Of a stretch of DNA of 64,000 nt, positions 1 to 64,000 are shown one piece after another. This stretch comes from Octopus vulgaris (Eukaryota). Within the stretch, counting starts at the first letter, position 1. The number at the start of each line of letters is the position of its first letter. Position numbers and translations under genes: made by a program. The notes under the pieces were generated by a model. It had not been told where the DNA came from. It did no database searches and saw only the letters and a program-made list of their open reading frames with translations. The stretch spans positions 35,960,001 to 36,024,000 of the forward strand of contig OX597823.1 in assembly GCA_951406725.2 (NCBI GenBank), written 5' to 3'.

Positions 1-759
1 TTATTGTTTCTTTTTGTTCTAACTAATATTATACTTCCTACATACCTTTCAATATATGAAAATGTACTCAATTTTGTGAAATTATCCTTACAATACTAGA
101 ATAGATTGAACCATCAAAGTGCTGTAGAGAAAAGTTACAAATATAACGAGCAAATATGAAATTAGGAATAAATAAATAACTATCGATGTTACGTCAAAAC
201 GAATGTGATTTTTTTAATTTAGTGGAAAAAATGCATATATGAACATTAAAAAAATACAAATAAACAAAACATGTGTTACATTGTGCTATGATTCTGCTTA
301 GCTGAACAGAGTAACTCAGTGTACTTAGACTTCACAGTATTAGTACGGTTCGACTCCATAGAAGCAATAAGATCTGTAGGCACTTAATTCGAAGTGCACG
401 GTTCTTAGTGGCTGAAATGGCTGTAAGCTAAGGAAGGGGATTACGTAACACCCGTTCTTTTGTCATTGATATCTATATATATATACAGTGAAAGAGAGAA
501 CGTGATAGAGAGAAGGAGAGAGCGAAATACGAAGAAATGAACAAAACGAGATAGGTACACGAAAAATGCTAAGTTCGTTCCTCGTTGACATGGAAAGAAC
601 TAATTATGATGTTTCGACATCATCCTCCTTCAGAAGGGAGATGTCCGAAACATGGCCAGGAACTAGATATAAGACACCGAAACACTAATTTTAGCCGCTT
701 AGGGATAAACCATTGGAACAAATCTGATAAAGGCAATGATCAACTACATTCAGTCAGAC

Positions 760-1997
760 AGCAGATGTAAAATCTACAAGATAGGTAAACGAATGTATCA
801 CTCACCTTTTGAGTGAGTGTAGTATACTCGTACTAAAGGAGTATAAGCGCATATATGGTTGTCTAGGTGAAAGAGTGCATCGGAATGTTAGGGAAGTGTG
901 TGATTTCAAAACAACGGGGAAATGGTATGAACACGAACCAGAGGATTTAATAGAAAATCAATCACAGGATCTCATGTCACTTTTTAAAGACTGCCTTGAA
1001 AGGTAAATTGATGTCAAATTTCCGATCTACAACCTGTTTACCACTTATGTGGAACCTTATGACCTGTGTCTTGGCAGAGAAGTGTATAATCTGGAAAGTA
1101 ACATTTTACTTCCGGTGGAACAGAAAGAGTGCAGCAGGCAAAGTAGGGCAACTAAAGACCAGTTGTTAGTTTATAAAATGGTAATCAGAAATTGCAGACG
1201 CAGATTGATGGGATTGAGTGAAGCATGGCTGGATTATAAAAGCACAGGACATGATGCTGCGCAGTTCTATAAATAAAACAATGAGTATGTTTGATAGAAA
1301 ATATGGGGAAATCTTTCAGTGAAAGTATGAAATATTGGAGCAATGACTTGATTGGAGGAAAGCAAAAATTTGGGAAGATGAACAGACATGATGTAATACC
1401 CGAAATTTGCACAACGCGAATACAAAAGATGCCATGACAATGTAGAAAGAAGGATCTATTGGGAGTTCTGTGGAAATCACGGCCTACAAACAGCAAAGAC
1501 ATGGTATGAGAAAAGTCCAGGAGTCACTGAAAATGAGACTTGCAAAATCCTGGGCGCAATGATCCAGTGCGATCACTCGACCAGACATCGGAAACTGGAC
1601 ATCGTTGTGGTGAATAAGCTTGTATGATAATCAACATAGCATGCCCCGGTGATAACAGGATCAATGTGAAAGAATAAAAATAAACAATTTGAAGTGGGAA
1701 ATACGAAGGTTGTGGTCAATAAAAAGAGTACACATGATACCAATATTAAATGGCGCACTTGGAAGTGTCGGCACTCAACTACCAAAATGGCTGAAAAAGA
1801 TTAGTGCAAGTGTGAAGGTAGAACACCAAAAAAATTAGTATTGCTTGGAACTGCAAGAATTCTTCGCAGGGTTCTTGAAGCATGACGAGTAAATAAATAT
1901 AAGTGTCACCTTAGTCTGCTGGCTGTGAACAGTTGACACTTTCCATCGTACCCAGCAAAATAAGCTGTGAGTTTTCATTTAATAATAACAATAATAA
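760..1997 (+). mobile_element. Mosaic of degraded R4/Dong-like (RLE-type) non-LTR retrotransposon fragments
   Basis: HLLSECSILVLKEYKR...KWYEHEPE (CCHC region); LLPVEQKECSRQSRATKDQLL...AWLDYK (RT); RLE 3' end finishing in an (AAT)-rich tail at about 1980-1997. Confidence 0.75.
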
Positions 1998-2196
1998 TCC
2001 TTTCTACTAAAAGCACAAAGCCTGGAATTTTGGGTGACGAGTAAGTCCATTCCATCGACCTCAGTATTTCACTAGTACTTAATTTATCGACCCCGAAAGG
2101 ATAAAAGGCAAAGTCGACCTAGGCGGAATTTGAAATCATAACGTCGTGACGGTTAAGCATTTCGTTCAGCGTGCTAATGATTCTGCCAGCTCGCCA
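1998..2196 (-). mobile_element. tRNA-derived SINE (central core GCCTTTYATCCTTTCGGGGTCGATAAATTAAGTAC), tail type 2
   Basis: The minus strand reads GGCGAGCTGGCAGAATCATTAGCAC (A-box-like) and TTCAAATTCC (B-box-like), then the core. Homologous to 8381-8975 and 26126-26281. Confidence 0.8.
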
Positions 2197-2226
2197 CATT
2201 ATTATTATTGATAATAATAATAATAA

Positions 2227-2288
<62 letters not shown>

Positions 2289-2289
2289 A

Positions 2290-2645
2290 ATGCCCTGATG
2301 CAGTACCTGGCAGTGGCTCTCATGACTTCTGATCTTAAATGATTGGAAATGTTATCATGTACACTAGTTTGTCTTGGTATAAAAGATGCTACAGCAAATA
2401 TTCTGCTCAATACCACAGATTTGCTTGTCAGTTGTTTGACCATAACCAGTTGGCCATGTCCCTTAGTTGCTGTTGATATGTGCAGAAGTAATGGGGGAGC
2501 ATCATAGCCGTGTGTTGAAAGGAATTCTTGGAGGTTTGAATAATTCACCTTTGGAAACAAGGGTTGTGTTTCGTTCAACATCCTTAAACAATCCTTATTC
2601 ACGGACCTTTTGAGCGGGATGGGCTACTCGACCATCTGAGGAAGT
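2290..2645. repeat. Unclassified interspersed repeat abutting trinucleotide tracts
   Basis: 2290-2360 is the reverse complement of about 48680-48750, and 2595-2640 resembles the reverse complement of about 48985-49030. Confidence 0.55.
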
Positions 2646-5331
2646 GTAGTGTGTTATTCTTGAAGAGAGGCAAAATCAAATGTATGGACGGGCTAACAAT
2701 ACCGTGGGGTGAGGTTATGAAGCAGATAGAAGAGACGGGCTATAAGTACTTGGGGATTTGGGAAATGGATAAATTGATGGAGAAAGAAATGACAGAAAAA
2801 TTTAAGGTGGAGTACTTGCGAGGACTGAGACTAATGCTTAAGTCGAAATTAAACGGACGGAATAAGATCAAGGCTATCAACACCTGGGCTGTTCCACCCC
2901 TTAGATATGGATCAGGGGTAACTGCATGGACAGTAGGCGAACTAAACAGCTTAGACAGAAAAAACAAGGAAGTTGCTAACTAGATATGGGACACTCCACC
3001 CAAAACAGACAGACAGACTGTATGTACCAACAAAAAGAGGGGGAAGAGAACTTATTGGATGCGAGCACAGCATTATAGCAGAAAACACACAACATACGAG
3101 GGGCGTTCAATAAGTAACCCTGACCCACTTCCCATAGTAGTAGAGCAACAAAACTCGGCACAGGTATTAGTCTTTTTCTACATAGGAACCACCCAGAGTT
3201 ACGCATTTCTCCTATCGTTTGATGCAGCTCTGGATACCGTTTTTGTAGAAGACCCCAGCTTGGTCCTCTAACCACGACGTGACTTCAGAAATCAAGGCTG
3301 CATCATCTGGTAAACGCTTTCCTTTCAAAAACAACTTCATGGGTGGGAAGAGGTGAAAATCAGAGGGTGCAAGATCAGGAGAGTAGGGGGATGGGGGAAG
3401 GAGTTCATAGCCGCACGCCTGTGCTTTTGATCTGGCGACAAGCGAGTTGTGGACCGGAGCGTTGTCCTGCTGATCTTGCCCCGCCTCTTGATTTTGATAG
3501 CTTCTCTTAATTTCCTCAAAAGTGAAGCATAATAGGCTCCTGTAATTGTGGTACCCTTTGCCAGAAAATCTGTCATCACTACTCCGTCCTGGTCCCAGAA
3601 GACTGTGAGCATGACCTTGCCAGCGGAGGGCTGCATCCTTGCCTTCTTTGGAGGAGGTGTGTCACGGCGCTTCCACTGCATTGACTGGGCTTTGGTCTCT
3701 GGATCATAGTGATGGACCCAGGTTTCATCCTGTGTAATCAATCTTTTGAAATAGTTTGACTCATCTTCTTCGCACATCTCCAAATTTATCCTCGAGCATT
3801 CGATGCGTTCTTGCTTCTGGAAAGGTGTGAGCAACCTGGGAATCCATCTGGCAGACACCTTTTGCATATGCAAATGGTCATGAATGATAGTTTCCACAGA
3901 CCCGGTACTAATCTTGACCTCATGGGCTATTTGGCGAATAGTTATGCGTCGATCTTCCAAAATGGAAGCCTCAACTTGACGGACAGATGCCTCATCAATG
4001 GCAGAAGGGGGTCGACCAGATCTGGGAGCTGTTTCCACAGAGTTCCGACCAAGTTTGAATTCACGATGCCAGCGTTTTACAAGGTCATATGATGGGGCAT
4101 CATCACCATAAGTTACTTTCATTTCATCAAAAGTTTCCTGTGGTGCGCGTCCTTTCAAATACAAAAACCGGATCACTGCTCGACACTCAACAGGCTCCAT
4201 TTCACACCTGACTCAGTTCAAACACCTGTAAATCAGAAACCACAATTAGTTCAGCGCTGTAATTTGCCACTTAATCTATAGAGATATAAATAATTGCACA
4301 TACAAAATTTCAGCTAGATCAAACAACTGCAACTGGGTCAGGGGCATTACTTATTGAACGCCCCACGTAGCATAGTATGTAGAAAATGCCACAGAACCGC
4401 TATTATTAGAAATAAGAAGGTCAGGCTTGTGTAGAATAAAAGATTGCAAAGATAAAGCACTATACAAGAAATTGAAAACTAATGAAACTGAAAATAGGTG
4501 GGTAAAGAAAAGAATGCATGGTCAATTTCATAGAAATGTTGAAGATAAGACAGCCAGAGAAAAAAGATGGCTGTGGATGACTAAAAGTCATTTAAAACCG
4601 GAAACGAAGGCTCTAATCTGTGCTGCCCAAGTGTAAGTACTAAGAACAAACTACATAAAATACAGAATAGACAACACATCAGAAAGTGATAAGTGCAGAA
4701 TCTGTGGACAAAATGGTGGAACCGTATGGCATATTACCAGCCAATGTACGTTACTAGCCCAGATGGAATATAAGAGACGCCACGACAATATAGTCAGGTT
4801 TGTCCATTGAACACTTTGCAACAAGTATGGATTTGACAGAGCAAAAAATTGGTACGACCACAAACCCGAAATCATCGTCGAAAATAGAAATGGAGAGGCC
4901 CTATGGGATTTTATGATTCAGTGCGACCATGAGATAGAGAATAGGAAGCCAAACAGAGTCATGAGAAAGAAAACAAACTATGCTGGATCATTGATATAGC
5001 ATGCCCAGCTGACAAAAATGTATACGATAAGAAAGAAAGAAAAGTTGAGAGATGTGACAGATTAGCTTGGGAAGTTAAGCAGTTGTGGTCGATGAAAAAG
5101 GTAGCAGTAGTACAAATAATTTTCGGAGCCCTGTGAACAGTGAGCCAAAATCTTCAGAAGTACATGGAACAAATAGAGGCTGCAATAAGGGTGGAACACT
5201 TGCAGAAAACAGCACTGCTTGGAACCGCCCGAATACTCCGGAAAATAAGACGTGTTACCTTAGTTCACTGGTAGTGAACAGCTGACACCACAGTACATCT
5301 CCAGCGTTAGAAGCTGTACAAAGGCAATGGC

Positions 5332-5423
<92 letters not shown>

Positions 5424-5430
5424 CAACAAA
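2646..5430 (+). mobile_element. 5'-truncated R4/Dong-like LINE interrupted by a mariner
   Basis: YKYLGI...KSKLNGRNKIKAINTWAVP (RT thumb), MHGQF...LKPETKALICAAQ, CRICG...HI zinc knuckle and RLE domain. Ends in a long (AAT)n tail at 5332-5420. Confidence 0.88.
3097..4367 (-). mobile_element. Full-length mariner (DD34D) transposon with pseudogenised transposase
   Basis: TIRs CGAGGGGCGTTCAATAAGTAA / TTACTTATTGAACGCCCCACG with a TA duplication (3095-96 and 4368-69). Transposase 4200 to ~3167 has WIPRLL, TQDETW, QDNAPVH and YSPDLAPSD motifs, broken by two frameshifts and a stop. Confidence 0.95.
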
Positions 5431-5916
5431 GTGAAGCAAATACACGGAAGACGTATACATTAGTTTATATATGAGCATTGCTCTACATACGCTTAAACGT
5501 TCTCCATCTAGTTTGTATATATGCATGTATGAGGACATCAGTACACTCCCACATACGCATGTATAATCGTATATGCACGTAAGTGCCAGTGCACATACGA
5601 TTATGTATCCGTATGTAGAGTGATTTTGATCTAGCTGTTCTCCGTGTGTTTCACTTTCTCTATGTATGTATGTATGTATGTATGTATGTATGTATGTATG
5701 TATGTATGTATGTATGTATGAATGTATCATGTTGCGGGGAGGAATGTTGTGCGTTTCTATTTACTAGTAACATTTTCCATTTTGGGTAATTACTTTCTAA
5801 CACAATCCGTTACAGTTTTTGAAAAAAATTGTAATATTTCCTATGCAATTATCTTGGAAGCCATAATGTAGTGCTGATCAATAACTTTATCTTTAATGTG
5901 GCACAAAAACAAATTA

Positions 5917-8247
5917 CACTGGACAACAAAGATTTTGCTACTGGGGCAAAAGCGTGTGCATTAGACTAAATCGAGGATGCTGATTCCGAATCCGCACTCA
6001 GAATTGTTCTAGCACGTCAGGATTTTGAGTTATGCGCATGCGCAAGATTACAACTATACTTTCGGCTAGATATAGGCCATGTTATAAAATTTACTAAATT
6101 GAAAGCGGTCTTAACTCAAAATTAAAGAAATAACAGCAAAAAAACAAACGATGAGAAAGTTCATTATTTAGTTTAGCAGTAGATGGCGTTCACATATTGT
6201 GTGAAATGCCAAATACGTCAGTTTGTTCTTGATAACTCTCAATGTCGTTTGCGCTGCTGTCACGTGTGGTATGTGTATCTCTCGCTCTGTGTGATTACTG
6301 TTTTAACTGTGTTCGTTGTGCTAGATCATGAATAGGAGAGACTGTATGGATCACCCAGACAACTTTTGTGGAAAATTTGCTCCGCGTGATCAGCGGAAGA
6401 ACATTACCACCAAATTAAAAATTGCCTATAAATATTATTTCGGGTGACCAAGACAAGAGGAGGGAACTTCTTATATGCTGCATCGTGTGTTACTTGGGAC
6501 TTACACAGTGGCTGAATGGACAACGGAAGAGAATGCCTTTTGTTGTATCAATGGTATGGCGTGAGCCAACCAGTCATGTCTGATTGTTACTTTTTCATGA
6601 CTAATATTAGTGGTTTCTCAAAGAAGACCAAAGCAAAAATTGTGTATGCAGATTGTAAGTCGGCTCTAAAACCGAAACCACGTGATTTCAAGAACCCTGT
6701 TCCACTTGAAAATCTTGACACGTCGCACGATGAACCTCCTGACTCTCCTATCGAAGAAGAGTACGTAGTTGATACTAAGAAAAATGAGCCAAACTGGTTT
6801 AATCAAGAAGATTTGAACGATTTAGCAAGAGACCTAGCATTGTCAAAAGAAAGGGCAGGAATCAAAAACTACAACAACGGAATCTCCTACAGCAAAGTAC
6901 GAAAATTTCCATTTTCCGTTAAAAAAGACAGATAAACCATAAAGGCTTATCTGTCTTTTTCAAGCATGAAAATAATGTTTGTTTCTGTACTGACGCTAAT
7001 ACACTCATGCAAAAACTAGGACACGTACATGTGGCTAACGAATGGAGATTGTTTATAGACTTGAGTAAGGTTAGCCTCAAAGCTGTATTGTTACATAATG
7101 GTAATGAAAAACTTACCAATCCTGTGGGTCATGTTGTCAGTATAGAAGAAACTTATGAATCGATAGAACTCAATCTGAAAGGAGTTAATTACTCAGTTCA
7201 TAAGTGGAATATTTGTGATTTAAACACGATTTCCCTCCTCCTAGGATTGCAGCTGGGATATACCAAAAATATGTGCTTTTTATGTATTTGGAACAGCTAC
7301 GGCGACAGCAATCATTACACAGTGATGAGCGCATAGTTGGTTGGTACGATGTGCAGCATATGCCACTGTTAGAACCGCAAAATATCTTCCTTCCACTCCT
7401 TCACATCAAACTCGGTCTCATGAAAAACTTTGTAAAAGCAATGACATACGATGGTTGTGGCTTCCAGTACCTAAAATTAAAATTTGGTGCAGAGGAAAGT
7501 GACGCAAAATTGAAAGCAGGCAAATTCGTTGGAACCGAGATCAAAGAATTGATATCTGATAGCAAATTCAGAGGTAAACTGAATCCAGTTGAGCTGATGG
7601 CATGGGATTCATTTGTATTAGTTGTACAGGAATTTCTTGGAAATCATAGAGCTGAAAACTACGCTGATTTAATAAATATGCTAACAGCGTATGAAAGAAT
7701 GGAATGCCGAATGGCCCTTAAATGTACTTCTTGCATTCTCACCTCGATTCTTTTCCAACGAATCTCGGTGCCGCCAGTAATGAGCATGGTGAACGGTTCC
7801 ACCAGGACATATCTGAGATGGAAACGAGGTATCAAGGTCGGTTCAATTCACGCATGATGGGTGACTACCGTTGGTTCCAACAACAGGAGACAGCACGACG
7901 CATAAGCGCAAGAGCAAGTGTCTCAAACATTTCTGAGCTGAGCATATCAAAAATAAAGTAAGTATTCCCTTAACATAAATATACTATGGACCATATTTTA
8001 ATACTATTTGCCTTGAACATAAATTTACTGTATACCGTACTAATATACTATTATGATAATTATTTACCTTGAACTTAACTATTCCTGATTCTAATATAGT
8101 ATTAATGCATAATTATGTGCATAACTCAAAATCCTGACGTGCTATATCAATTCTAAGTTCAGATTCGGAATCAGCATACTCGATTTAGCGTTGTAAAGCA
8201 CCATTTGTCTGGCTAGCAGATAATAAATCTTTTTTTGTTGCCCGGTG
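5917..8247 (+). mobile_element. Chapaev3-type (CMC superfamily) DNA transposon, both ends present, degraded transposase
   Basis: Termini CACTGGACAACAAA / TTTGTTGCCCGGTG with a 3-bp TTA TSD and ~120-bp imperfect subterminal inverted repeats. Protein fragments from ATG 6328: HPDNFCG, WRLFIDLSKVSLKAVLLHNGN, GYTKNMCFLCIW, LHIKLGLMKNFVKAM, HSHLDSFPTNLGAASNEHGERFHQ. Confidence 0.85.
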
Positions 8248-8380
8248 TTACGGAACGGTTAGCAAAACAAAGCCCAGTACGATAATATAAAGAAAGGTGC
8301 CTCCAGTTACCAAAGAAACTTGCCAGCTGTCATAAAAGATGGCAAGATATGAAATTGTGCTTGCTTAGACTAGATAATAT

Positions 8381-8975
8381 ATTTCTTTATCACAAGGGGC
8401 TAAACATAGAGGAGACAAACAAGGACAGACAAAGGGATTAAGTCGATTACATCGACTCCAGTGCGTAACTGGTACTTAATTTATCGACCCTGAAAGGATG
8501 AAAGGCAAAGTCAACCTCGGCGGAATTTGAACTCAGAACGTAACGGCAGACGAAATACTTATTTCTTTACTACCCACAAGGGGCTAAACACAGAGAGGAC
8601 AAACAAGGACAGACAAACGGATTAAGTCGATTATATAGACCCCAGTGCGTAACTAGTACTTATTTAATCAACCCCGAAAGGATAAAAACCAAAGTCGACC
8701 TCGGCGGAATTTGAACTCAGAACGTAGCGGCAGACGAAATACCTGTTTCTTTATTACCCACAAGGGGTTAAACATAGAGGGGACAAACAAGGACAGACAA
8801 ACGGATTAAGTCGATTACATCGACCCCAGTGCGTAACTGGTTCTTGATTTATCGATCCCGAAGGGATGAAAGGCAAAGTTGACTTCGGCGGAATTTGAAC
8901 TCAGAACGTAACAGCAGATGAAACACCGCTAAGCATTTCTCACGGCGTGCTAACGATTCTGCAAGCTCACCGCCC
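8381..8975 (-). mobile_element. Head-to-tail trimer of a tRNA-derived SINE (about 183-bp period) with a Tx1-like tail
   Basis: Three diverged units (8381-8560, 8561-8744, 8745-8975). Only the last carries the full tRNA-like head. Confidence 0.88.
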
Positions 8976-9387
8976 TAGAATAAATAATATATTTCTATTA
9001 AGTGTTTACTCGGTTTCATAAGATTTAAACGTTTTTCTTATCATGTTTACAAAACGATAGAATCTTTGGCACGCGCCCTATAAATGCCCTATAAATGCTT
9101 GATAAGCACCCACCACATCAATCCTGTTGACTTCGGGGCTACAGGGAGTAAAAGTGTTGTGATGTTGGTCAATTTCCGAATGACAGTAACAAGGGCTAGT
9201 GTAATAGCTTCATCGGGAATCGAACCTGAGTGTTGCATCGGCTTTAGAATGTCACTTTTAAGGTTTTGTGCCAACTAACTTGGGTAATTTGTGTCAATTC
9301 TCGTATGTTATTTGATATGATACGTTGCTCCAATAGCTGATAATGTTGATGGTTACCAGGCCGCTCTGTAGCTTTTTGTGTCTGGTG

Positions 9388-12118
<2,731 letters not shown>

Positions 12119-12657
12119 ACGTGCGTTACGGGTCCACCACCATTTATCTCTTAAGACTCAGTTCCATCTATGCAATTGCCATTTTCCTCTCCATCGTCCA
12201 AATTTCTCTCAACCCACCATTGTTTCCTAAAGTTCAGCTGAATCTGATGCAATTACTTTCGAGCCGAACGGACGGGTTACAAATTTCGTTTCACAACCAT
12301 GTTGTTCCGGTTTCAAACCCACCGAGCGGCACATGATTAAGTGACCTTGTTATGCTTTTTCCTCTCTCCGACGTTTTTGTTGTTTTCTTAGACACGAAAA
12401 AAAACAGGTGGTTACAGGCAAAGGTAGGTTTGAAGGATTAGGAATGTATCTCGCAGCCATTTGGCTTCTCTGGCACCTTGAGCAAGTTCCTTCTACTGTA
12501 CCTGTGGCTGACAGATGTGAGTTAATTAGAAAATGGGAAACAGCACAGAAGTCTATCTTAAATGTATATGTGTGCTTGTGCGTGTGTGTGTGTGTGTGTG
12601 TGCGTACGTGAGAGTACGTGTGTATACACACACAATCACATACGCAAATATCATATA

Positions 12658-13026
12658 CTAGCAGTATCGCCCGGCATTGCTCGGGTTTGTAAGGGAAATA
12701 ACTATAAAGCATTTTTAGAGAGTTATAGCCAAAAAATAGAAAAAAATGGAAAAAAAATTATGAGAGTTAAAAAGGTCGAGTTGCGTCCCCTAGACAGTCT
12801 GTGGTTTGTGTTTCTGATTCTCGACCCCATGTCGAATTTATCGATTTTTTTCAGAACTGGGGGAACTTTTCAAAATTTTCGCTGCGTTAGTTTTGAATTA
12901 TGACATTGGGCTATGTGTGTGTCAAGTTTCATCAGAATCGGTTGAAAGCCATGGTCAGGGTGAGGGTACAACCTGACAGACACACAGACACACACACAGA
13001 CAAACTGCCGTTTATATATAGAGAGA
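12658..13026 (-). mobile_element. Non-autonomous Helitron (about 370 bp)
   Basis: The minus strand begins TC and ends with the hairpin CCCGAGCAATGCCGGG followed by CTAG-3'. It sits between host A and T with no TSD and has a short (CTGT/GT)n microsatellite near the 5' end. Confidence 0.82.
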
Positions 13027-13352
13027 TAACAATGCATGATAATATCAAAAATAGCAATGAATATTACTTGATGCAGTGATATAGAGTTGTGTGTTTCTTT
13101 TTCTAAACAATACGAGTTAATTTACTGAGTGGGCTATTGTTGTTTTACGACCAGAAGATAAACAGGGCCTAAGATCGAGATTGAAAAAACCAATAATAAC
13201 CCACATAGCCGTTAACCTATATTGGTCAGAAATATAAATACATAATTCTACATTTCCCTTACGAATGCAATGCATTTTTGGTATTTTTTTTATTATTTAC
13301 TATTTATCAAACCTGATAGTATATGGGTGAGCATATGGTATGTGTGTCCACG

Positions 13353-13680
<328 letters not shown>

Positions 13681-14010
13681 TGTGTATTTTTCCAATGTGT
13701 ACAGATAACAAGCAAAAAATATAGATAGTTACCAGGGTAGCAAAAAATATAGATAGTTACCAGGGTAGCAAAAATTCACATAAGTGCCAAAGATATTACA
13801 GCCTATTTATAAAGGTAGAAATTCCAGGGTTAAGTGAAATGTTTTGTATAACATGAATAAATTAAGAAATGGAGTCAAGCGCAGGTGTTATTCAAATCAT
13901 TTATACTTCCAGTATATGTTTCGAAGAACGCATTGAGCTTATTCCGGTGGGAATAAAAATGATGTAAAACAATGCGATCATCTCGTCAGGGGAAAAAGAG
14001 AAACAAAACA
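13681..14010 (-). mobile_element. Penelope-like pseudo-LTR-type repeat (family A) carrying a hammerhead motif
   Basis: Reverse-complement homolog of 53390-53700. Abuts a microsatellite and contains a hammerhead core. The PLE origin is inferred. Confidence 0.65.
13905..13996 (-). ncRNA. Type I hammerhead-like motif, long stem II (family A), cleavage triplet degenerate
   Basis: Minus strand: UUCCC-CUGACGA-GAUGAUCGCAUUG...CAAUGCGUUCUUC-GAAAC-AUAU-ACU-GGAAGU. Confidence 0.65.
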
Positions 14011-14099
14011 CATCAGTAACCCATTTTAACAGGTAGGTTTGAAGGATTAGGAATAAGCTGAATAAAAATAAGTCTTGAAATATGGTGGTGACAAAATGT

Positions 14100-16000
14100 T
14101 TGAACTCTTAAATATATTAATTTGTCACTGTTGGAGAACTGAGATAGTGCCTCAAGACTAGATTGATGCCATTTTAGCCTCCTTGTATAAATCGGGGCCA
14201 AAGTAATTTTCGTGGGATTTCGCTTTTGTCTGTGTTTGGAAAGGTACTTGCCTACATTTTGTTAGAACGTTTAAATACCTTCATAGTTCCAAATATAGTG
14301 TCTGAGTCTCAGTGTGGTTTTCGTTCCTCCAGGGGCACAACTGATTGTATAACAAGAAAAGTGCATTGAACAGAATCTTGCTCTATACCATTGCTTTGTT
14401 GATTTGAGCAAAGCATTCGATACCGTTAATCGAAATGCTCTGTGGCTAATTCTAAGGAAAATAGGCTGTCCAGAAAACTTTGTAAACCTGATCAGGGCTT
14501 TGCATCAAAATATGAAAGCCAGAGTTAACTTTGGTGGGAGGCTCTCTGAATATTTTGCCGTGGAAAATAGAGTAAAGCAAGGAGACCTTGATGCACCCAC
14601 TCCCTTTGCAATATACTTTGCAGTTGTGTTGTTGCATGCTTTTCAAAACTCTGAGGAGGGTATTTACATAAAATATCGAACAACAGGGAATGTTTTTAAT
14701 CTGACCAGACTGTAATTCAAAACGATGGTTTTTACTTCACTCATTAGGGAACTTTTATATGCTGACGATTGCGATATTATCAATCATTCTGAAACAGGTC
14801 TTCAATCTCTTGTGTCTGCATTTGACTTAGCTTGTGATGATTTTGGCTTGACCATCGACTTAAAAAAAAAACAGTTGTAATGCATCAACCTGCGTGTGGT
14901 GTTGTTTGTAACCCCACTAAAATTTTTGTTATGGGTAAGTTACTTGAGGTTGTCGATTCGTTCATCTACTTTGGAAGCTCTGTACAAAATGATGGAAAAC
15001 TTGATACAGAAATACATCTGCGAATTCAAAGGGCAGCAAAAGCATTTGGTGGCTTGGAGTCACGCATTTGGTGCCAGCAACATATAAATAAGAATACAAA
15101 GCTGGCTCTTTACAAATCATTTGTCTTACGTTCCCTGTTGTATTCTTGTGAAACATGGACTTATGAAAGGCATTTTAAATTGTTAGAACAATTCCACCAA
15201 AATTGTCTTCATCGCATTTTAAACATAAAATGGAGTTCTTTTACTCCAAACACAGATGTCCATGCATCTGATGCCTGCAGATCACATCAATTAAAGCTAT
15301 GATTTTGAGAAACCAAATGAGATAGTGTGGCCATATTGCTCGAATGGTGGATGAACGCATGCCGAAACAGCTGTTTTATGATGAGCATGTAGAGGGGAAG
15401 CACTACTGGCCCAAACCTTAAAAAAATGGTTTAAGGACGGCATAAGGACTACTATGAAATCACTTGGAACGGATCCAGAAGACATAGAAACCCTTGCTTC
15501 GGATAGAGCTGGATGGCGAACAAAAGTGTGGAATGGAATGAAAGCGTTTGAAGAGGCCAGGATAACGCATGTAAGACTCAAATGAGATTTAAGGAAGAAT
15601 GTTACGATCGAGAAGGCGAATGACAATGTCCTTTTTGTGCGCACAGTTTGTGACAGACCGTGCCTTTCCTTTGCTGGGCTCAAATCTCATTTGCGAACCC
15701 ATGGAAAACAAACCTTCACCAACTATTCTGCCTATATGTCTGTGCACACTTTTGAATGCAGTGTATGCCAGAAGGCTTGCAAATCTAACGGAGTCCTCAA
15801 AGGACATTTTAAGATCCACAAAGATCGGAACTTATCTGCAGCTCTTGGTGGACCAAATCGGATGTGCAATGTATTTGGATGTCTGTTCAGAACATTGTCT
15901 GGTTTTAAAAAAACCATATCAGATGCAATGATCGTTCTAAAGAGTAGGTACAGGTGGTCACACTCTGCATAAGGAGTAGACAACCACTATATATGTATGT
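14100..16000 (+). mobile_element. 5'-truncated RTE-clade LINE with C-terminal C2H2 fingers
   Basis: NFRGISLLSVFGKV, FVDLSKAFDTVNR, VKQG, ELLYADDC, LLYSCETWT, then three CxxC...H repeats and a (TATG) tail. Confidence 0.9.
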
Positions 16001-16696
16001 ATTGTTACGAGTGTGTTTTCGTTTGGGCATGTAGATTTGATCCTGGATCTATGGAAATCCCCTTTAAGTTACAACGGCATTTTTTCACAGAGCGACACTG
16101 ACTGACACTAGTTACATTGAACACATGGCCTTGCCAAGTCGATTTATGTCTTTTCTACTTAACTCTTTTGACCTCCTCTATGCCACCAAAAGCTGGAAAT
16201 AGATAAGAAACACCTGTAGCAGTTTCTCTCATTGTTCTCGGAGATATGACTCTCTTTCTCGCTGTTCTGCGATAATTGTAAATACTAAATCCCGCAAGGA
16301 CAAGTTGTTTGGTGAAAGGAGTTGGTTAAAGAAGACGACTATATTACAGCTTTCGCTGGCTCACATTTCAATGGCAAATGTCATTTTATCTTTCTCCGGG
16401 TAGGAGGGAGGAAGAGGAAAGGAGGGGAGGGAAAGGAGAGGAGGAGGAGGAGGAGGAGGAGGAGGTAGAGAGGAGGAGGAGGCGGTAGTGATCTTGTTAG
16501 AGATGGCAGTGATGATGCTACTAGTGGTGATGCTGGTGGTGATGGTGATGATAATGCTGATAATGCTAATCAATTAGCTCTCTCCCCTTAAATTGAAGGA
16601 CATGATTATTATTTTGATGAAGCATAAATGAAATTTATATATTATAAAGAATGTCATGAAAAGAATCGGTCTTATAACTTATAGTTCTGTGGGGAG

Positions 16697-19440
16697 TTGC
16701 TAAATTCAGATACATTACTTGGCACCCAGGAACATTTGTCAGTAACATTTAGTACCAGTGGTGCCCAGAAATATTTTTTAGTAACTCCAACTACCAGGAG
16801 TACTCAAGAACCTTCGTCAGTAACTCCAACTATCAGTGGCATCCAGGAACATTTGTCAGTAACTCCAAGGACTGATTTCATTGTCAAGACTGATGTAGGT
16901 TTATGGACCACATTGAGCAATGAAGAAATTCCATACCGGATTGAGAAAGGCCTTTTGGAATGTCAGCACTGGGGTGGACCTTTTACAAAAGCAAACCTAC
17001 AAAAACCAAACTCGTTCATGCTCAAGAAGTTTATTCTTCTCCACTAAAATAAATAGAGAAACCTACCTTTGGGAATGGCTAGTATATTACCCAACAAAAG
17101 GGAAAGTCTACTGTTTTGTGTGCAAATTTTTCTCAAAATTCTCTGAGAACGTTTCTTCAACCACAACTCTAGCTTCTTCAGGATTTGATAACTGGTCATA
17201 GCCTCAAATTAAGACCCATGAAAATTCAAAACGTCATATGGCCTACTTAACAAGAAAACGTGGTCAGACGCTTACAACAAAGCTTGATGAGCAAATCAAA
17301 GTAGAACATGACTACTGGAAGCGTGCACTTCAGCAGGTGATGGTAGTGATTCACTTGTTGACAGAACGTGGATTGTCTTTTAGAAATGATGCTCACCAAA
17401 CAACGGAAACTTTCTCAGTTTGCTGGAATTGATTGCCAAATTTGATCCCTTCTTATGTACCCACATAAATCAGTATGGAAATGAAGGCCATCCATCATAC
17501 CTATTCAAAACCATATGTGAAGAAGTTATCAAGCTAATGGCTAAAATAGTTCTTGAAGAAATAGTGAAAGAAATCAAAGAAGCAGACTTTTTTAGTGTAT
17601 CGGTCGATTCAACGCTTGATGTTTCCAATGTTGATCAACTCACTGTAATTGTTAGACATGTTTCTTCCCTTGATGGAATACCAGTTGAACGGTTTTTGAC
17701 ATTTATTGAACTGAAGAATCACACAGGTGAAAAAATGGTTGAATTGATACTGAACTTCTTTGAAGAACTTGAAATTGATTTCAGAAACTGCAGGGGTCAA
17801 TCATATGACAATGCAGCTAATATAGCTGGAAAGGATAATATAATGGAGTTCAACAGAAAATTCTGGAAAAGAATAAGTTAGCAAAATTTATTCCCTGAGC
17901 TGAACATTACCTAAATCTGGTTGGAGAGCTGCAGTTGACTCTTACCCTGATACAGTGAATTTCTTTGGCGTTGCCAATGAACTTAAATTGCTTTTTCTCA
18001 GCATCTACAAGACTGTGGGCAATGCTGAAAAACTTCTTTCTACCAGTGTCAAAAGCTCCGCAACAGTTATCTAGCACAAGATGGGAGACCCATGCGAAGA
18101 GCTACGACAGTATCAGTGCAAGTTACGCACACATTGTTGAAGCTCTCAGTCACGTCCATGATAACGACACTGAAAATAGTGACACTAGACGACAAGCTCA
18201 AAATCTTTTGCAGAAAAATGGAAGAATTTTAATTTGTGCCCATGCTTCATCTATGGACACATTGGCTTGAGTAGTTACACAAAGTAATGCCCTTCAAAGT
18301 ACACAGATTTCATTGACCACGTGTGCAAACCAATACGGTTCACATCTGCAATTTGTTTCCAGCATACGGGGAAACTTTGATGAGATTGAGGAGCAAGCAA
18401 AAACTATTCTACCTGGCGTAGAGTACAGAAGTCTCTAAAGAAGGCATAGAAAACGAAAACACAGTGATGGCAGTGCAACTAAAGCTTTGGATAAAATTCT
18501 TCAACGAGATAATTTTAGGATACATTCATTTATTCATATAACTGATGCTCTTCACTCAAATTTAGACAGAAGAGCTATTGTGTATTTGAGTACTGCTGGC
18601 AATTTTTCGCTTTTTAATTGATCTTCAAGTGACGAGGGAGCAAATTCTCCATTATGTCAAGAAACTATAACAAGAATACCCAAAGAATGTTGATCTCAGT
18701 CTTGTTGATGAATTCTTGGCTTTCCACTTGTGTGTCAAACAGGCTCATGCAGAAAAAAAAGTTTCCGCCACCAAGACGTTTACAAAATAATAAAACAGGA
18801 GAAAATTCAGAAACTTTCCCAAATGTGGAAACAATTTTCAGATTGTTCCCGTGTTTGATGGTCACTAACTGTTCTGGAGAGAGATCATTTTCTAGACTGA
18901 AAAGGATCAAAAGTGACCTTCGTTCAACAATGTCACAAGAGAGGCTGTCTGGTCTGAGTATTCTCTGTATAGAGAATGATAAACTGCGACTTATTGATTT
19001 TGAGGAAATCATTGATGAGTTTGCAGTCAGGAAATCTCGAAGGATGTTCTGACATTAAATAGCCTGCTGTAAATATATAATGACCGTCCTGTCTGTTCAA
19101 TTTTTATCAACTTTGACTACTTCATCATGTGACCTGTGTAAGTCAGTGTTAGGCGGGCTAGGGCTTTGGTTAATAGTTTCAAGTTTATTGCAGTGTTCAT
19201 CTCTGACCTATAGTCTTGACAGTCTAAACCTGAATTTATCATAAATCCCCCCAAAAACATTCTCTGAGCCCTGATAGTTCAAAAATTTAACTGATTTGTT
19301 TTAAAAAATAATGATTAATCTGGTAACAGGTAATATTTTAACTGCCCCTAAATTTCCTGAGCATGTCTGCCTGACTGACCAAGTAAAGGGCTTCATAACT
19401 TAACTAGCATAGGGCCTCATTTCTTCTAAATCCAGCACCG
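16697..19440 (+). mobile_element. hAT DNA transposon (Tip100/ZMYM1-like), degraded; 3' TIR present
   Basis: WLVYYPTKGKVYCFVC, FSVSVDSTLDVSNVDQL, CRGQSYDNAAN, LSSTRW, and the hATC dimerisation motif VTNCSGERSFSRLKRIKSDLRSTMSQERLSGLSIL. Terminus TAAATCCAGCACCG at 19427-19440. Confidence 0.9.
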
Positions 19441-19725
19441 AATGCACTGGTGTGTATTCCTGTAAATTGGAATAGAAGCTTTTAGAGAGAAAGACTGAAG
19501 AGATTACGAGTAGAATTATGCGACTAAATAATCTGTGGAACTCATTTGAAATGTAACAGAATCTATCGACCAGAGTTTTGGTTTGTTTGTTTTTTTGTTG
19601 TTTTTTTTTGTCGTTGTTGTTGTTTATTTTGTTTTGTTTTGTTTTTTGGCGAGTTGGGTTTCTTTCTGATGGATAAAGACAAATTATATTATGTTTTAGC
19701 TGGAGATTTTTAACCGATTTTCATT

Positions 19726-19916
19726 ATGGTCCGAAAAATTTGCGTATTAGGAGCTGGAGTTATTGGTCTCTACTCAGCTGTACGAATTCTTGAAGACTTA
19801 CAAAATGTTGATGTTACAATTATTGCTGAAAAATTTACTCCGAACAACACAACCGACGTGGCTGCTGGCTTCTGGAGACCCTATAAAATGGGCTCCACAA
19901 ACCCGTCCCTAATCAG
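19726..19916 (+). CDS. DAO: D-amino-acid oxidase / D-aspartate oxidase family, coding exon 1
   Basis: Encodes [18 protein letters not shown]...[12 protein letters not shown], i.e. the GxGxxG FAD-binding motif plus the DVAAG motif. Donor AG|GTAAGT at 19917 (phase 2). An upstream acceptor-like TTTTAG at 19694-19699 suggests a non-coding exon further 5'. Confidence 0.93.
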
Positions 19917-20360
19917 GTAAGTTGAAACGATTTCTCTATTTTTTTCTTTTTGCCTGTGTAAATGTAATTTAGTTTAAAGGATGAATGCTGCATATTTGAA
20001 GAATATATGGCCGAATTGAAAACCTAAAATAGCAGGTGAATGTGGAAATCTTCTGAGTCATGACCTGTTATAGGCAGCTTCTTTATATTTTATCAAGACA
20101 ATTAATACTACTAGCTTCTGATCACCTCGCTAAATTGTAGTTGGTATTTCTATGTAAAAACTGGTACCATTCGTTTAAATAAAAGTAGAGAAACTAGTTA
20201 GATTGGCTGTTACTACCGGAATATTGTTTGTTTGTTTAAAAGTTACTACCGGTAGGACTAGACTTTGTGCGAGTAAAATCTGTCCCTCCTCATCAGCGTA
20301 ATGTTAGAGACACTAGAGTGGTTCGAAGAAGGGACCACTTTCTGTTCAAGTCATGTACAA

Positions 20361-20731
20361 CATGAGGAGAAATAAGCAAATTTTATGTTAGTTCAAATAT
20401 GTTTGTGACATATTTTAACTTCTAAAGGCAGTTTCACTACAGCTTAACATACAGAAAATATTCTTGCATATGGTAAAAGATGTAAAAACGCCTTATCTGT
20501 TTATTTCTCATCACTGCTTAGAGCTGCTACTACAATATGAGGAAGGCTAAGGAGCCAGAAATGCGTCTATCAGTCCGATAGAGTGTGACATTGAACAGAT
20601 AAGGTGTCTTTACATCTTTTACCATAGGTGATAATTTTCTTTCACTCCACGATAACAGCAGAGAAATTACCTTAGAAGTTAAAATATGTCACATATTTAA
20701 ACTAACAAAAAGTTTGTTTATTTCTTATCAT
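20361..20731. repeat. Diverged inverted repeat (~150-bp arms) with a degenerate hammerhead-like motif in the spacer
   Basis: Arms share GTGACATATTTTAACTTCTAA / TTAGAAGTTAAAATATGTCAC and TATGGTAAAAGATGTAAA / TTTACATCTTTTACCATA. Spacer 20537-20567 reads aUGAGGA-AGGC-UAAGGA-GCCA-GAAAU-GC-GUC. Confidence 0.75.
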
Positions 20732-21196
20732 AGACATTTTAACTATGAAATGCAATGCTTTATTTCGTCTACTTAATTACTAAGAAGGCCAATCGGAAGG
20801 ATTCTTGGATTATTCAGATCAAGCGAAGAAGAAACCCTACTGTTTCTGTACATAACGTCTGTTCTCATCTGTCTGAACATTCACTCTCAGTTATGGTCGC
20901 CATATTAAATCAATGGAAGAATAAAGACAATACAATGGTTAACTCAAAGAAAACAGCCTCAATGCAACAGCTGCGCTGCTGAGAGAGAAGTAGATGAAGC
21001 TAAGATTCTACTCGTCGGAGCAAAAAAAATCGATTAAAATAAATATGATTCTTAGTTGATTTCAACTCAGGTGAAAAGAAAAATAATTTTAAATTGGCAT
21101 ACAGATTAATGGATTTGCAAATGACTATATATGTATATATGTTACTATATATAAGAGTGTATACATATATTTACATATGTGTGTTGGGGTGTGTGC

Positions 21197-21285
<89 letters not shown>

Positions 21286-21308
21286 CATTTATTTATTTAT
21301 TTATTTAT

Positions 21309-21342
<34 letters not shown>

Positions 21343-21370
21343 AAACAAGCAACAAGGATATCCAGAGGTA

Positions 21371-21459
21371 ATGCAGTACGATCGTTTCATGCAACTCCAT
21401 TTAATTGAACAATGCAATCATTACATCAATTTAAAATGTGGAGCAATTTTCAGCTGCAC
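21371..21459 (-). ncRNA. Type I hammerhead-like motif, long stem II (family B), core G8 mutated
   Basis: Minus strand: GUGCAG-CUGAAAA-UUGCUCC...GGAGUUGCAU-GAAAC-GAUC-GUA-CUGCAU. Homologous to 59494-59582. Confidence 0.6.
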
Positions 21460-21548
21460 GAAGACATAGAATTTAATTAAGTTAGAACAGATAGACACAT
21501 TAGTATAATTATACCTAAAATCTCCACATTAGTATAATTACACCTAAA

Positions 21549-21631
21549 AAGTTAAGAAGATAGACAAAGAACATGTTGTCTCTACTTCTATGCTGAAGTA
21601 GAGACATGTTCTTTGTCTATCTCCTTAACTT
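21549..21631. repeat. Fold-back hairpin
   Basis: AAGTTAAG..GATAGACAAAGAACATGT..TCTCTACTTC / GAAGTAGAGACATGTTCTTTGTCTATC..CTTAACTT. Confidence 0.8.
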
Positions 21632-22392
21632 CTTGGAAATGTTAGGCGACGAAAATATTTTGACAAATTAAATTTAAATGTTGAAGTGAATCTAACGGTT
21701 TTTGTGTGTTTCTTAAAAGGCTTATAAACACCTCCCACGCTGCAATTCTTATATGTATACATATATATATAATAGATCGTGAGGAGGAGAAGAAGGCGAC
21801 GTTTAGAGATCATTGCAGAGAGAAAAGGAAGGTAAAAGGTTGTTTTGGTAGGATAACTGACCTTAGTTTTGTTGTAAGTGGCTACTGTTTAAGTTTTTAG
21901 TATTGGAAATTATTGATCGGGGTTTTGTTATTGTTTGAGATTATTTGTGCTTGCTTGTTTGTAAACGCAGGTTAGATTTGTATACAAGCACGGATCAAAA
22001 GAGATCAAAGATAATGGTTCGTACTAAATTTAGCGGTCAAACATACCTTTGATTATAAGGTCTGTTATTTAGGTTTAGCTCTGTATATATGTAAATATTG
22101 GTACATTAAAGTTTAATTATATATATATATGCGCGTATATATGCAGATGGGGAGACGTATACATACTTATTTGTGAAGTTGTATGAAAAATTTACCTATG
22201 CCACAAACAGTCACGTACTGGAAGCCAATGAAAACGAATAATCCTCAAAAGGTAAAGAAGTATGTTACTGGTTGGAGCATAGGTAAATTTTTCAAACAAC
22301 TTCACAAGTTAATATGCAAGTATGCTCACGTCTCTCCATCTGCATGTACATATACATACAAACACGTGCGTGCACACACACACACACACATA

Positions 22393-22456
<64 letters not shown>

Positions 22457-22457
22457 A

Positions 22458-22501
<44 letters not shown>

Positions 22502-22789
22502 TAAAAGCTAATTACCAACATAACATGGCTGTCCATGAAGGGACGGTGTTCCTGTTCATTAGCCCCAAGAAACATCGTTTCAAGCAGGCTATACGACACA
22601 CTGTATCCTTATATTTTCGAACAGGGAATTCAGCATCCTCACCTAGCACAAAACATCTGTGGCCTAGTCTTAGAGCTATTGTCTTTCACCAACACAGAGT
22701 AGGTGCTTGGCCAGGTGGCGCTGCTGAATTCAAGGTTCGAATATATAGATTTCAAAGTGACACACAGCCACTGATCTATAAATAGAAAT

Positions 22790-22976
22790 ACTATTATTTC
22801 TAAATCTCTCAGTAACAGTTCTTTAAAGTAAAAGCTTAGATTTAGAAACGATGTTTCCTGTGGTTAAAGAACAATAACAACGCCGCTTCCAGACAGCCAT
22901 ATTATGTTGGCAATTAGCTTTTACTTTAAAGAATTGTTGCTGATTGTCTCCCTCTGAGAAATTTAGAAATAATAGT
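22790..22976. repeat. Inverted repeat
   Basis: ACTATTATTTCTAAAT...TTCTTTAAAGTAAAAGCT / AGCTTTTACTTTAAAGAA...ATTTAGAAATAATAGT. Confidence 0.75.
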
Positions 22977-23097
22977 GTGTGTGTGTGTGTGTGTACATAG
23001 TGACCATCTTATATTTTTTGTAAAATATTATAATATGTTATAAAATATTATAATAATCCAGGTTTTCGCACTAGGCCATGTTAATAGATATACTATT

Positions 23098-23222
<125 letters not shown>

Positions 23223-23231
23223 ATGTATGTA

Positions 23232-23273
<42 letters not shown>

Positions 23274-23274
23274 C

Positions 23275-24272
23275 GGAATGATCTTTGTGGTTACCGTCAC
23301 TGCATGTCGAAATCTTAAAAAAATTTTCTAATGTATCATATAAATGTTGTTTTTGATGCTGAATCCGAATTTGCTATTCATTTATTCCAGGAGAAATTAG
23401 CGAAAATGTTACAGGTGTTCAAAGTTTGATGATTTTCAGAATTTTCAGCCAATCAGAAAACAGCGCGTTCACTGCCTCTTCCATCGTCTGTCGCAATAGC
23501 GAGAAAGTCGGGTGGGGAGGCACCGCCATGTTAAAACATTAAACTAGCTGCAGTAAACAGTGAAAATCATTAAAAGATTCACGAGAAAATTAAATTTTTA
23601 AAAGCTACGAGCAAACCAACAGGAGTTGCTAGAAACAGACATTTATTATATATAAAAATTCAAGAACGGAAGTTTGGAATACACTCTAGGATTTTAAAAA
23701 ATAAATTATCTTTCTCATATCTCCTTCACATAATTTCACAAAGATAAAAGTAACCATGGAATAATATATCCCACACTGGCGTTTGTTTCCGCGCTTTAAA
23801 GATGCCCAGGTACTCTCAATTTGTTGAGTGTGAGTCCCATCTTTTAACTTTATAAGTTCAATGTTATGGTTCACAGTTTTATATGTGAAATCATAGCCCA
23901 CAATTTCTGGTATATGATTATAAGCTCGCCACAGGTCACTGAAAATAGTGGTTCCTGGAAGAACTAAGTGTCGTATGCTGTCCTTGTTTACACTCCTTGT
24001 GCGCATGCACAGCATCTTTGGTTACTCTGGAATCAGCTATAGAACGTGTGGTGCTTCTTTGCTTACTATGCTAACAGAACTTCACGGTGATGTGTAAAAT
24101 ACTCGCTTCTGATTCGCTAAAATACCCAAATTTTGAAAATTTTAAAGGTTAACTTTTTAATTATAAATTTACATGGAAAATGATTATCATTTTCCTAATT
24201 AGTATCCAAAATTTATTCCATATGCCAAATTTGAAAACAAATGGAACAAAATTGTAGACAAAGAACCTATCC
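23275..24272 (-). mobile_element. Merlin (ISXO2/IS1595-like DDE) transposon remnant
   Basis: ORF 23686-24015 has LPGTTIFSDLWRAY...TVNH...GTHTQQIESTWASLK, the ISXO2-like catalytic motifs. Imperfect GG-starting inverted ends (GGAATGATCTTTGT / ACAAAGAACCTATCC). No clear TSD, so the boundaries are tentative. Confidence 0.75.
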
Positions 24273-24386
24273 AAATACTAACAGATATACGAGTGCATCT
24301 TTTTCCTTATGGTCTCTTAGACTACTCACGCATATATATATATGTATGTATGTATGTATGTATGCATATATATGTATGTATGTATG

Positions 24387-24420
<34 letters not shown>

Positions 24421-25025
24421 TGTACGTATGTATGTATGTATGTATGTATGTATGTATGTATGTATGTATGTTTGTATGTATGTATGTATGTATACATATA
24501 TGTGAGTGTGTGTACAAGACGATACGGATTCCCTTCAGTACATTTCGTTAAATGTTAAATTAATAAAACCTAATCATTCCCAACATTTTTGATTATCTCC
24601 CTTATACCGAAAAAATCCCTGATTACTTACCTCCCCCTGTCTCGACTCTCCTACTTCACATCATAGGGAAGAGATGACACAATATCGGTAAAGAAATTTG
24701 AGAAATTTGAAAAGGAAATACGAAACCGGTTATTTCTCCAAAAACAATGTTACTATACACAAAATGTTCTAACATTTTTCTAACATAACGACTTAAATAT
24801 ACTCTTAAACATATACTTCTGTAGTTTTTTCACTCTATTTTGTCTTTTATACAGCCAACCACGTGCTTTCACATACTAACTCTATCACCTATATATATAT
24901 ATATATATATAAAAGACCTAAGGATTCTCCACTCTAACCGTGTTATCTACATATTCTGATCGAATCGCCCATGTGTTGACGTGTACCACCCTACGAAAAT
25001 GCAAACTTCATTTAATAAAGATCCC

Positions 25026-25112
25026 TTTAGCCTGAAGAGTAGCCTGCAGTATACATCTCGCTTGGATATCTACCACTTCCGATGTTCCACTCGCTATGAA
25101 ATATATATAGCC
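25026..25112 (+). ncRNA. Hammerhead-like motif with long stem II (family C)
   Basis: CUGAAGA (25032-38), GUAGC, ~50 nt, GCUAU, GAAAU, AUAU, AUA. The core is intact; stems I and III are weak. Confidence 0.45.
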
Positions 25113-25141
25113 CAGATATCATCTACTCCATTCCTTAATTC

Positions 25142-25246
<105 letters not shown>

Positions 25247-25253
25247 TTTGTGT

Positions 25254-25312
<59 letters not shown>

Positions 25313-25321
25313 TGGGTTATA

Positions 25322-25733
25322 CTCTTTACTCTTTTCTCTCTTTTACTTGTCTCAGTCATTTGACTGCGGCCATGCTGGAGCACCGCCTTTAGTCGAGCAA
25401 CTCGACCCCGGGACTTATTCTTTGTAAGCCCAGTACTTATTCTATCTGTCTCTTTTGCTAAGTGACGGGGACGTAAACGCACCAGCATCGGTTGTCAAGC
25501 AATGCTAGGGGGACAGACACATACACACAAACACACACACACACATATATATATAAATATACATATATACGACGGGCTTCTTTCAGTTTCCGTCTACCAA
25601 ATCCACTCACAAGGCATTGGTCGGCCCGAGGCTATAGCAGAAGACACTTGCCCAAGATGCCACGCAGTGGGACTGAACCCGCAACCATGTGGTTGGTTAG
25701 CAAGCTACTTACCACACAGCCACTCCTGCGCCT
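25322..25733 (-). mobile_element. Abundant tRNA-derived SINE with internal microsatellite (full copy)
   Basis: Head AGGCGCAGGAGTGGCTGTGTGGTAAG...GGTTCAGTCCCACTGCGTGGC. Partial copies at 30240-30375(+), 35670-35760(-), 44540-44690(+), 44695-44960(-), 45878-46038(-), 48468-48627(+), 57230-57450(-) and 60060-60125(-). Confidence 0.88.
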
Positions 25734-25924
25734 ATATGTTCATATACAAACATTTTATATCTGCATATATATATATATGTTATATATGTGTGTGTGTGTG
25801 TGTGTGTTGTATGTTTGTATGTATGCGCGCGCGTGTGCGTGTATGTATGTGAATGCGTATGTGTGTATGAGTGTATAATCATAATGTTTTGAGTCTAGTT
25901 GAGATTTTTTTTTTCTTTTATTAG

Positions 25925-26033
25925 ACGTTGGGGCGATGAAACATTCAAGTATCTACTCGACATTCATGAATCACCAATGGCATCCAAGCTTGGTATCAAC
26001 CTTGTCTCCGGTTATTGGCTTAATAGCTCAGAG
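25925..26033 (+). CDS. DAO: DAO/DDO family coding exon 2
   Basis: T-tract+TAG acceptor; (R)RWGDETFKYLLDIHESPMASKLGINLVSGYWLNSSE; GTAAAA donor; 109 nt, phase 2 to 0. Confidence 0.9.
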
Positions 26034-26125
26034 GTAAAAATACTTGTTCTCTTTGATCCATATTTCTAGAGAGGTGGTTCTATGAAAACCAGATGTAGTG
26101 AGGGAATATAGAAGAGAAAATATTC

Positions 26126-26281
26126 TTTTCTACTCTAGGCACAAGGCCTGAAATTTTTGTGGGGAGGGGTCCAGTCGATTAGATCGACCCAGTACGCAAC
26201 TGGTACTTAATTTATCGACCCCGAAAAGATGAAAGGCAAAGTCAACCCCGGCGGAATTTGAAATCAGAACGTAAAGACAGA
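26126..26281 (-). mobile_element. 5'-truncated tRNA-derived SINE, tail type 2
   Basis: Same core and same tail (CTTTTCTACTCTAGGCACAAGGCCTGAAATTT) as 1998-2196. Confidence 0.8.
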
Positions 26282-27309
26282 AGAAGTATACATTAATAAA
26301 ATTAATGGATAGCAATGAGGACCTTGAATAACGAAAGAATAATTAATGTATGTTCTGTTAGAGTGCAATGAGGGTTTCAAGTTTCCTACAAATAAATACT
26401 GTGCTGATTATATTTTCACATTGTATCCTTGCCTTAGAAAATCCAATGGTCACCACCTTAGAATGGATTTACTGTGGACAAATAGCAGCAGCACTTCACT
26501 TTCATTGAAAAAACTGAATAACAAACTGTACAGATTTTGTCTACCCACTCAGTCTCTTTGTTTCTCATTGGTGTATCTGTTTGCTATACTTAAAATAAAC
26601 CGTATAGGATTCTAAGAAATAATCAATCAGACATTTTATCAGAACGATGAAATGTCTGATTAACCAATCTGTTAACATTCGTTATTATAGAAATTTTTCG
26701 TTTCTCTCGTTTTCATTTTTAACTCCTTTTCTGTTGTTTTATATTCGGTTTTTAATTAACAAAATATTTTATTGGATGAAATTTTGAGTACCAGACTAAA
26801 ATTGAATATCCCAAAAATGTTTCGTTTAACAATAGATTTTTCTCGTACTTAATTTTTCTGGTGGTCGTGTGTGTCTCTGAGTGATGGAGGATAGGTTATT
26901 AATTTTTTTTCAATTTATTGTGAAGTGCCCAGACAATTAAGTAATCGATAAATAGTAAATAGTTCAATCATTATAAATGATCAGACAGAAACTTCGGGTA
27001 TTTCATGTGTCAGTTACGCATTAAAATGCGTAACAGTTATTTTTTTATTACATCAACTTTAAAGAGGTTTGAACTCACATTCTCTGTTTCCGTAGATGTA
27101 CAGGCCTGGTGGTTTATATCTTCCTCTCAATGGATATAACACGTCTACATTGTCTATGGTATCACATTACAAGAAACTAGTGACAAGTTACATTTGCAAT
27201 GATAGGACCAATACACTGATTTCAAAATAATGACTACCTTTCCAATGAACACAAGACGTCGTCGCACTTTTCCTGCACTAACACTCTATAGAACGCTAGA
27301 GTTAAACTA

Positions 27310-28610
27310 CTACCGATCGCATTGGCCGCTTGGTGGAGAGCGGTGAGAGCTTGACGGCACTCGAGGTGCCAAGTGCCCTTTCTCGGTCTACGTTTGACTC
27401 AAGATTGCAGCTCGGTTAAAGAAACGAGCTGCGGTAAGTCGTGTCTGACGAACGGCGACGACACCTGCTCACCGTTCAGTAAACGCTTGAGATGCCGTAG
27501 CCTGAGCGCATGTCTGCGCATCAGCAACCACGGTACCTGACCAGTGGTACCTGACCCTTCCACAGAAAGTCGAAGAGCAAGCGCACCAGCTTGGCCAACC
27601 AGCGGTCAGGACAAGAGACGACGGTCAATCGGTAATAGATAACGGATGCGATGTACGCATTCACCACCTCCGCTCGACCTTTCAGGGACAGCTTCCTCTC
27701 GGCCCATTTCTGGGTGAGATTGGCCACCTTAATCGTCACTTCCTCTAAGTATTTCTCCACCGGAAGGTCCGGACTAAACGAGATCTCGAGCAGTTTAACG
27801 GGACCGTCTGTCCAGCGCGCTACGACGCTGTTAGACGGCATGGTCTTGCCCCTCCAGGTGCCTAGTTGCAAGCCCACCGACTATTCCGCGTGAATTTTTG
27901 CACCTGTCACCGCTTCGTACTCGTTTGGCGTATCGCCAATTACGTCAATGTGCCTGTGGCTCGACACCATCACGGTGACGTCGTCATCGCTTCTTGTACT
28001 CCCCAAGCAGATATCGGTCTTTCGCAGCACTCCGCCTCGTTGGCCGAGAGTCGTGGCAGGCCGTCCAGTTACACACCGAAGTCTGTCCCGTTGTCGGTCC
28101 CACCGCTCGTCCCGAATAGTAGAGCAAAGTGTTGCTGAAAGACCGCACATATCTGCTTCGGTTCGGAAACCTCGTACCCTTTCTGGTCCACCAAAGACTG
28201 AATGGTCGCTCTGTTGCCGCGCTTCGCCTCCGCCACGAGGGGGCCCATCGAGCGGCCTTAGTCCCCTCCCCACTTACCGAACGTGCCTTAGCTCTGACAA
28301 CGCAGCCTTCGTGTTTGGCGTCAAAGTGTTGGTCGAGAGCCAACCTGGCTGCCAACACGTCGGTTGCGATGCCTGTCCCAAGAGCCTCGTCTAGTTTCCT
28401 AACTAAATTCCGCTCTGTTTTCTTACGTTCTACAGCTAGAGCCTTACTAAACCTAATCGTTTCTGCTCTAATTGCCCTCTTGAAAGCAAACCACCAGTTG
28501 TCATTGATGATTGCCCCCGTCAACGCCCGCTTGACTAATAAACTAATCTGGTCTCTATAGGCTTTGCACACCGTTAACGACGCGTTTAGCTTCCAGTAAC
28601 CAGGACCCTG
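27310..28610 (-). mobile_element. Tx1-clade LINE ORF2 fragment with internal deletions
   Basis: GPGYWKLNASL, WWFAFKRAIR, DDVTVMV, TGAKI, WAERKLSLKGRAEVVNAYIASVIYY. Confidence 0.82.
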
Positions 28611-29221
28611 TCTATGGAGCTTATCTTGAGTGAGTGCAGTATACTAGCACAAAAGGAGTGTAAGAGTAGACACGACTGTGTAGGCAAAAGAGTGTATTGG
28701 GATGTTGGCCGAGTGTGTGACTTCAAAACAACAGAAAAGTGGCATGAACACGAACTAGAGGCTTTGATAGAAAATGAGAATTACAGAATCTTTTGGGATT
28801 TTCCCATAAAGACTGACCATGCTATTGAAGCAAGAAGGCCGGATATAATCATAGAGGACAAAATAATCAAGCAGTTTAAGGTCACAGATTTTGCAATTCC
28901 CTTTCACAGCAGAGACGATACCAAAGAAATTGAAGAAACTGAGATATATCAAGATCTAACCAGAAAGCTGAGAAGACTGTGGAAGACCAAGACAACAATT
29001 ATTACCGTAGTAACTGGTGCACTTTGTACAACACCCAGAATGCTACCTAAAAGACTGAAGGACATTGGAATTGAAATAAACTATTTGTGAATTGTATTGT
29101 GATATGCCTCAATCGAGACATGACGGACTGAAAGCCAATAATTCCTCATTTGTGAGGATCAATCATGAATCATGAGTTTCCAGTAACTTGGCTAATAAAA
29201 CTCCTCAATAATAATAATAAA
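28611..29221 (+). mobile_element. R4/Dong-like LINE 3' end (RLE domain)
   Basis: ILSECSILAQKECKSRHD...IFWDFPIKTDHAIEARRPDII...DFAIP...YQDL, ending in an (AAT) tail. Same family as 760-975. Confidence 0.85.
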
Positions 29222-29515
29222 AGTAGCGAATAGCAAAGTGCATCATCAAACTGTGAATAGTGAAAGCAATTAAGGTGCCAGATAACCAACCAAGCAGTCG
29301 AAAATCTGCGTCTTGTCGCTGATGATGCGTAGCATTTATCTGTGACCAATGAACAAAGCTTTCGAAGAGTCCAGCTGACCAAGATCTAAATAAGTAGAGT
29401 GTTACAAATGTTATATATCCATAGCTGTGAGTAATGGTAGAACAAGAGTAGCTAGCGAGAATTCCTTTCACTTGTAATGGGAAGTTTAAATACTGAAACT
29501 ATAGTAGACCAGTTA

Positions 29516-29562
<47 letters not shown>

Positions 29563-30026
29563 TCCCTCCCTCTCTCTTTCCGTCTTCCTCTCTCTATATA
29601 TATCCCTCTTTCACTCATAATTTGAGAGGGAGTCTCTCTCTCAAATCACGAGAGTCAGAGCTGAGCACCAGACTTGTAAATCAAACAGGTACTTTTAAGA
29701 TATTTTCCTGCTACGTATTACTTTTAATACTTTTGTTGTTTCGTCGCCTTCGACTATTAGGCAACCGATCGGTACGCCCTCAGATCATCCTGCATGGTCT
29801 GCAGCTGACTTAAGAAAGATATTTGGAACAACGTGAAAGAAAATGGTGATAGCACGAGGGGAATAGAGCGAATGCTGTGATCAGCAGAGCCAACTCGGTG
29901 CTAGACAGCGTAGCCGATCCAGATGATCCAGATGATCCAGGTGACTTTTGTCGTTGTTACTATTTTAATATTTTTTCTGCGACAATTCACTTTTAATGTT
30001 CTTGTTGTTGTCGTTATTCTTATTAG

Positions 30027-30106
30027 ATTGATCCTGTCTGGAAAGACACGGTCTTCAATTTACGGGATCTGACTCCAGAAGAAAACAAATTATTTCCAAA
30101 TTACAC
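30027..30106 (+). CDS. DAO: DAO/DDO family coding exon 3
   Basis: TATTAG acceptor; IDPVWKDTVFNLRDLTPEENKLFPNY(T), matching the DAO-type DPxWKDTVxxxRxLTPxE motif; GTAAGT donor; 80 nt, phase 0 to 2. Confidence 0.92.
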
Positions 30107-30127
30107 GTAAGTAATAATTACGTCAGT

Positions 30128-33100
30128 TTTTATTATTATTACTTTTCCTTCTTTCTTCAAATTTTCTTCCATTTCTCGCCGAGTGTTTTCCGTACACCTA
30201 GGGCAGAGAAGCTCATTGTATGCATTCTCAGATTACGTCTCTGTAACTTAGCAGTTCGGCAAAAGAGACCGATAGAATAAACACTAGGCTTACAAACAAT
30301 AAGTCCTGGTGTCGACTTGCTCGACTAAAGGCGATGCTCCAGCATGGCCGCAGTTAAATGACTGAAGTAAAAGAGTAAGTCTTTATATTTACTGATCTTG
30401 TCAAATTCTTTCGCCGCTATATTGTGATCGCAAGAAATACTCATGTCAATTAATAAACACACCTTTTTTGTCTGATCTTTTATAATAATATCCGGTTCAT
30501 TAGCTTTTATAGTTTTGTCGGTATGTACGGAGAGGTCCCAGAGAATCGACGCATTTTCTCCCTCAATCACAGTTTCAGGATGGTGTTTATACCATTTGTC
30601 AGCGGTTTTGATTTTATAATGCTGACATATTGTCCAGTGTAAATACTGGCCGACTCTGTCATGTCTTTCTGTATATTCTACAGGTGCTAAAACTCTTCAC
30701 TCTGAGATTAAGTGGTCTATAGTTTCAATCTCATCGTTACAGAATCGGCATTTTGGGTCAGCTCCATTTCTTATCACATTGGCTAGGTAGTTCTGGGTTA
30801 ATAAGCTTTGGTCTTGAGCAGCTAATATGAAACCTTCACTCTCTGCTTTTAGCCCTGAGCTTCGTAACCATTAATTCGTGTGTTTCTGGTCGACATCAGC
30901 TTGTTTGCTACGGGCCACATACTTGCCATGCAGAGGTTTCTGTTCCCATCTGCTAGCTAATTTTTCGTGTGCTTTTGTCTTTGCAATTAATTTTATTTTC
31001 TTTGCAGCAGCAGTTGGCGCATTTTCTTCAACCTGATCAATCTGGTAGGTATCTAAGAGATCAGTAGCGAATATTTTGCTCTCTTTCAGAATAGAGTGAA
31101 GTTTTTTCGGTCTTTCGTGTTTTTCAACAAGTTTTAGCTTCCAATCGTTGGCCAGTCCGATTTTGGTGGTTTTGTACGTAAGTTCAAGCTGGATCAAGCC
31201 TCGACCTATCTGAGCTCTGGGAAAGTAAAGACGATCCACGTCTACCTTTGGATCGTGCATCTTATTACAAGTCAGTAGCTTGCGGATTTTTCTGTCAATT
31301 TTCATTATTTCACTGGTATTCCAGTTAAGCACATTGAAGCTATAAAGAACAACTGGAACTAAGGAATTTATGGCTAACATATTATATGCATTCAACTCAG
31401 ACTTCAGGACTGCTCGAACTCTTCTATAACATTCCTTCCTAACCTTCTCTTTCATGCTTGCATGCTGGATACCAGAGCCTTCATTTATTCCTAGGTATTT
31501 ATAGGTTTGTTCCTGCTCAAGTTCCTTTATTACTCTTTCGACATCTAATTCGATTGAACTTGACTTTACCGATTTCCCTTTCTTTAAAAGTGGCTTTGGC
31601 ACGCTTTTCAAGGCCAAATTCCATCCCGATATCATCACTGAATTCTTTCACAGTATGTAGTAGTCCTTTAAGCTCTTCATCATCTTTGCCATATAGTTTT
31701 AAATCATCCATATAAAATAGATGGCTTATTTTCCTGTTGTCAATTTTGTAGCCATAACCTGTTCTATTCAGTTCACTTGAGAGTGGTATTAGTGCTATGC
31801 AGAAAATTAGTGGTAAAAGTGAGTTACCTTGGGAAATGCCACAGTTTATGCTAATGTTGTTTGAGTGCAATACTCTATTAGAATGATATAATTGGAGCTT
31901 CGTGCTCCATAACTTTAAAAAATCTGAAACCACAGGAGAAATTTTGAAAATGTCCAGCGATTTCAGAATCCACGAATGTGGTATGCTGTCAAAGGCTTTT
32001 TTATAATCAATCCATGAAGAGCTGAGATTTCTGCGCTTATTATGGAAGTTCTCAAGGATCATGCGATTGATTAGGAGCTGATCTTAGCATCCGTATGAGC
32101 CTCGTCTGAATCCTTTTTGTTCAGTGGGAAAGAGGTTATTCTCTTCTATAAACGTATATGTTTTCTCCACTGGAATAGATGTCAAAATCTTATAGGTAGT
32201 AGAAAAACATGTTATAGGCCGGCAGTTTTTGGGGTCTTTGGTTTCGTTATTTTTGGGAAGGAGGTAAGTAATACTATTTGCTATCTAATGGGGAGTTTTT
32301 TCCGGATCTTTCATAATACTATTAAATAGCATTACTAACATTTTGCGTGCGGACGAGAGTGATGAGAGCCAGAAATTTTGTACTCTATCAATACCAGGGG
32401 ATTTCCACTTATGAGCCTTCGTTAGTGCCCTCCTTAGGTTAGCGATTGAGATGTCTTCCCATGCCTGTTGTAGATTTTTGTAGGCATCTTGGGTACATTT
32501 GATCCAGTTTGCATTTTCATTGTATGGTTTCTCATCACTCCAGATCCCTTTCCAAAAGTTTTCAACTTCTTCCATTGGGGGTGGATTTTCAATGGTTATT
32601 TTTTCTTTCCTTATTTCCCTGTAAAGTGATTTGGCATTGGATTTGAACATCTTATTTTGCTTGTAGTATTTAATTCTTTTCTCAAATCTGCGTATTCTCA
32701 AAGCTTTTGCTTGAACTTTTTGCTTAAGTGTTTCTTTCTCTGACATTAGTTCTTCTCTTGTTGAGAGTCCATATTTTCTCACAATCTTCCTGCCTTTTCT
32801 TGATCTTACTCCATTTCCAGAGATTAGCTCAGTTAATATTGATATCTCCCTTCGCAATGATTCAATCTCAGTTTCAATTCTACTCCCCAGTTTGATTTTC
32901 TTTTTGAATTTGGTATCGTTGGCTTTTTGGGTATTAAACAACGTCTTTCGATTACCTTAGCAACAGAGTAAATAATTCCATTTAACTTATTAAGATTAGG
33001 TTTTAGTTGTTGTATGATTTCTTGTGTAGCGCAGTTGCCAATTTTTAATTGTGTTTTATATTGGTGTGCATTTGAGAGTTTATGGAGTGGTTCCCTATCA

Positions 33101-33525
33101 TTCATATTTGTATACCCTACAACTGCAAGCTCATTCAGAACTTCCTGCTTCATTTCAATGATAGATTTTCTGTGTTGTTCAGCAAATTTGTGGTCTTCGA
33201 ATTCTGTTTCGACATCATTTTCCTGGCTGTTTTTTCTAGGGTCATTATATTTTCCTTTTTCTTCAGGCTCTTAAGTAGTTTCGGCAGATGGTCGCCTTTC
33301 AGTCAATGCTTGTGGTCCAACATTCCTCTCCTCTCCTCTGCTTGGTTATTTCTTTCCTGACTTACATTTAGGTCATCCTCTACCACTTTTTTAAAAGAGG
33401 TTAATTCTGCATCTGTGAGTCTGGTATTTCTGAAAATATCTATTCTAACATTTGCTAATCTGTTTTCATCCAGGTTTGGTCTGCTAGCTGGATTCCGGCT
33501 CCTTCAAACTCTGTAGCTGCTTGCG
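30128..33525 (-). mobile_element. Near full-length R4/Dong-like LINE in DAO intron 3
   Basis: N-terminal region, RT (WIDYKKAFDSIPH, GISQGNSL, HLFYMDDLKLY), CRFC zinc knuckle and RLE (ILWD...NEPDIII...IDMSI). Many frameshifts. A SINE fragment interrupts it at 30240-30375. The 3' end lies about 20 bp from the exon 3 donor. Confidence 0.92.
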
Positions 33526-33547
33526 GTGTGTTTTTCCTGAATAAGAG

Positions 33548-33797
33548 CTTTCTGAAAAAGAGCTTTACTCGAAACATAAAACATTCTTTCTTTCCTTCTT
33601 TGGGCGTCTTATTAATACTTTCCATCTACCACTGTTTTTTTTTGTCTTTTTTCTCCGTTTTTCTTATTAAATATTTACCGCACGCCCACATGGACCCCCA
33701 TCCTTCCGACTGGCTTTGGAATACCTAATTTGCGGAATTCTTTCTACCATCGGATTACATCACCTTATTCATTTGGAGTACGCCATTTCTGCACCTT

Positions 33798-33864
<67 letters not shown>

Positions 33865-33949
33865 TGATTTTTTCTCCTCTGTCTTCCCTTCTCTGGATCT
33901 TTTCTTCTCCTATGTTTCCGACGAAGAGCTCCGCTCGAAACGTTAAGCC
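33548..33949 (+). ncRNA. Two tandem minimal (Penelope-type) hammerhead motifs
   Basis: 33552: CUGAAAA-A-GAGC-UUU-ACUC-GAAAC-AUA-AAAC. 33918: CCGACGA-A-GAGC-UCC-GCUC-GAAAC-GUU-AAGC. Each is followed by a related pyrimidine-rich flank. Confidence 0.6.
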
Positions 33950-34044
33950 CTCCTTCTTCCCTTCCTTCCTGAGCGCCCAATAATACTATATTTGTTCAAC
34001 GTCCTCGCGTTGTTGTAACTCTTTGTGTTTTCATGTTTGGATTA

Positions 34045-34142
<98 letters not shown>

Positions 34143-34168
34143 TGTATGTATGTATGTATGTTATGTCA

Positions 34169-34246
34169 GGTCACTTTCGAGTGCTACTGGTAACATGTAA
34201 CCCAGTACAACCTGTTGCATGGTCGGGTCGTCGGCGACTAAACCGG
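34169..34246 (+). ncRNA. HDV-like ribozyme fold (degenerate)
   Basis: P1 GGUCAC(34169-74)/AUGGUC(34219-24); P2 CCAGU(34202-06)/ACCGG(34242-46); P3 ACA/UGC with an ACC loop; P1.1 CC/GG(34225-26); P4 hairpin UCG-UCGG-CGA; J4/2 C-UAA with the putative catalytic C at 34238. Confidence 0.6.
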
Positions 34247-34711
34247 CAACCCTACCAAGCTTACTTGGTGAGGAGGGTGTTTATGGACACCCTGCGGGAT
34301 GAAAAACAAAACCCGTCAAAGAGGAATTCTTGAGAGTCAACGGCCATCCAATAAATGTCTTATGGCTGTATCATGCGCGGGGACATAGAAATAATCGGAC
34401 TGAATACCCGATCGCGCGGTTAAAACCATTGGGAGTGAAGGACTCCTAGCCTTTGTTAGGGCATCCTTCTAGGAGAAGGTAACTCAGGTAACTGGGATAA
34501 CTCCGATATAAAACCTGCGGCTCAGTGGTTACCGATGATGTTGACTTGTTCTTCTTTTCGGATCATGGCTGCTGTTGCTTAGTGAGTGGGATTGACTCAC
34601 TTCACAGCCTTTCCTCACTTTAAAAAAATCTTTTTGCACAGGCATTGCACGATAACAACATTGATTAAACTTCGTGCAATGGCCATACTCGATAACGAGG
34701 GGGCAGCTACC
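34169..34711 (+). mobile_element. Non-autonomous bipartite RTE-derived retroelement (5'UTR plus 3' tail, no ORF)
   Basis: Contains the RTE 5'UTR-like motif CTCCTAGCCTT..AGGGCATCC..CTAGGAGAAGGTAACTC. The 3' end resembles the end of the RTE at about 15955-16000. Flanked on both sides by (TATG)n. Confidence 0.6.
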
Positions 34712-35482
34712 ATGTATGTATGTATGCATGTATGTATGTATGTATGTATGTATGTATGTATGTATGTATGTATATGTGTGTGTATATATATATGTGTGTG
34801 TATGCATGTGTATGTGTGTGTGTCTAAGTATTATTTATAATATACATATATATATAATATATATGACATATTATATGATGTAAATATATAATGCAATGTT
34901 TTATAGATTTATAATACATCTATTATATAAGACCTATCATAGATTATTGGATATCATAATCTATGTTAATACGCCTCTCCACATTAACAAGGATTAAAGC
35001 AAAAAGACATCCATCTAAATGGCATATATAGATTTTCATTCAACACGTCTGATTTGTGTTTTGGCCAAAATATCAAAATATGCCAGGGAGTTGACCGTCT
35101 CTCAGTGTGCAAGAAATACGATCGACATTGGAGATATGTGAAGCATGGGGTGTGAGAATAAAATGTTATTTACAATAATCGATATTGACCTCAATATTTG
35201 CTTAGAATTTTATTAAAGGCCAACTAGTGGAAGACAAGATCATCTTCTATGGAATTTGGACTCAGACCTTAAAGGGACGAGACCAAATACCACAAAGTGT
35301 TTTACCCAAGACACCACCAACTCTGCCAATTCACCTTCCATGTGCCAATAATAAATAGTGCATTCACCGAATGAAGAAATATCGAAATCCTTAAAAAATT
35401 TAATGTCGCTCGGTTATTAAAGTCAGAAACAGCGACTTTCTAAAGATTGTCAAATTTAATATAACTTTTGTTTGTTTTTCAG

Positions 35483-35548
35483 GAATAATAAATTTTTCAC
35501 TAGCATTCTAGTTTCTGCTTCTATCTACATGGAATGGTTAATGGGAAG
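35483..35548 (+). CDS. DAO: DAO/DDO family coding exon 4
   Basis: TTTTTCAG acceptor; NNKFFTSILVSASIYMEWLMG(R); GTGAGT donor; 66 nt, phase 2 to 2. Confidence 0.9.
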
Positions 35549-35760
35549 GTGAGTAAATCTTCTTTATTTCTATTTTTCTTTTTTTACATTCAAGCTTAAA
35601 AACATACATGCACACATCCACATGCACATATACAATGAATGAATCAACACCAGGATTAATTTTTAAAAACCTGGTACGTAAACACACCAACACCAGTTGT
35701 CAAGCAATGGTGGGGATATACACAGACACGAAGAATCAAGCACACACACACATATACATA

Positions 35761-35893
<133 letters not shown>

Positions 35894-36348
35894 AACATTA
35901 TTACTCATGAGAGATAACAATGTTAGTGGCAGCAAGTTTAAAACTGTATAGGCAAAATTAATAGATATATATTAGAATTATATATAACAAGGGCGCTATG
36001 AAGCACCAGCTTTGCTAAAATTAGGAGTCAAAAATACTCCATAGCCACAAAAATTAACACTAGATTTTCACAAGCATGGTTGGAAAAAAACTAAGTGAAT
36101 AAGGATTGCGTCTTACCTCTGCAAAACTACAAGAAGGAATGCCAGTTAACCTGGTATCATGATTTCGAATTTAGTGTCAAAAGCACTTGATTCTCTTCAT
36201 CTAAGTTTACTCATAACAAACCTCTATATCACTTCAACCAATGCCTATGTCTGTTTCAGTGCCCAACCCGCATTCAGCAAACGAACTAAGTTAATAAATA
36301 TGTAAATATATAAAGAATATTTATGCCAACTTGATATTCAAAATATGT

Positions 36349-36720
36349 ACAGAAACTGGAGAAGTACTGATTAGCAACAATTGACTTACATCAATTATTA
36401 TTTATCAATTCAATGCAAATAGACTGCATCCCATCTAACAGCTGTTTCTGCCTCCAATGTTGTATGGTATTCCAATGTTATATGATATTCAGAATATGTA
36501 AAAATATTTATCATATTTGGTAATAAATTGGTTCTTTCAGATCGATTTTATTACCAATTATGATTAATAATTTTACATATTTTGAATATCAATAATAATA
36601 ATAATAATAACATTGGAAGCAGAAACAGCTATTAAAGGGATGCAGTCTATTTGCATTGAATTAATAAATAATAATTTATGTATGTCAATTGTTGTTAATC
36701 AGTACTTCTCCATTTTCTGT
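36349..36720. repeat. Long fold-back inverted repeat (about 370 bp total)
   Basis: GGAGAAGTACTGATTA...CAATGCAAATAGACTGCATCCC / GGGATGCAGTCTATTTGCATTG...TAATCAGTACTTCTCC, continuing inward to a short loop near 36535. Confidence 0.85.
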
Positions 36721-36995
36721 TTTCTTTAAATTTTGATTATTGATAAACCCTATTTTATCCTTGTCTTTACCTATAACTTATGAACATAATATATTTTCAT
36801 ATGTATGTCCATGGTTAAAAACAAGTGATATACCGGCAGTGTAATGGATACTTCTATCCCTTAGACGGTTATTTTTAACCTCTAACTCAACTAACCTGTA
36901 TATATGCATAATATAAGCACCAGCATGTCCTCAGCCTCTGGCTGAAACCCGTGAAAGATAAAAGATATAATATAACACACACACACACACACATA

Positions 36996-38118
36996 CACTG
37001 AACCGCAAAAGAAACGCGTGACGTGTGTGACTGTGAAATATGTTTTAATTTCATTATGTCAGAGATGACTTTTAATAAATCTGATAACGTCAATTTCTTG
37101 GATGCACTTTGAACCCAGTCTATGGATCGTTGTTATGTGTTCTGGTAGTGAGCGGATCCATCACATCGAGATTGTAGAGTATGACATGTTCAATACTGTG
37201 TATTCCCTCCCTGGGTGTTCAAAGCGGTCATACACCGTCGATACATGGAGTGCATGAGGCGGTTCACAAAAGCTATTAGCAACTGTGCCCAGACCCTGAG
37301 GAAAGCTACCTCCAGTTCCACACGAGTCGTCGACCTTGGAACCACCTGATTCAGCCGTCACTCGGTTTTATCCCACAGGTGTTCAAATGGGTTCAAATCC
37401 GAGCTGAGAGCCGGCCACGGCACGGCTCTGATCTTGTGTTGAGGCAGGAAGTCCCTCTGCTTGCACCAACATTTTGGAATACATGGGGCCCAATTCTTTG
37501 ATTCAGGCCTATAGCACCCTAAACCATGATGCTTTTGCCACCTCACGCGTCCCTCTCCATGACATATGCGTTTCTGTAGCGTTCACCCCTCCTACGCCAC
37601 ACCCTCACTCTGCCATCCGAGGTGGAAACGCAGTACCGGCTCTCGTCAGAGAAGACTATCGACCTCCATTGTTGATACCGCCAATGTCGGTGCTGTGTAA
37701 TCCATTGTAGTCATGCCTGATGGTGGTGGGCGGTGAGGACAGGCCCTCGAGCAGGACGACGGCAACACAGGTTTTGGCGGCCAGTCGATGTCGTACCGTG
37801 TCGTCGCTGATGGGTCACTGCTTAGTGCCAATATTCTCACGAGCTGTCACACTGGTCAGTCTGAAGCGATCACAGAGGTGTTGCAAGTGGATGAAGTGGT
37901 CCTGTCTGGACGTGGTCACCCAGGGGGGGCCCTCTGCAAGCACGGTCTGCAGTGCTGTTGGTGTTGTATCGCTGTTGCAGGCGATAGATGGTGCTGACAT
38001 GGACACTGTAAGCTTTCACATCAACCAGGGCACGCTGCCCCACTTGCAATCGGCCGATAGCTTGTTCTCTCTGCGCTGCTGACAATCGGGTCATACCTGA
38101 TGCGTCCTAATAACGAAT
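36996..38118 (-). mobile_element. Tc1-like transposon, degraded; one TIR visible
   Basis: TA+CACTGAACCGCAAAAGAAACGC terminus; N-terminal MTRLSAAQREQAIGRL...VHVSTIYRL (ATG 38094); C-terminal WPALSSDLNPFEHLWD. Confidence 0.82.
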
Positions 38119-39712
38119 CTATTTTTTTATTCTCCACTAAGGGATAAGACATAGATTGGACACTACAAAGAGAGACAAGATAGCACAAACAAAAAAGTGA
38201 GGGGAAAAAAACGAATGAAAAATGGATTTATGATAACAGATGAGAAAGGTGAAATGATAATTACACGGACCCCACGACCCATGCAACGTCATTGAAATTA
38301 TACAGAAATTTACAGATAATTTTTAGTCTTGCGTGATAATTGAACGGTCACTATTTAATTTGAGTCTCTGAGGGTGCTTTACTGTGATGACGGTGTAGTA
38401 TTTTTTTTCTTTTGTGAGTGTGTGTGTAACTGGTTTGCAAGTTTTAGTAATTGGATTCGAAGAGTTTTGTGTCTTTTTTGTGTGTTTGGTCTTGTGTATC
38501 CGTTTTTATATTTTTAATGTTCGTATGAGGTGGGTATTTTTTCCTCTCCCTCTTTGTCATCGACCAGTCATTGTCCCTTACCTCCATTGAGGTATATGGA
38601 ATATCCATTGTAGACTCCCTCTGTCTATCCTCCTCTTTTTCTACTGATTTCTCTACTGTGTTCCGCTTGGTTATTTCTTTCCTTGAGGGATTCTCTTCAG
38701 GTGTCGTCTTCTCTCCTTCACTTTGTTGTACAATGGGTGCTGCCTTTCTTTTTGTCTGTGCTGCTGTATGTTCTTCAGGTGGCAGGGCCTGAGGGCACGT
38801 TGCTTTTGTGTGGCCTTTCAGCCCGCACCTGAAGTACCTTAGGCTTCTGCCCGGAACCATTATCCTTAACTTTGTTTCGTCGGGTAGAATGACAAATTCT
38901 GGGATCTCTTCTAGATCCCTAACTTTTGCCGCACCACTTTTGTAAGATTTTGCTTTCAACTTGAAGAAGGGTTACCTCCTCTTTTATATTCACACATATG
39001 GCTGCTATTAGCCAAGCCGGACTGATTTCTGGCGGATAATCTTCAATTACTATTTTCGCTGTTCGTTTTCTCTAATAAGTCGGCAGCAGCACCAGCTCCG
39101 CCGACTGAAGGGTTATTGCTGATACCTCTTTTGCATCAACTTCGGAGACGAATGGCACTTCCACCGTGCCAAACTTCCTTCCTCTTTTTACGAACGAAAA
39201 CTTGTGCTGAATGATTTTTAAACATTCTTCAATTGCCTCTCTAGACACCATCTCTATCTTTTTCGTCTTTAGCGACAGCGTCCTGTAGACGATCGTTCTT
39301 ATTGCGATGCTTTGTGTAACTTCTTCTGCGGCTAGGTCAGTCTCACATTGACTCCCTCCCCCTGTAGAATTGGGTCAAATTTCCTTACTGCTATCGGTCT
39401 GATAGTGTGTCTTTTTTTATAGTTACCGACGGTGGCCGCATATTCTCTTTTTTTCATTTTCCGACTCGGAGTTCTCAATCACACAAAGTTCGTACACGTC
39501 ATACCTGCAGACCGTATTTTCCATTTTTATGTAAGAACAAACTTCTTACACAAAAACAAAATCGAGGGAACAAATAGATAAACAAAGCTTGCTGAAAATG
39601 ACACAAAGCAGTCAATCACAGAAAGGGAAAAAAAACTGCAACAACTACAAATAAAACAGTACTCAACAGTAAGAATAGCATTCTATCACTTCCAAAATAA
39701 CCCACTTGAATG
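38119..39712 (-). mobile_element. ORF1-only Tx1-clade element (HAL1-like), flanked by a 17-bp duplication
   Basis: T-rich 5'UTR, ORF1 with an RRM-like region and a FRCGLKGHTKATCP knuckle, directly followed by a 3'UTR and A-rich tail. Flanks GCGTCCTAATAACGAAT (38102-18) and GCGTCCAAATTACGAAT (39713-29). Confidence 0.72.
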
Positions 39713-39729
39713 GCGTCCAAATTACGAAT

Positions 39730-42700
39730 TTATTTTACATAAACTATACAAGGTTAAACATAGAGGGGACAGCACAAGGACAAACCGGGTTCGGGGACAA
39801 AACTCGAATGATATGGCATGATGTACAGAAAAGTTACAAATGTATGATGATAATATATAATAGAGCGAATGAAAATAAGTAGGCCCTTTCACTCCCAACA
39901 TTGGCGCAACTTTCTTCCATCTCTTTTCATACTTACTTCATGGCAGGCACCTCCTCTCCAGCCCTACTTTCCTTCTAAGGTGGAAGGCAAAGTAGTTTAC
40001 TAAAGTAAAGCCGGAGATGAGGGTGCCTGTAATGATACCTTTCACACATGTCTTCCACACTACCCCTTTCGCTATAGCCACTACAGCTATGAATCAGGCC
40101 CCTGCCCTTCCTTATTTAGGGAAGGCGGTGAAACAATCTTAATTATCGACTCGGTCAACAGTTGTACTCTTCCTAGTTGTGACAGCAGTTGCTCAACATA
40201 AACCCACAGTTCCGAGAGTCTCGGACACTGCACGATTGCGTGTAGAACAGTTTTGCTGTTCTGCTCGCATCATGGGCATGTAGGCGAAACCGAGGCGCCA
40301 TGCCTGGAGAGTTTGTCTCGAACTGGTAAGGCACTTCGGTAAAATTGCCAAGCAAGGGACTTTTGGAAGTTGCCCATAGACCCTGTCCCGAATGTCTTCA
40401 GTACAAGCTGGCAAACTGACTGTCATCGAAGCCCAGAGTTTCCCCCGGACCGTCGTCACACTTGGCCTCTACTAACTGTCTATAGAATACCGAGGTAGAA
40501 CCCCTGCAGCTGGCGTTACTCGCCCGGGAGAGAAGCACGAGTACCTGACGGCACTCCGATTGCCAAGCTCCTAGCCTTGGTCTACGCTTGATCCACGGTT
40601 CCAGTTCACCGAAAAACCTGAACCTGAGAAGCATCGATTTAACGAACAGAGACCACATCCACTCACCGTCCGGTAGAGCCAGAGATGCCTCAGCTTCAGC
40701 GCATGCCAGCGCATTTTTAGCCACAGCATCCCTAACCCACCCTTTAGCGGTTGTTGGCAGCAGATAGAGCGCCTTACCTACCCTCTGTAGGTGCTGGACC
40801 CTGGATACGATGACGGTGTAACTGATCTTCTACACTCTAGATCTCGCGAGACACCACTCATAGTCTCCAATTTCCGCAGTAATGGCTCGAGGGCCAATAC
40901 ATACAGCAGAGGTGAGAGTGGACATCCTTGACGGACCGAGCGCCCGATGCAGAACAGCTCCGAGAAGAAACCGTTCACCTGAATGACCGACTTGATGTTG
41001 CTATATAAAGCGTTGATCCATCTGCGAAAGGTCGGGCCCAAGCCCGGCCGCCGCAAGGAGCGCCGCCAGATACTGATAGTCTACCTTATCGAAGGCTTTA
41101 GAGTGGTCTAAATGGACCAACGCCCCACCCTTGCCAAGAATTCTATTAACCCTCTCTAAGGTATAGCGTATAAGATGAAGATTATCGTGTATAGACCTGC
41201 CGGGGATGGCGCAATTTTGCGCCTCCCCGACAAGTCCACCCACTTTTTGCCAGTACCTTGGCCAAAATCTTCAACTCTGCGTTAAGCAGAGGGATAGGTC
41301 TAAAATAATCAATTACATCCCCTTGTCCTTTCTAAGCTGCACCACAACCCCCTGGCTCACAGACTTAGGAATACACGCGTTCTGCTACCAGTTGGTGTAG
41401 ACGCATGCTAGTAGGTGCTCAAACAAATCTGGCATGCTATAATAAGGTTCATAGGGGAGATTATCTCATCCCGGTGACTTGTCCCCGCCACAGTCCGACA
41501 ATGCCTCCTCCACTTCCTTGGCAGTGATCGGCCCTTCACAGCATTCCGCATCCCACCCCGAGAGACAGACCGGCAAGGAAATCCATGAGGTCCTCCCTTA
41601 TCTCCGGCCCAACGCTGCCCACGAATAGCTGGGCGAAATACTCGTGAAAGACCTTACACATCTTATCGGGTTCGTTTACCGTGCACTTATGTTGGTCTGT
41701 CAAAGACCTTAATATGACATTGTTGCCAAGCTGGGTCTTTAACATACAAGCCCATCCAGAACGTTAATTCCCTCTCGACCCATTGCACGTATCTTTGCTC
41801 TGACAATGCAACCCTTGTGTTTATCTTCGAGCGCTATTCTCGCTGCCAACACTCGGGATGCAGAGCCAGATTTCAATGCTTCCTCTAAAGCCCTTAACTA
41901 AAGTCCTTTCTACACTATTTCTATGCTTAGATAATTCTTTACTAAATCTAATTGACTCACATTTAATGACTCTTTTGAGGGCATATCACCATTTGTTAAT
42001 AATAATGAAATCGGTGAATGCCCTCATTACTAACTGTCTATTCCGGCTCCTGTAGGCTTCACAGGCCAAAAGTAACCTGTTTAGCTTCCATTAACCGGGT
42101 CCCTGTCTGTGCACACTGTCTAGGTCAAGCTTACAGGTCACAAGTTTGTGATCATGCTAGGTGACGATGTGGAACTGTGGACACTTAAGTATATTTTTGT
42201 CCTTAATCTTAACTATCATTCTATCTAAGTATGATCTAGCAGACCCGTTGCTATTTGACCGCGTCCACTGTGGAACACCCGGGTAATCTAGTCTATATCG
42301 ATCTGCTAACTGAAAACTACTGGGCAAATCATTGAGGTATAAGTTTCCCCTCCTATCTAGATTCGAGCCTACGCAATATACGTGTGCATCGTAAATTGCG
42401 TTGATGTTACCTAAAAATACATTTTCTAGGTTTCTGAAAAGGTCAGACTATCTAATCATGCAAGGGGCACAGGCAGCTACCAACCTGAAGGTCTTACCAC
42501 TGCTGTACGTCACTTCAAGGACAACCAGCCTACCCTCTGAGATTAGTCTTGTTTTCAAATCGAGTCCTTCCTGAGTAGAACTGCGACTCCTTCCTCCCAC
42601 ACACACCTCCAGGTTAACATAAAGAAATAACTTTCAATGAGGTATCTTCCTCCTTCTCCGGCACCGTTTTAGCCAGCAGTCGAGGTGCGTTTTGTTTTTC

Positions 42701-42900
42701 TCTTGGTGGGGGGAGGAACAGATGTTTTCACGGTTGGTGGAGGGCATTCCGCTCTTACGTGGCCTCTCAGGCCACACTTGTAGCACCGAAGCTTCCTGCC
42801 CTCCACCGCAACTCTCAACTTGGTGTTTTCCCCCCAACGTAATTATGTCTGTAATCTCTTCAAGATGTCTGAGGTAGCCTGGATTAATATTTCCAGGGTC
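39730..42900 (-). mobile_element. Tx1-clade LINE (ORF1 end, APE endonuclease, RT), degraded
   Basis: CYKCGLRGHVRAEC knuckle; SYLDR...DHKLV; PG*WKLN; QNCAIPGRSIHDNL; LDHSKAFDKVD; SVRQGCPLSPLLYVLALEPLL; 3'UTR and tail at 39730. Confidence 0.88.
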
Positions 42901-42905
42901 ATCAT

Positions 42906-42939
<34 letters not shown>

Positions 42940-44378
42940 GTTTAACGTCCGTTTTCCATGCTAGCATGGGTTGGACGGTTTGACCAGAGTCTGGGAAGCC
43001 AGGAGGTAGCGCCAGGCTCCAGTCTGATCTGGCAGTGTTTCTACAACTGGATGCCCGTCCTAACGCCAACCATTCCGTGAGTGTAGTGGGTGATTTTTAC
43101 ATGCCACCGGCACAGGGGCCACAGGAGGCTGGCAAACGGCCACGATCGGTTGGTACTTTTTACGTGTCATCGACACGGACGCCAGTCAGGCGGCGCTGGC
43201 ATCAGCCACGTTTGGATGGTGCTTTTTACGTACCACCGTCACGGGTATCACAACTACAATTTTCATTTGATTTTTATTTTGATGTTGGTGTTGATGTACT
43301 TGACTCAATAAGTTTCCTCAAGAACAGTGGGTCACTCTACGATCCAAAGTTAGCACAGCTGGCCGTCTTGCGAGCCATGAACTCACTTCATTTGTCGGGT
43401 CTTCGAAGTTACAGCATATCTCCAGAGGTCTCGGTCTTTCGTCATAGCCTCTATGAAGCTCAACGTACGAAGGTTATGCTTGACCACCTCGTCCCATGTC
43501 TTCCTGGGTCTACCTCTACCCCGGATTCCTTCAACAGTTTGGGAGTGGCACGTCTTCACACATCTCTCCTCATCCATCTGTAGTACATGACCATACCAAC
43601 GCAGTCGTCTCTCCTGCACGGTGCATCTGATGCTTCTTATGTCCAACATTTCTCTCAGGGTGCTTACACTCTGTTGTGCATGGCCACTGACATTACACAT
43701 CCAACGGATCATGCTAGCTTCATTTCTTTTGAGCCTACACATATCCTCCGCAGTCACAGCCCATGTTTCACTGCTGTGAAGCATGGCAGTTTGTACACAT
43801 GCATTGTACAATCTACCTTTCACTCTGAGTGAGAGACCCTTTATCGCCAGTAGGGGAAGAAGCTTTCTAAACTTTACCCAGGCTATTCTTATTCTAGTGG
43901 TAACACTTTCTGAGCATCCACCCCCACTACTAACTTGGTCACCTAGGTAGCGGAAACTATCAACTACTTCTAGTTTCTCCCCCAGGAGTGTAATGGAATC
44001 TGTTTTCTGAGTATCAGTGGTGTCTATTGCCCCTGTGCATCTGCCGCACATGAAAGCTATCTTCTCGGTTAATTTTCCTTTGATGTTGCTGCACCTCTTA
44101 TGTGTCCATAGCTTACACTGGGTACATCTTATGGAGTTTCTACCTACACCATTTCTGCAGATCGAGCAGGGCCACCTACCTGAAGGGGCGTGTAGTGAGT
44201 TTGCCTTCTTGCTTACTACAATTTTGGTCTTTGCCACATTGACTCTAAGGCCTTCTGATTCTAAACCTAGCTTCCACACACGAAATTTCTTCTCTAGTTC
44301 TAGTAGTGATTCTGCTACGAGGGCTAGGTCATCAGCATAGAGGAGCTCCCAGGGGCAACCTGTCTTGAATTCCTCTGT

Positions 44379-44380
<2 letters not shown>
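42901..44380 (-). mobile_element. 5'-truncated RTE-clade LINE with (GAT)n tail
   Basis: ELLYADDLALV, a Cys-rich insertion WPCSICRNGVGRNSIRCTQCKLWTHKRC, FRYLGD, MLHSSETWA, RRLRWYGHV, RGRGRPRKTW. Confidence 0.9.
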
Positions 44381-44471
<91 letters not shown>

Positions 44472-44860
44472 ATGTGTGTGAGAGTCTTTGTGACTGTGTT
44501 TGTCTCCCATACCACCTGACAACCATTGCTGGTGTGTTTACACCCCTGTAACTTAGCAGTTTGGCAAAAGAAAATAAGTACCATGCTTAAAAATATGTCC
44601 AGGTGTTGATTTGTTCAACTAAAACCCTTCATGTTGGCACTCCAGCATGGTCGCAATCAACTGACTGAAACAAGTAAAAGAATATATATGTTCTTTTATT
44701 CTTTTGTTCTTTTACTTGTTTCAATCATTTGACCGCAGCCATGCTGGAGCACCACCTTGAAGGGGTTTTTTTTAGTCAAACAAATTCACCCCTAGGACTT
44801 ATTTTTTAAGGTTAGTACTTATTCTGTTGGTCCCTTATGCTGAACCACCAACTTATGGTG

Positions 44861-45120
44861 ATATAAACATGTATATATATATATGTTTATGGTGACATAA
44901 ACATACCAACAACAGTTATCAAATGGTGATGGAGGGACAAATGCAGACACAAAAACACACATACATAGATAAATATACATATATATATATATATATATAT
45001 AAATATGTATGTATATTTATCTATGTATGTGTGTTTTTGTGTCTGCATTTGTCCCTCCATCACCATTTGATAACTGTTGTTGGTATGTTTATGTCACCAT
45101 AAACATATATATATATACAT

Positions 45121-45128
<8 letters not shown>
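44861..45128. repeat. Near-perfect palindrome (~120-bp arms) formed from a SINE tail
   Basis: Left arm 44861-44981 is the reverse complement of 45008-45128, separated by a TA-rich loop. Confidence 0.9.
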
Positions 45129-45154
<26 letters not shown>

Positions 45155-45159
<5 letters not shown>

Positions 45160-45613
45160 AGATAAGAAAATGGAGAAATACATCTAAATCAAATATCAAC
45201 TACCAGATAATACTCAATCACATACTTTATTAAACCACCACATAAGAGACTGTAGGGTTAAACATAAAAAAGCAGAACAAATCAGTGTACATAAAGGAAT
45301 GTACATAAAAAAGTGTACATAAAAGAGTAATGTTGTATGATAAGTAGAATATTTATAAAAGAGAATATAAATATAAGTAAATATAAATATAAGTATAGAT
45401 TATATTCTCTTTTATATATATTCTACTTATTATACAACATTACTCTTTTATGTACACTTTTTATGTACATTCCTTTATGTACACTGATTTGTTCTGCTTT
45501 TTATATTTAACCCTACAGTCTCTTATGTGGTGGTTTAATAAAGTATGTGATTGAGTATTATCTGGTAGTTGATATTTGATTTAGATGTATTTCTCCATTT
45601 TCTTATCTTGTAT
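45155..45613. repeat. Near-perfect palindrome (~215-bp arms, ~30-nt loop)
   Basis: TACAAGATAAGAAAATGGAGAAATACATC... / ...GATGTATTTCTCCATTTTCTTATCTTGTA; about three mismatches by eye. Confidence 0.92.
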
Positions 45614-46180
45614 TAGTAATTTGTGGTAAATCATTTTACCTTTGCCCATATAATACAGTAAATGAATTGATTGCATCGCAATCATTAACATTTATGTATT
45701 AACTTTGTTGGGTACTTCACTAGCAGTATATTGGATATATGTTATCCCATGGAGGGTTGCATTTACAACCCCTATCTCAATTTGTATATATATATATATT
45801 TATGCATCAGGGTGTGCTTCTTTTTTGGATATATGATACCCTGATACCCAGACAATATATATATATATATATATACACGATAGGCTTCTTTCAGTTTCCA
45901 TCTGTGAAATCCACTCACAGAGCTTTGGTTGGCCCATGGCTATAGTAGAAGACACTTACCCATGGTGCCACACAGTGGAGCAGAACCTGGAACCATGAAG
46001 TTTGGAAGCAAGCTTCTTACCACACAGCCACTCCTGTGCTTATATATATATATTGCTTGTATATATATATGCTTGTGTATACATATAAGTACATGTGTGT
46101 TTTATGTGCATGAGTACATATTCATAAATGCACGTGTATGTGTGCATACATATTATTTTCTTTCTCATTCTATTTACTAG

Positions 46181-46235
46181 ATTTATTTCTCTCGGAGGAA
46201 AAGTCAAAAGCAAGAGACTAGTAGCTCTGTCAGAG
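46181..46235 (+). CDS. DAO: DAO/DDO family coding exon 5
   Basis: Pyrimidine tract+TAG; FISLGGKVKSKRLVALSE; GTAAGT donor; 55 nt, phase 2 to 0. Confidence 0.88.
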
Positions 46236-47168
46236 GTAAGTGGTAATAATAAGATGAGGAGGAGAATGATAATGATGATGATGATGATATTTCATGTTTG
46301 ATAGCTATACTATCCCACAGAATACAGTAGAATACAGTATATCCACTGTTAGCCATTACTGCATAGATCATCATTGTCACCATTATCATCATCATACTCA
46401 TCAATATCATCACCACCATTATCATCATCAGGTTGACCCTGCTCAAATTCATATGACTCTGATCATCCTATCAGCTCAGTCTTCCATGTGTGACAGTTCC
46501 TCTTCGTAACACCTAATGACAATGTCTGTTAACCGAACAATAAACAAATACTTACTTCTTCACAAGTTAGAGCCATGTTGACATACCCAAAGTGTAACAT
46601 CACTAACCTTTTTTCTTCTCCCCTATTGTCCAACAAAAAACATAGAATCTTCTTTCTCTGGATAGGTGTTGGGTATTTTAGTGGGCTTATTGAAGAAACT
46701 TTCTCTGGTTGAGTGTTCTTTCCAAGACATGGTTGAAGCATGCACAATAGGTGCATGCTTCCAATGTCAAAAGTCTTTTGATTGGTGTCCATGTGGAAGA
46801 GGCTCTTGTAAAAACATAGGTACATGTTAAGCTACATATCAACAAAGCTCAGACAGAACATTAATGTCAGCATAAAATAGAACTCTAAACTGTCAGAGAT
46901 TTTAAACAGAAATTATTTTTGCGTTGTGACTTGGCTGTTTGTATAAACACATGGAAGCATCTTTTCTTTATGAACAGAAAAAGAAGGATCTACAAAGTTC
47001 AGACACTGTTTATTGAAGGATTAAATAAATCAGATAAACTAGTTTAGTTAGTTCAATTAATAAATTACTAGTATGTTAATAGAATGTTGTCTCAATTCTA
47101 CTCTGACATATAGAATAGTATATAGAATAATGTATATATATGTGTGTGTGTGTTTGTATGTATGTATG

Positions 47169-47216
<48 letters not shown>

Positions 47217-48181
47217 TACAGAGGGGTAGAAAGTAGATAGATAAATGGATGGATGGATGAATTTGGGTTGGTGGGTGGGTTTTAAGCAACACTGTGTGCA
47301 TGTAAACATCTTATTTTTATACACAATATCTTTGTAGACAGAAAAAGAGGGATGTCTGGACTAGCTTTAATTCAGTACTAGTTTTAATTCAGCATCTAGG
47401 TACACTCTTTATCTATCCACAGATACATAACTGCACTATTCCTAAGGAATAATTGAACTGAATTAACCAATTTGCACATCTAATGCATTCTTGGCAATTA
47501 GTTCCTGCCAAATCTTTACTCAGATTGCAGGGTATTGGATGGAACTAAAAGGATTCAGGAGCAACAGGCTTCTTCACAGTTGTTTTGTTTAATTCACTAA
47601 ATGTGCTTGTTTTATTCTATTTGCTTTATCAGGGGTGGATAGTATCAATAAAGTCTGGAAGAAATAGAGGCACTGTGATGCTGAAGGATTGACATGCCAG
47701 TAGGTAATCATACAGGTAGGCAGAAACATAGATAGATAAACAGACAAATAGAAAAACAGACAGATTGACAGAGAAAAAAAACATACATGATATGAAAACA
47801 AAAACAAGTGAAACCTGCAAGATATATGAAAATAAGAAATAATATTCCGGAAAATAACGGAAATAAACCTGAAAAACAATCCATATAGAAGTAAAAATGC
47901 ACAAAAAGAAATAATAAGGAAAGAATCTATCTAGAAAAGGTTTCAAAAAAAGACAAAGGAAAACGAAGAAACACGTTCTTTAGAACATGCAAGGGAGAAT
48001 ATAAATATCTAATTCGGAACAAATAAAATGCATAAAACAAGGTAGATTACTGAAATTAGACAATACTGTAGTTACTTCCCTTACAAACATGCTCGCTATG
48101 ACGTTTTTTTTTTTTTAACTTTGATTTACATGAAAGACATATTTGTATGCAGCTTTTTCTTGTCTAATATTTTTCTTTCAG

Positions 48182-48283
48182 GTGATGTCTGACTTTGATA
48201 TCGTAGTTAACTGCTGTGGTTTGGGAAATTATCAGTTGAATAATGATCGAAAGATGACACCGATTCGAGGTCAAGTCATTAGG
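48182..48283 (+). CDS. DAO: DAO/DDO family coding exon 6
   Basis: TTTCTTTCAG acceptor; VMSDFDIVVNCCGLGNYQLNNDRKMTPIRGQVIR (DxVVNCxGLG and PxRGQ motifs); GTAAAT donor; 102 nt. Confidence 0.95.
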
Positions 48284-48372
48284 GTAAATATTGATATATA
48301 ACAAACATCTTACTGAAACAATGCATAGCGTATATATGTTTATCCACATGTTAATATATATATACATATACA

Positions 48373-48432
<60 letters not shown>

Positions 48433-49172
48433 CGTACGTGCGTGCATGTATGTATACATACATACATAGGCGCAATGTGGCTGTGTGGTAAAAAGTTGCT
48501 TCCCAACCACATGGTTCTGGGTTCAGTCTCACTGCATGGCAGTTTAGGTAAGTGTCCTTTTCTATAGCCTTGGGCCAACCAATGCCTTGTGAGTGGATTT
48601 GGAAGATAGAAACTGAAAGAAGACCATTGTGTGTGTGTGTGTGTGTGCATTTCTGTGTCTTTATGTCTGATATGGGTACATGATAACACTTCCAATCAGT
48701 TAAGAGCAGAAGCCACGAGAGCCACTACCTGGTACTGCATCAGGGCATTTATTATCATCATCATCATCATCATCATCATTATTATTATTATTATTGAGTG
48801 AGAGAGCAGTGCATGCCATCAAAGTGACACTGGGTAAAATATACGAAGCCCAGTATACCCATCATGACTACCCATCTGATAAGGGTACACCGGCACATGC
48901 ATCACAACCATATGTGTGCTACATGGGGATCTCATATCAAGATAAACAGTACATGACTTTGCAGGTGGAGCCCAATTAGAATTTTCTTCACATCAAGTAG
49001 CTCATCCCACTCAAGTCCTTGAATGAGGATTAATAGTTGGTCTTTGCATCCTTCTTGTTGTTGTTGTTATTGTTGTTGTTGTTGTTGTTGTTACTGCTGC
49101 TGGTGGTGGTGGTGCTGCTGCTGCTGCTGTTGTTGTTGTTGTTGTCGTCATCATTATTATCATTATCAACAG

Positions 49173-49243
49173 GTAAATGCACCATGGATAAAACACTTTT
49201 ACTTCAGTGATGAGGCTACTAAACCATTATATATTTTTCCTAC
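49173..49243 (+). CDS. DAO: DAO/DDO family coding exon 7
   Basis: CAG acceptor after a trinucleotide repeat; VNAPWIKHFYFSDEATKPLYIFP(T) (APW.KHF...YIxP motif); GTAAGT donor; 71 nt, phase 0 to 2. Confidence 0.92.
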
Positions 49244-50331
49244 GTAAGTTAATTTGTTATCCTTTTTCTCTTTTTCTTTTCTGTTTTCTCTCTTTTTATA
49301 CATTCAAGTATAATTATAAAATAATATAGAGTTCACCTGCTCAGCAGATGAGCACATTTCTTTCAAAATCAAGGAGACCATCTTTGAACATCTATTAACC
49401 CTTTTGTTTTTGAACCACAGAAGACTGCCTTCGATTTTATGGTACACACCTCCTGTTTGAAAGTGATTTACATTAAAACTTCCTATCAAAATTTCACAAT
49501 TATTTATGTTCCTGATATCAGCCTAATAATGACAAAATTATTTTACTATATTCTTCATTAATTTTCAAGTTAATAGAAAGAAAAACAGCATTGTTCAACA
49601 TAAATATGGTAACAAAAGTGTTAAAATCCTACAGTTTCTTTACCCAGATTATATAGAACATGTGTACCAATAATCATTGTTGCATCTTGTTATAGTACCA
49701 TGTGTTTAAATAATAGCCGGGAAAATTTAGAGTTTTCAGGTAAAGAAAAAACCTCTTCTGACACACTCTACATGTTCATGTGTAAATATAACAATGAAAA
49801 TATATAAGAATTCCCTAATTTTCAGCATATGACTTGTTATTATTGTTTCATCTAAATTCCAGTGATTGAATTTTATTTCTAAGTTATAACAGAGCCCCTT
49901 TTATTATTGGAAGAATTTAAAGAATTTAAACACAAGAAAACATATTTCCATAAATCCTTAACGAATTTAAACATAAGAAAACATTTTTCCATAAATTCTT
50001 TAAAGTGAACAGAGTATTACAAGAGATTTTTAAATGACTGCAGTTAGAGAATTCCTTGTGGAAGACAACTTATTTTTACAGTATCTTGAATTCTGGAAAC
50101 AATAATGCCATTACTTTCAGAGTTTCTAATAAGTCTTCTTACTGGTTCACTGCTTCTTTCAGAGCAACTTTGACAAAGAAGTGTCCGCTGGAAATAAGCC
50201 ACACAGTGTTTTCATCTGAATGCTCCAGTTTATCAGTTTTCTCATTGTTGTCTATATCTTTCATTGATATATGCAGAAAGACACACATACACAGATACAT
50301 ACATACATACATACATACATACATACATACA

Positions 50332-50362
<31 letters not shown>

Positions 50363-50405
50363 GTATATGTATGTACATGCACATGCGTGTGTGTGTGTGT
50401 GTGTG

Positions 50406-51340
50406 ACTTCATTCATATAGCTGAATCACTACCAGAACTAGGGAAGAAATTTCAGGTGTGGAAGCAAGGTCTAGAATCAAAGGGCCTTAAAGTTAATTTA
50501 GCAAAAACCAAAGTTTTAATAAGTAGGAAAGAGGACAAATCACAGATCTCTTCAGGTAGATAGCCCTGCTCGATATATGGAAAAGGTGTAGGTAGAAACT
50601 CCATAAGATGTACCTGGTGCAAGCTATAGACACACAAGTGGTGCAACAACATCAGAGGAAGGTTAACAGGTACAATAAACACTAGAAATGTACAAAAAAT
50701 AGACTCCATCAAATGCCAGTGGGGATATCTCGAAGTAGTTCATAGCTTCCATTATATAGGTGACCAAGTCAGCAGCAAAGGTGGATGCTCAGAGTAAAAG
50801 GTAGATTGTACAATGTCTGTGTGCAAACAGCCATGTTACATGACAGTGAAACATGGGTTGTGACTGCTGAGGATATGCGTAGCCTTGAAAGAAATGAAGC
50901 TGGTATGCTTTGCTGGATGTGCATTGTCAGTGTGCATGTATGACAATGTGAGTGTCTTGAGAGAAAAGTTGGGCATAAGAGGCATCAGATGTGGTGTGCA
51001 AGAGAGACGACTGTGCTGGGTATGGCCATGTGATACCTATGGGTGATGACAGCTGTGTAAAGAAATGCCAATCTCTAACTGGGGAAGGAACCTGTGGAAG
51101 AAGTAGACCCAGGAAGATATGGAATGAGGTTGTGAAGCATGATCTTTAAATGTTGGGCTTCACAGAGATGATGACAAGTGACCGAGACCTTTAGTGATAT
51201 GCTGTGCTTGAACCAAGTGAAATCATAATTGTAGCCAATGCCAGCGTCACTTAACTGACACTCATGCTGGTGGCACATAAAAGCACCCATTACACTCTAG
51301 GAGTGGTTGGCGTAAGGAAGGGCATCCAGTCATTGAACAT
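50406..51340 (+). mobile_element. RTE LINE 3' part, same family as 42901-44380, opposite orientation
   Basis: AESLPELGKKFQVWKQGLESKGLKVNLAKTK...GVGRNSIRC..., through to the 3'UTR. Confidence 0.88.
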
Positions 51341-52254
51341 GGTGCAGCTCTCCAGCTTTGGAGACATGGGGGAGCAGATAACCGAAGGATGAGGGAAGGT
51401 AACTGGGGAAGGGGAAGGTAACTGAGGATGGATGAAGATATCTGAGGAGTAAAAGTAACTAAGAAAACCAGTGGGCGTAGTATGTGCCCATTCTGTTCTC
51501 CAATGATAGAAGACATGATGGGTGCTAGGGTTTGAAGTGTGGGTGGGAGAAGGTTGACAGGGCAGAGCCCCTCATGGGCATGCATTACCAAGATGACTTT
51601 ACGATATCGATTCTGTTGTGCAGGGTAGGTCATCTTGTGCAGGGTAGGTCATCAGGGTAGGTGCCAGATACCTTAGTCCTTTGTAAGGCTCAGCGTTTTG
51701 AGATCAGCCTTCAATACTTCGTCTCCATGTACCTGAATGTCCTTTTCATTGCCAACCACTTTACAGAATATAATTGGGTGCTTTTTATCATAACACCAGC
51801 ACTAGTGAGGTTGCCTTTGACCCAGCATGACAAAAGAGTCTTCAGGACTACATTGTCTCTGTTTGTTCAGGGCAATGTGACAAATTGAATAGGTAGAAGC
51901 AAGTGTGATCACAGAAAAGTAAAAGGGAGAAAGAAGTGAAAATGTGATGGGGGAAACAGAGTGATTAGAGTGACAGTGTGGAAGAAGATAGATATATAGG
52001 AGTGACACTGTTAGGCGGAGTAACAGAAGAGAAACAATAATGGCGGGGTTATGAGAAGATTCAACACCTGTAGCTGATAAAGTATATTGATACATAAATA
52101 TGTATGCTATTGTCTGAGAGTAAGAAAAGTGTGTATCTTAGTGTGAAAACAGCAAAGTGTATTTCACTCATTTTGTCTATACAAAGAATTTTCACCGAGA
52201 GTTACCACTGGGAAGGCTTTTCTGCATCTGAGTGTACATGAATGTGAAGCTATA

Positions 52255-53165
52255 TCCCCTTCTATTTCATTAAAGGCTTCGAGTAATATGTCTCTAAATC
52301 TCTGTCCATTCACAGAATCTTTAAGCTTCCAGACCCTTCTCCTCCATGCTGGTCATCTGGGCATCCACTTAGCCCTGATCCTGAAGTCACTAACTACCAG
52401 CCTATGTTGTGGGGTACATTCTTCTCCTGGGAAGGTTTTGGCATTTATAAGCAGCCACCTTTCCCTTTTTCTGGCGAGGATGTAGTCAATTTGGCTAGTG
52501 TGTCTGCCAGAACAGTAGGTGACTAGGTGATTGGCAGGTTTCCTGAAGTTAGTATTGCAAACCATAAGATCATTTGCATCACAGAACTCCAGCAGCCTGG
52601 TTCCTTCCTCATTGCAGGAACCAAAGCCGTAGCCTCTATGTACGCCATGGAAGCCCCCTGTATTTTGTCCAACATGTCCATTGAAGTCACCAGCCACAAA
52701 GAGAAGGTCCCTGTCATTCGTCAACAAGGTAGTCTGCAAGAGGGTGTCATAAAATCAGTCTTTCTGTCCATTGGGTAGCTGAGGGGCATAGGCCAAGATA
52801 ATTGTTGCTAACCCATGATGAAGCACTAATCTAATCTTAAGTATTCTGTGACATACTCTGACTATCTCGATTACCTTATCCACCCATTTCTCCACAAGAA
52901 GTACACCCACGCCCCGACCCTGTCAGTGTTCCCTGCCCAGAAAAATCTTGTACCTGCGTTCTTTGCCTGTGAGGAACCTAGTGGAACCTCCTCTCCACCT
53001 TACTTCTTGGAGGCAGCACATATCAACACATCTCCATTCAGGCATCTCAACAATCTCACCAGACCTATCTTTCAGTGTGCCGACATTGAAAGTGCCAACC
53101 CTGAGGTGTGGGAGGTATGGGCCCGTGAGACCCTGGGACGGGGGACAGCAACGTCATGTACCTGA
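52255..53165 (-). mobile_element. RTE LINE APE-endonuclease fragment
   Basis: VGTFNVGTL, AGDFNGHVG, NEEGTRLLEFC, SQIDYIL, QHRLVVSDF. Confidence 0.88.
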
Positions 53166-53417
53166 AAAGAAAGCTCACATTGGCAAAAACACACCTTTAG
53201 TTCATATAAGTAATCTCTATTATTATATATAATTTAAACATTAATTTTCTTTTTATATTTAACATTCACTAAAAAAGTAGCCCTCCTCTTTCTATAGGCT
53301 ACTTCTGATATTATATCATATAACGTTTTTTCAAACAATATTAATAGCGTTCAGTAAATCACTATACATATCCATCATTTTCTGTTAAAATGTCTTATTG
53401 ATGAGTTTCATTTCTTC

Positions 53418-53505
53418 ACTTCCCTAAAGAGAAGATTACATTGTTTTACACCATTTATTCCTTTGGAATAATATCAGTGAAATCTTCGAAACATGTGTCG
53501 GAAGT
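53418..53505 (+). ncRNA. Type I hammerhead motif, long stem II (family A), core G5 mutated
   Basis: Stem I ACUUCC/GGAAGU (6/6); core CUAAAGA; stem II GAAGAUU/AAUCUUC (7/7) spanning 57 nt; GAAAC-AUGU-GUC cleavage triplet. Lies within the 53390-53700 repeat. Confidence 0.75.
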
Positions 53506-53699
53506 AAAAGTATTTGAATTATACCTGTGTTAAACTTCATTTATTTATGTATATATTATACAAAAAATTCCACGTAAACTCGAAGTTTCTACCTTTAAAA
53601 CAAGGAGTTACAACCTCTTTACTTGTGTGATTTTTTGCTATCCTGGTAACTATTTATCTATTTTTTCCATGTTAATTGTTAACAAGGGAAAATACACTC

Positions 53700-53743
<44 letters not shown>

Positions 53744-54165
53744 AACATATATACAGAGAGAGAGAGGAGGGAATGATATGTCTATAAAATAAGTGTACAT
53801 ATATATATATGTGTGTGTGTGTGCATGTATGTATATATGTATGAATATATATATATATATGTACATGTGTGTGTGTGTGTATGCCTATGTGTGTATATAT
53901 GTATGAATATATGTATGCTTATATGTATTTATATATATATATATGTACATACATGTGTGTGTGTGTGTGCGTGTGTGTGTGTGTGTGCACAGAAGCATAT
54001 TTTTAACTGAGATGTTAACATTTTATTCTTCAAGTGCTTCAATCCTGTTTATGTATATATATTTACTGGATTGCTGACAATTATTAATAGTTTTCCCCAT
54101 TCTGTTGATACGCCATTTATTATCATTAATAAAACTGTTGGCATTTTTGCCAATGCAGGTATGCT

Positions 54166-54236
<71 letters not shown>

Positions 54237-54577
54237 GTAAAAAAAATACAAACTGGGACAAGAACGCAAAACACCTAGAAGACGATACAAAAAACACGGA
54301 CGGGACATTCGAAGCCTTCAATCTTCAGTCAAGAACCGGATCATCCTCACAATTTCGGCATGTATGTATTTATATGTAAATATGTATATATATATATATA
54401 TATATATACACATACATATATACATACGTACATACATACCTACATATATTTATATAAATATATATATATATACACACACATTATGTGTTTGTGTGTGTGT
54501 GTATGTATAATATAATATAATATAATATAATATAATGTAATATATTTAATACAATATAATATAATGTATATGTAAAG

Positions 54578-54695
54578 GAAGAACTATGTTGTTATGGGAG
54601 GAACAGCACAAAAAGGCAACTGGAACACCACTCCAAATGAACAGGACCAAAGACACATATTGGATGGCTGTGCTCGAATTGTGCCAAGTTTGAAG
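54578..54695 (+). CDS. DAO: DAO/DDO family coding exon 8
   Basis: KNYVVMGGTAQKGNWNTTPNEQDQRHILDGCARIVPSLK; weak AAG acceptor; GTAAAT donor; 118 nt, phase 2 to 0. Confidence 0.9.
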
Positions 54696-55051
54696 GTAAA
54701 TAGGCTCTTTCTTTCTTCATTTTTATGTTTCAATTTATTTGACCTTTTCAACCCAGACTGTATAGAATATCTCATAAAAAACTGAAACCCTAGAAAACTA
54801 ATAATGGCCTGTATCATCATCATCATTTTATGTCCATTTTCCATGCTAGCTTGGGTTGGGTGATTTTGCAGGATCCAATGAGCCAGAGTTCTGTGTGAAC
54901 ACTTCAATGTCTACTTTAGCATGGATTCTACAGTTAGCTACCCTTCCTAATGCCAACCACTTTACAGAGTGTAAAGAGTGCTTTTCATGTAGCACCAGCA
55001 CTATGTATCTGTGTCAAAAAAAAAGGAAGGAAATTTTTTTAAAAAGTAGAT

Positions 55052-55106
<55 letters not shown>

Positions 55107-55107
<1 letters not shown>

Positions 55108-55510
55108 GGCGAAAGAATTTGACAAGCTCAGAAAATATAAAGACTTGCTCATTGAAATTGAGAAAATGTGGCATCTCAAGGCGGTTACAATACCAGTGAT
55201 CACAGGATCACTAGGAATGATCAAGAAGGGAACTGAAAATTACATGAGAATGATCCCTGGCTTACCATCCCTGCAAGAAGTGCAAAAGATTGTATTAACT
55301 GGTACATCACATGTATTGAGAAGGGCATTGTCGATGTGAGAACTATTACTACCCATGTCTTTTAATTTAACTTTATTCCTATCAAAAAAAAAAATGAACG
55401 AACTAGTGAGTTTAGTTTAATGGCCTACCAATGTATACAATGAGTTTCTTTGCCCTAGGAGTCGGGAAGACACTCAGCAAGAAATGGAAGCAAATTTGAA
55501 AGAAGAAAAA
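55107..55510 (+). mobile_element. Short 5'-truncated R4/Dong-like copy next to (TAA)n
   Basis: KEFDKLRKYKDLLIEIEKMWHLKAVTIPVITGSLG. The 3'UTR matches 30140-30230(-). Preceded by (TAA)n at 55053-55106. Confidence 0.85.
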
Positions 55511-56248
55511 TCCATCATCATCATCATCATCATCGTTTAATGTCCGTTTTCTGCGCTAGCACGGGTTGGACGGTTCGACCGGGGTCTGGGAAGCCAGGGC
55601 CTGCACCAGGCTCCAGTCTGATCTGGCAGAGTTTCTACAGCTGGATGCCCTTCCTAATGCCAACCACTATAATAATAGAATGCATTTCAATGAAACAATA
55701 AAGATTTTGTTATATTTGGGGATGGCATATTTTTTTTCTTTTTGCCAATTAACCATATGCACTATATATTTGGTCTTCACTTCAGCTTTATCATTATTCT
55801 TATTTTAGTGTCCTTTATCTTAAAACTTTTGTCACACGTTCTGTAACCTCTTCAGCAATTCTCCATTCCACATGTCTCTTTCTATTCTGCTTAGCCCATT
55901 CTGTCTTTCTGTGGTGTGTACCCTTATCTGTACATGCATTTGCATCTGCATCTGTGTGTGTATGTGTGTATGTGTGCATGTGTGCATGCATGCATATGTG
56001 TTCATGTCTATGCATTTAGTATGTGTGCTTTGTATGCATGTATATGAGCTTGCTTACTTCACAATTTGTACCCGTATCTTTTATTTAGTTGTCTCTGTTT
56101 TTTTGCTTTTTTATTCATTTATTTACTTGTTTTTTTTCACATTCCATTTTAAGTATGTGTATGTGTCTTGTGTGTGTGTGTATATGGCTTTATGTATTAT
56201 ACTGTTTATATCTGTTTCTTTTTTTTCTTTTCTTCTCTCCTTTTGTCT

Positions 56249-57225
56249 TTAGTTGTCATGTTGCATAGTGTGGTAGAGTGAAGGGGGTGTTGTTATTCCA
56301 TTCATGTTTCTGTTGAGACTTGGTCTATCTATTACTATGTGTGTAGTCTCTGTAATCAGTCTAAGTATTGTGTCTGGTCTATGTGTCGATAATATCTTAA
56401 TATCTATGTTATTAACTGAGTGTCTATGTTCTAATTGAGCATGTTGGTAGAGCACTAACAAGCTTTTCTCTTCCATGAGCTCCCACTAGTGTTCACCTAT
56501 CCATTGACCTATACTATGTGCTGTCTCTCTGATGTATGTTGCTGTCCTGTTTCTGCACCATCCCTCATTACACTGTATACTATAGACTACAATCCTAATC
56601 TTACAGTTTACCTGTGGGTTCATCCTACATACTATACATTTGTTATCTGCACATGGGGGGCCTTTCAGATGGATATGTTCTACAGATCAGGGATTTTATG
56701 GGGGTTCTTGGCCTTTCTACTACTTTAATCCATAGATTCATCTTATCTAAGGTTTTCCTAAAAAGGTATGCTAGGCTGCTACCAGGGGTAGCATCAGTGA
56801 GCATGACACACTGTTATTTTTGGTTGTTATACCACAAGCTGGCCTTATTTATTTTTTTCTTGGTCCTTTCTAAGCTATTCCAGGATTTCCACCAGTATAA
56901 CAGGTAGATCCCATTTGCATCATTCTCTATGATGACCTTGTTCTTAGCCTTGGCTCTTTTGTACGTTCTGATTCTGTCCCTTTGCCTGAAACCAGAGAAT
57001 CGCATGCAGTGAATGAAGTATTGTATGTGTCTTTCTAATTCCACAGGGCTACACATGCAGGACATATTTCTCATCTCTCTCACCAAGTCCTCTATTAGAA
57101 TATTGAACTTGATGTTGTCTGCAATAGCTACATCCTTGTGGACCAGGGATTTAGAGGCCATGTGGTTCTTGGACGTTGATTTTCATCAAATCTCTGATAA
57201 TGGTGTTTGTTTGTGGTCAGAATAG
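56249..57225 (-). mobile_element. Penelope-like element remnant (RT thumb, Cys linker, GIY-YIG endonuclease)
   Basis: MASKSLVHKDVAIADNIKFNILIEDLVREMRN; CADNKCIVC...NC; VVYSIQCNEGWC...TYIRET; LYQHAQLEH...RLITETTHI...PSLN. Confidence 0.8.
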
Positions 57226-57751
57226 TTTTCTTTTATTCTTTTACTTGTTTCAGTCATTTCACTGTGGGCATACTGGAACACCGCCTTTAGTTGAACAAAT
57301 CGACCCCAGGACTTATTCTTTGTAAGCCTAGCACTTATTCTATTGGTCACTTTTGCCGAACTGCTAAGTTACGGGGACATAAACACACCATCATCGGTTG
57401 TCAAGCGATGGGGTGGGGAAACACAAACACACAAATACATACATATATATATATAATTCAATTTAATTAAATCAGTATATAGTTAACATGTTCTTTAACT
57501 TCAGTTGCTCCCTTATTAAATACTGGTTAAATCCATTTGATCAATTTCCATAGAAACCATATAATAAGTTAATATTTAGATAAGTAATAAGTAAATAAAT
57601 ATTAAACTATTTCTTTGCAATTTTCTTTACCTCCCTCTATTGTGGTAAAAATTTGGTATATACTCAAAATATTCAAAGAAGTTTTATCCCTTTGTTAAAA
57701 TTTCATTCTTAATAATCTTCTTGATTACCCTAAATTTTAACTTTACTTAAA

Positions 57752-58150
57752 AATAATAATAATAATAATAATGAAATTATTGTATACAGTGCTCAGGTGC
57801 ACCACAACTTGTCAAAAGTGCGTATAAAGTATATGCAGTAATGTAGAAATGTCTGGAAAGCGAACAGTGTATGTTTGCGTGTGTATGGAGGGGAGAAAAT
57901 CTGGTGTTGTGTTGGCAGATCTCAGGAAGTATGGAAGTTTTGAAGGATGCAGTGCTCCAACAACTAACAACTGATGCCAGCAGTTTGTTCCATGCTTCAG
58001 TAACTCTTAGCGTGAAAAAATGTTTCCGAAAGTCATAGAAGCTGTGCTATTTTCTGACTTTGTAAACATGTCCACGGGTGTTAGACAGATGGAGTTTGAA
58101 AAGGTGCTCAGAGTTATTGTTTGTCAGATGGTTAATAATTTTATGGGTGT
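57752..58150 (-). mobile_element. CR1-clade LINE 3' end
   Basis: HKIINHL...NTRGHVYKV...RKHFFTLRVTEAWNKL, ending in an (ATT)n tail. Confidence 0.78.
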
Positions 58151-59493
58151 TTAAGACAATATTATTTGAAATGATCTTTAGACATTACTTGATTTATCTC
58201 TTTCTTAAATGGCTCTACCCTCCTGATCTTAGTATTTATAAGGGTCTTTATATAAATTAACCCTTCTAAACAAGTACCACTAAGAAACTATAAATATCAT
58301 GTAGGGAGTAAAATATAACCCTTAGTTTTTAAAAAAAGATTAGAGTAAAATATGAATGTTCCATAACTTAAATATTCCTTTAGCTGATACCAGACATCAG
58401 TCTTTTATTGATATTAGCTAAATAAGTAAATATATAAATTTTAGTCTAATATATTTTGAATTATTATACTTTTTCTATAATTCTTCTCTATTGGTCTTAA
58501 TAAGCTACATATACTTTACCAGTAGTTAAGCTATTTTATTCCTTTTCTATGGTGATCTGCCCTACTTGGTTCTTGATTATTTTTATTTCATTTCTTTATT
58601 ATTTTATAATTAGCCTTTATTTATTTATAAAATTAATCTAATTTTTGTATCTCTATAAATTCATACTTAGCTTATATAAAACTATACTGGTATATTCACT
58701 ACTTATAAAAAAACTGCTTAGATTATAATTTTATTAATATATAATTAGCATGTTCTTTTACCTCAATACTCCTTTATTAATACCAGTATATACCAATTAA
58801 TCAATATTCACAGACACCATCTGATGAGTTAGTATTGAAGTGTACAATATGTATAAATATTAAACTATTTCGGGATAATTTCTTTTCCTCCTTCTATTAT
58901 GGTAAAAGTTTTGGTATATATTCAAAAATATTCATGAATTTCTATCCTTTTGTTATAATATTCTTCTTAATAATCCTCCGAATAATCCTAAGCTTTAACT
59001 GTATACAATATAGCAACATTGTCTAAAATATTTAACTATAGTACTACAAGATAAGACTTCCCCTGTTTCATTATCAATGGTCTGCTAGTGGGCAACCTGC
59101 TTAATTTTCAGCTAACATCTTGTTTTAAATTTTCTTTTACTAAGCCTCATGATATTGCTTCTAATAAATCTTGATTTTTATGACTATACCAACTATGATT
59201 TATGTCTGCTCCCTCAGCCCTACCCCTAACAGATACTGCTCTTTGTTCTCTCAGCCTTAGATATATAAAGATTTAATAAACTAGTCTATAAATTAAAACT
59301 GACCCCATAAAAACAAAAAAATCACTGACAGGCAGAGTCTGTAACAATGTGTATCTTCTTGATAACTTAGTAACTTCTATGCTGGAGTGGAAACGGGCAA
59401 GTTCTTTGTCTATCTCCTTAACTTCTTGGAGATTTTAGGTATTATTATACTAATGTGTCCATCAGTTCTAATTCAATTAAATTCTATGTCTTT

Positions 59494-59582
59494 GTGCAGC
59501 TGAGGATTGCTCTGCATTTTAAATTGATGTAATGATTGCATCGTTCAATTAAATGGAGTTGCATGAAACAATCGTACTACAT
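59494..59582 (+). ncRNA. Type I hammerhead-like motif, long stem II (family B), intact core
   Basis: GUGCAG-CUGAGGA(59500-06)-UUGCUCU...GGAGUUGCAU-GAAAC(59565-69)-AAUC-GUA-CUACAU. The first stem II pair is a U-U mismatch. Confidence 0.6.
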
Positions 59583-59636
59583 TACTTCTGGATGTCCTTG
59601 TTGCTTATTTTGATATATATATATATATGTATATAT

Positions 59637-59840
59637 AAACAATTGCAGCGTGGAAGGTGTTTATAAGCCATTTAAGAAACACACAAAAGCTGTTCGATTC
59701 ACTGAACAGGTCAGTGAACAGGTCGCGGATTTTAGCGACGAAAATATTTTGACAAATTAAACTTAAATGTTGAAGTGAATCGAACGGCTTTTGTGTGTTT
59801 CTTAAATGGCTTATAAACACCTTCCATGCTGCAATTGTTT
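59637..59840. repeat. Inverted repeat (67-bp arms)
   Basis: 59637-59703 versus 59774-59840. A single arm also occurs at about 21685-21750. Confidence 0.88.
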
Positions 59841-59896
59841 TCGTTTCAGCACACGATCTCAGATCAAATTACTTGCTATGCGAGTACATCTCCGTA

Positions 59897-59939
<43 letters not shown>

Positions 59940-60454
59940 GGGAATAAATTAGTATTCCAACCTTAGAATAAATTAGTATTCCAACCTTACAGGTAAAATT
60001 CAGTATAGTAATATTAGACCGAATTTCGTAATATATAATATATGTATATAACTAATTTAGTGCCACACAGTGGGACTGAACCTGGAACCATGTGGTTGGT
60101 AAGCAAGTTACTTTCCACACACCCATGAGATAGTTTCTGTTACATGACAGAGGATATGGACATATAGTTCATACATGGGTAATGAAGTACAGGAGGAGGA
60201 AGAGGAAAAAAACAATGATTGTTCCCTATCCTCTGAGTTTGGTAGATGGAAGAGAGCCAGTTATCCCAGACTCAACATAATTCTAGGCAACAAAGTGGAT
60301 TCCACAGGAACTATGATAGAATATCATAAAGTCATGGGTGTAGAGCTTCAGAATGGTTAGCAATCTATCTTGTCCACACCTAATTCCATTACTCATTATT
60401 AATCATATAACTGTTTGACAGCAAAGATTGTATTGTCATTTCTTTGTCTCTCAG

Positions 60455-60553
60455 GATGCAGAAATTTTAGACACAAAAGTTGGACTGAGACCATTTAGGG
60501 AACAAACCCGTCTGGACCAGCAAACTATCACATTTAATGGTCGGTCTATACAG
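60455..60553 (+). CDS. DAO: DAO/DDO family coding exon 9
   Basis: TTTGTCTCTCAG acceptor; DAEILDTKVGLRPFREQTRLDQQTITFNGRSIQ (GLRPxR with the substrate-binding Arg); GTGAGT donor; 99 nt. Confidence 0.94.
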
Positions 60554-62319
60554 GTGAGTTCTCTTATCTTTACTACTGTCTCTTCCTTCTACTCCTACTC
60601 CTATTCCTTGACTGAATCCCTATTTCTTAACCAACTTCATCTAGAAGAGAACCACAAAGAAGACTATATTAAGAACTTCTCCATTAAGTTGATATACAGC
60701 AAATCAATAAATCACTTTCAGATCTTTCATAAAATACCAAGGTCATCACTGATTGGTTTAATTGTATCTCTATTAGACTTAATACAGTAATGCCTTGATA
60801 TACAAGTTAATTCATTGTATATTGCTCTTAAATTGAAAACTCATAAAGCAGAGCAATAATTTCTCATAACAGCAATGTTATAAACCATAATTCATTCCCA
60901 GAAAAATATTTTACCTATAAAATTTATAATACTCATAAATAAATGGCAATAAAACAACAGTAGGATATAAAGAATATTTTATGTAGCATAAAAAGAAAGT
61001 CAATTTCATTTGTAATGAAGAATATTGTTATTATAATTGTTTTCTGAATCACTTTTATGTGCACTAGACTCAAGCACACCATCACTTGTGGACATAATCA
61101 CCAATTCCCTAACACTCATTGACAGACTTGTAGATTTCTTTTTAAAAAACAAGTTTAGAGTTATGTGCTTAGAAGAAGCTTTCTTTCGCTCTCTATTTAT
61201 ACTTGTAATTACTGGGGTACTGGAATATATAACACACTGCCTAAATACCAGTATTGAGAAATTAGGCTTCTTAAAACCAAAAAGGAGAAAGCTGGTTCGA
61301 AGACTACAGATCCAAGCCTTCACTGGAACTATAAAATCTGTAAAACTTTCCAGAGGTTTATCATTTAAGTATATATGAGCATGTCTAGACATGCAGCTAT
61401 GTTCATGAGAATACATACATAAAACAAAACATACAAATCTACACATATTCATATATACATACACACATACATACATACATACATACATACATACATACAT
61501 ACATACATACATACATACATACATACATACATACATACATAGTTCAAATTTATAGAAAAACAAAGATGAAGGCAGATGTAGGAACTAAAAGCAAGTGTAT
61601 TAGTTTGACACTTGGGAAAAATGGAAAAATCTTTTGTTTCAAGTCTATGCTCTTCAACAGAAAAGAATAAGAGGAAATAGAGAGAGAATGAAAAAAGAAC
61701 ATATTGAGTTCACTGGTCCAACATGGTGAATGCATACATGGATACATACATACAAACATGCATACATACATGCATACATACATACATGCATACATACATA
61801 CACACACACACACATACATACATACATACATACATACATACATACATACATACATACATACATACATACATACATACATACATACATACATACATACATA
61901 CCCTGTTGATGTAGTTGAAATTCCAATGAAGAAGCCGTGGATCTAGGTTGGAAACTGACTCTTTATTGGCATGAAATCTTGAAATAAAACTAAATAATGA
62001 TTTACACACATGATGATCATTGTCAACTTGTAGATGAGTGTGACCACTACTGACAAAACAATGCTTGTGCAAAATTTTAGGTCCAATAAGGCTTGCACAA
62101 CACCACATAGACCCTCTCCCCTCTATTGACATTTTGCAGACACAAGCCAAAGCAAGATATCCAGTGCCAATATGGATCACAGGCTCAATAATGTAGGAGC
62201 ACAATGATCTCGAGTGCAAGCAAAAGATCCCCAAAATGTTCAATGTCATTCCCTGTTCATCTGGTTTTATATCAGAGTGATCTTCTCTTAAAGATATGCT
62301 TTCACAAAAGCTGAGGGCT

Positions 62320-63058
62320 GCCTTAACAGTTGGAAGAAGGCTGTCTGGGCCAAATGCTTCTTTTGGCTGTCTCCAGACATATACTTGGCCGGTGGTTGGA
62401 AATAAGGTAAAGGATGACTCGTCCGAGAAAATAACATTCTTCCATAGCGCTAGGGACCAATTCTGTAAGTTTTTACTCCACTCTAAATGCTTTGCAACAT
62501 TTGTTTTTGAAAGTAGTGGTTTTCTGATTGCAGCCCTCCTGCTTTGTGCAGCTCCCAGCAAACAGTTTTTGTGGCAACTGGGTTCTCGAGGTGGTCATTA
62601 AGCTCTGCAGTAATTTTGGGAGCTGTACTTTTGTGATCCTTTCTAACAATTTGCATAAGAGTCTGACAGTCCCTATCTGAAAGTTTTGGTTTTCGTCCGG
62701 AGTTTTGTTTCGACGAGGAGGTTTTTTCCTCTTTCTCAAAAGCTCTCATTACTTTCAAGACAGTACTTCTTGATACACTAAACATTTCGGCTGTTTTTGT
62801 TACATTAGCACCTGCCATATGAGCACCAACAATTTGACCTCTTTGAAAGTCCAATAGATCTGTCATTTTAATGAATTTTACTTACTTTTTTTTTATGATA
62901 TCTGAAAAGAAACAGCAATTTTAGCAAAGTATATTAAGCAACACTAATAATAAATCGAAAACATAAAAATAAACAAGCTTTTGATGGTTTTATAGATATT
63001 TCAAAATTATGATGCTATAATAAATGCTAGGTGTTTCCATTATTTTGTCCAACCCCTG
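62320..63058 (-). mobile_element. Tc1-like transposon, 5' half
   Basis: TA+CAGGGGTTGGACAAAATAATGGAAACAC terminus; MTDLLDFQRGQIVG...SGRKPKLSDRD; WKNVIFSDESSF; truncated after LLPTVK. Confidence 0.9.
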
Positions 63059-63929
63059 TATATAAAAGTAAAATCTTACTGTGGACAAAGCTGCATGGGA
63101 TTCGATTATAAATAAAGAGATATAAAATACATCAAGTGAAGGATATCACCAATGAGTGAAAATTACGTAGGCACACGAGCAACAAGTACTGGACGAATTA
63201 CCAAAAAATATACAATAAGAACAGGACATCACCAACAAGTGAAAAATACATAAACACATAATGAGAAATAAGTACGGGACAAAATACCAAGAGAAGTCTA
63301 ATCCCTCCTCAGTTGTCGACTGTTAATTACTCCCTATTTTGAGCTTTCAACAACAATATAGGAAAACTTCATAAAATAGCAACATCCAGAAATTTTTGGA
63401 ATATAAAATTTGCAGAGAGTTAGAGCTTCGAACGAACAAGCAATAGTGTGGACGTACAGAGTAAACAATTGATGAAAACAAACATTAAGGGCCATTAGGC
63501 CAAGACGCATTGTAATGGGTAATGTCTGGGAGAAATTTTGAAAGGGTATACAATAAATACAAGAGAAGAAAATAGTAGAAGAGAAAAATGTCGGAAGGCA
63601 AGAAAAAAAGGACGTCCAATTAAGTATGCGTCATGTCCAGAAAAGACAGGGGAGAGGAAAAAATGGTCTGTAGTCATGTGGGAACAAACAGACAGAGGAC
63701 AAGAGGGTGCTTGAGGTAAATAAACAAAAAAAAGCTTGAAACTCACGCAACCCCTATTATCAGCAGCTTTATTTACATTTTAATTAATTAATATTATCCC
63801 AAGCCACTTCTAGCAAGGCTACGCAACCCCAGTCAAGGCTTGCCCCCCACCACCACCAAGGGATGGGAATACCTGCTATAGTAGAAAGCATTATATATAT
63901 ATATATGTTGTTGTTTTCTCTCTGTTTAG

Positions 63930-64000
63930 GTCATTAACAACTATGGTCATGGTGGCTGTGGTCTGACAACTTTCGTTGGTTGTGCAAAAGATGTTGTGGC
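63930..64000 (+). CDS. DAO: DAO/DDO family coding exon 10 (runs off the window end)
   Basis: TCTCTCTGTTTAG acceptor; VINNYGHGGCGLTTFVGCAKDVV, the family signature (H/N)NYGHGGxG. Stop codon and any PTS1 signal lie outside the window. Confidence 0.94.

Follow-up and report, generated by a model that had tools for sequence, protein, structure and literature searches.

The Element and Its Surroundings

The window (the whole 64-kb stretch of DNA analysed here) contains on its + strand a short non-autonomous derivative of an RTE retrotransposon. An ORF-less element flanked by (TATG)n had been described at this point in the earlier note and was confirmed, with no coding frame in 34169-34711 and (TATG)n tracts on both sides. 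The sense orientation inside a DAO-like gene of the + strand was also borne out: the exon at 19729-19914 gave a Pfam DAO match with an E of 3.6e-6, just under the cut-off, and later DAO-like exons at 48.1, 49.1 and 60.4 kb bear motifs and have no Pfam match of their own. The features along the element are listed below.

34114-34161, + strand: upstream (TATG)n target tract, one base out of register with the element
34162-34711, + strand: non-autonomous RTE derivative in its true extent, a ~548-bp core plus 7 nt
34162-34166, + strand: 5-nt leader, with the modal 5′ end at 34162
34164-34165 and 34166, + strand: 5′ strand of the predicted PK1, and U of the predicted U·A-U triple (features from PMC5760640, PMC13161572)
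34167-34214, + strand: three-way junction, pair probabilities mostly 0.6-0.85, outermost P1 pair 0.35
34217-34221, + strand: predicted S4 strand of PK2, complementary to L3 at 34194-34198
34222-34250, + strand: downstream hairpin region at the P4 position, register ambiguous
34162-34360, + strand: ~195-nt 5′ module common to divergent RTE families
34460-34485, + strand: conserved motif, presumably a general RTE 5′-UTR motif, which in a second animal, too, follows the module (L178)
34665-34711, + strand: RTE 3′ terminus, with TTAA microhomology at its join with the 5′ UTR and 95-100% identity to the partner 3′ end
34712-34799, + strand: (ATGT)n tail or downstream target repeat

The repeat family gave 41 other matches at 95-96% identity, drawn from the best 40 of 1,321 candidates scored in the 2.80-Gb genome (227 contigs). 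An internal 24-mer had 1,889 exact matches, mostly inside (TATG)n (reversed control, 0), and a pattern for the 5′ module had 1,736 exact genome matches (control, 2). Taken with a divergence of 3-4%, these counts imply a copy number of probably some 3,000 or more. When copies were selected by the internal motif and nothing else, 23 of the first 30 kept the 5′ end and 23/30 had the same internal junction, indicating amplification as a unit. L061, L078 and L071 represent another deletion form, which exceeds this one by about 110 nt. Automatic calls of target site duplications were mostly uninformative over these simple-repeat flanks, with clear ones at L026 and L027. The single odd copy L220 and L177 were excluded from the counts; L220 (1497-1600) is a single-copy variant with about 45 additional bases between S4 and the downstream hairpin.

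Several copies stand head to tail with (TATG)n between them (L006/L012, L016/L035, L017), new copies inserting into the tails of earlier ones. Another, L010, sits in what looks, by its motif, to be a 5.8S rRNA fragment, with a duplicated 5′ 180 nt nearby. Recurrent 5′ truncations were seen at element position 205 (window about 34368) in L033, L050, L051 and L068; the truncation point is an internal TGTAT matching the target repeat, a situation that can be read as microhomology-driven joining.

Parentage in the RTE Clade

The partner family was found via a motif match located 1.8 kb upstream of an RT match. Its full-length members L180 and L186 are 4.0-4.2-kb RTE copies with EN and RT frames between the regions common with the element. 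Positions 1-500 of the element are 90-96% identical to these copies, with the EN and RT domains following in members of the family, and positions 502-546 are 93-100% identical to 10 RT-bearing loci. The composition suspected in the earlier note, an RTE 5′-UTR plus an RTE 3′ end, is thus upheld: since L180 and L186 share both parts, the element is a 5′ UTR with a 3′ terminus. The alignments show it to be an ORF-less internal-deletion derivative, ~550 bp long, of a ~4-kb RTE LINE, in which the 5′ UTR runs straight into the final ~45 bp. Another RTE, at 14-16 kb of the window, had been proposed as the relative and was rejected as partner. Its RT piece and the partner family share only 55-60% identity, it belongs to a different family, and the supposed kinship with the RTE end at 15955-16000 amounts to 78% over 32 nt including the tail (E 0.37). 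A tRNA-headed SINE was ruled out as well, a simple scan having found no tRNA gene and no A or B boxes in the element.

The element is therefore filed as a bipartite non-autonomous RTE derivative, a known type of which RTESINE1/2, WALLSI3, MAR4_MD and Bov-A are named examples (PMC5786205). Like them, it has a 5′ end or UTR joined directly to the 3′ terminus, is ORF-less, ends in a microsatellite tail and lacks a small-RNA head. The difference lies in the 5′ device, since the accessible text of that source discusses ribozymes and mentions no nuclease-resistant fold.

Other derivatives of this kind were seen. The loci L110:2834-3210 and L110:400-690 hold older short RTE derivatives, 63-77% identical and also built of a UTR plus a 3′ end, one of them directly behind a young copy. 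A further RTE family (L200-L218), with an EN about 55% identical to that of the partner, has its first ~195 nt 97% identical to the element, which can be read as recent exchange of the 5′ module between LINE families. A 5′-truncated short derivative of the UTR of that family, with a (TATG)n tail, lies in the window at 61900-62320 on the - strand; at the 3′ end it is similar to the RTE end at 15955-16000, and it adjoins a fragment labelled by eye as Tc1/mariner-like. Fragments of other LINEs at 30874-32956 and 43386-44537 of the window (- strand) contain RT domains, and one of them also has a PHD-like finger.

A Fold Resembling Flavivirus Subclass 1a xrRNAs

The element's 5′ end gave a match to a viral RNA family. 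With a 203-nt query, the Rfam family Flavivirus_SLIV (RF01415) aligned over the whole model at 34160-34231 with 22.5 bits (E 0.059), a score well below the gathering threshold of 54.5 bits. All pairs of P1, P2 and P3 in this alignment are standard, and positions that depart from the viral consensus are paired. The general family Flavi_xrRNA (RF03547) had no match in the element, and Rfam gave no match to any xrRNA family in one old-family copy and four loci of the second animal. As defined in the literature (PMC8374639, PMC8571300, PMC13161572, PMC5760640, PMC8078501), subclass 1a xrRNAs have a three-way junction with a fixed P1, a variable P2, a single C between P2 and P3 and a U·A-U triple, and two pseudoknots: PK1, in which the 5′ end forms 1-2 bp with J3/1, and PK2, in which L3 forms 2-8 bp with S4, followed by P4. 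The corresponding parts in this copy, all on the + strand, would be as follows.

34164-65/34208-09, +: predicted PK1
34166 with 34186-34206, +: predicted triple, U34166 with A34186-U34206
34167-71/34210-14, +: predicted P1, 5 bp
34172-83, +: predicted P2
34184, +: junction C (C34184), the single C between P2 and P3
34185-90/34202-07, +: predicted P3, 6 bp
34191-201 and 34208-09, +: L3 and J3/1
34194-98/34217-21, +: predicted PK2

The three-way junction is already given by nested folding. We consider it probable, and a strong prediction, that 34162-34221 adopts the Xrn1-resistant fold of flavivirus subclass 1a. The likeness to the viral RNAs extends from the junction, the variable P2, the single C and a 5-bp P1 with the same four outer pairs to the predicted triple and PK1, a possible PK2 of 4-6 bp, the hairpin that follows S4 and an RNA end placed 5 nt ahead of P1. 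There are differences too: the module lies at the 5′ terminus of a cellular retrotransposon and not in a viral 3′ UTR, its P3 has 6 bp, and two of the three junction-closing pairs, those of P1 and P3, are U-A. Such pairs are described as exclusively C-G in 1a by a paper whose own de novo designs only favour G-C (PMC13161572), and they were C-G in 14/14 of the viral loci that we parsed, a figure partly fixed by the search pattern. Because of these junction pairs and the sub-gathering score, and with Xrn1 resistance being a prediction, the module is to be called 1a-like and not a 1a member. Two more traits bear on the 3′ side. Nested folding gives in this copy and family a long hairpin at 34214-34250 that competes for the S4 strand of PK2, and prefers another register at the P4 position; and the two linker bases after P1, which show almost only pyrimidine changes, could pair downstream, unlike in viral xrRNAs.

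Chance resemblance was assessed with a descriptor of the published 1a features, with no P1 sequence fixed, that was written after the match had been seen. It had a single match on both strands of the 64-kb window, at 34167, and none in 20,000 dinucleotide shuffles (two when a 1-bp PK1 was allowed). Over 1.46 Mb of loci of the same genome, 84 matches fell in RTE modules and one in a low-complexity site elsewhere. The viral test set consisted of 44 loci of a viral collection picked by primary motif, 16 of them flavivirus-sized 3′ loci (Rfam matched flavivirus families in 6/7 tested, the other 9 being assigned by size and position) and 28 controls. The descriptor recovered 9/16 of the former (14/16 relaxed) and 0/28 of the latter (1 relaxed). 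In the reciprocal direction, a model (R1) trained on 12 octopus rows only and with rough E-values matched 14/16 of the viral loci at the start of the xrRNA. Its nine best non-RTE scores were all viral (15.8-28.2 bits), the best motif-matched control reaching 15.1. The post hoc writing of the descriptor lessens the weight of the shuffle figure and leaves the reciprocal test unaffected. Pattern scans did not find the module itself in the viral and prokaryotic collections.

Conservation across Copies, Families and a Second Animal

P1 is fully paired in 87/98 young copies. Across four groups of sequences, the junction C was present in 95/98, 19/22, 13/18 (a partly mis-parsed group) and 4/4, the bases of the predicted triple in 91/98, 19/22, 16/18 and 4/4, and the G-C pair of PK1 in 92/98, 19/22, 17/18 and 4/4, counts that are all inflated by the anchored parse. 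The second PK1 pair was found in 0/4 of the sequences of the second animal, leaving one pair there, and PK2 is shorter or bulged in that animal. Among the RTE copies 4-6 bp of PK2 are possible; 95% of its cells are paired, with no double change (86% in a 24-row set), and the competing hairpin covers the same strand.

The P2 hairpin has 12 nt in this copy, reaches 23-26 nt in older families and shows double changes; P1, P3 and the junction are constant, a pattern also known from 1a. In alignment A2 four pairs had double changes, three of them in P2 (6/500 shuffles). P3 was 99% paired in 24 rows and had two double changes; at the P4 position a change from U-A to A-U was found in 4/24 rows, all of one lineage. 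P1, PK1 and PK2 are invariant or nearly so and had no double changes within the RTE set, so that these helices appear compatible with the sequences rather than proven by covariation.

Three RTE families with only 42-45% protein identity have the first 85 nt of the module in common at 94-98% identity; between families the remaining UTR falls to 69% or shows no detectable similarity. This contrast indicates that the module has moved between RTE families recently. A divergent version from another animal was found in four contigs of one metagenome assembly, in one of which (L178) the module is followed by the RTE UTR motif; 4/8 of the metagenome matches were unrelated.

One octopus copy with the same 5′ module, although with its own P2 hairpin, is L199:666-4650 (G000:C16:4915165-4919150). 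It has an uninterrupted ORF of 3,327 nt (1,109 aa) behind a 604-nt 5′ UTR. These are the ORF and UTR dimensions published for RTE-2_OV of Octopus vulgaris (PMC9115989), and the two are equated here by dimensions only, the RTE-2_OV sequence being absent from the supplements searched (4/8). RTE-2_OV is reported to be expressed in octopus brain (PMC9115989). With 42% protein identity to the partner of our element and no shared 3′ end, L199 is not itself the partner.

The Position of the 5′ Junction

The leader matches the target repeat, and in 110 copies with intact P1 we determined how far upstream the repeat-phase match extends. It stops after exactly 5 nt in 37/110 copies, the mode, with a second mode at 3 nt (23/110); another 17/110 are in register for 20 or more nt upstream, and these two groups blur the end. 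Among the 35 copies with non-TATG flanks, nine had the junction at 5 nt and seven at 3 nt. One source describes Xrn1 as halting 5-6 nt before P1 (PMC5760640), another puts the halt two positions upstream of PK1 (PMC13161572), and in this element the site corresponds to 34162. Judged from DNA copies, i.e., genomic junctions, the RNA end thus appears to lie at the distance from P1 that is typical of 1a. This agreement with the published halt is independent of the Rfam score, and a promoter or a ribozyme could give the same end.

Ribozyme, Promoter or Exonuclease Block

The earlier note had read the region as an HDV-like double pseudoknot that begins at G34169 and uses C34238 as its catalytic base. 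A C-U-A-A does come after a small hairpin, the pairs of which nested folding favours (0.88-0.93), and mismatches are tolerated by R2 ribozymes (PMC3774820). The rest of the evidence runs the other way. No HDV family scored in Rfam at E up to 10, and an HDV descriptor, run without a known-positive control, had 0 matches in the first 330 nt at strict, no-U20 and loose settings (shuffles 4, 11 and 88 of 300). The pairing probability of the proposed P1 was 0.0 in the register with C34238 as catalytic base, and its strand is taken up by the hairpin that varies in length and sequence between families. In that register, pair counts did not exceed those of shuffles in alignment A1, nor was there any pair with a double change in the 12 rows of A2 or any excess over shuffles. 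A P1 of 6-7 bp at the RNA 5′ end was not found, nor was a 3-bp P3 with a 7-8-nt L3 and a P1.1 adjoining P2 and P1. Copies start about 7 nt upstream of G34169, the 5 nt before it being conserved in 39-41/41, and over 34162-34252 the family majority is identical to this copy, which leaves the mismatched pairs as they are. A boundary away from P1 and a consensus that leaves the pairs unrestored are two outcomes that the earlier note itself had named as speaking against an HDV fold, which is now largely refuted and scarcely credible. What stands of its picture of a promoter-less, ribozyme-processed, SINE-like parasite of RTE is a non-autonomous, internally deleted element with a structured and sharp 5′ end; the structure does not fit an HDV-like ribozyme. 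Another HDV register takes the upstream repeat as P1; it would call for 11 extra nt between P2 and P3 and was set aside on inspection. Twister was discarded by eye against the table in PMC8501958, its C-U-A-A and G-A-G-G-G lying in separate covarying hairpins, and resemblances to twister-sister, pistol, hatchet and hammerhead had no Rfam match. A self-cleaving ribozyme belonging to a class not yet described, with its cut some 5 nt before P1, would suit a clade whose 5′ ends are known to bear HDV-like and twister ribozymes (PMC5786205, PMC8501958), and the invariant single-stranded core could be catalytic. We hold it to be quite improbable, given that no ribozyme family matched in Rfam at E up to 10, that the 1a tertiary contacts account for the conserved bases, and that the downstream hairpins covary, by eye, as plain hairpins, which removes the twister-like reading.

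An internal RNA polymerase II promoter starting at about 34162-34168 would equally predict a sharp 5′ end and the swapping of 5′ cassettes between LINE families, the junction serving in protein binding or translation and the xrRNA likeness being incidental or secondary. The roles can coexist, the first 77 nt of L1Tc being both promoter and ribozyme (PMC3185411). Such a promoter predicts neither PK1, the triple and the PK2 complementarity nor the reciprocal model matches, and shifts of up to 14 nt in the length of P2 just past the start would presumably displace elements of fixed spacing; it seems to us unlikely, if still worth serious attention. A polymerase III head is unlikely too on the simple scan for tRNA genes and A/B boxes mentioned above. 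The module might also be a genuine xrRNA by descent that has lost its use and persists as a relic within a UTR that bears a promoter. The U-A junction pairs, the competing hairpin and the weaker PK1 and PK2 of the second animal would fit a relic, and yet the core hardly varies between families or between the two animals, with the remaining UTR down to 69% or without detectable similarity, so that we give little credit to this explanation.

We tend to favour, with some reserve, a module that acts as an Xrn1-type block setting and shielding the element RNA's 5′ end. Copies in introns or read-through RNAs would be transcribed from host promoters, making a promoter of their own unneeded. The host RNA would be opened by an entry cut (debranching, decapping or endonucleolysis), and Xrn2 or Xrn1 would then degrade it 5′ to 3′ and halt at the knot, at about 34162, leaving a unit-length RNA. 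The partner RTE protein may bind this RNA in trans through its 3′ 45 nt and copy it into (TATG)n tracts by target-primed reverse transcription. Because the leader matches the target repeat, insertion in register would resupply the bases of PK1 and the triple, and it would provide microhomology at the 5′ join. In R2 and Perere-3 it is the ribozymes that are completed by target bases in a comparable manner (PMC3774820, PMC8501958). Contrary to the earlier note, which expected an active copy to cut the DAO pre-mRNA, nothing supports cutting, and the sense intronic copy would leave at most a stable intron fragment.

Relation to Known Systems

The nearest functional parallels are the R2 SIDEs, NARTc/RIME (HDV) and the Perere-3 twister variants, which likewise have a structured 5′ module predicted to release the unit RNA and partly completed by the target (PMC3774820, PMC3185411, PMC8501958). 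These cut themselves, whereas the end of the octopus element would come from trimming by a host exonuclease. A 2021 review knew of characterised xrRNAs in viruses alone and asked whether eukaryotic genomes contain them as well (PMC8374639). The literature searched, including the accessible text of PMC12397905 and PMC12222951 and with subscription journals and Repbase outside its scope, contained no report of an xrRNA in a retrotransposon. Within that literature, a fold of this kind would be new outside viruses. A more far-reaching reading, to which we assign a probability of roughly 0.5, is that an animal RTE lineage carries a working flavivirus-type xrRNA at its 5′ terminus, and that host exonucleases, not a promoter or a ribozyme, carve its RNA from host transcripts. 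This would be a third route to LINE 5′ ends and the first cellular xrRNA, present in thousands of copies, by exchange or convergence with flaviviruses.

The element offers a concrete candidate xrRNA of 60-90 nt, intact in this copy and accompanied by natural variants. If the reading holds, exonuclease trimming would join promoters and ribozymes as a way of defining LINE 5′ ends, stable intron-derived RNAs would be predicted from thousands of loci, the making and stabilising of the brain-expressed RTE-2_OV RNA would be concerned, and the question of the origin of flavivirus xrRNAs would be raised. The module could also be a natural 5′ stabiliser for retrotransposon templates, whose insertion is limited by 5′ stability (PMC12222951). 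Behind the knot, at 34253-34330 of the window, three further hairpins keep pairing, by eye, through the changes between families and may form a second structured domain, e.g., for cap-independent translation.

What the first reader, a model, noticed from the sequence alone, without database searches (positions are those of the whole stretch)
53418..53505. Hammerhead family A with a 57-nt stem II; two copies complement each other to an intact consensus
Seen: the 53.4 kb (+) copy has perfect stems I and II and a GUC triplet but core CUAAAGA. The 13.9 kb (-) copy has the intact core CUGACGA but a decayed triplet. Both retain an apical UUAUUCC/GGAAUAA hairpin with different loops, plus a CAUUG/CARUG helix. 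Known: Penelope-like pseudo-LTRs carry type I hammerheads, usually minimal with short stem II and a palindromic stem III. Inference: this is an atypical extended-stem-II hammerhead family that standard length-limited searches could miss.
Basis: partly seen in the sequence, partly recalled or inferred. Interest (0 to 1): 0.7.

Follow-up and report, generated by a model that had tools for sequence, protein, structure and literature searches.

The report
Long-armed hammerhead of Penelope-like retrotransposons
This is a mutated copy of a likely self-cutting RNA motif with an unusually long side arm, carried in the tail of a jumping gene that has thousands of copies in this genome; such motifs are known in these elements, and the two copies in the window belong to separate subfamilies that are each complete without the other.

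Summary
The motif is real: a type I hammerhead with a 57-nt domain II at 53418-53505 and a 60-nt one at 13.9 kb. Both are 5'-truncated 3' ends of a Hydra-like Penelope-like retrotransposon lineage. Longer relatives carry RT and C-terminal GIY-YIG in one open frame of 778 codons, with 2.86-kb units and pseudo-LTRs. A long-arm core pattern has 5,331 exact genomic matches (control 0). The long arm (52-61 nt, against about 25 nt at most in 26 published Hydra rows) is kept across subfamilies, with compensatory changes in 7 of 13 helix II pairs, and Rfam misses it. 'Complementation' is wrong. The two copies are 74% identical and come from different subfamilies. Each subfamily is intact by itself (CUGAAGA/GUC; CUGACGA/GUU), and each window defect is private decay. 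Cleavage is untested, and copies do not start at the cut site. Three extras stand out: the youngest subfamily has a U4C core; the lineage lacks the Hydra CxCx5C linker yet still abuts (TA)n; and arms end at two fixed sites. The scan noted long-armed Hydra hammerheads before on other DNA. Verdict: new variant of a known kind, moderate interest.

The parts
53177..53706 (+). 5'-truncated 3' end (pseudo-LTR region) of a Hydra-like Penelope-like element, subfamily A
   Evidence: 92% identical to a longer ORF-bearing copy from 53177 on; 83% to the intact-ORF copy L087
53178..53213 (+). last 11 codons and stop of the element's RT-endonuclease ORF
   Evidence: sequence; matches the C-terminus of the ORFs
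53418..53505 (+). type I hammerhead: helix I 53418-23/53500-05; core 53424-30 with a private G5A change; GAAA 53488-91; predicted cut after 53499
53431..53487 (+). 57-nt domain II: 12-13-bp basal helix with a mismatch, asymmetric internal loop, apical hairpin 53455-53471
53491..53498 (+). helix III, 2 bp plus tetraloop; the 8-mer is self-complementary, so it can extend in a dimer
   Evidence: duplex -6.0 kcal/mol; natural variants -7.0 and -10.3
53707..53739 (+). (TA)n abutting the element's long 3' end, about 200 nt after the cut site
   Evidence: family pattern
13682..14033 (-). second, older 5'-truncated copy (subfamily B) with a short internal duplication near its 3' end, followed by a tetranucleotide repeat
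   Evidence: 90% to a longer ORF-bearing subfamily B copy
13906..13994 (-). subfamily B hammerhead: core CUGACGA 13989-13983, 60-nt domain II, triplet decayed to ACU (subfamily majority GUU)

Best explanation
The stretch is a mutated, likely inactive copy of the type I hammerhead motif that sits in the 3' UTR/pseudo-LTR of a high-copy, Hydra-like Penelope-like retrotransposon lineage, whose subfamilies all carry a long, branched domain II. Shown: linkage to an RT + C-terminal GIY-YIG ORF, the 2.86-kb unit with one hammerhead per pseudo-LTR, the conserved core, the compensatory changes in helix II, 5' truncation, and (TA)n flanks. Inferred mechanism: read-through transcripts of partial tandems carry two hammerheads. 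With only a 2-bp helix III and a competing hairpin over the core, a lone motif would cut weakly. Efficient cutting likely needs pairing of two self-complementary helices III, or help from the element's protein, and would trim precursor RNA to unit length. Cutting is probably not needed for each insertion: reverse transcription appears to start downstream at two fixed sites (about +50 and +200), primed from nicks in (TA)n. The long arm is under structural selection and most likely serves as an independently folding handle for folding or protein binding; its role is untested.
For: ORF linkage: RT (YRDD) and GIY-YIG upstream of the motif in subfamily A and B copies. Open frames of 778 codons in L087-L089, with cut sites 2,862-2,863 nt apart in L087, L088 and L093. 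Copy number: 3,494 and 2,224 first-look candidates; 5,331 pattern matches, control 0. Domain II was 52-61 nt in all 138 motifs collected (the collecting pattern itself required about 49-61 nt). In 10 UTRs (9 found through the protein, 1 by DNA search; none through the core), 9 of 11 core positions are invariant, against 16 of 58 in domain II and 22 of 152 upstream. Helix II: 7 of 13 pairs change on both sides. Over the whole structure 51 such cells were seen, against 22.6 in shuffles and at most 28 when slid. All three loop III variants tested are self-complementary, and monomer helix III probability is at most 0.17 in 11 of 11 copies. Two 3' ends: 26 of 46 arms end at +40 to +70 and 17 of 46 at +170 to +230; 7 of 8 two-armed loci have one of each. 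Literature: dimer requirement for weak helix III (PMC4209133, PMC7229834); protein-assisted cleavage and internal RT initiation in a Poseidon element (PMC11167929).
Against: No cleavage evidence. 0 of 30 loci begin at the cut site, and only 2 of 24 break points read by eye in 100 listed copies fall within 2 nt of it, about 2 being expected by chance. Helix I probability reaches 0.5 in only 3 of 11 copies. The number of pairs with a two-sided change (10) does not exceed shuffles (9.7; 285 of 500), and RNAalifold recovers only 8 helix II pairs at -0.05 kcal/mol. The 26 rows were chosen by me and are related, and R-scape was not run. The apical hairpin is conserved rather than covarying (1 of 7 pairs). 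The youngest intact-ORF subfamily has U4C, G10.1-U11.1 and GUA, so catalysis may be attenuated. The Hydra CxCx5C linker is missing (0 of 7 ORFs).
Confidence: 0.8

Rival explanations
1. The hammerhead fold is kept mainly as a structural signal (protein binding or positioning of RT initiation), and catalysis is vestigial in this lineage.
For: The youngest mobile subfamily has U4C plus a G-U closing pair. Insertions do not begin at the cut site. In a Poseidon element catalytic mutants did not affect insertion in vitro (PMC11167929).
Against: Catalytic positions stay invariant across subfamilies whose UTRs have diverged widely. Triplet changes stay within GUH (GUC, GUA, GUU). U4C is described as retaining enough activity in vivo for a viroid (PMC3088659).
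Confidence: 0.25
2. The motif belongs to a small non-autonomous retrozyme or SINE that replicates as a circle, not to the protein-coding element.
For: Most copies are short and have no ORF. One locus has two copies 250 nt apart (L034). Retrozymes are proposed to derive from PLE pseudo-LTRs (bioRxiv 10.64898/2026.07.22.740005).
Against: The window copy begins inside the ORF's last codons. 5' ends are scattered from +20 to -681. Longer copies run continuously into RT and endonuclease sequence.
Confidence: 0.05
3. The two window copies act together (trans-complementation) to form an active ribozyme.
For: Hammerheads with weak helix III can work as dimers, and one copy has an intact core while the other has an intact triplet.
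Against: They lie 39 kb apart on opposite strands, are 74% identical and come from different subfamilies, each of which has many fully canonical copies (19 of 33 and 12 of 34).
Confidence: 0.01

Closest known systems
Hydra-clade Penelope-like elements and their hammerheads, incl. Hydra-1_Obim (Craig et al. 2021, PMC8557442; passages, sections 6 and 11, supplement search and part 2 of 59 read)
   Same: C-terminal GIY-YIG without CCHH; DKT; CxxC and CxH around the conserved E and N; unit under 3 kb; (TA)n flanks; sense type I hammerhead near the 3' end; inverted truncated arms.
   Different: Domain II is 52-61 nt and branched, against about 25 nt at most in the 26 Hydra rows of File S2 (Hydra-1_oBim: 7-bp stem, 8-nt loop). 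The CxCX5C linker is replaced by an Asn-rich stretch; RWK reads RWL; the hammerhead sequence is unlike that of Hydra-1_oBim.
PLE-X1_sMoe hammerhead (spike moss; File S2 of PMC8557442)
   Same: A PLE hammerhead with a 53-nt domain II (9-bp stem, 35-nt loop), marked as deviating from canonical.
   Different: Unrelated plant, endonuclease-less Chlamys-type element with the motif near its 5' end; no covariation analysis seen in the rows I read.
Minimal metazoan PLE hammerheads (Cervera & de la Pena 2014, PMC4209133; parts 1-2 of 4 read)
   Same: Located in pseudo-LTRs, weak palindromic helix III, larger-than-usual helix II, many dispersed truncated copies, presumed dimer activity.
   Different: There helix II is 7-8 bp, usually with an extra base after A9. 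Here there is no such base, helix II is 12-13 bp, and it carries an internal loop and a further hairpin.
Poseidon PAc of green anole (Frangieh et al. 2024, PMC11167929; parts 1-2 of 4 read)
   Same: Hammerhead upstream of the RT start sites; two fixed 3' ends; no sign that genomic or RNA ends fall at the cut site.
   Different: There the two start sites are a short tail apart (30-40 bp in the paper's description) and lie inside the ORF. Here the two ends are about 150 nt apart and both precede the start codon.

Membership tests
type I hammerhead ribozyme | core C3 U4 G5 A6 N7 G8 A9 / G12 A13 A14 and NUH triplet | tested here: met
   Met for the family (19 of 33 subfamily A and 12 of 34 subfamily B copies fully canonical). 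Not met in either window copy (G5A; ACU triplet).
type I hammerhead ribozyme | three helices around the core, helix I open-ended | tested here: met
   helix I 83% paired, helix II 83%, helix III 96% of cells
type I hammerhead ribozyme | tertiary contact between domains I and II (loop-loop or pseudoknot) | tested here: inconclusive
   No recurrent, covarying pairing between the domain II internal loop and the flanks in 13 representatives; non-canonical contacts cannot be seen this way.
type I hammerhead ribozyme | site-specific self-cleavage | not testable with these tools
   No raw RNA reads were offered; genomic 5' ends show no cut-site peak.
EN+ Penelope-like element | single ORF with RT and GIY-YIG endonuclease | tested here: met
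   [quoted passage not shown] Pfam gave no significant family.
EN+ Penelope-like element | partial tandems (pseudo-LTRs), inverted 5'-truncated arms, hammerhead in the pseudo-LTR | tested here: met
   783-nt direct repeat at 99.5% in L087; inverted arms in L087, L089, L093, L096, L101, L105
Hydra clade (Craig 2021) | DKT motif; CCHH absent; CxxC and CxH flanking E and N | tested here: met
   DKT in both ORFs that reach that far; the CxxC..E..N..CxH pattern in 5 of 7 ORFs; CCHH absence read by eye
Hydra clade (Craig 2021) | length under 3 kb and (TA)n insertion | tested here: met
   unit 2,862-2,863 nt; 42 of 46 arms end in a TA repeat
Hydra clade (Craig 2021) | CxCX5C linker between RT and endonuclease | tested here: not met
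   0 of 7 own ORFs against 51 of 54 full-length homologs; hence filed as Hydra-like, not as a canonical member
Hydra clade (Craig 2021) | RWK motif | tested here: not met
   reads RWL in the one ORF where the motif was recovered
Hydra clade (Craig 2021) | placement in the clade by RT phylogeny with named references | not tested
   The tree (quick method) holds only unnamed homologs and one Argonauta protein; the 7 own ORFs form one long-branched group (support 100).
non-LTR retrozyme | non-coding tandem units of 150-400 nt, each with a type I hammerhead | tested here: not met
   The copies are truncations of a coding element.

The most novel reading that the evidence does not exclude
The long branched domain II is a lineage-specific RNA module that docks the element's RT-endonuclease and sets two internal start sites for reverse transcription (about +50 and +200), used from both ends of a break in (TA)n. 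It arose in a lineage that lost the zinc-binding linker thought to steer (TA)n targeting, and it lets even a U4C-attenuated ribozyme stay mobile. This would separate the hammerhead's structural role from its catalysis and overturn the linker-targeting association.
Probability: 0.15. Interest if true: 0.65.

Novelty: new variant of a known kind. Interest (0 to 1): 0.36.

Why it matters
Why Penelope-like elements keep hammerheads is an open question. This lineage offers thousands of copies, about ten subfamilies with natural core and arm variants, and young copies with open frames, so one can test cleavage, protein dependence and the role of the arm side by side. It also shows that length-limited searches undercount animal hammerheads. 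And it is a possible counterexample to the proposed link between the Cys linker and (TA)n targeting. The single window copy is itself an ordinary decayed insertion.

Tried and rejected
Rfam: no hammerhead among the 150 of 192 matches shown for the window; 0 hits at gathering score on 5 loci holding canonical-core copies. Pfam: no significant family for 4 ORF pieces or 3 long ORFs. Cut-site signature in genomic 5' ends: absent. Pseudoknot from the internal loop to the 5' flank: an apparent 6-bp match near -36 in three representatives did not hold across subfamilies and was rejected. Expression: no RNA holder listed on record. Runs guessed to be RNA were contigs only, so they show no ends, strand or level; one contig runs 16 nt past the cut site of the C1 copy, too short to count as bridging. 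Retrozyme and trans-complementation readings were rejected as above. A genome-wide count of the U4C subfamily was not obtained. The careful tree did not finish; the quick tree is used. Lunse et al. 2017 on PLE hammerhead variants is not held and is known to me by recall only; it may list long-arm or U4C variants. PMC3376415 passages gave nothing relevant. PMC13282606 (Octopus vulgaris repeat annotation) mentions Penelope-like elements but not hammerheads, ribozymes or Hydra in its main text; its supplements were not read.

Full report
Observation. The window shows at 53418-53505 a type I hammerhead layout with helix I of 6 bp, core CUAAAGA, a 57-nt domain II, GAAA, a 2-bp helix III with loop AUGU and a GUC triplet. 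The copy on the minus strand at 13.9 kb has core CUGACGA, a 60-nt domain II and ACU at the triplet. The two are 74% identical over 295 nt. Rfam shows no hammerhead among the 150 of 192 matches listed for the window, and none on five loci that hold canonical-core copies.

What it belongs to. The genome has 2.80 Gb in 227 contigs. I infer an octopus-like animal from this, from the microsatellite load and from the one informative species name among the protein hits (Argonauta). Each window copy has thousands of first-look candidates (3,494 and 2,224). Relatives share a fixed 3' end before a simple repeat and are cut at variable 5' points, often with an inverted arm. [quoted passage not shown] A protein search of the genome found open frames of 778 codons. 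L087 has a 783-nt direct repeat at 99.5% around the ORF, with one hammerhead per repeat, and cut sites lie 2,862-2,863 nt apart in L087, L088 and L093. This is the pseudo-LTR layout of Penelope-like elements (PMC8557442 section 6).

Clade. The protein has DKT, lacks CCHH and carries CxxC and CxH around the conserved E and N, as described for the Hydra clade. It lacks the CxCX5C linker (0 of 7 ORFs, against 51 of 54 full-length homologs), has an Asn-rich stretch of 68-161 residues instead, and reads RWL for RWK. In a quick tree of 53 proteins (7 own, 45 of the 54 full-length homologs, plus the partial Argonauta protein) the own ORFs form one long-branched group beside the three closest homologs. 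No named reference was in the tree, so I call the lineage Hydra-like. Still, 42 of 46 arms end in a TA repeat, although the paper links the linker to (TA)n targeting.

No complementation. Among 33 motifs from the 30 best relatives of the 53-kb copy (itself included), 23 read CUGAAGA, 29 read GUC and 19 are fully canonical. Among 34 motifs from the relatives of the 13.9-kb copy, 20 read CUGACGA or CUGAUGA, 24 read GUU and 12 are fully canonical. The window's G5A and ACU are private decay, and the second subfamily's triplet is GUU, not GUC.

The long arm. A degenerate pattern with a 51-61-nt domain II has 5,331 exact matches and 0 in the control; it undercounts decayed copies. The 138 motifs collected had domain II of 52-61 nt, within limits set by my pattern, and fall into about ten subfamilies. 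Nine UTRs reached through the protein and one through DNA similarity all carry the long arm. In them 9 of 11 core positions are invariant, against 16 of 58 in domain II and 22 of 152 upstream. On 26 copies chosen by me to span the subfamilies, 85% of cells pair and 7 of 13 helix II pairs change on both sides. Cells with two-sided change number 51, against 22.6 in shuffles and at most 28 when slid. Against this: the count of pairs with two-sided change does not beat shuffles (285 of 500), the rows are related, the apical hairpin is conserved more than covarying, and RNAalifold finds only 8 pairs. All 26 Hydra rows in File S2 of PMC8557442 have a domain II of about 25 nt or less, but PLE-X1_sMoe has 53 nt, so a long arm has precedent in a plant element. 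My searches found no paper describing this animal long-arm family. Lunse 2017 was not held, and most supplements were not read.

How it likely works. Helix III is 2 bp with a tetraloop; its probability in a monomer is at most 0.17 in 11 of 11 copies, and the three loop variants tested are self-complementary 8-mers. Such motifs cut weakly alone and better as dimers (PMC4209133 parts 1-2; PMC7229834 section 15). In several intact-core copies the 5' strand of helix I is predicted to fold back on the core, whereas the mid part of helix II forms in 9 of 11. This would fit protein-assisted cleavage as in the Poseidon element PAc (PMC11167929). There catalysis was not needed for insertion and no reads ended at the cut site. 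The same holds for genomic ends here: 0 of 30 loci start at +1 (some loci are two arms of one insertion), and 2 of 24 break points read by eye among 100 listed copies lie within 2 nt, about 2 being expected. The 3' ends instead fall at two sites: 26 of 46 arms at +40 to +70, 17 at +170 to +230, one just beyond +70 and two undefined. 7 of 8 two-armed loci have one short and one long arm. I infer two internal RT start sites primed from both sides of a break in (TA)n; this is not shown directly.

Core variants. The youngest subfamily, 98-99% identical and with open frames, reads CCGAAGA (U4C), G10.1-U11.1 and GUA. U4C is said to lower activity considerably in vitro yet to support viroid infectivity (PMC3088659 passages). 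The lineage may therefore tolerate weak catalysis.

Earlier notes of this scan. They describe long-armed hammerheads in Hydra-like ends in this and another genome, and two-armed insertions in retrozymes. None matched this sequence. They are not independent support. I took from them the cut-site test (negative here) and the term two-armed.

Verdict. A real, decayed hammerhead of a Penelope-like element; a long-arm variant of a known association; the complementation idea fails. Interest 0.36.

Noticed in passing
L137:1350-1680 (G000:C1 near 299.5 kb): A short inverted two-part insertion with a fully canonical long-arm hammerhead. Contigs of two runs guessed to be RNA (X1, X13; different organism codes and studies) carry its unique junction and private letters, whereas the probable DNA run X15 mostly reads the family letters and X8 barely covers it. 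Contig depth cannot give expression level, but this is the first locus to test with raw reads.
   Followed up: partly
L140:1490-1530 (G000:C14 near 80.006 Mb): In run X1 the contig holding the L137 junction continues into sequence that matches this C14 site (1 mismatch in about 30 nt), where the assembly shows no element. Chimera, polymorphic copy or misassembly; unexplained.
   Followed up: partly
L087, L088, L089, L093: Youngest subfamily with open frames of 730-778 codons carries a U4C core, a G-U closing pair of helix II and a GUA triplet.
   Followed up: partly
L087:3295-5619 and six related ORFs: The Cys linker typical of Hydra elements is replaced by an Asn-rich stretch, yet copies still abut (TA)n.
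   Followed up: partly
window 53300-53330 and 53635-53650; alignment: Short UTR motifs are kept across distant subfamilies: a TGACG-containing word about 110 nt upstream of the core (resembles a CRE site, by recall), an ACTCCATT word near +40, and a small GCTACCC-N-GGTA hairpin near +140.
   Followed up: no
window 54240-54360 (-): A different repeat in which GAAA precedes CUGAAGA on the minus strand; it may be one of the permuted hammerhead candidates noted elsewhere in this scan.
   Followed up: no
window 14013-15302 and 52353-53165: Both window copies sit next to fragments that look like decayed LINE ORFs (RT-like at 14353-15302, endonuclease-like at 52353-52754; names by recall).
   Followed up: no
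L034:998-1360: Two identical long-arm hammerheads of another subfamily 250 nt apart in tandem, a natural dimer candidate.
   Followed up: no
L090:2734 (-), L091:7235 (+), L106:7512 (+): Unrelated hammerhead-like motifs with 25-, 32- and 13-nt domain II from other repeat families.
   Followed up: no
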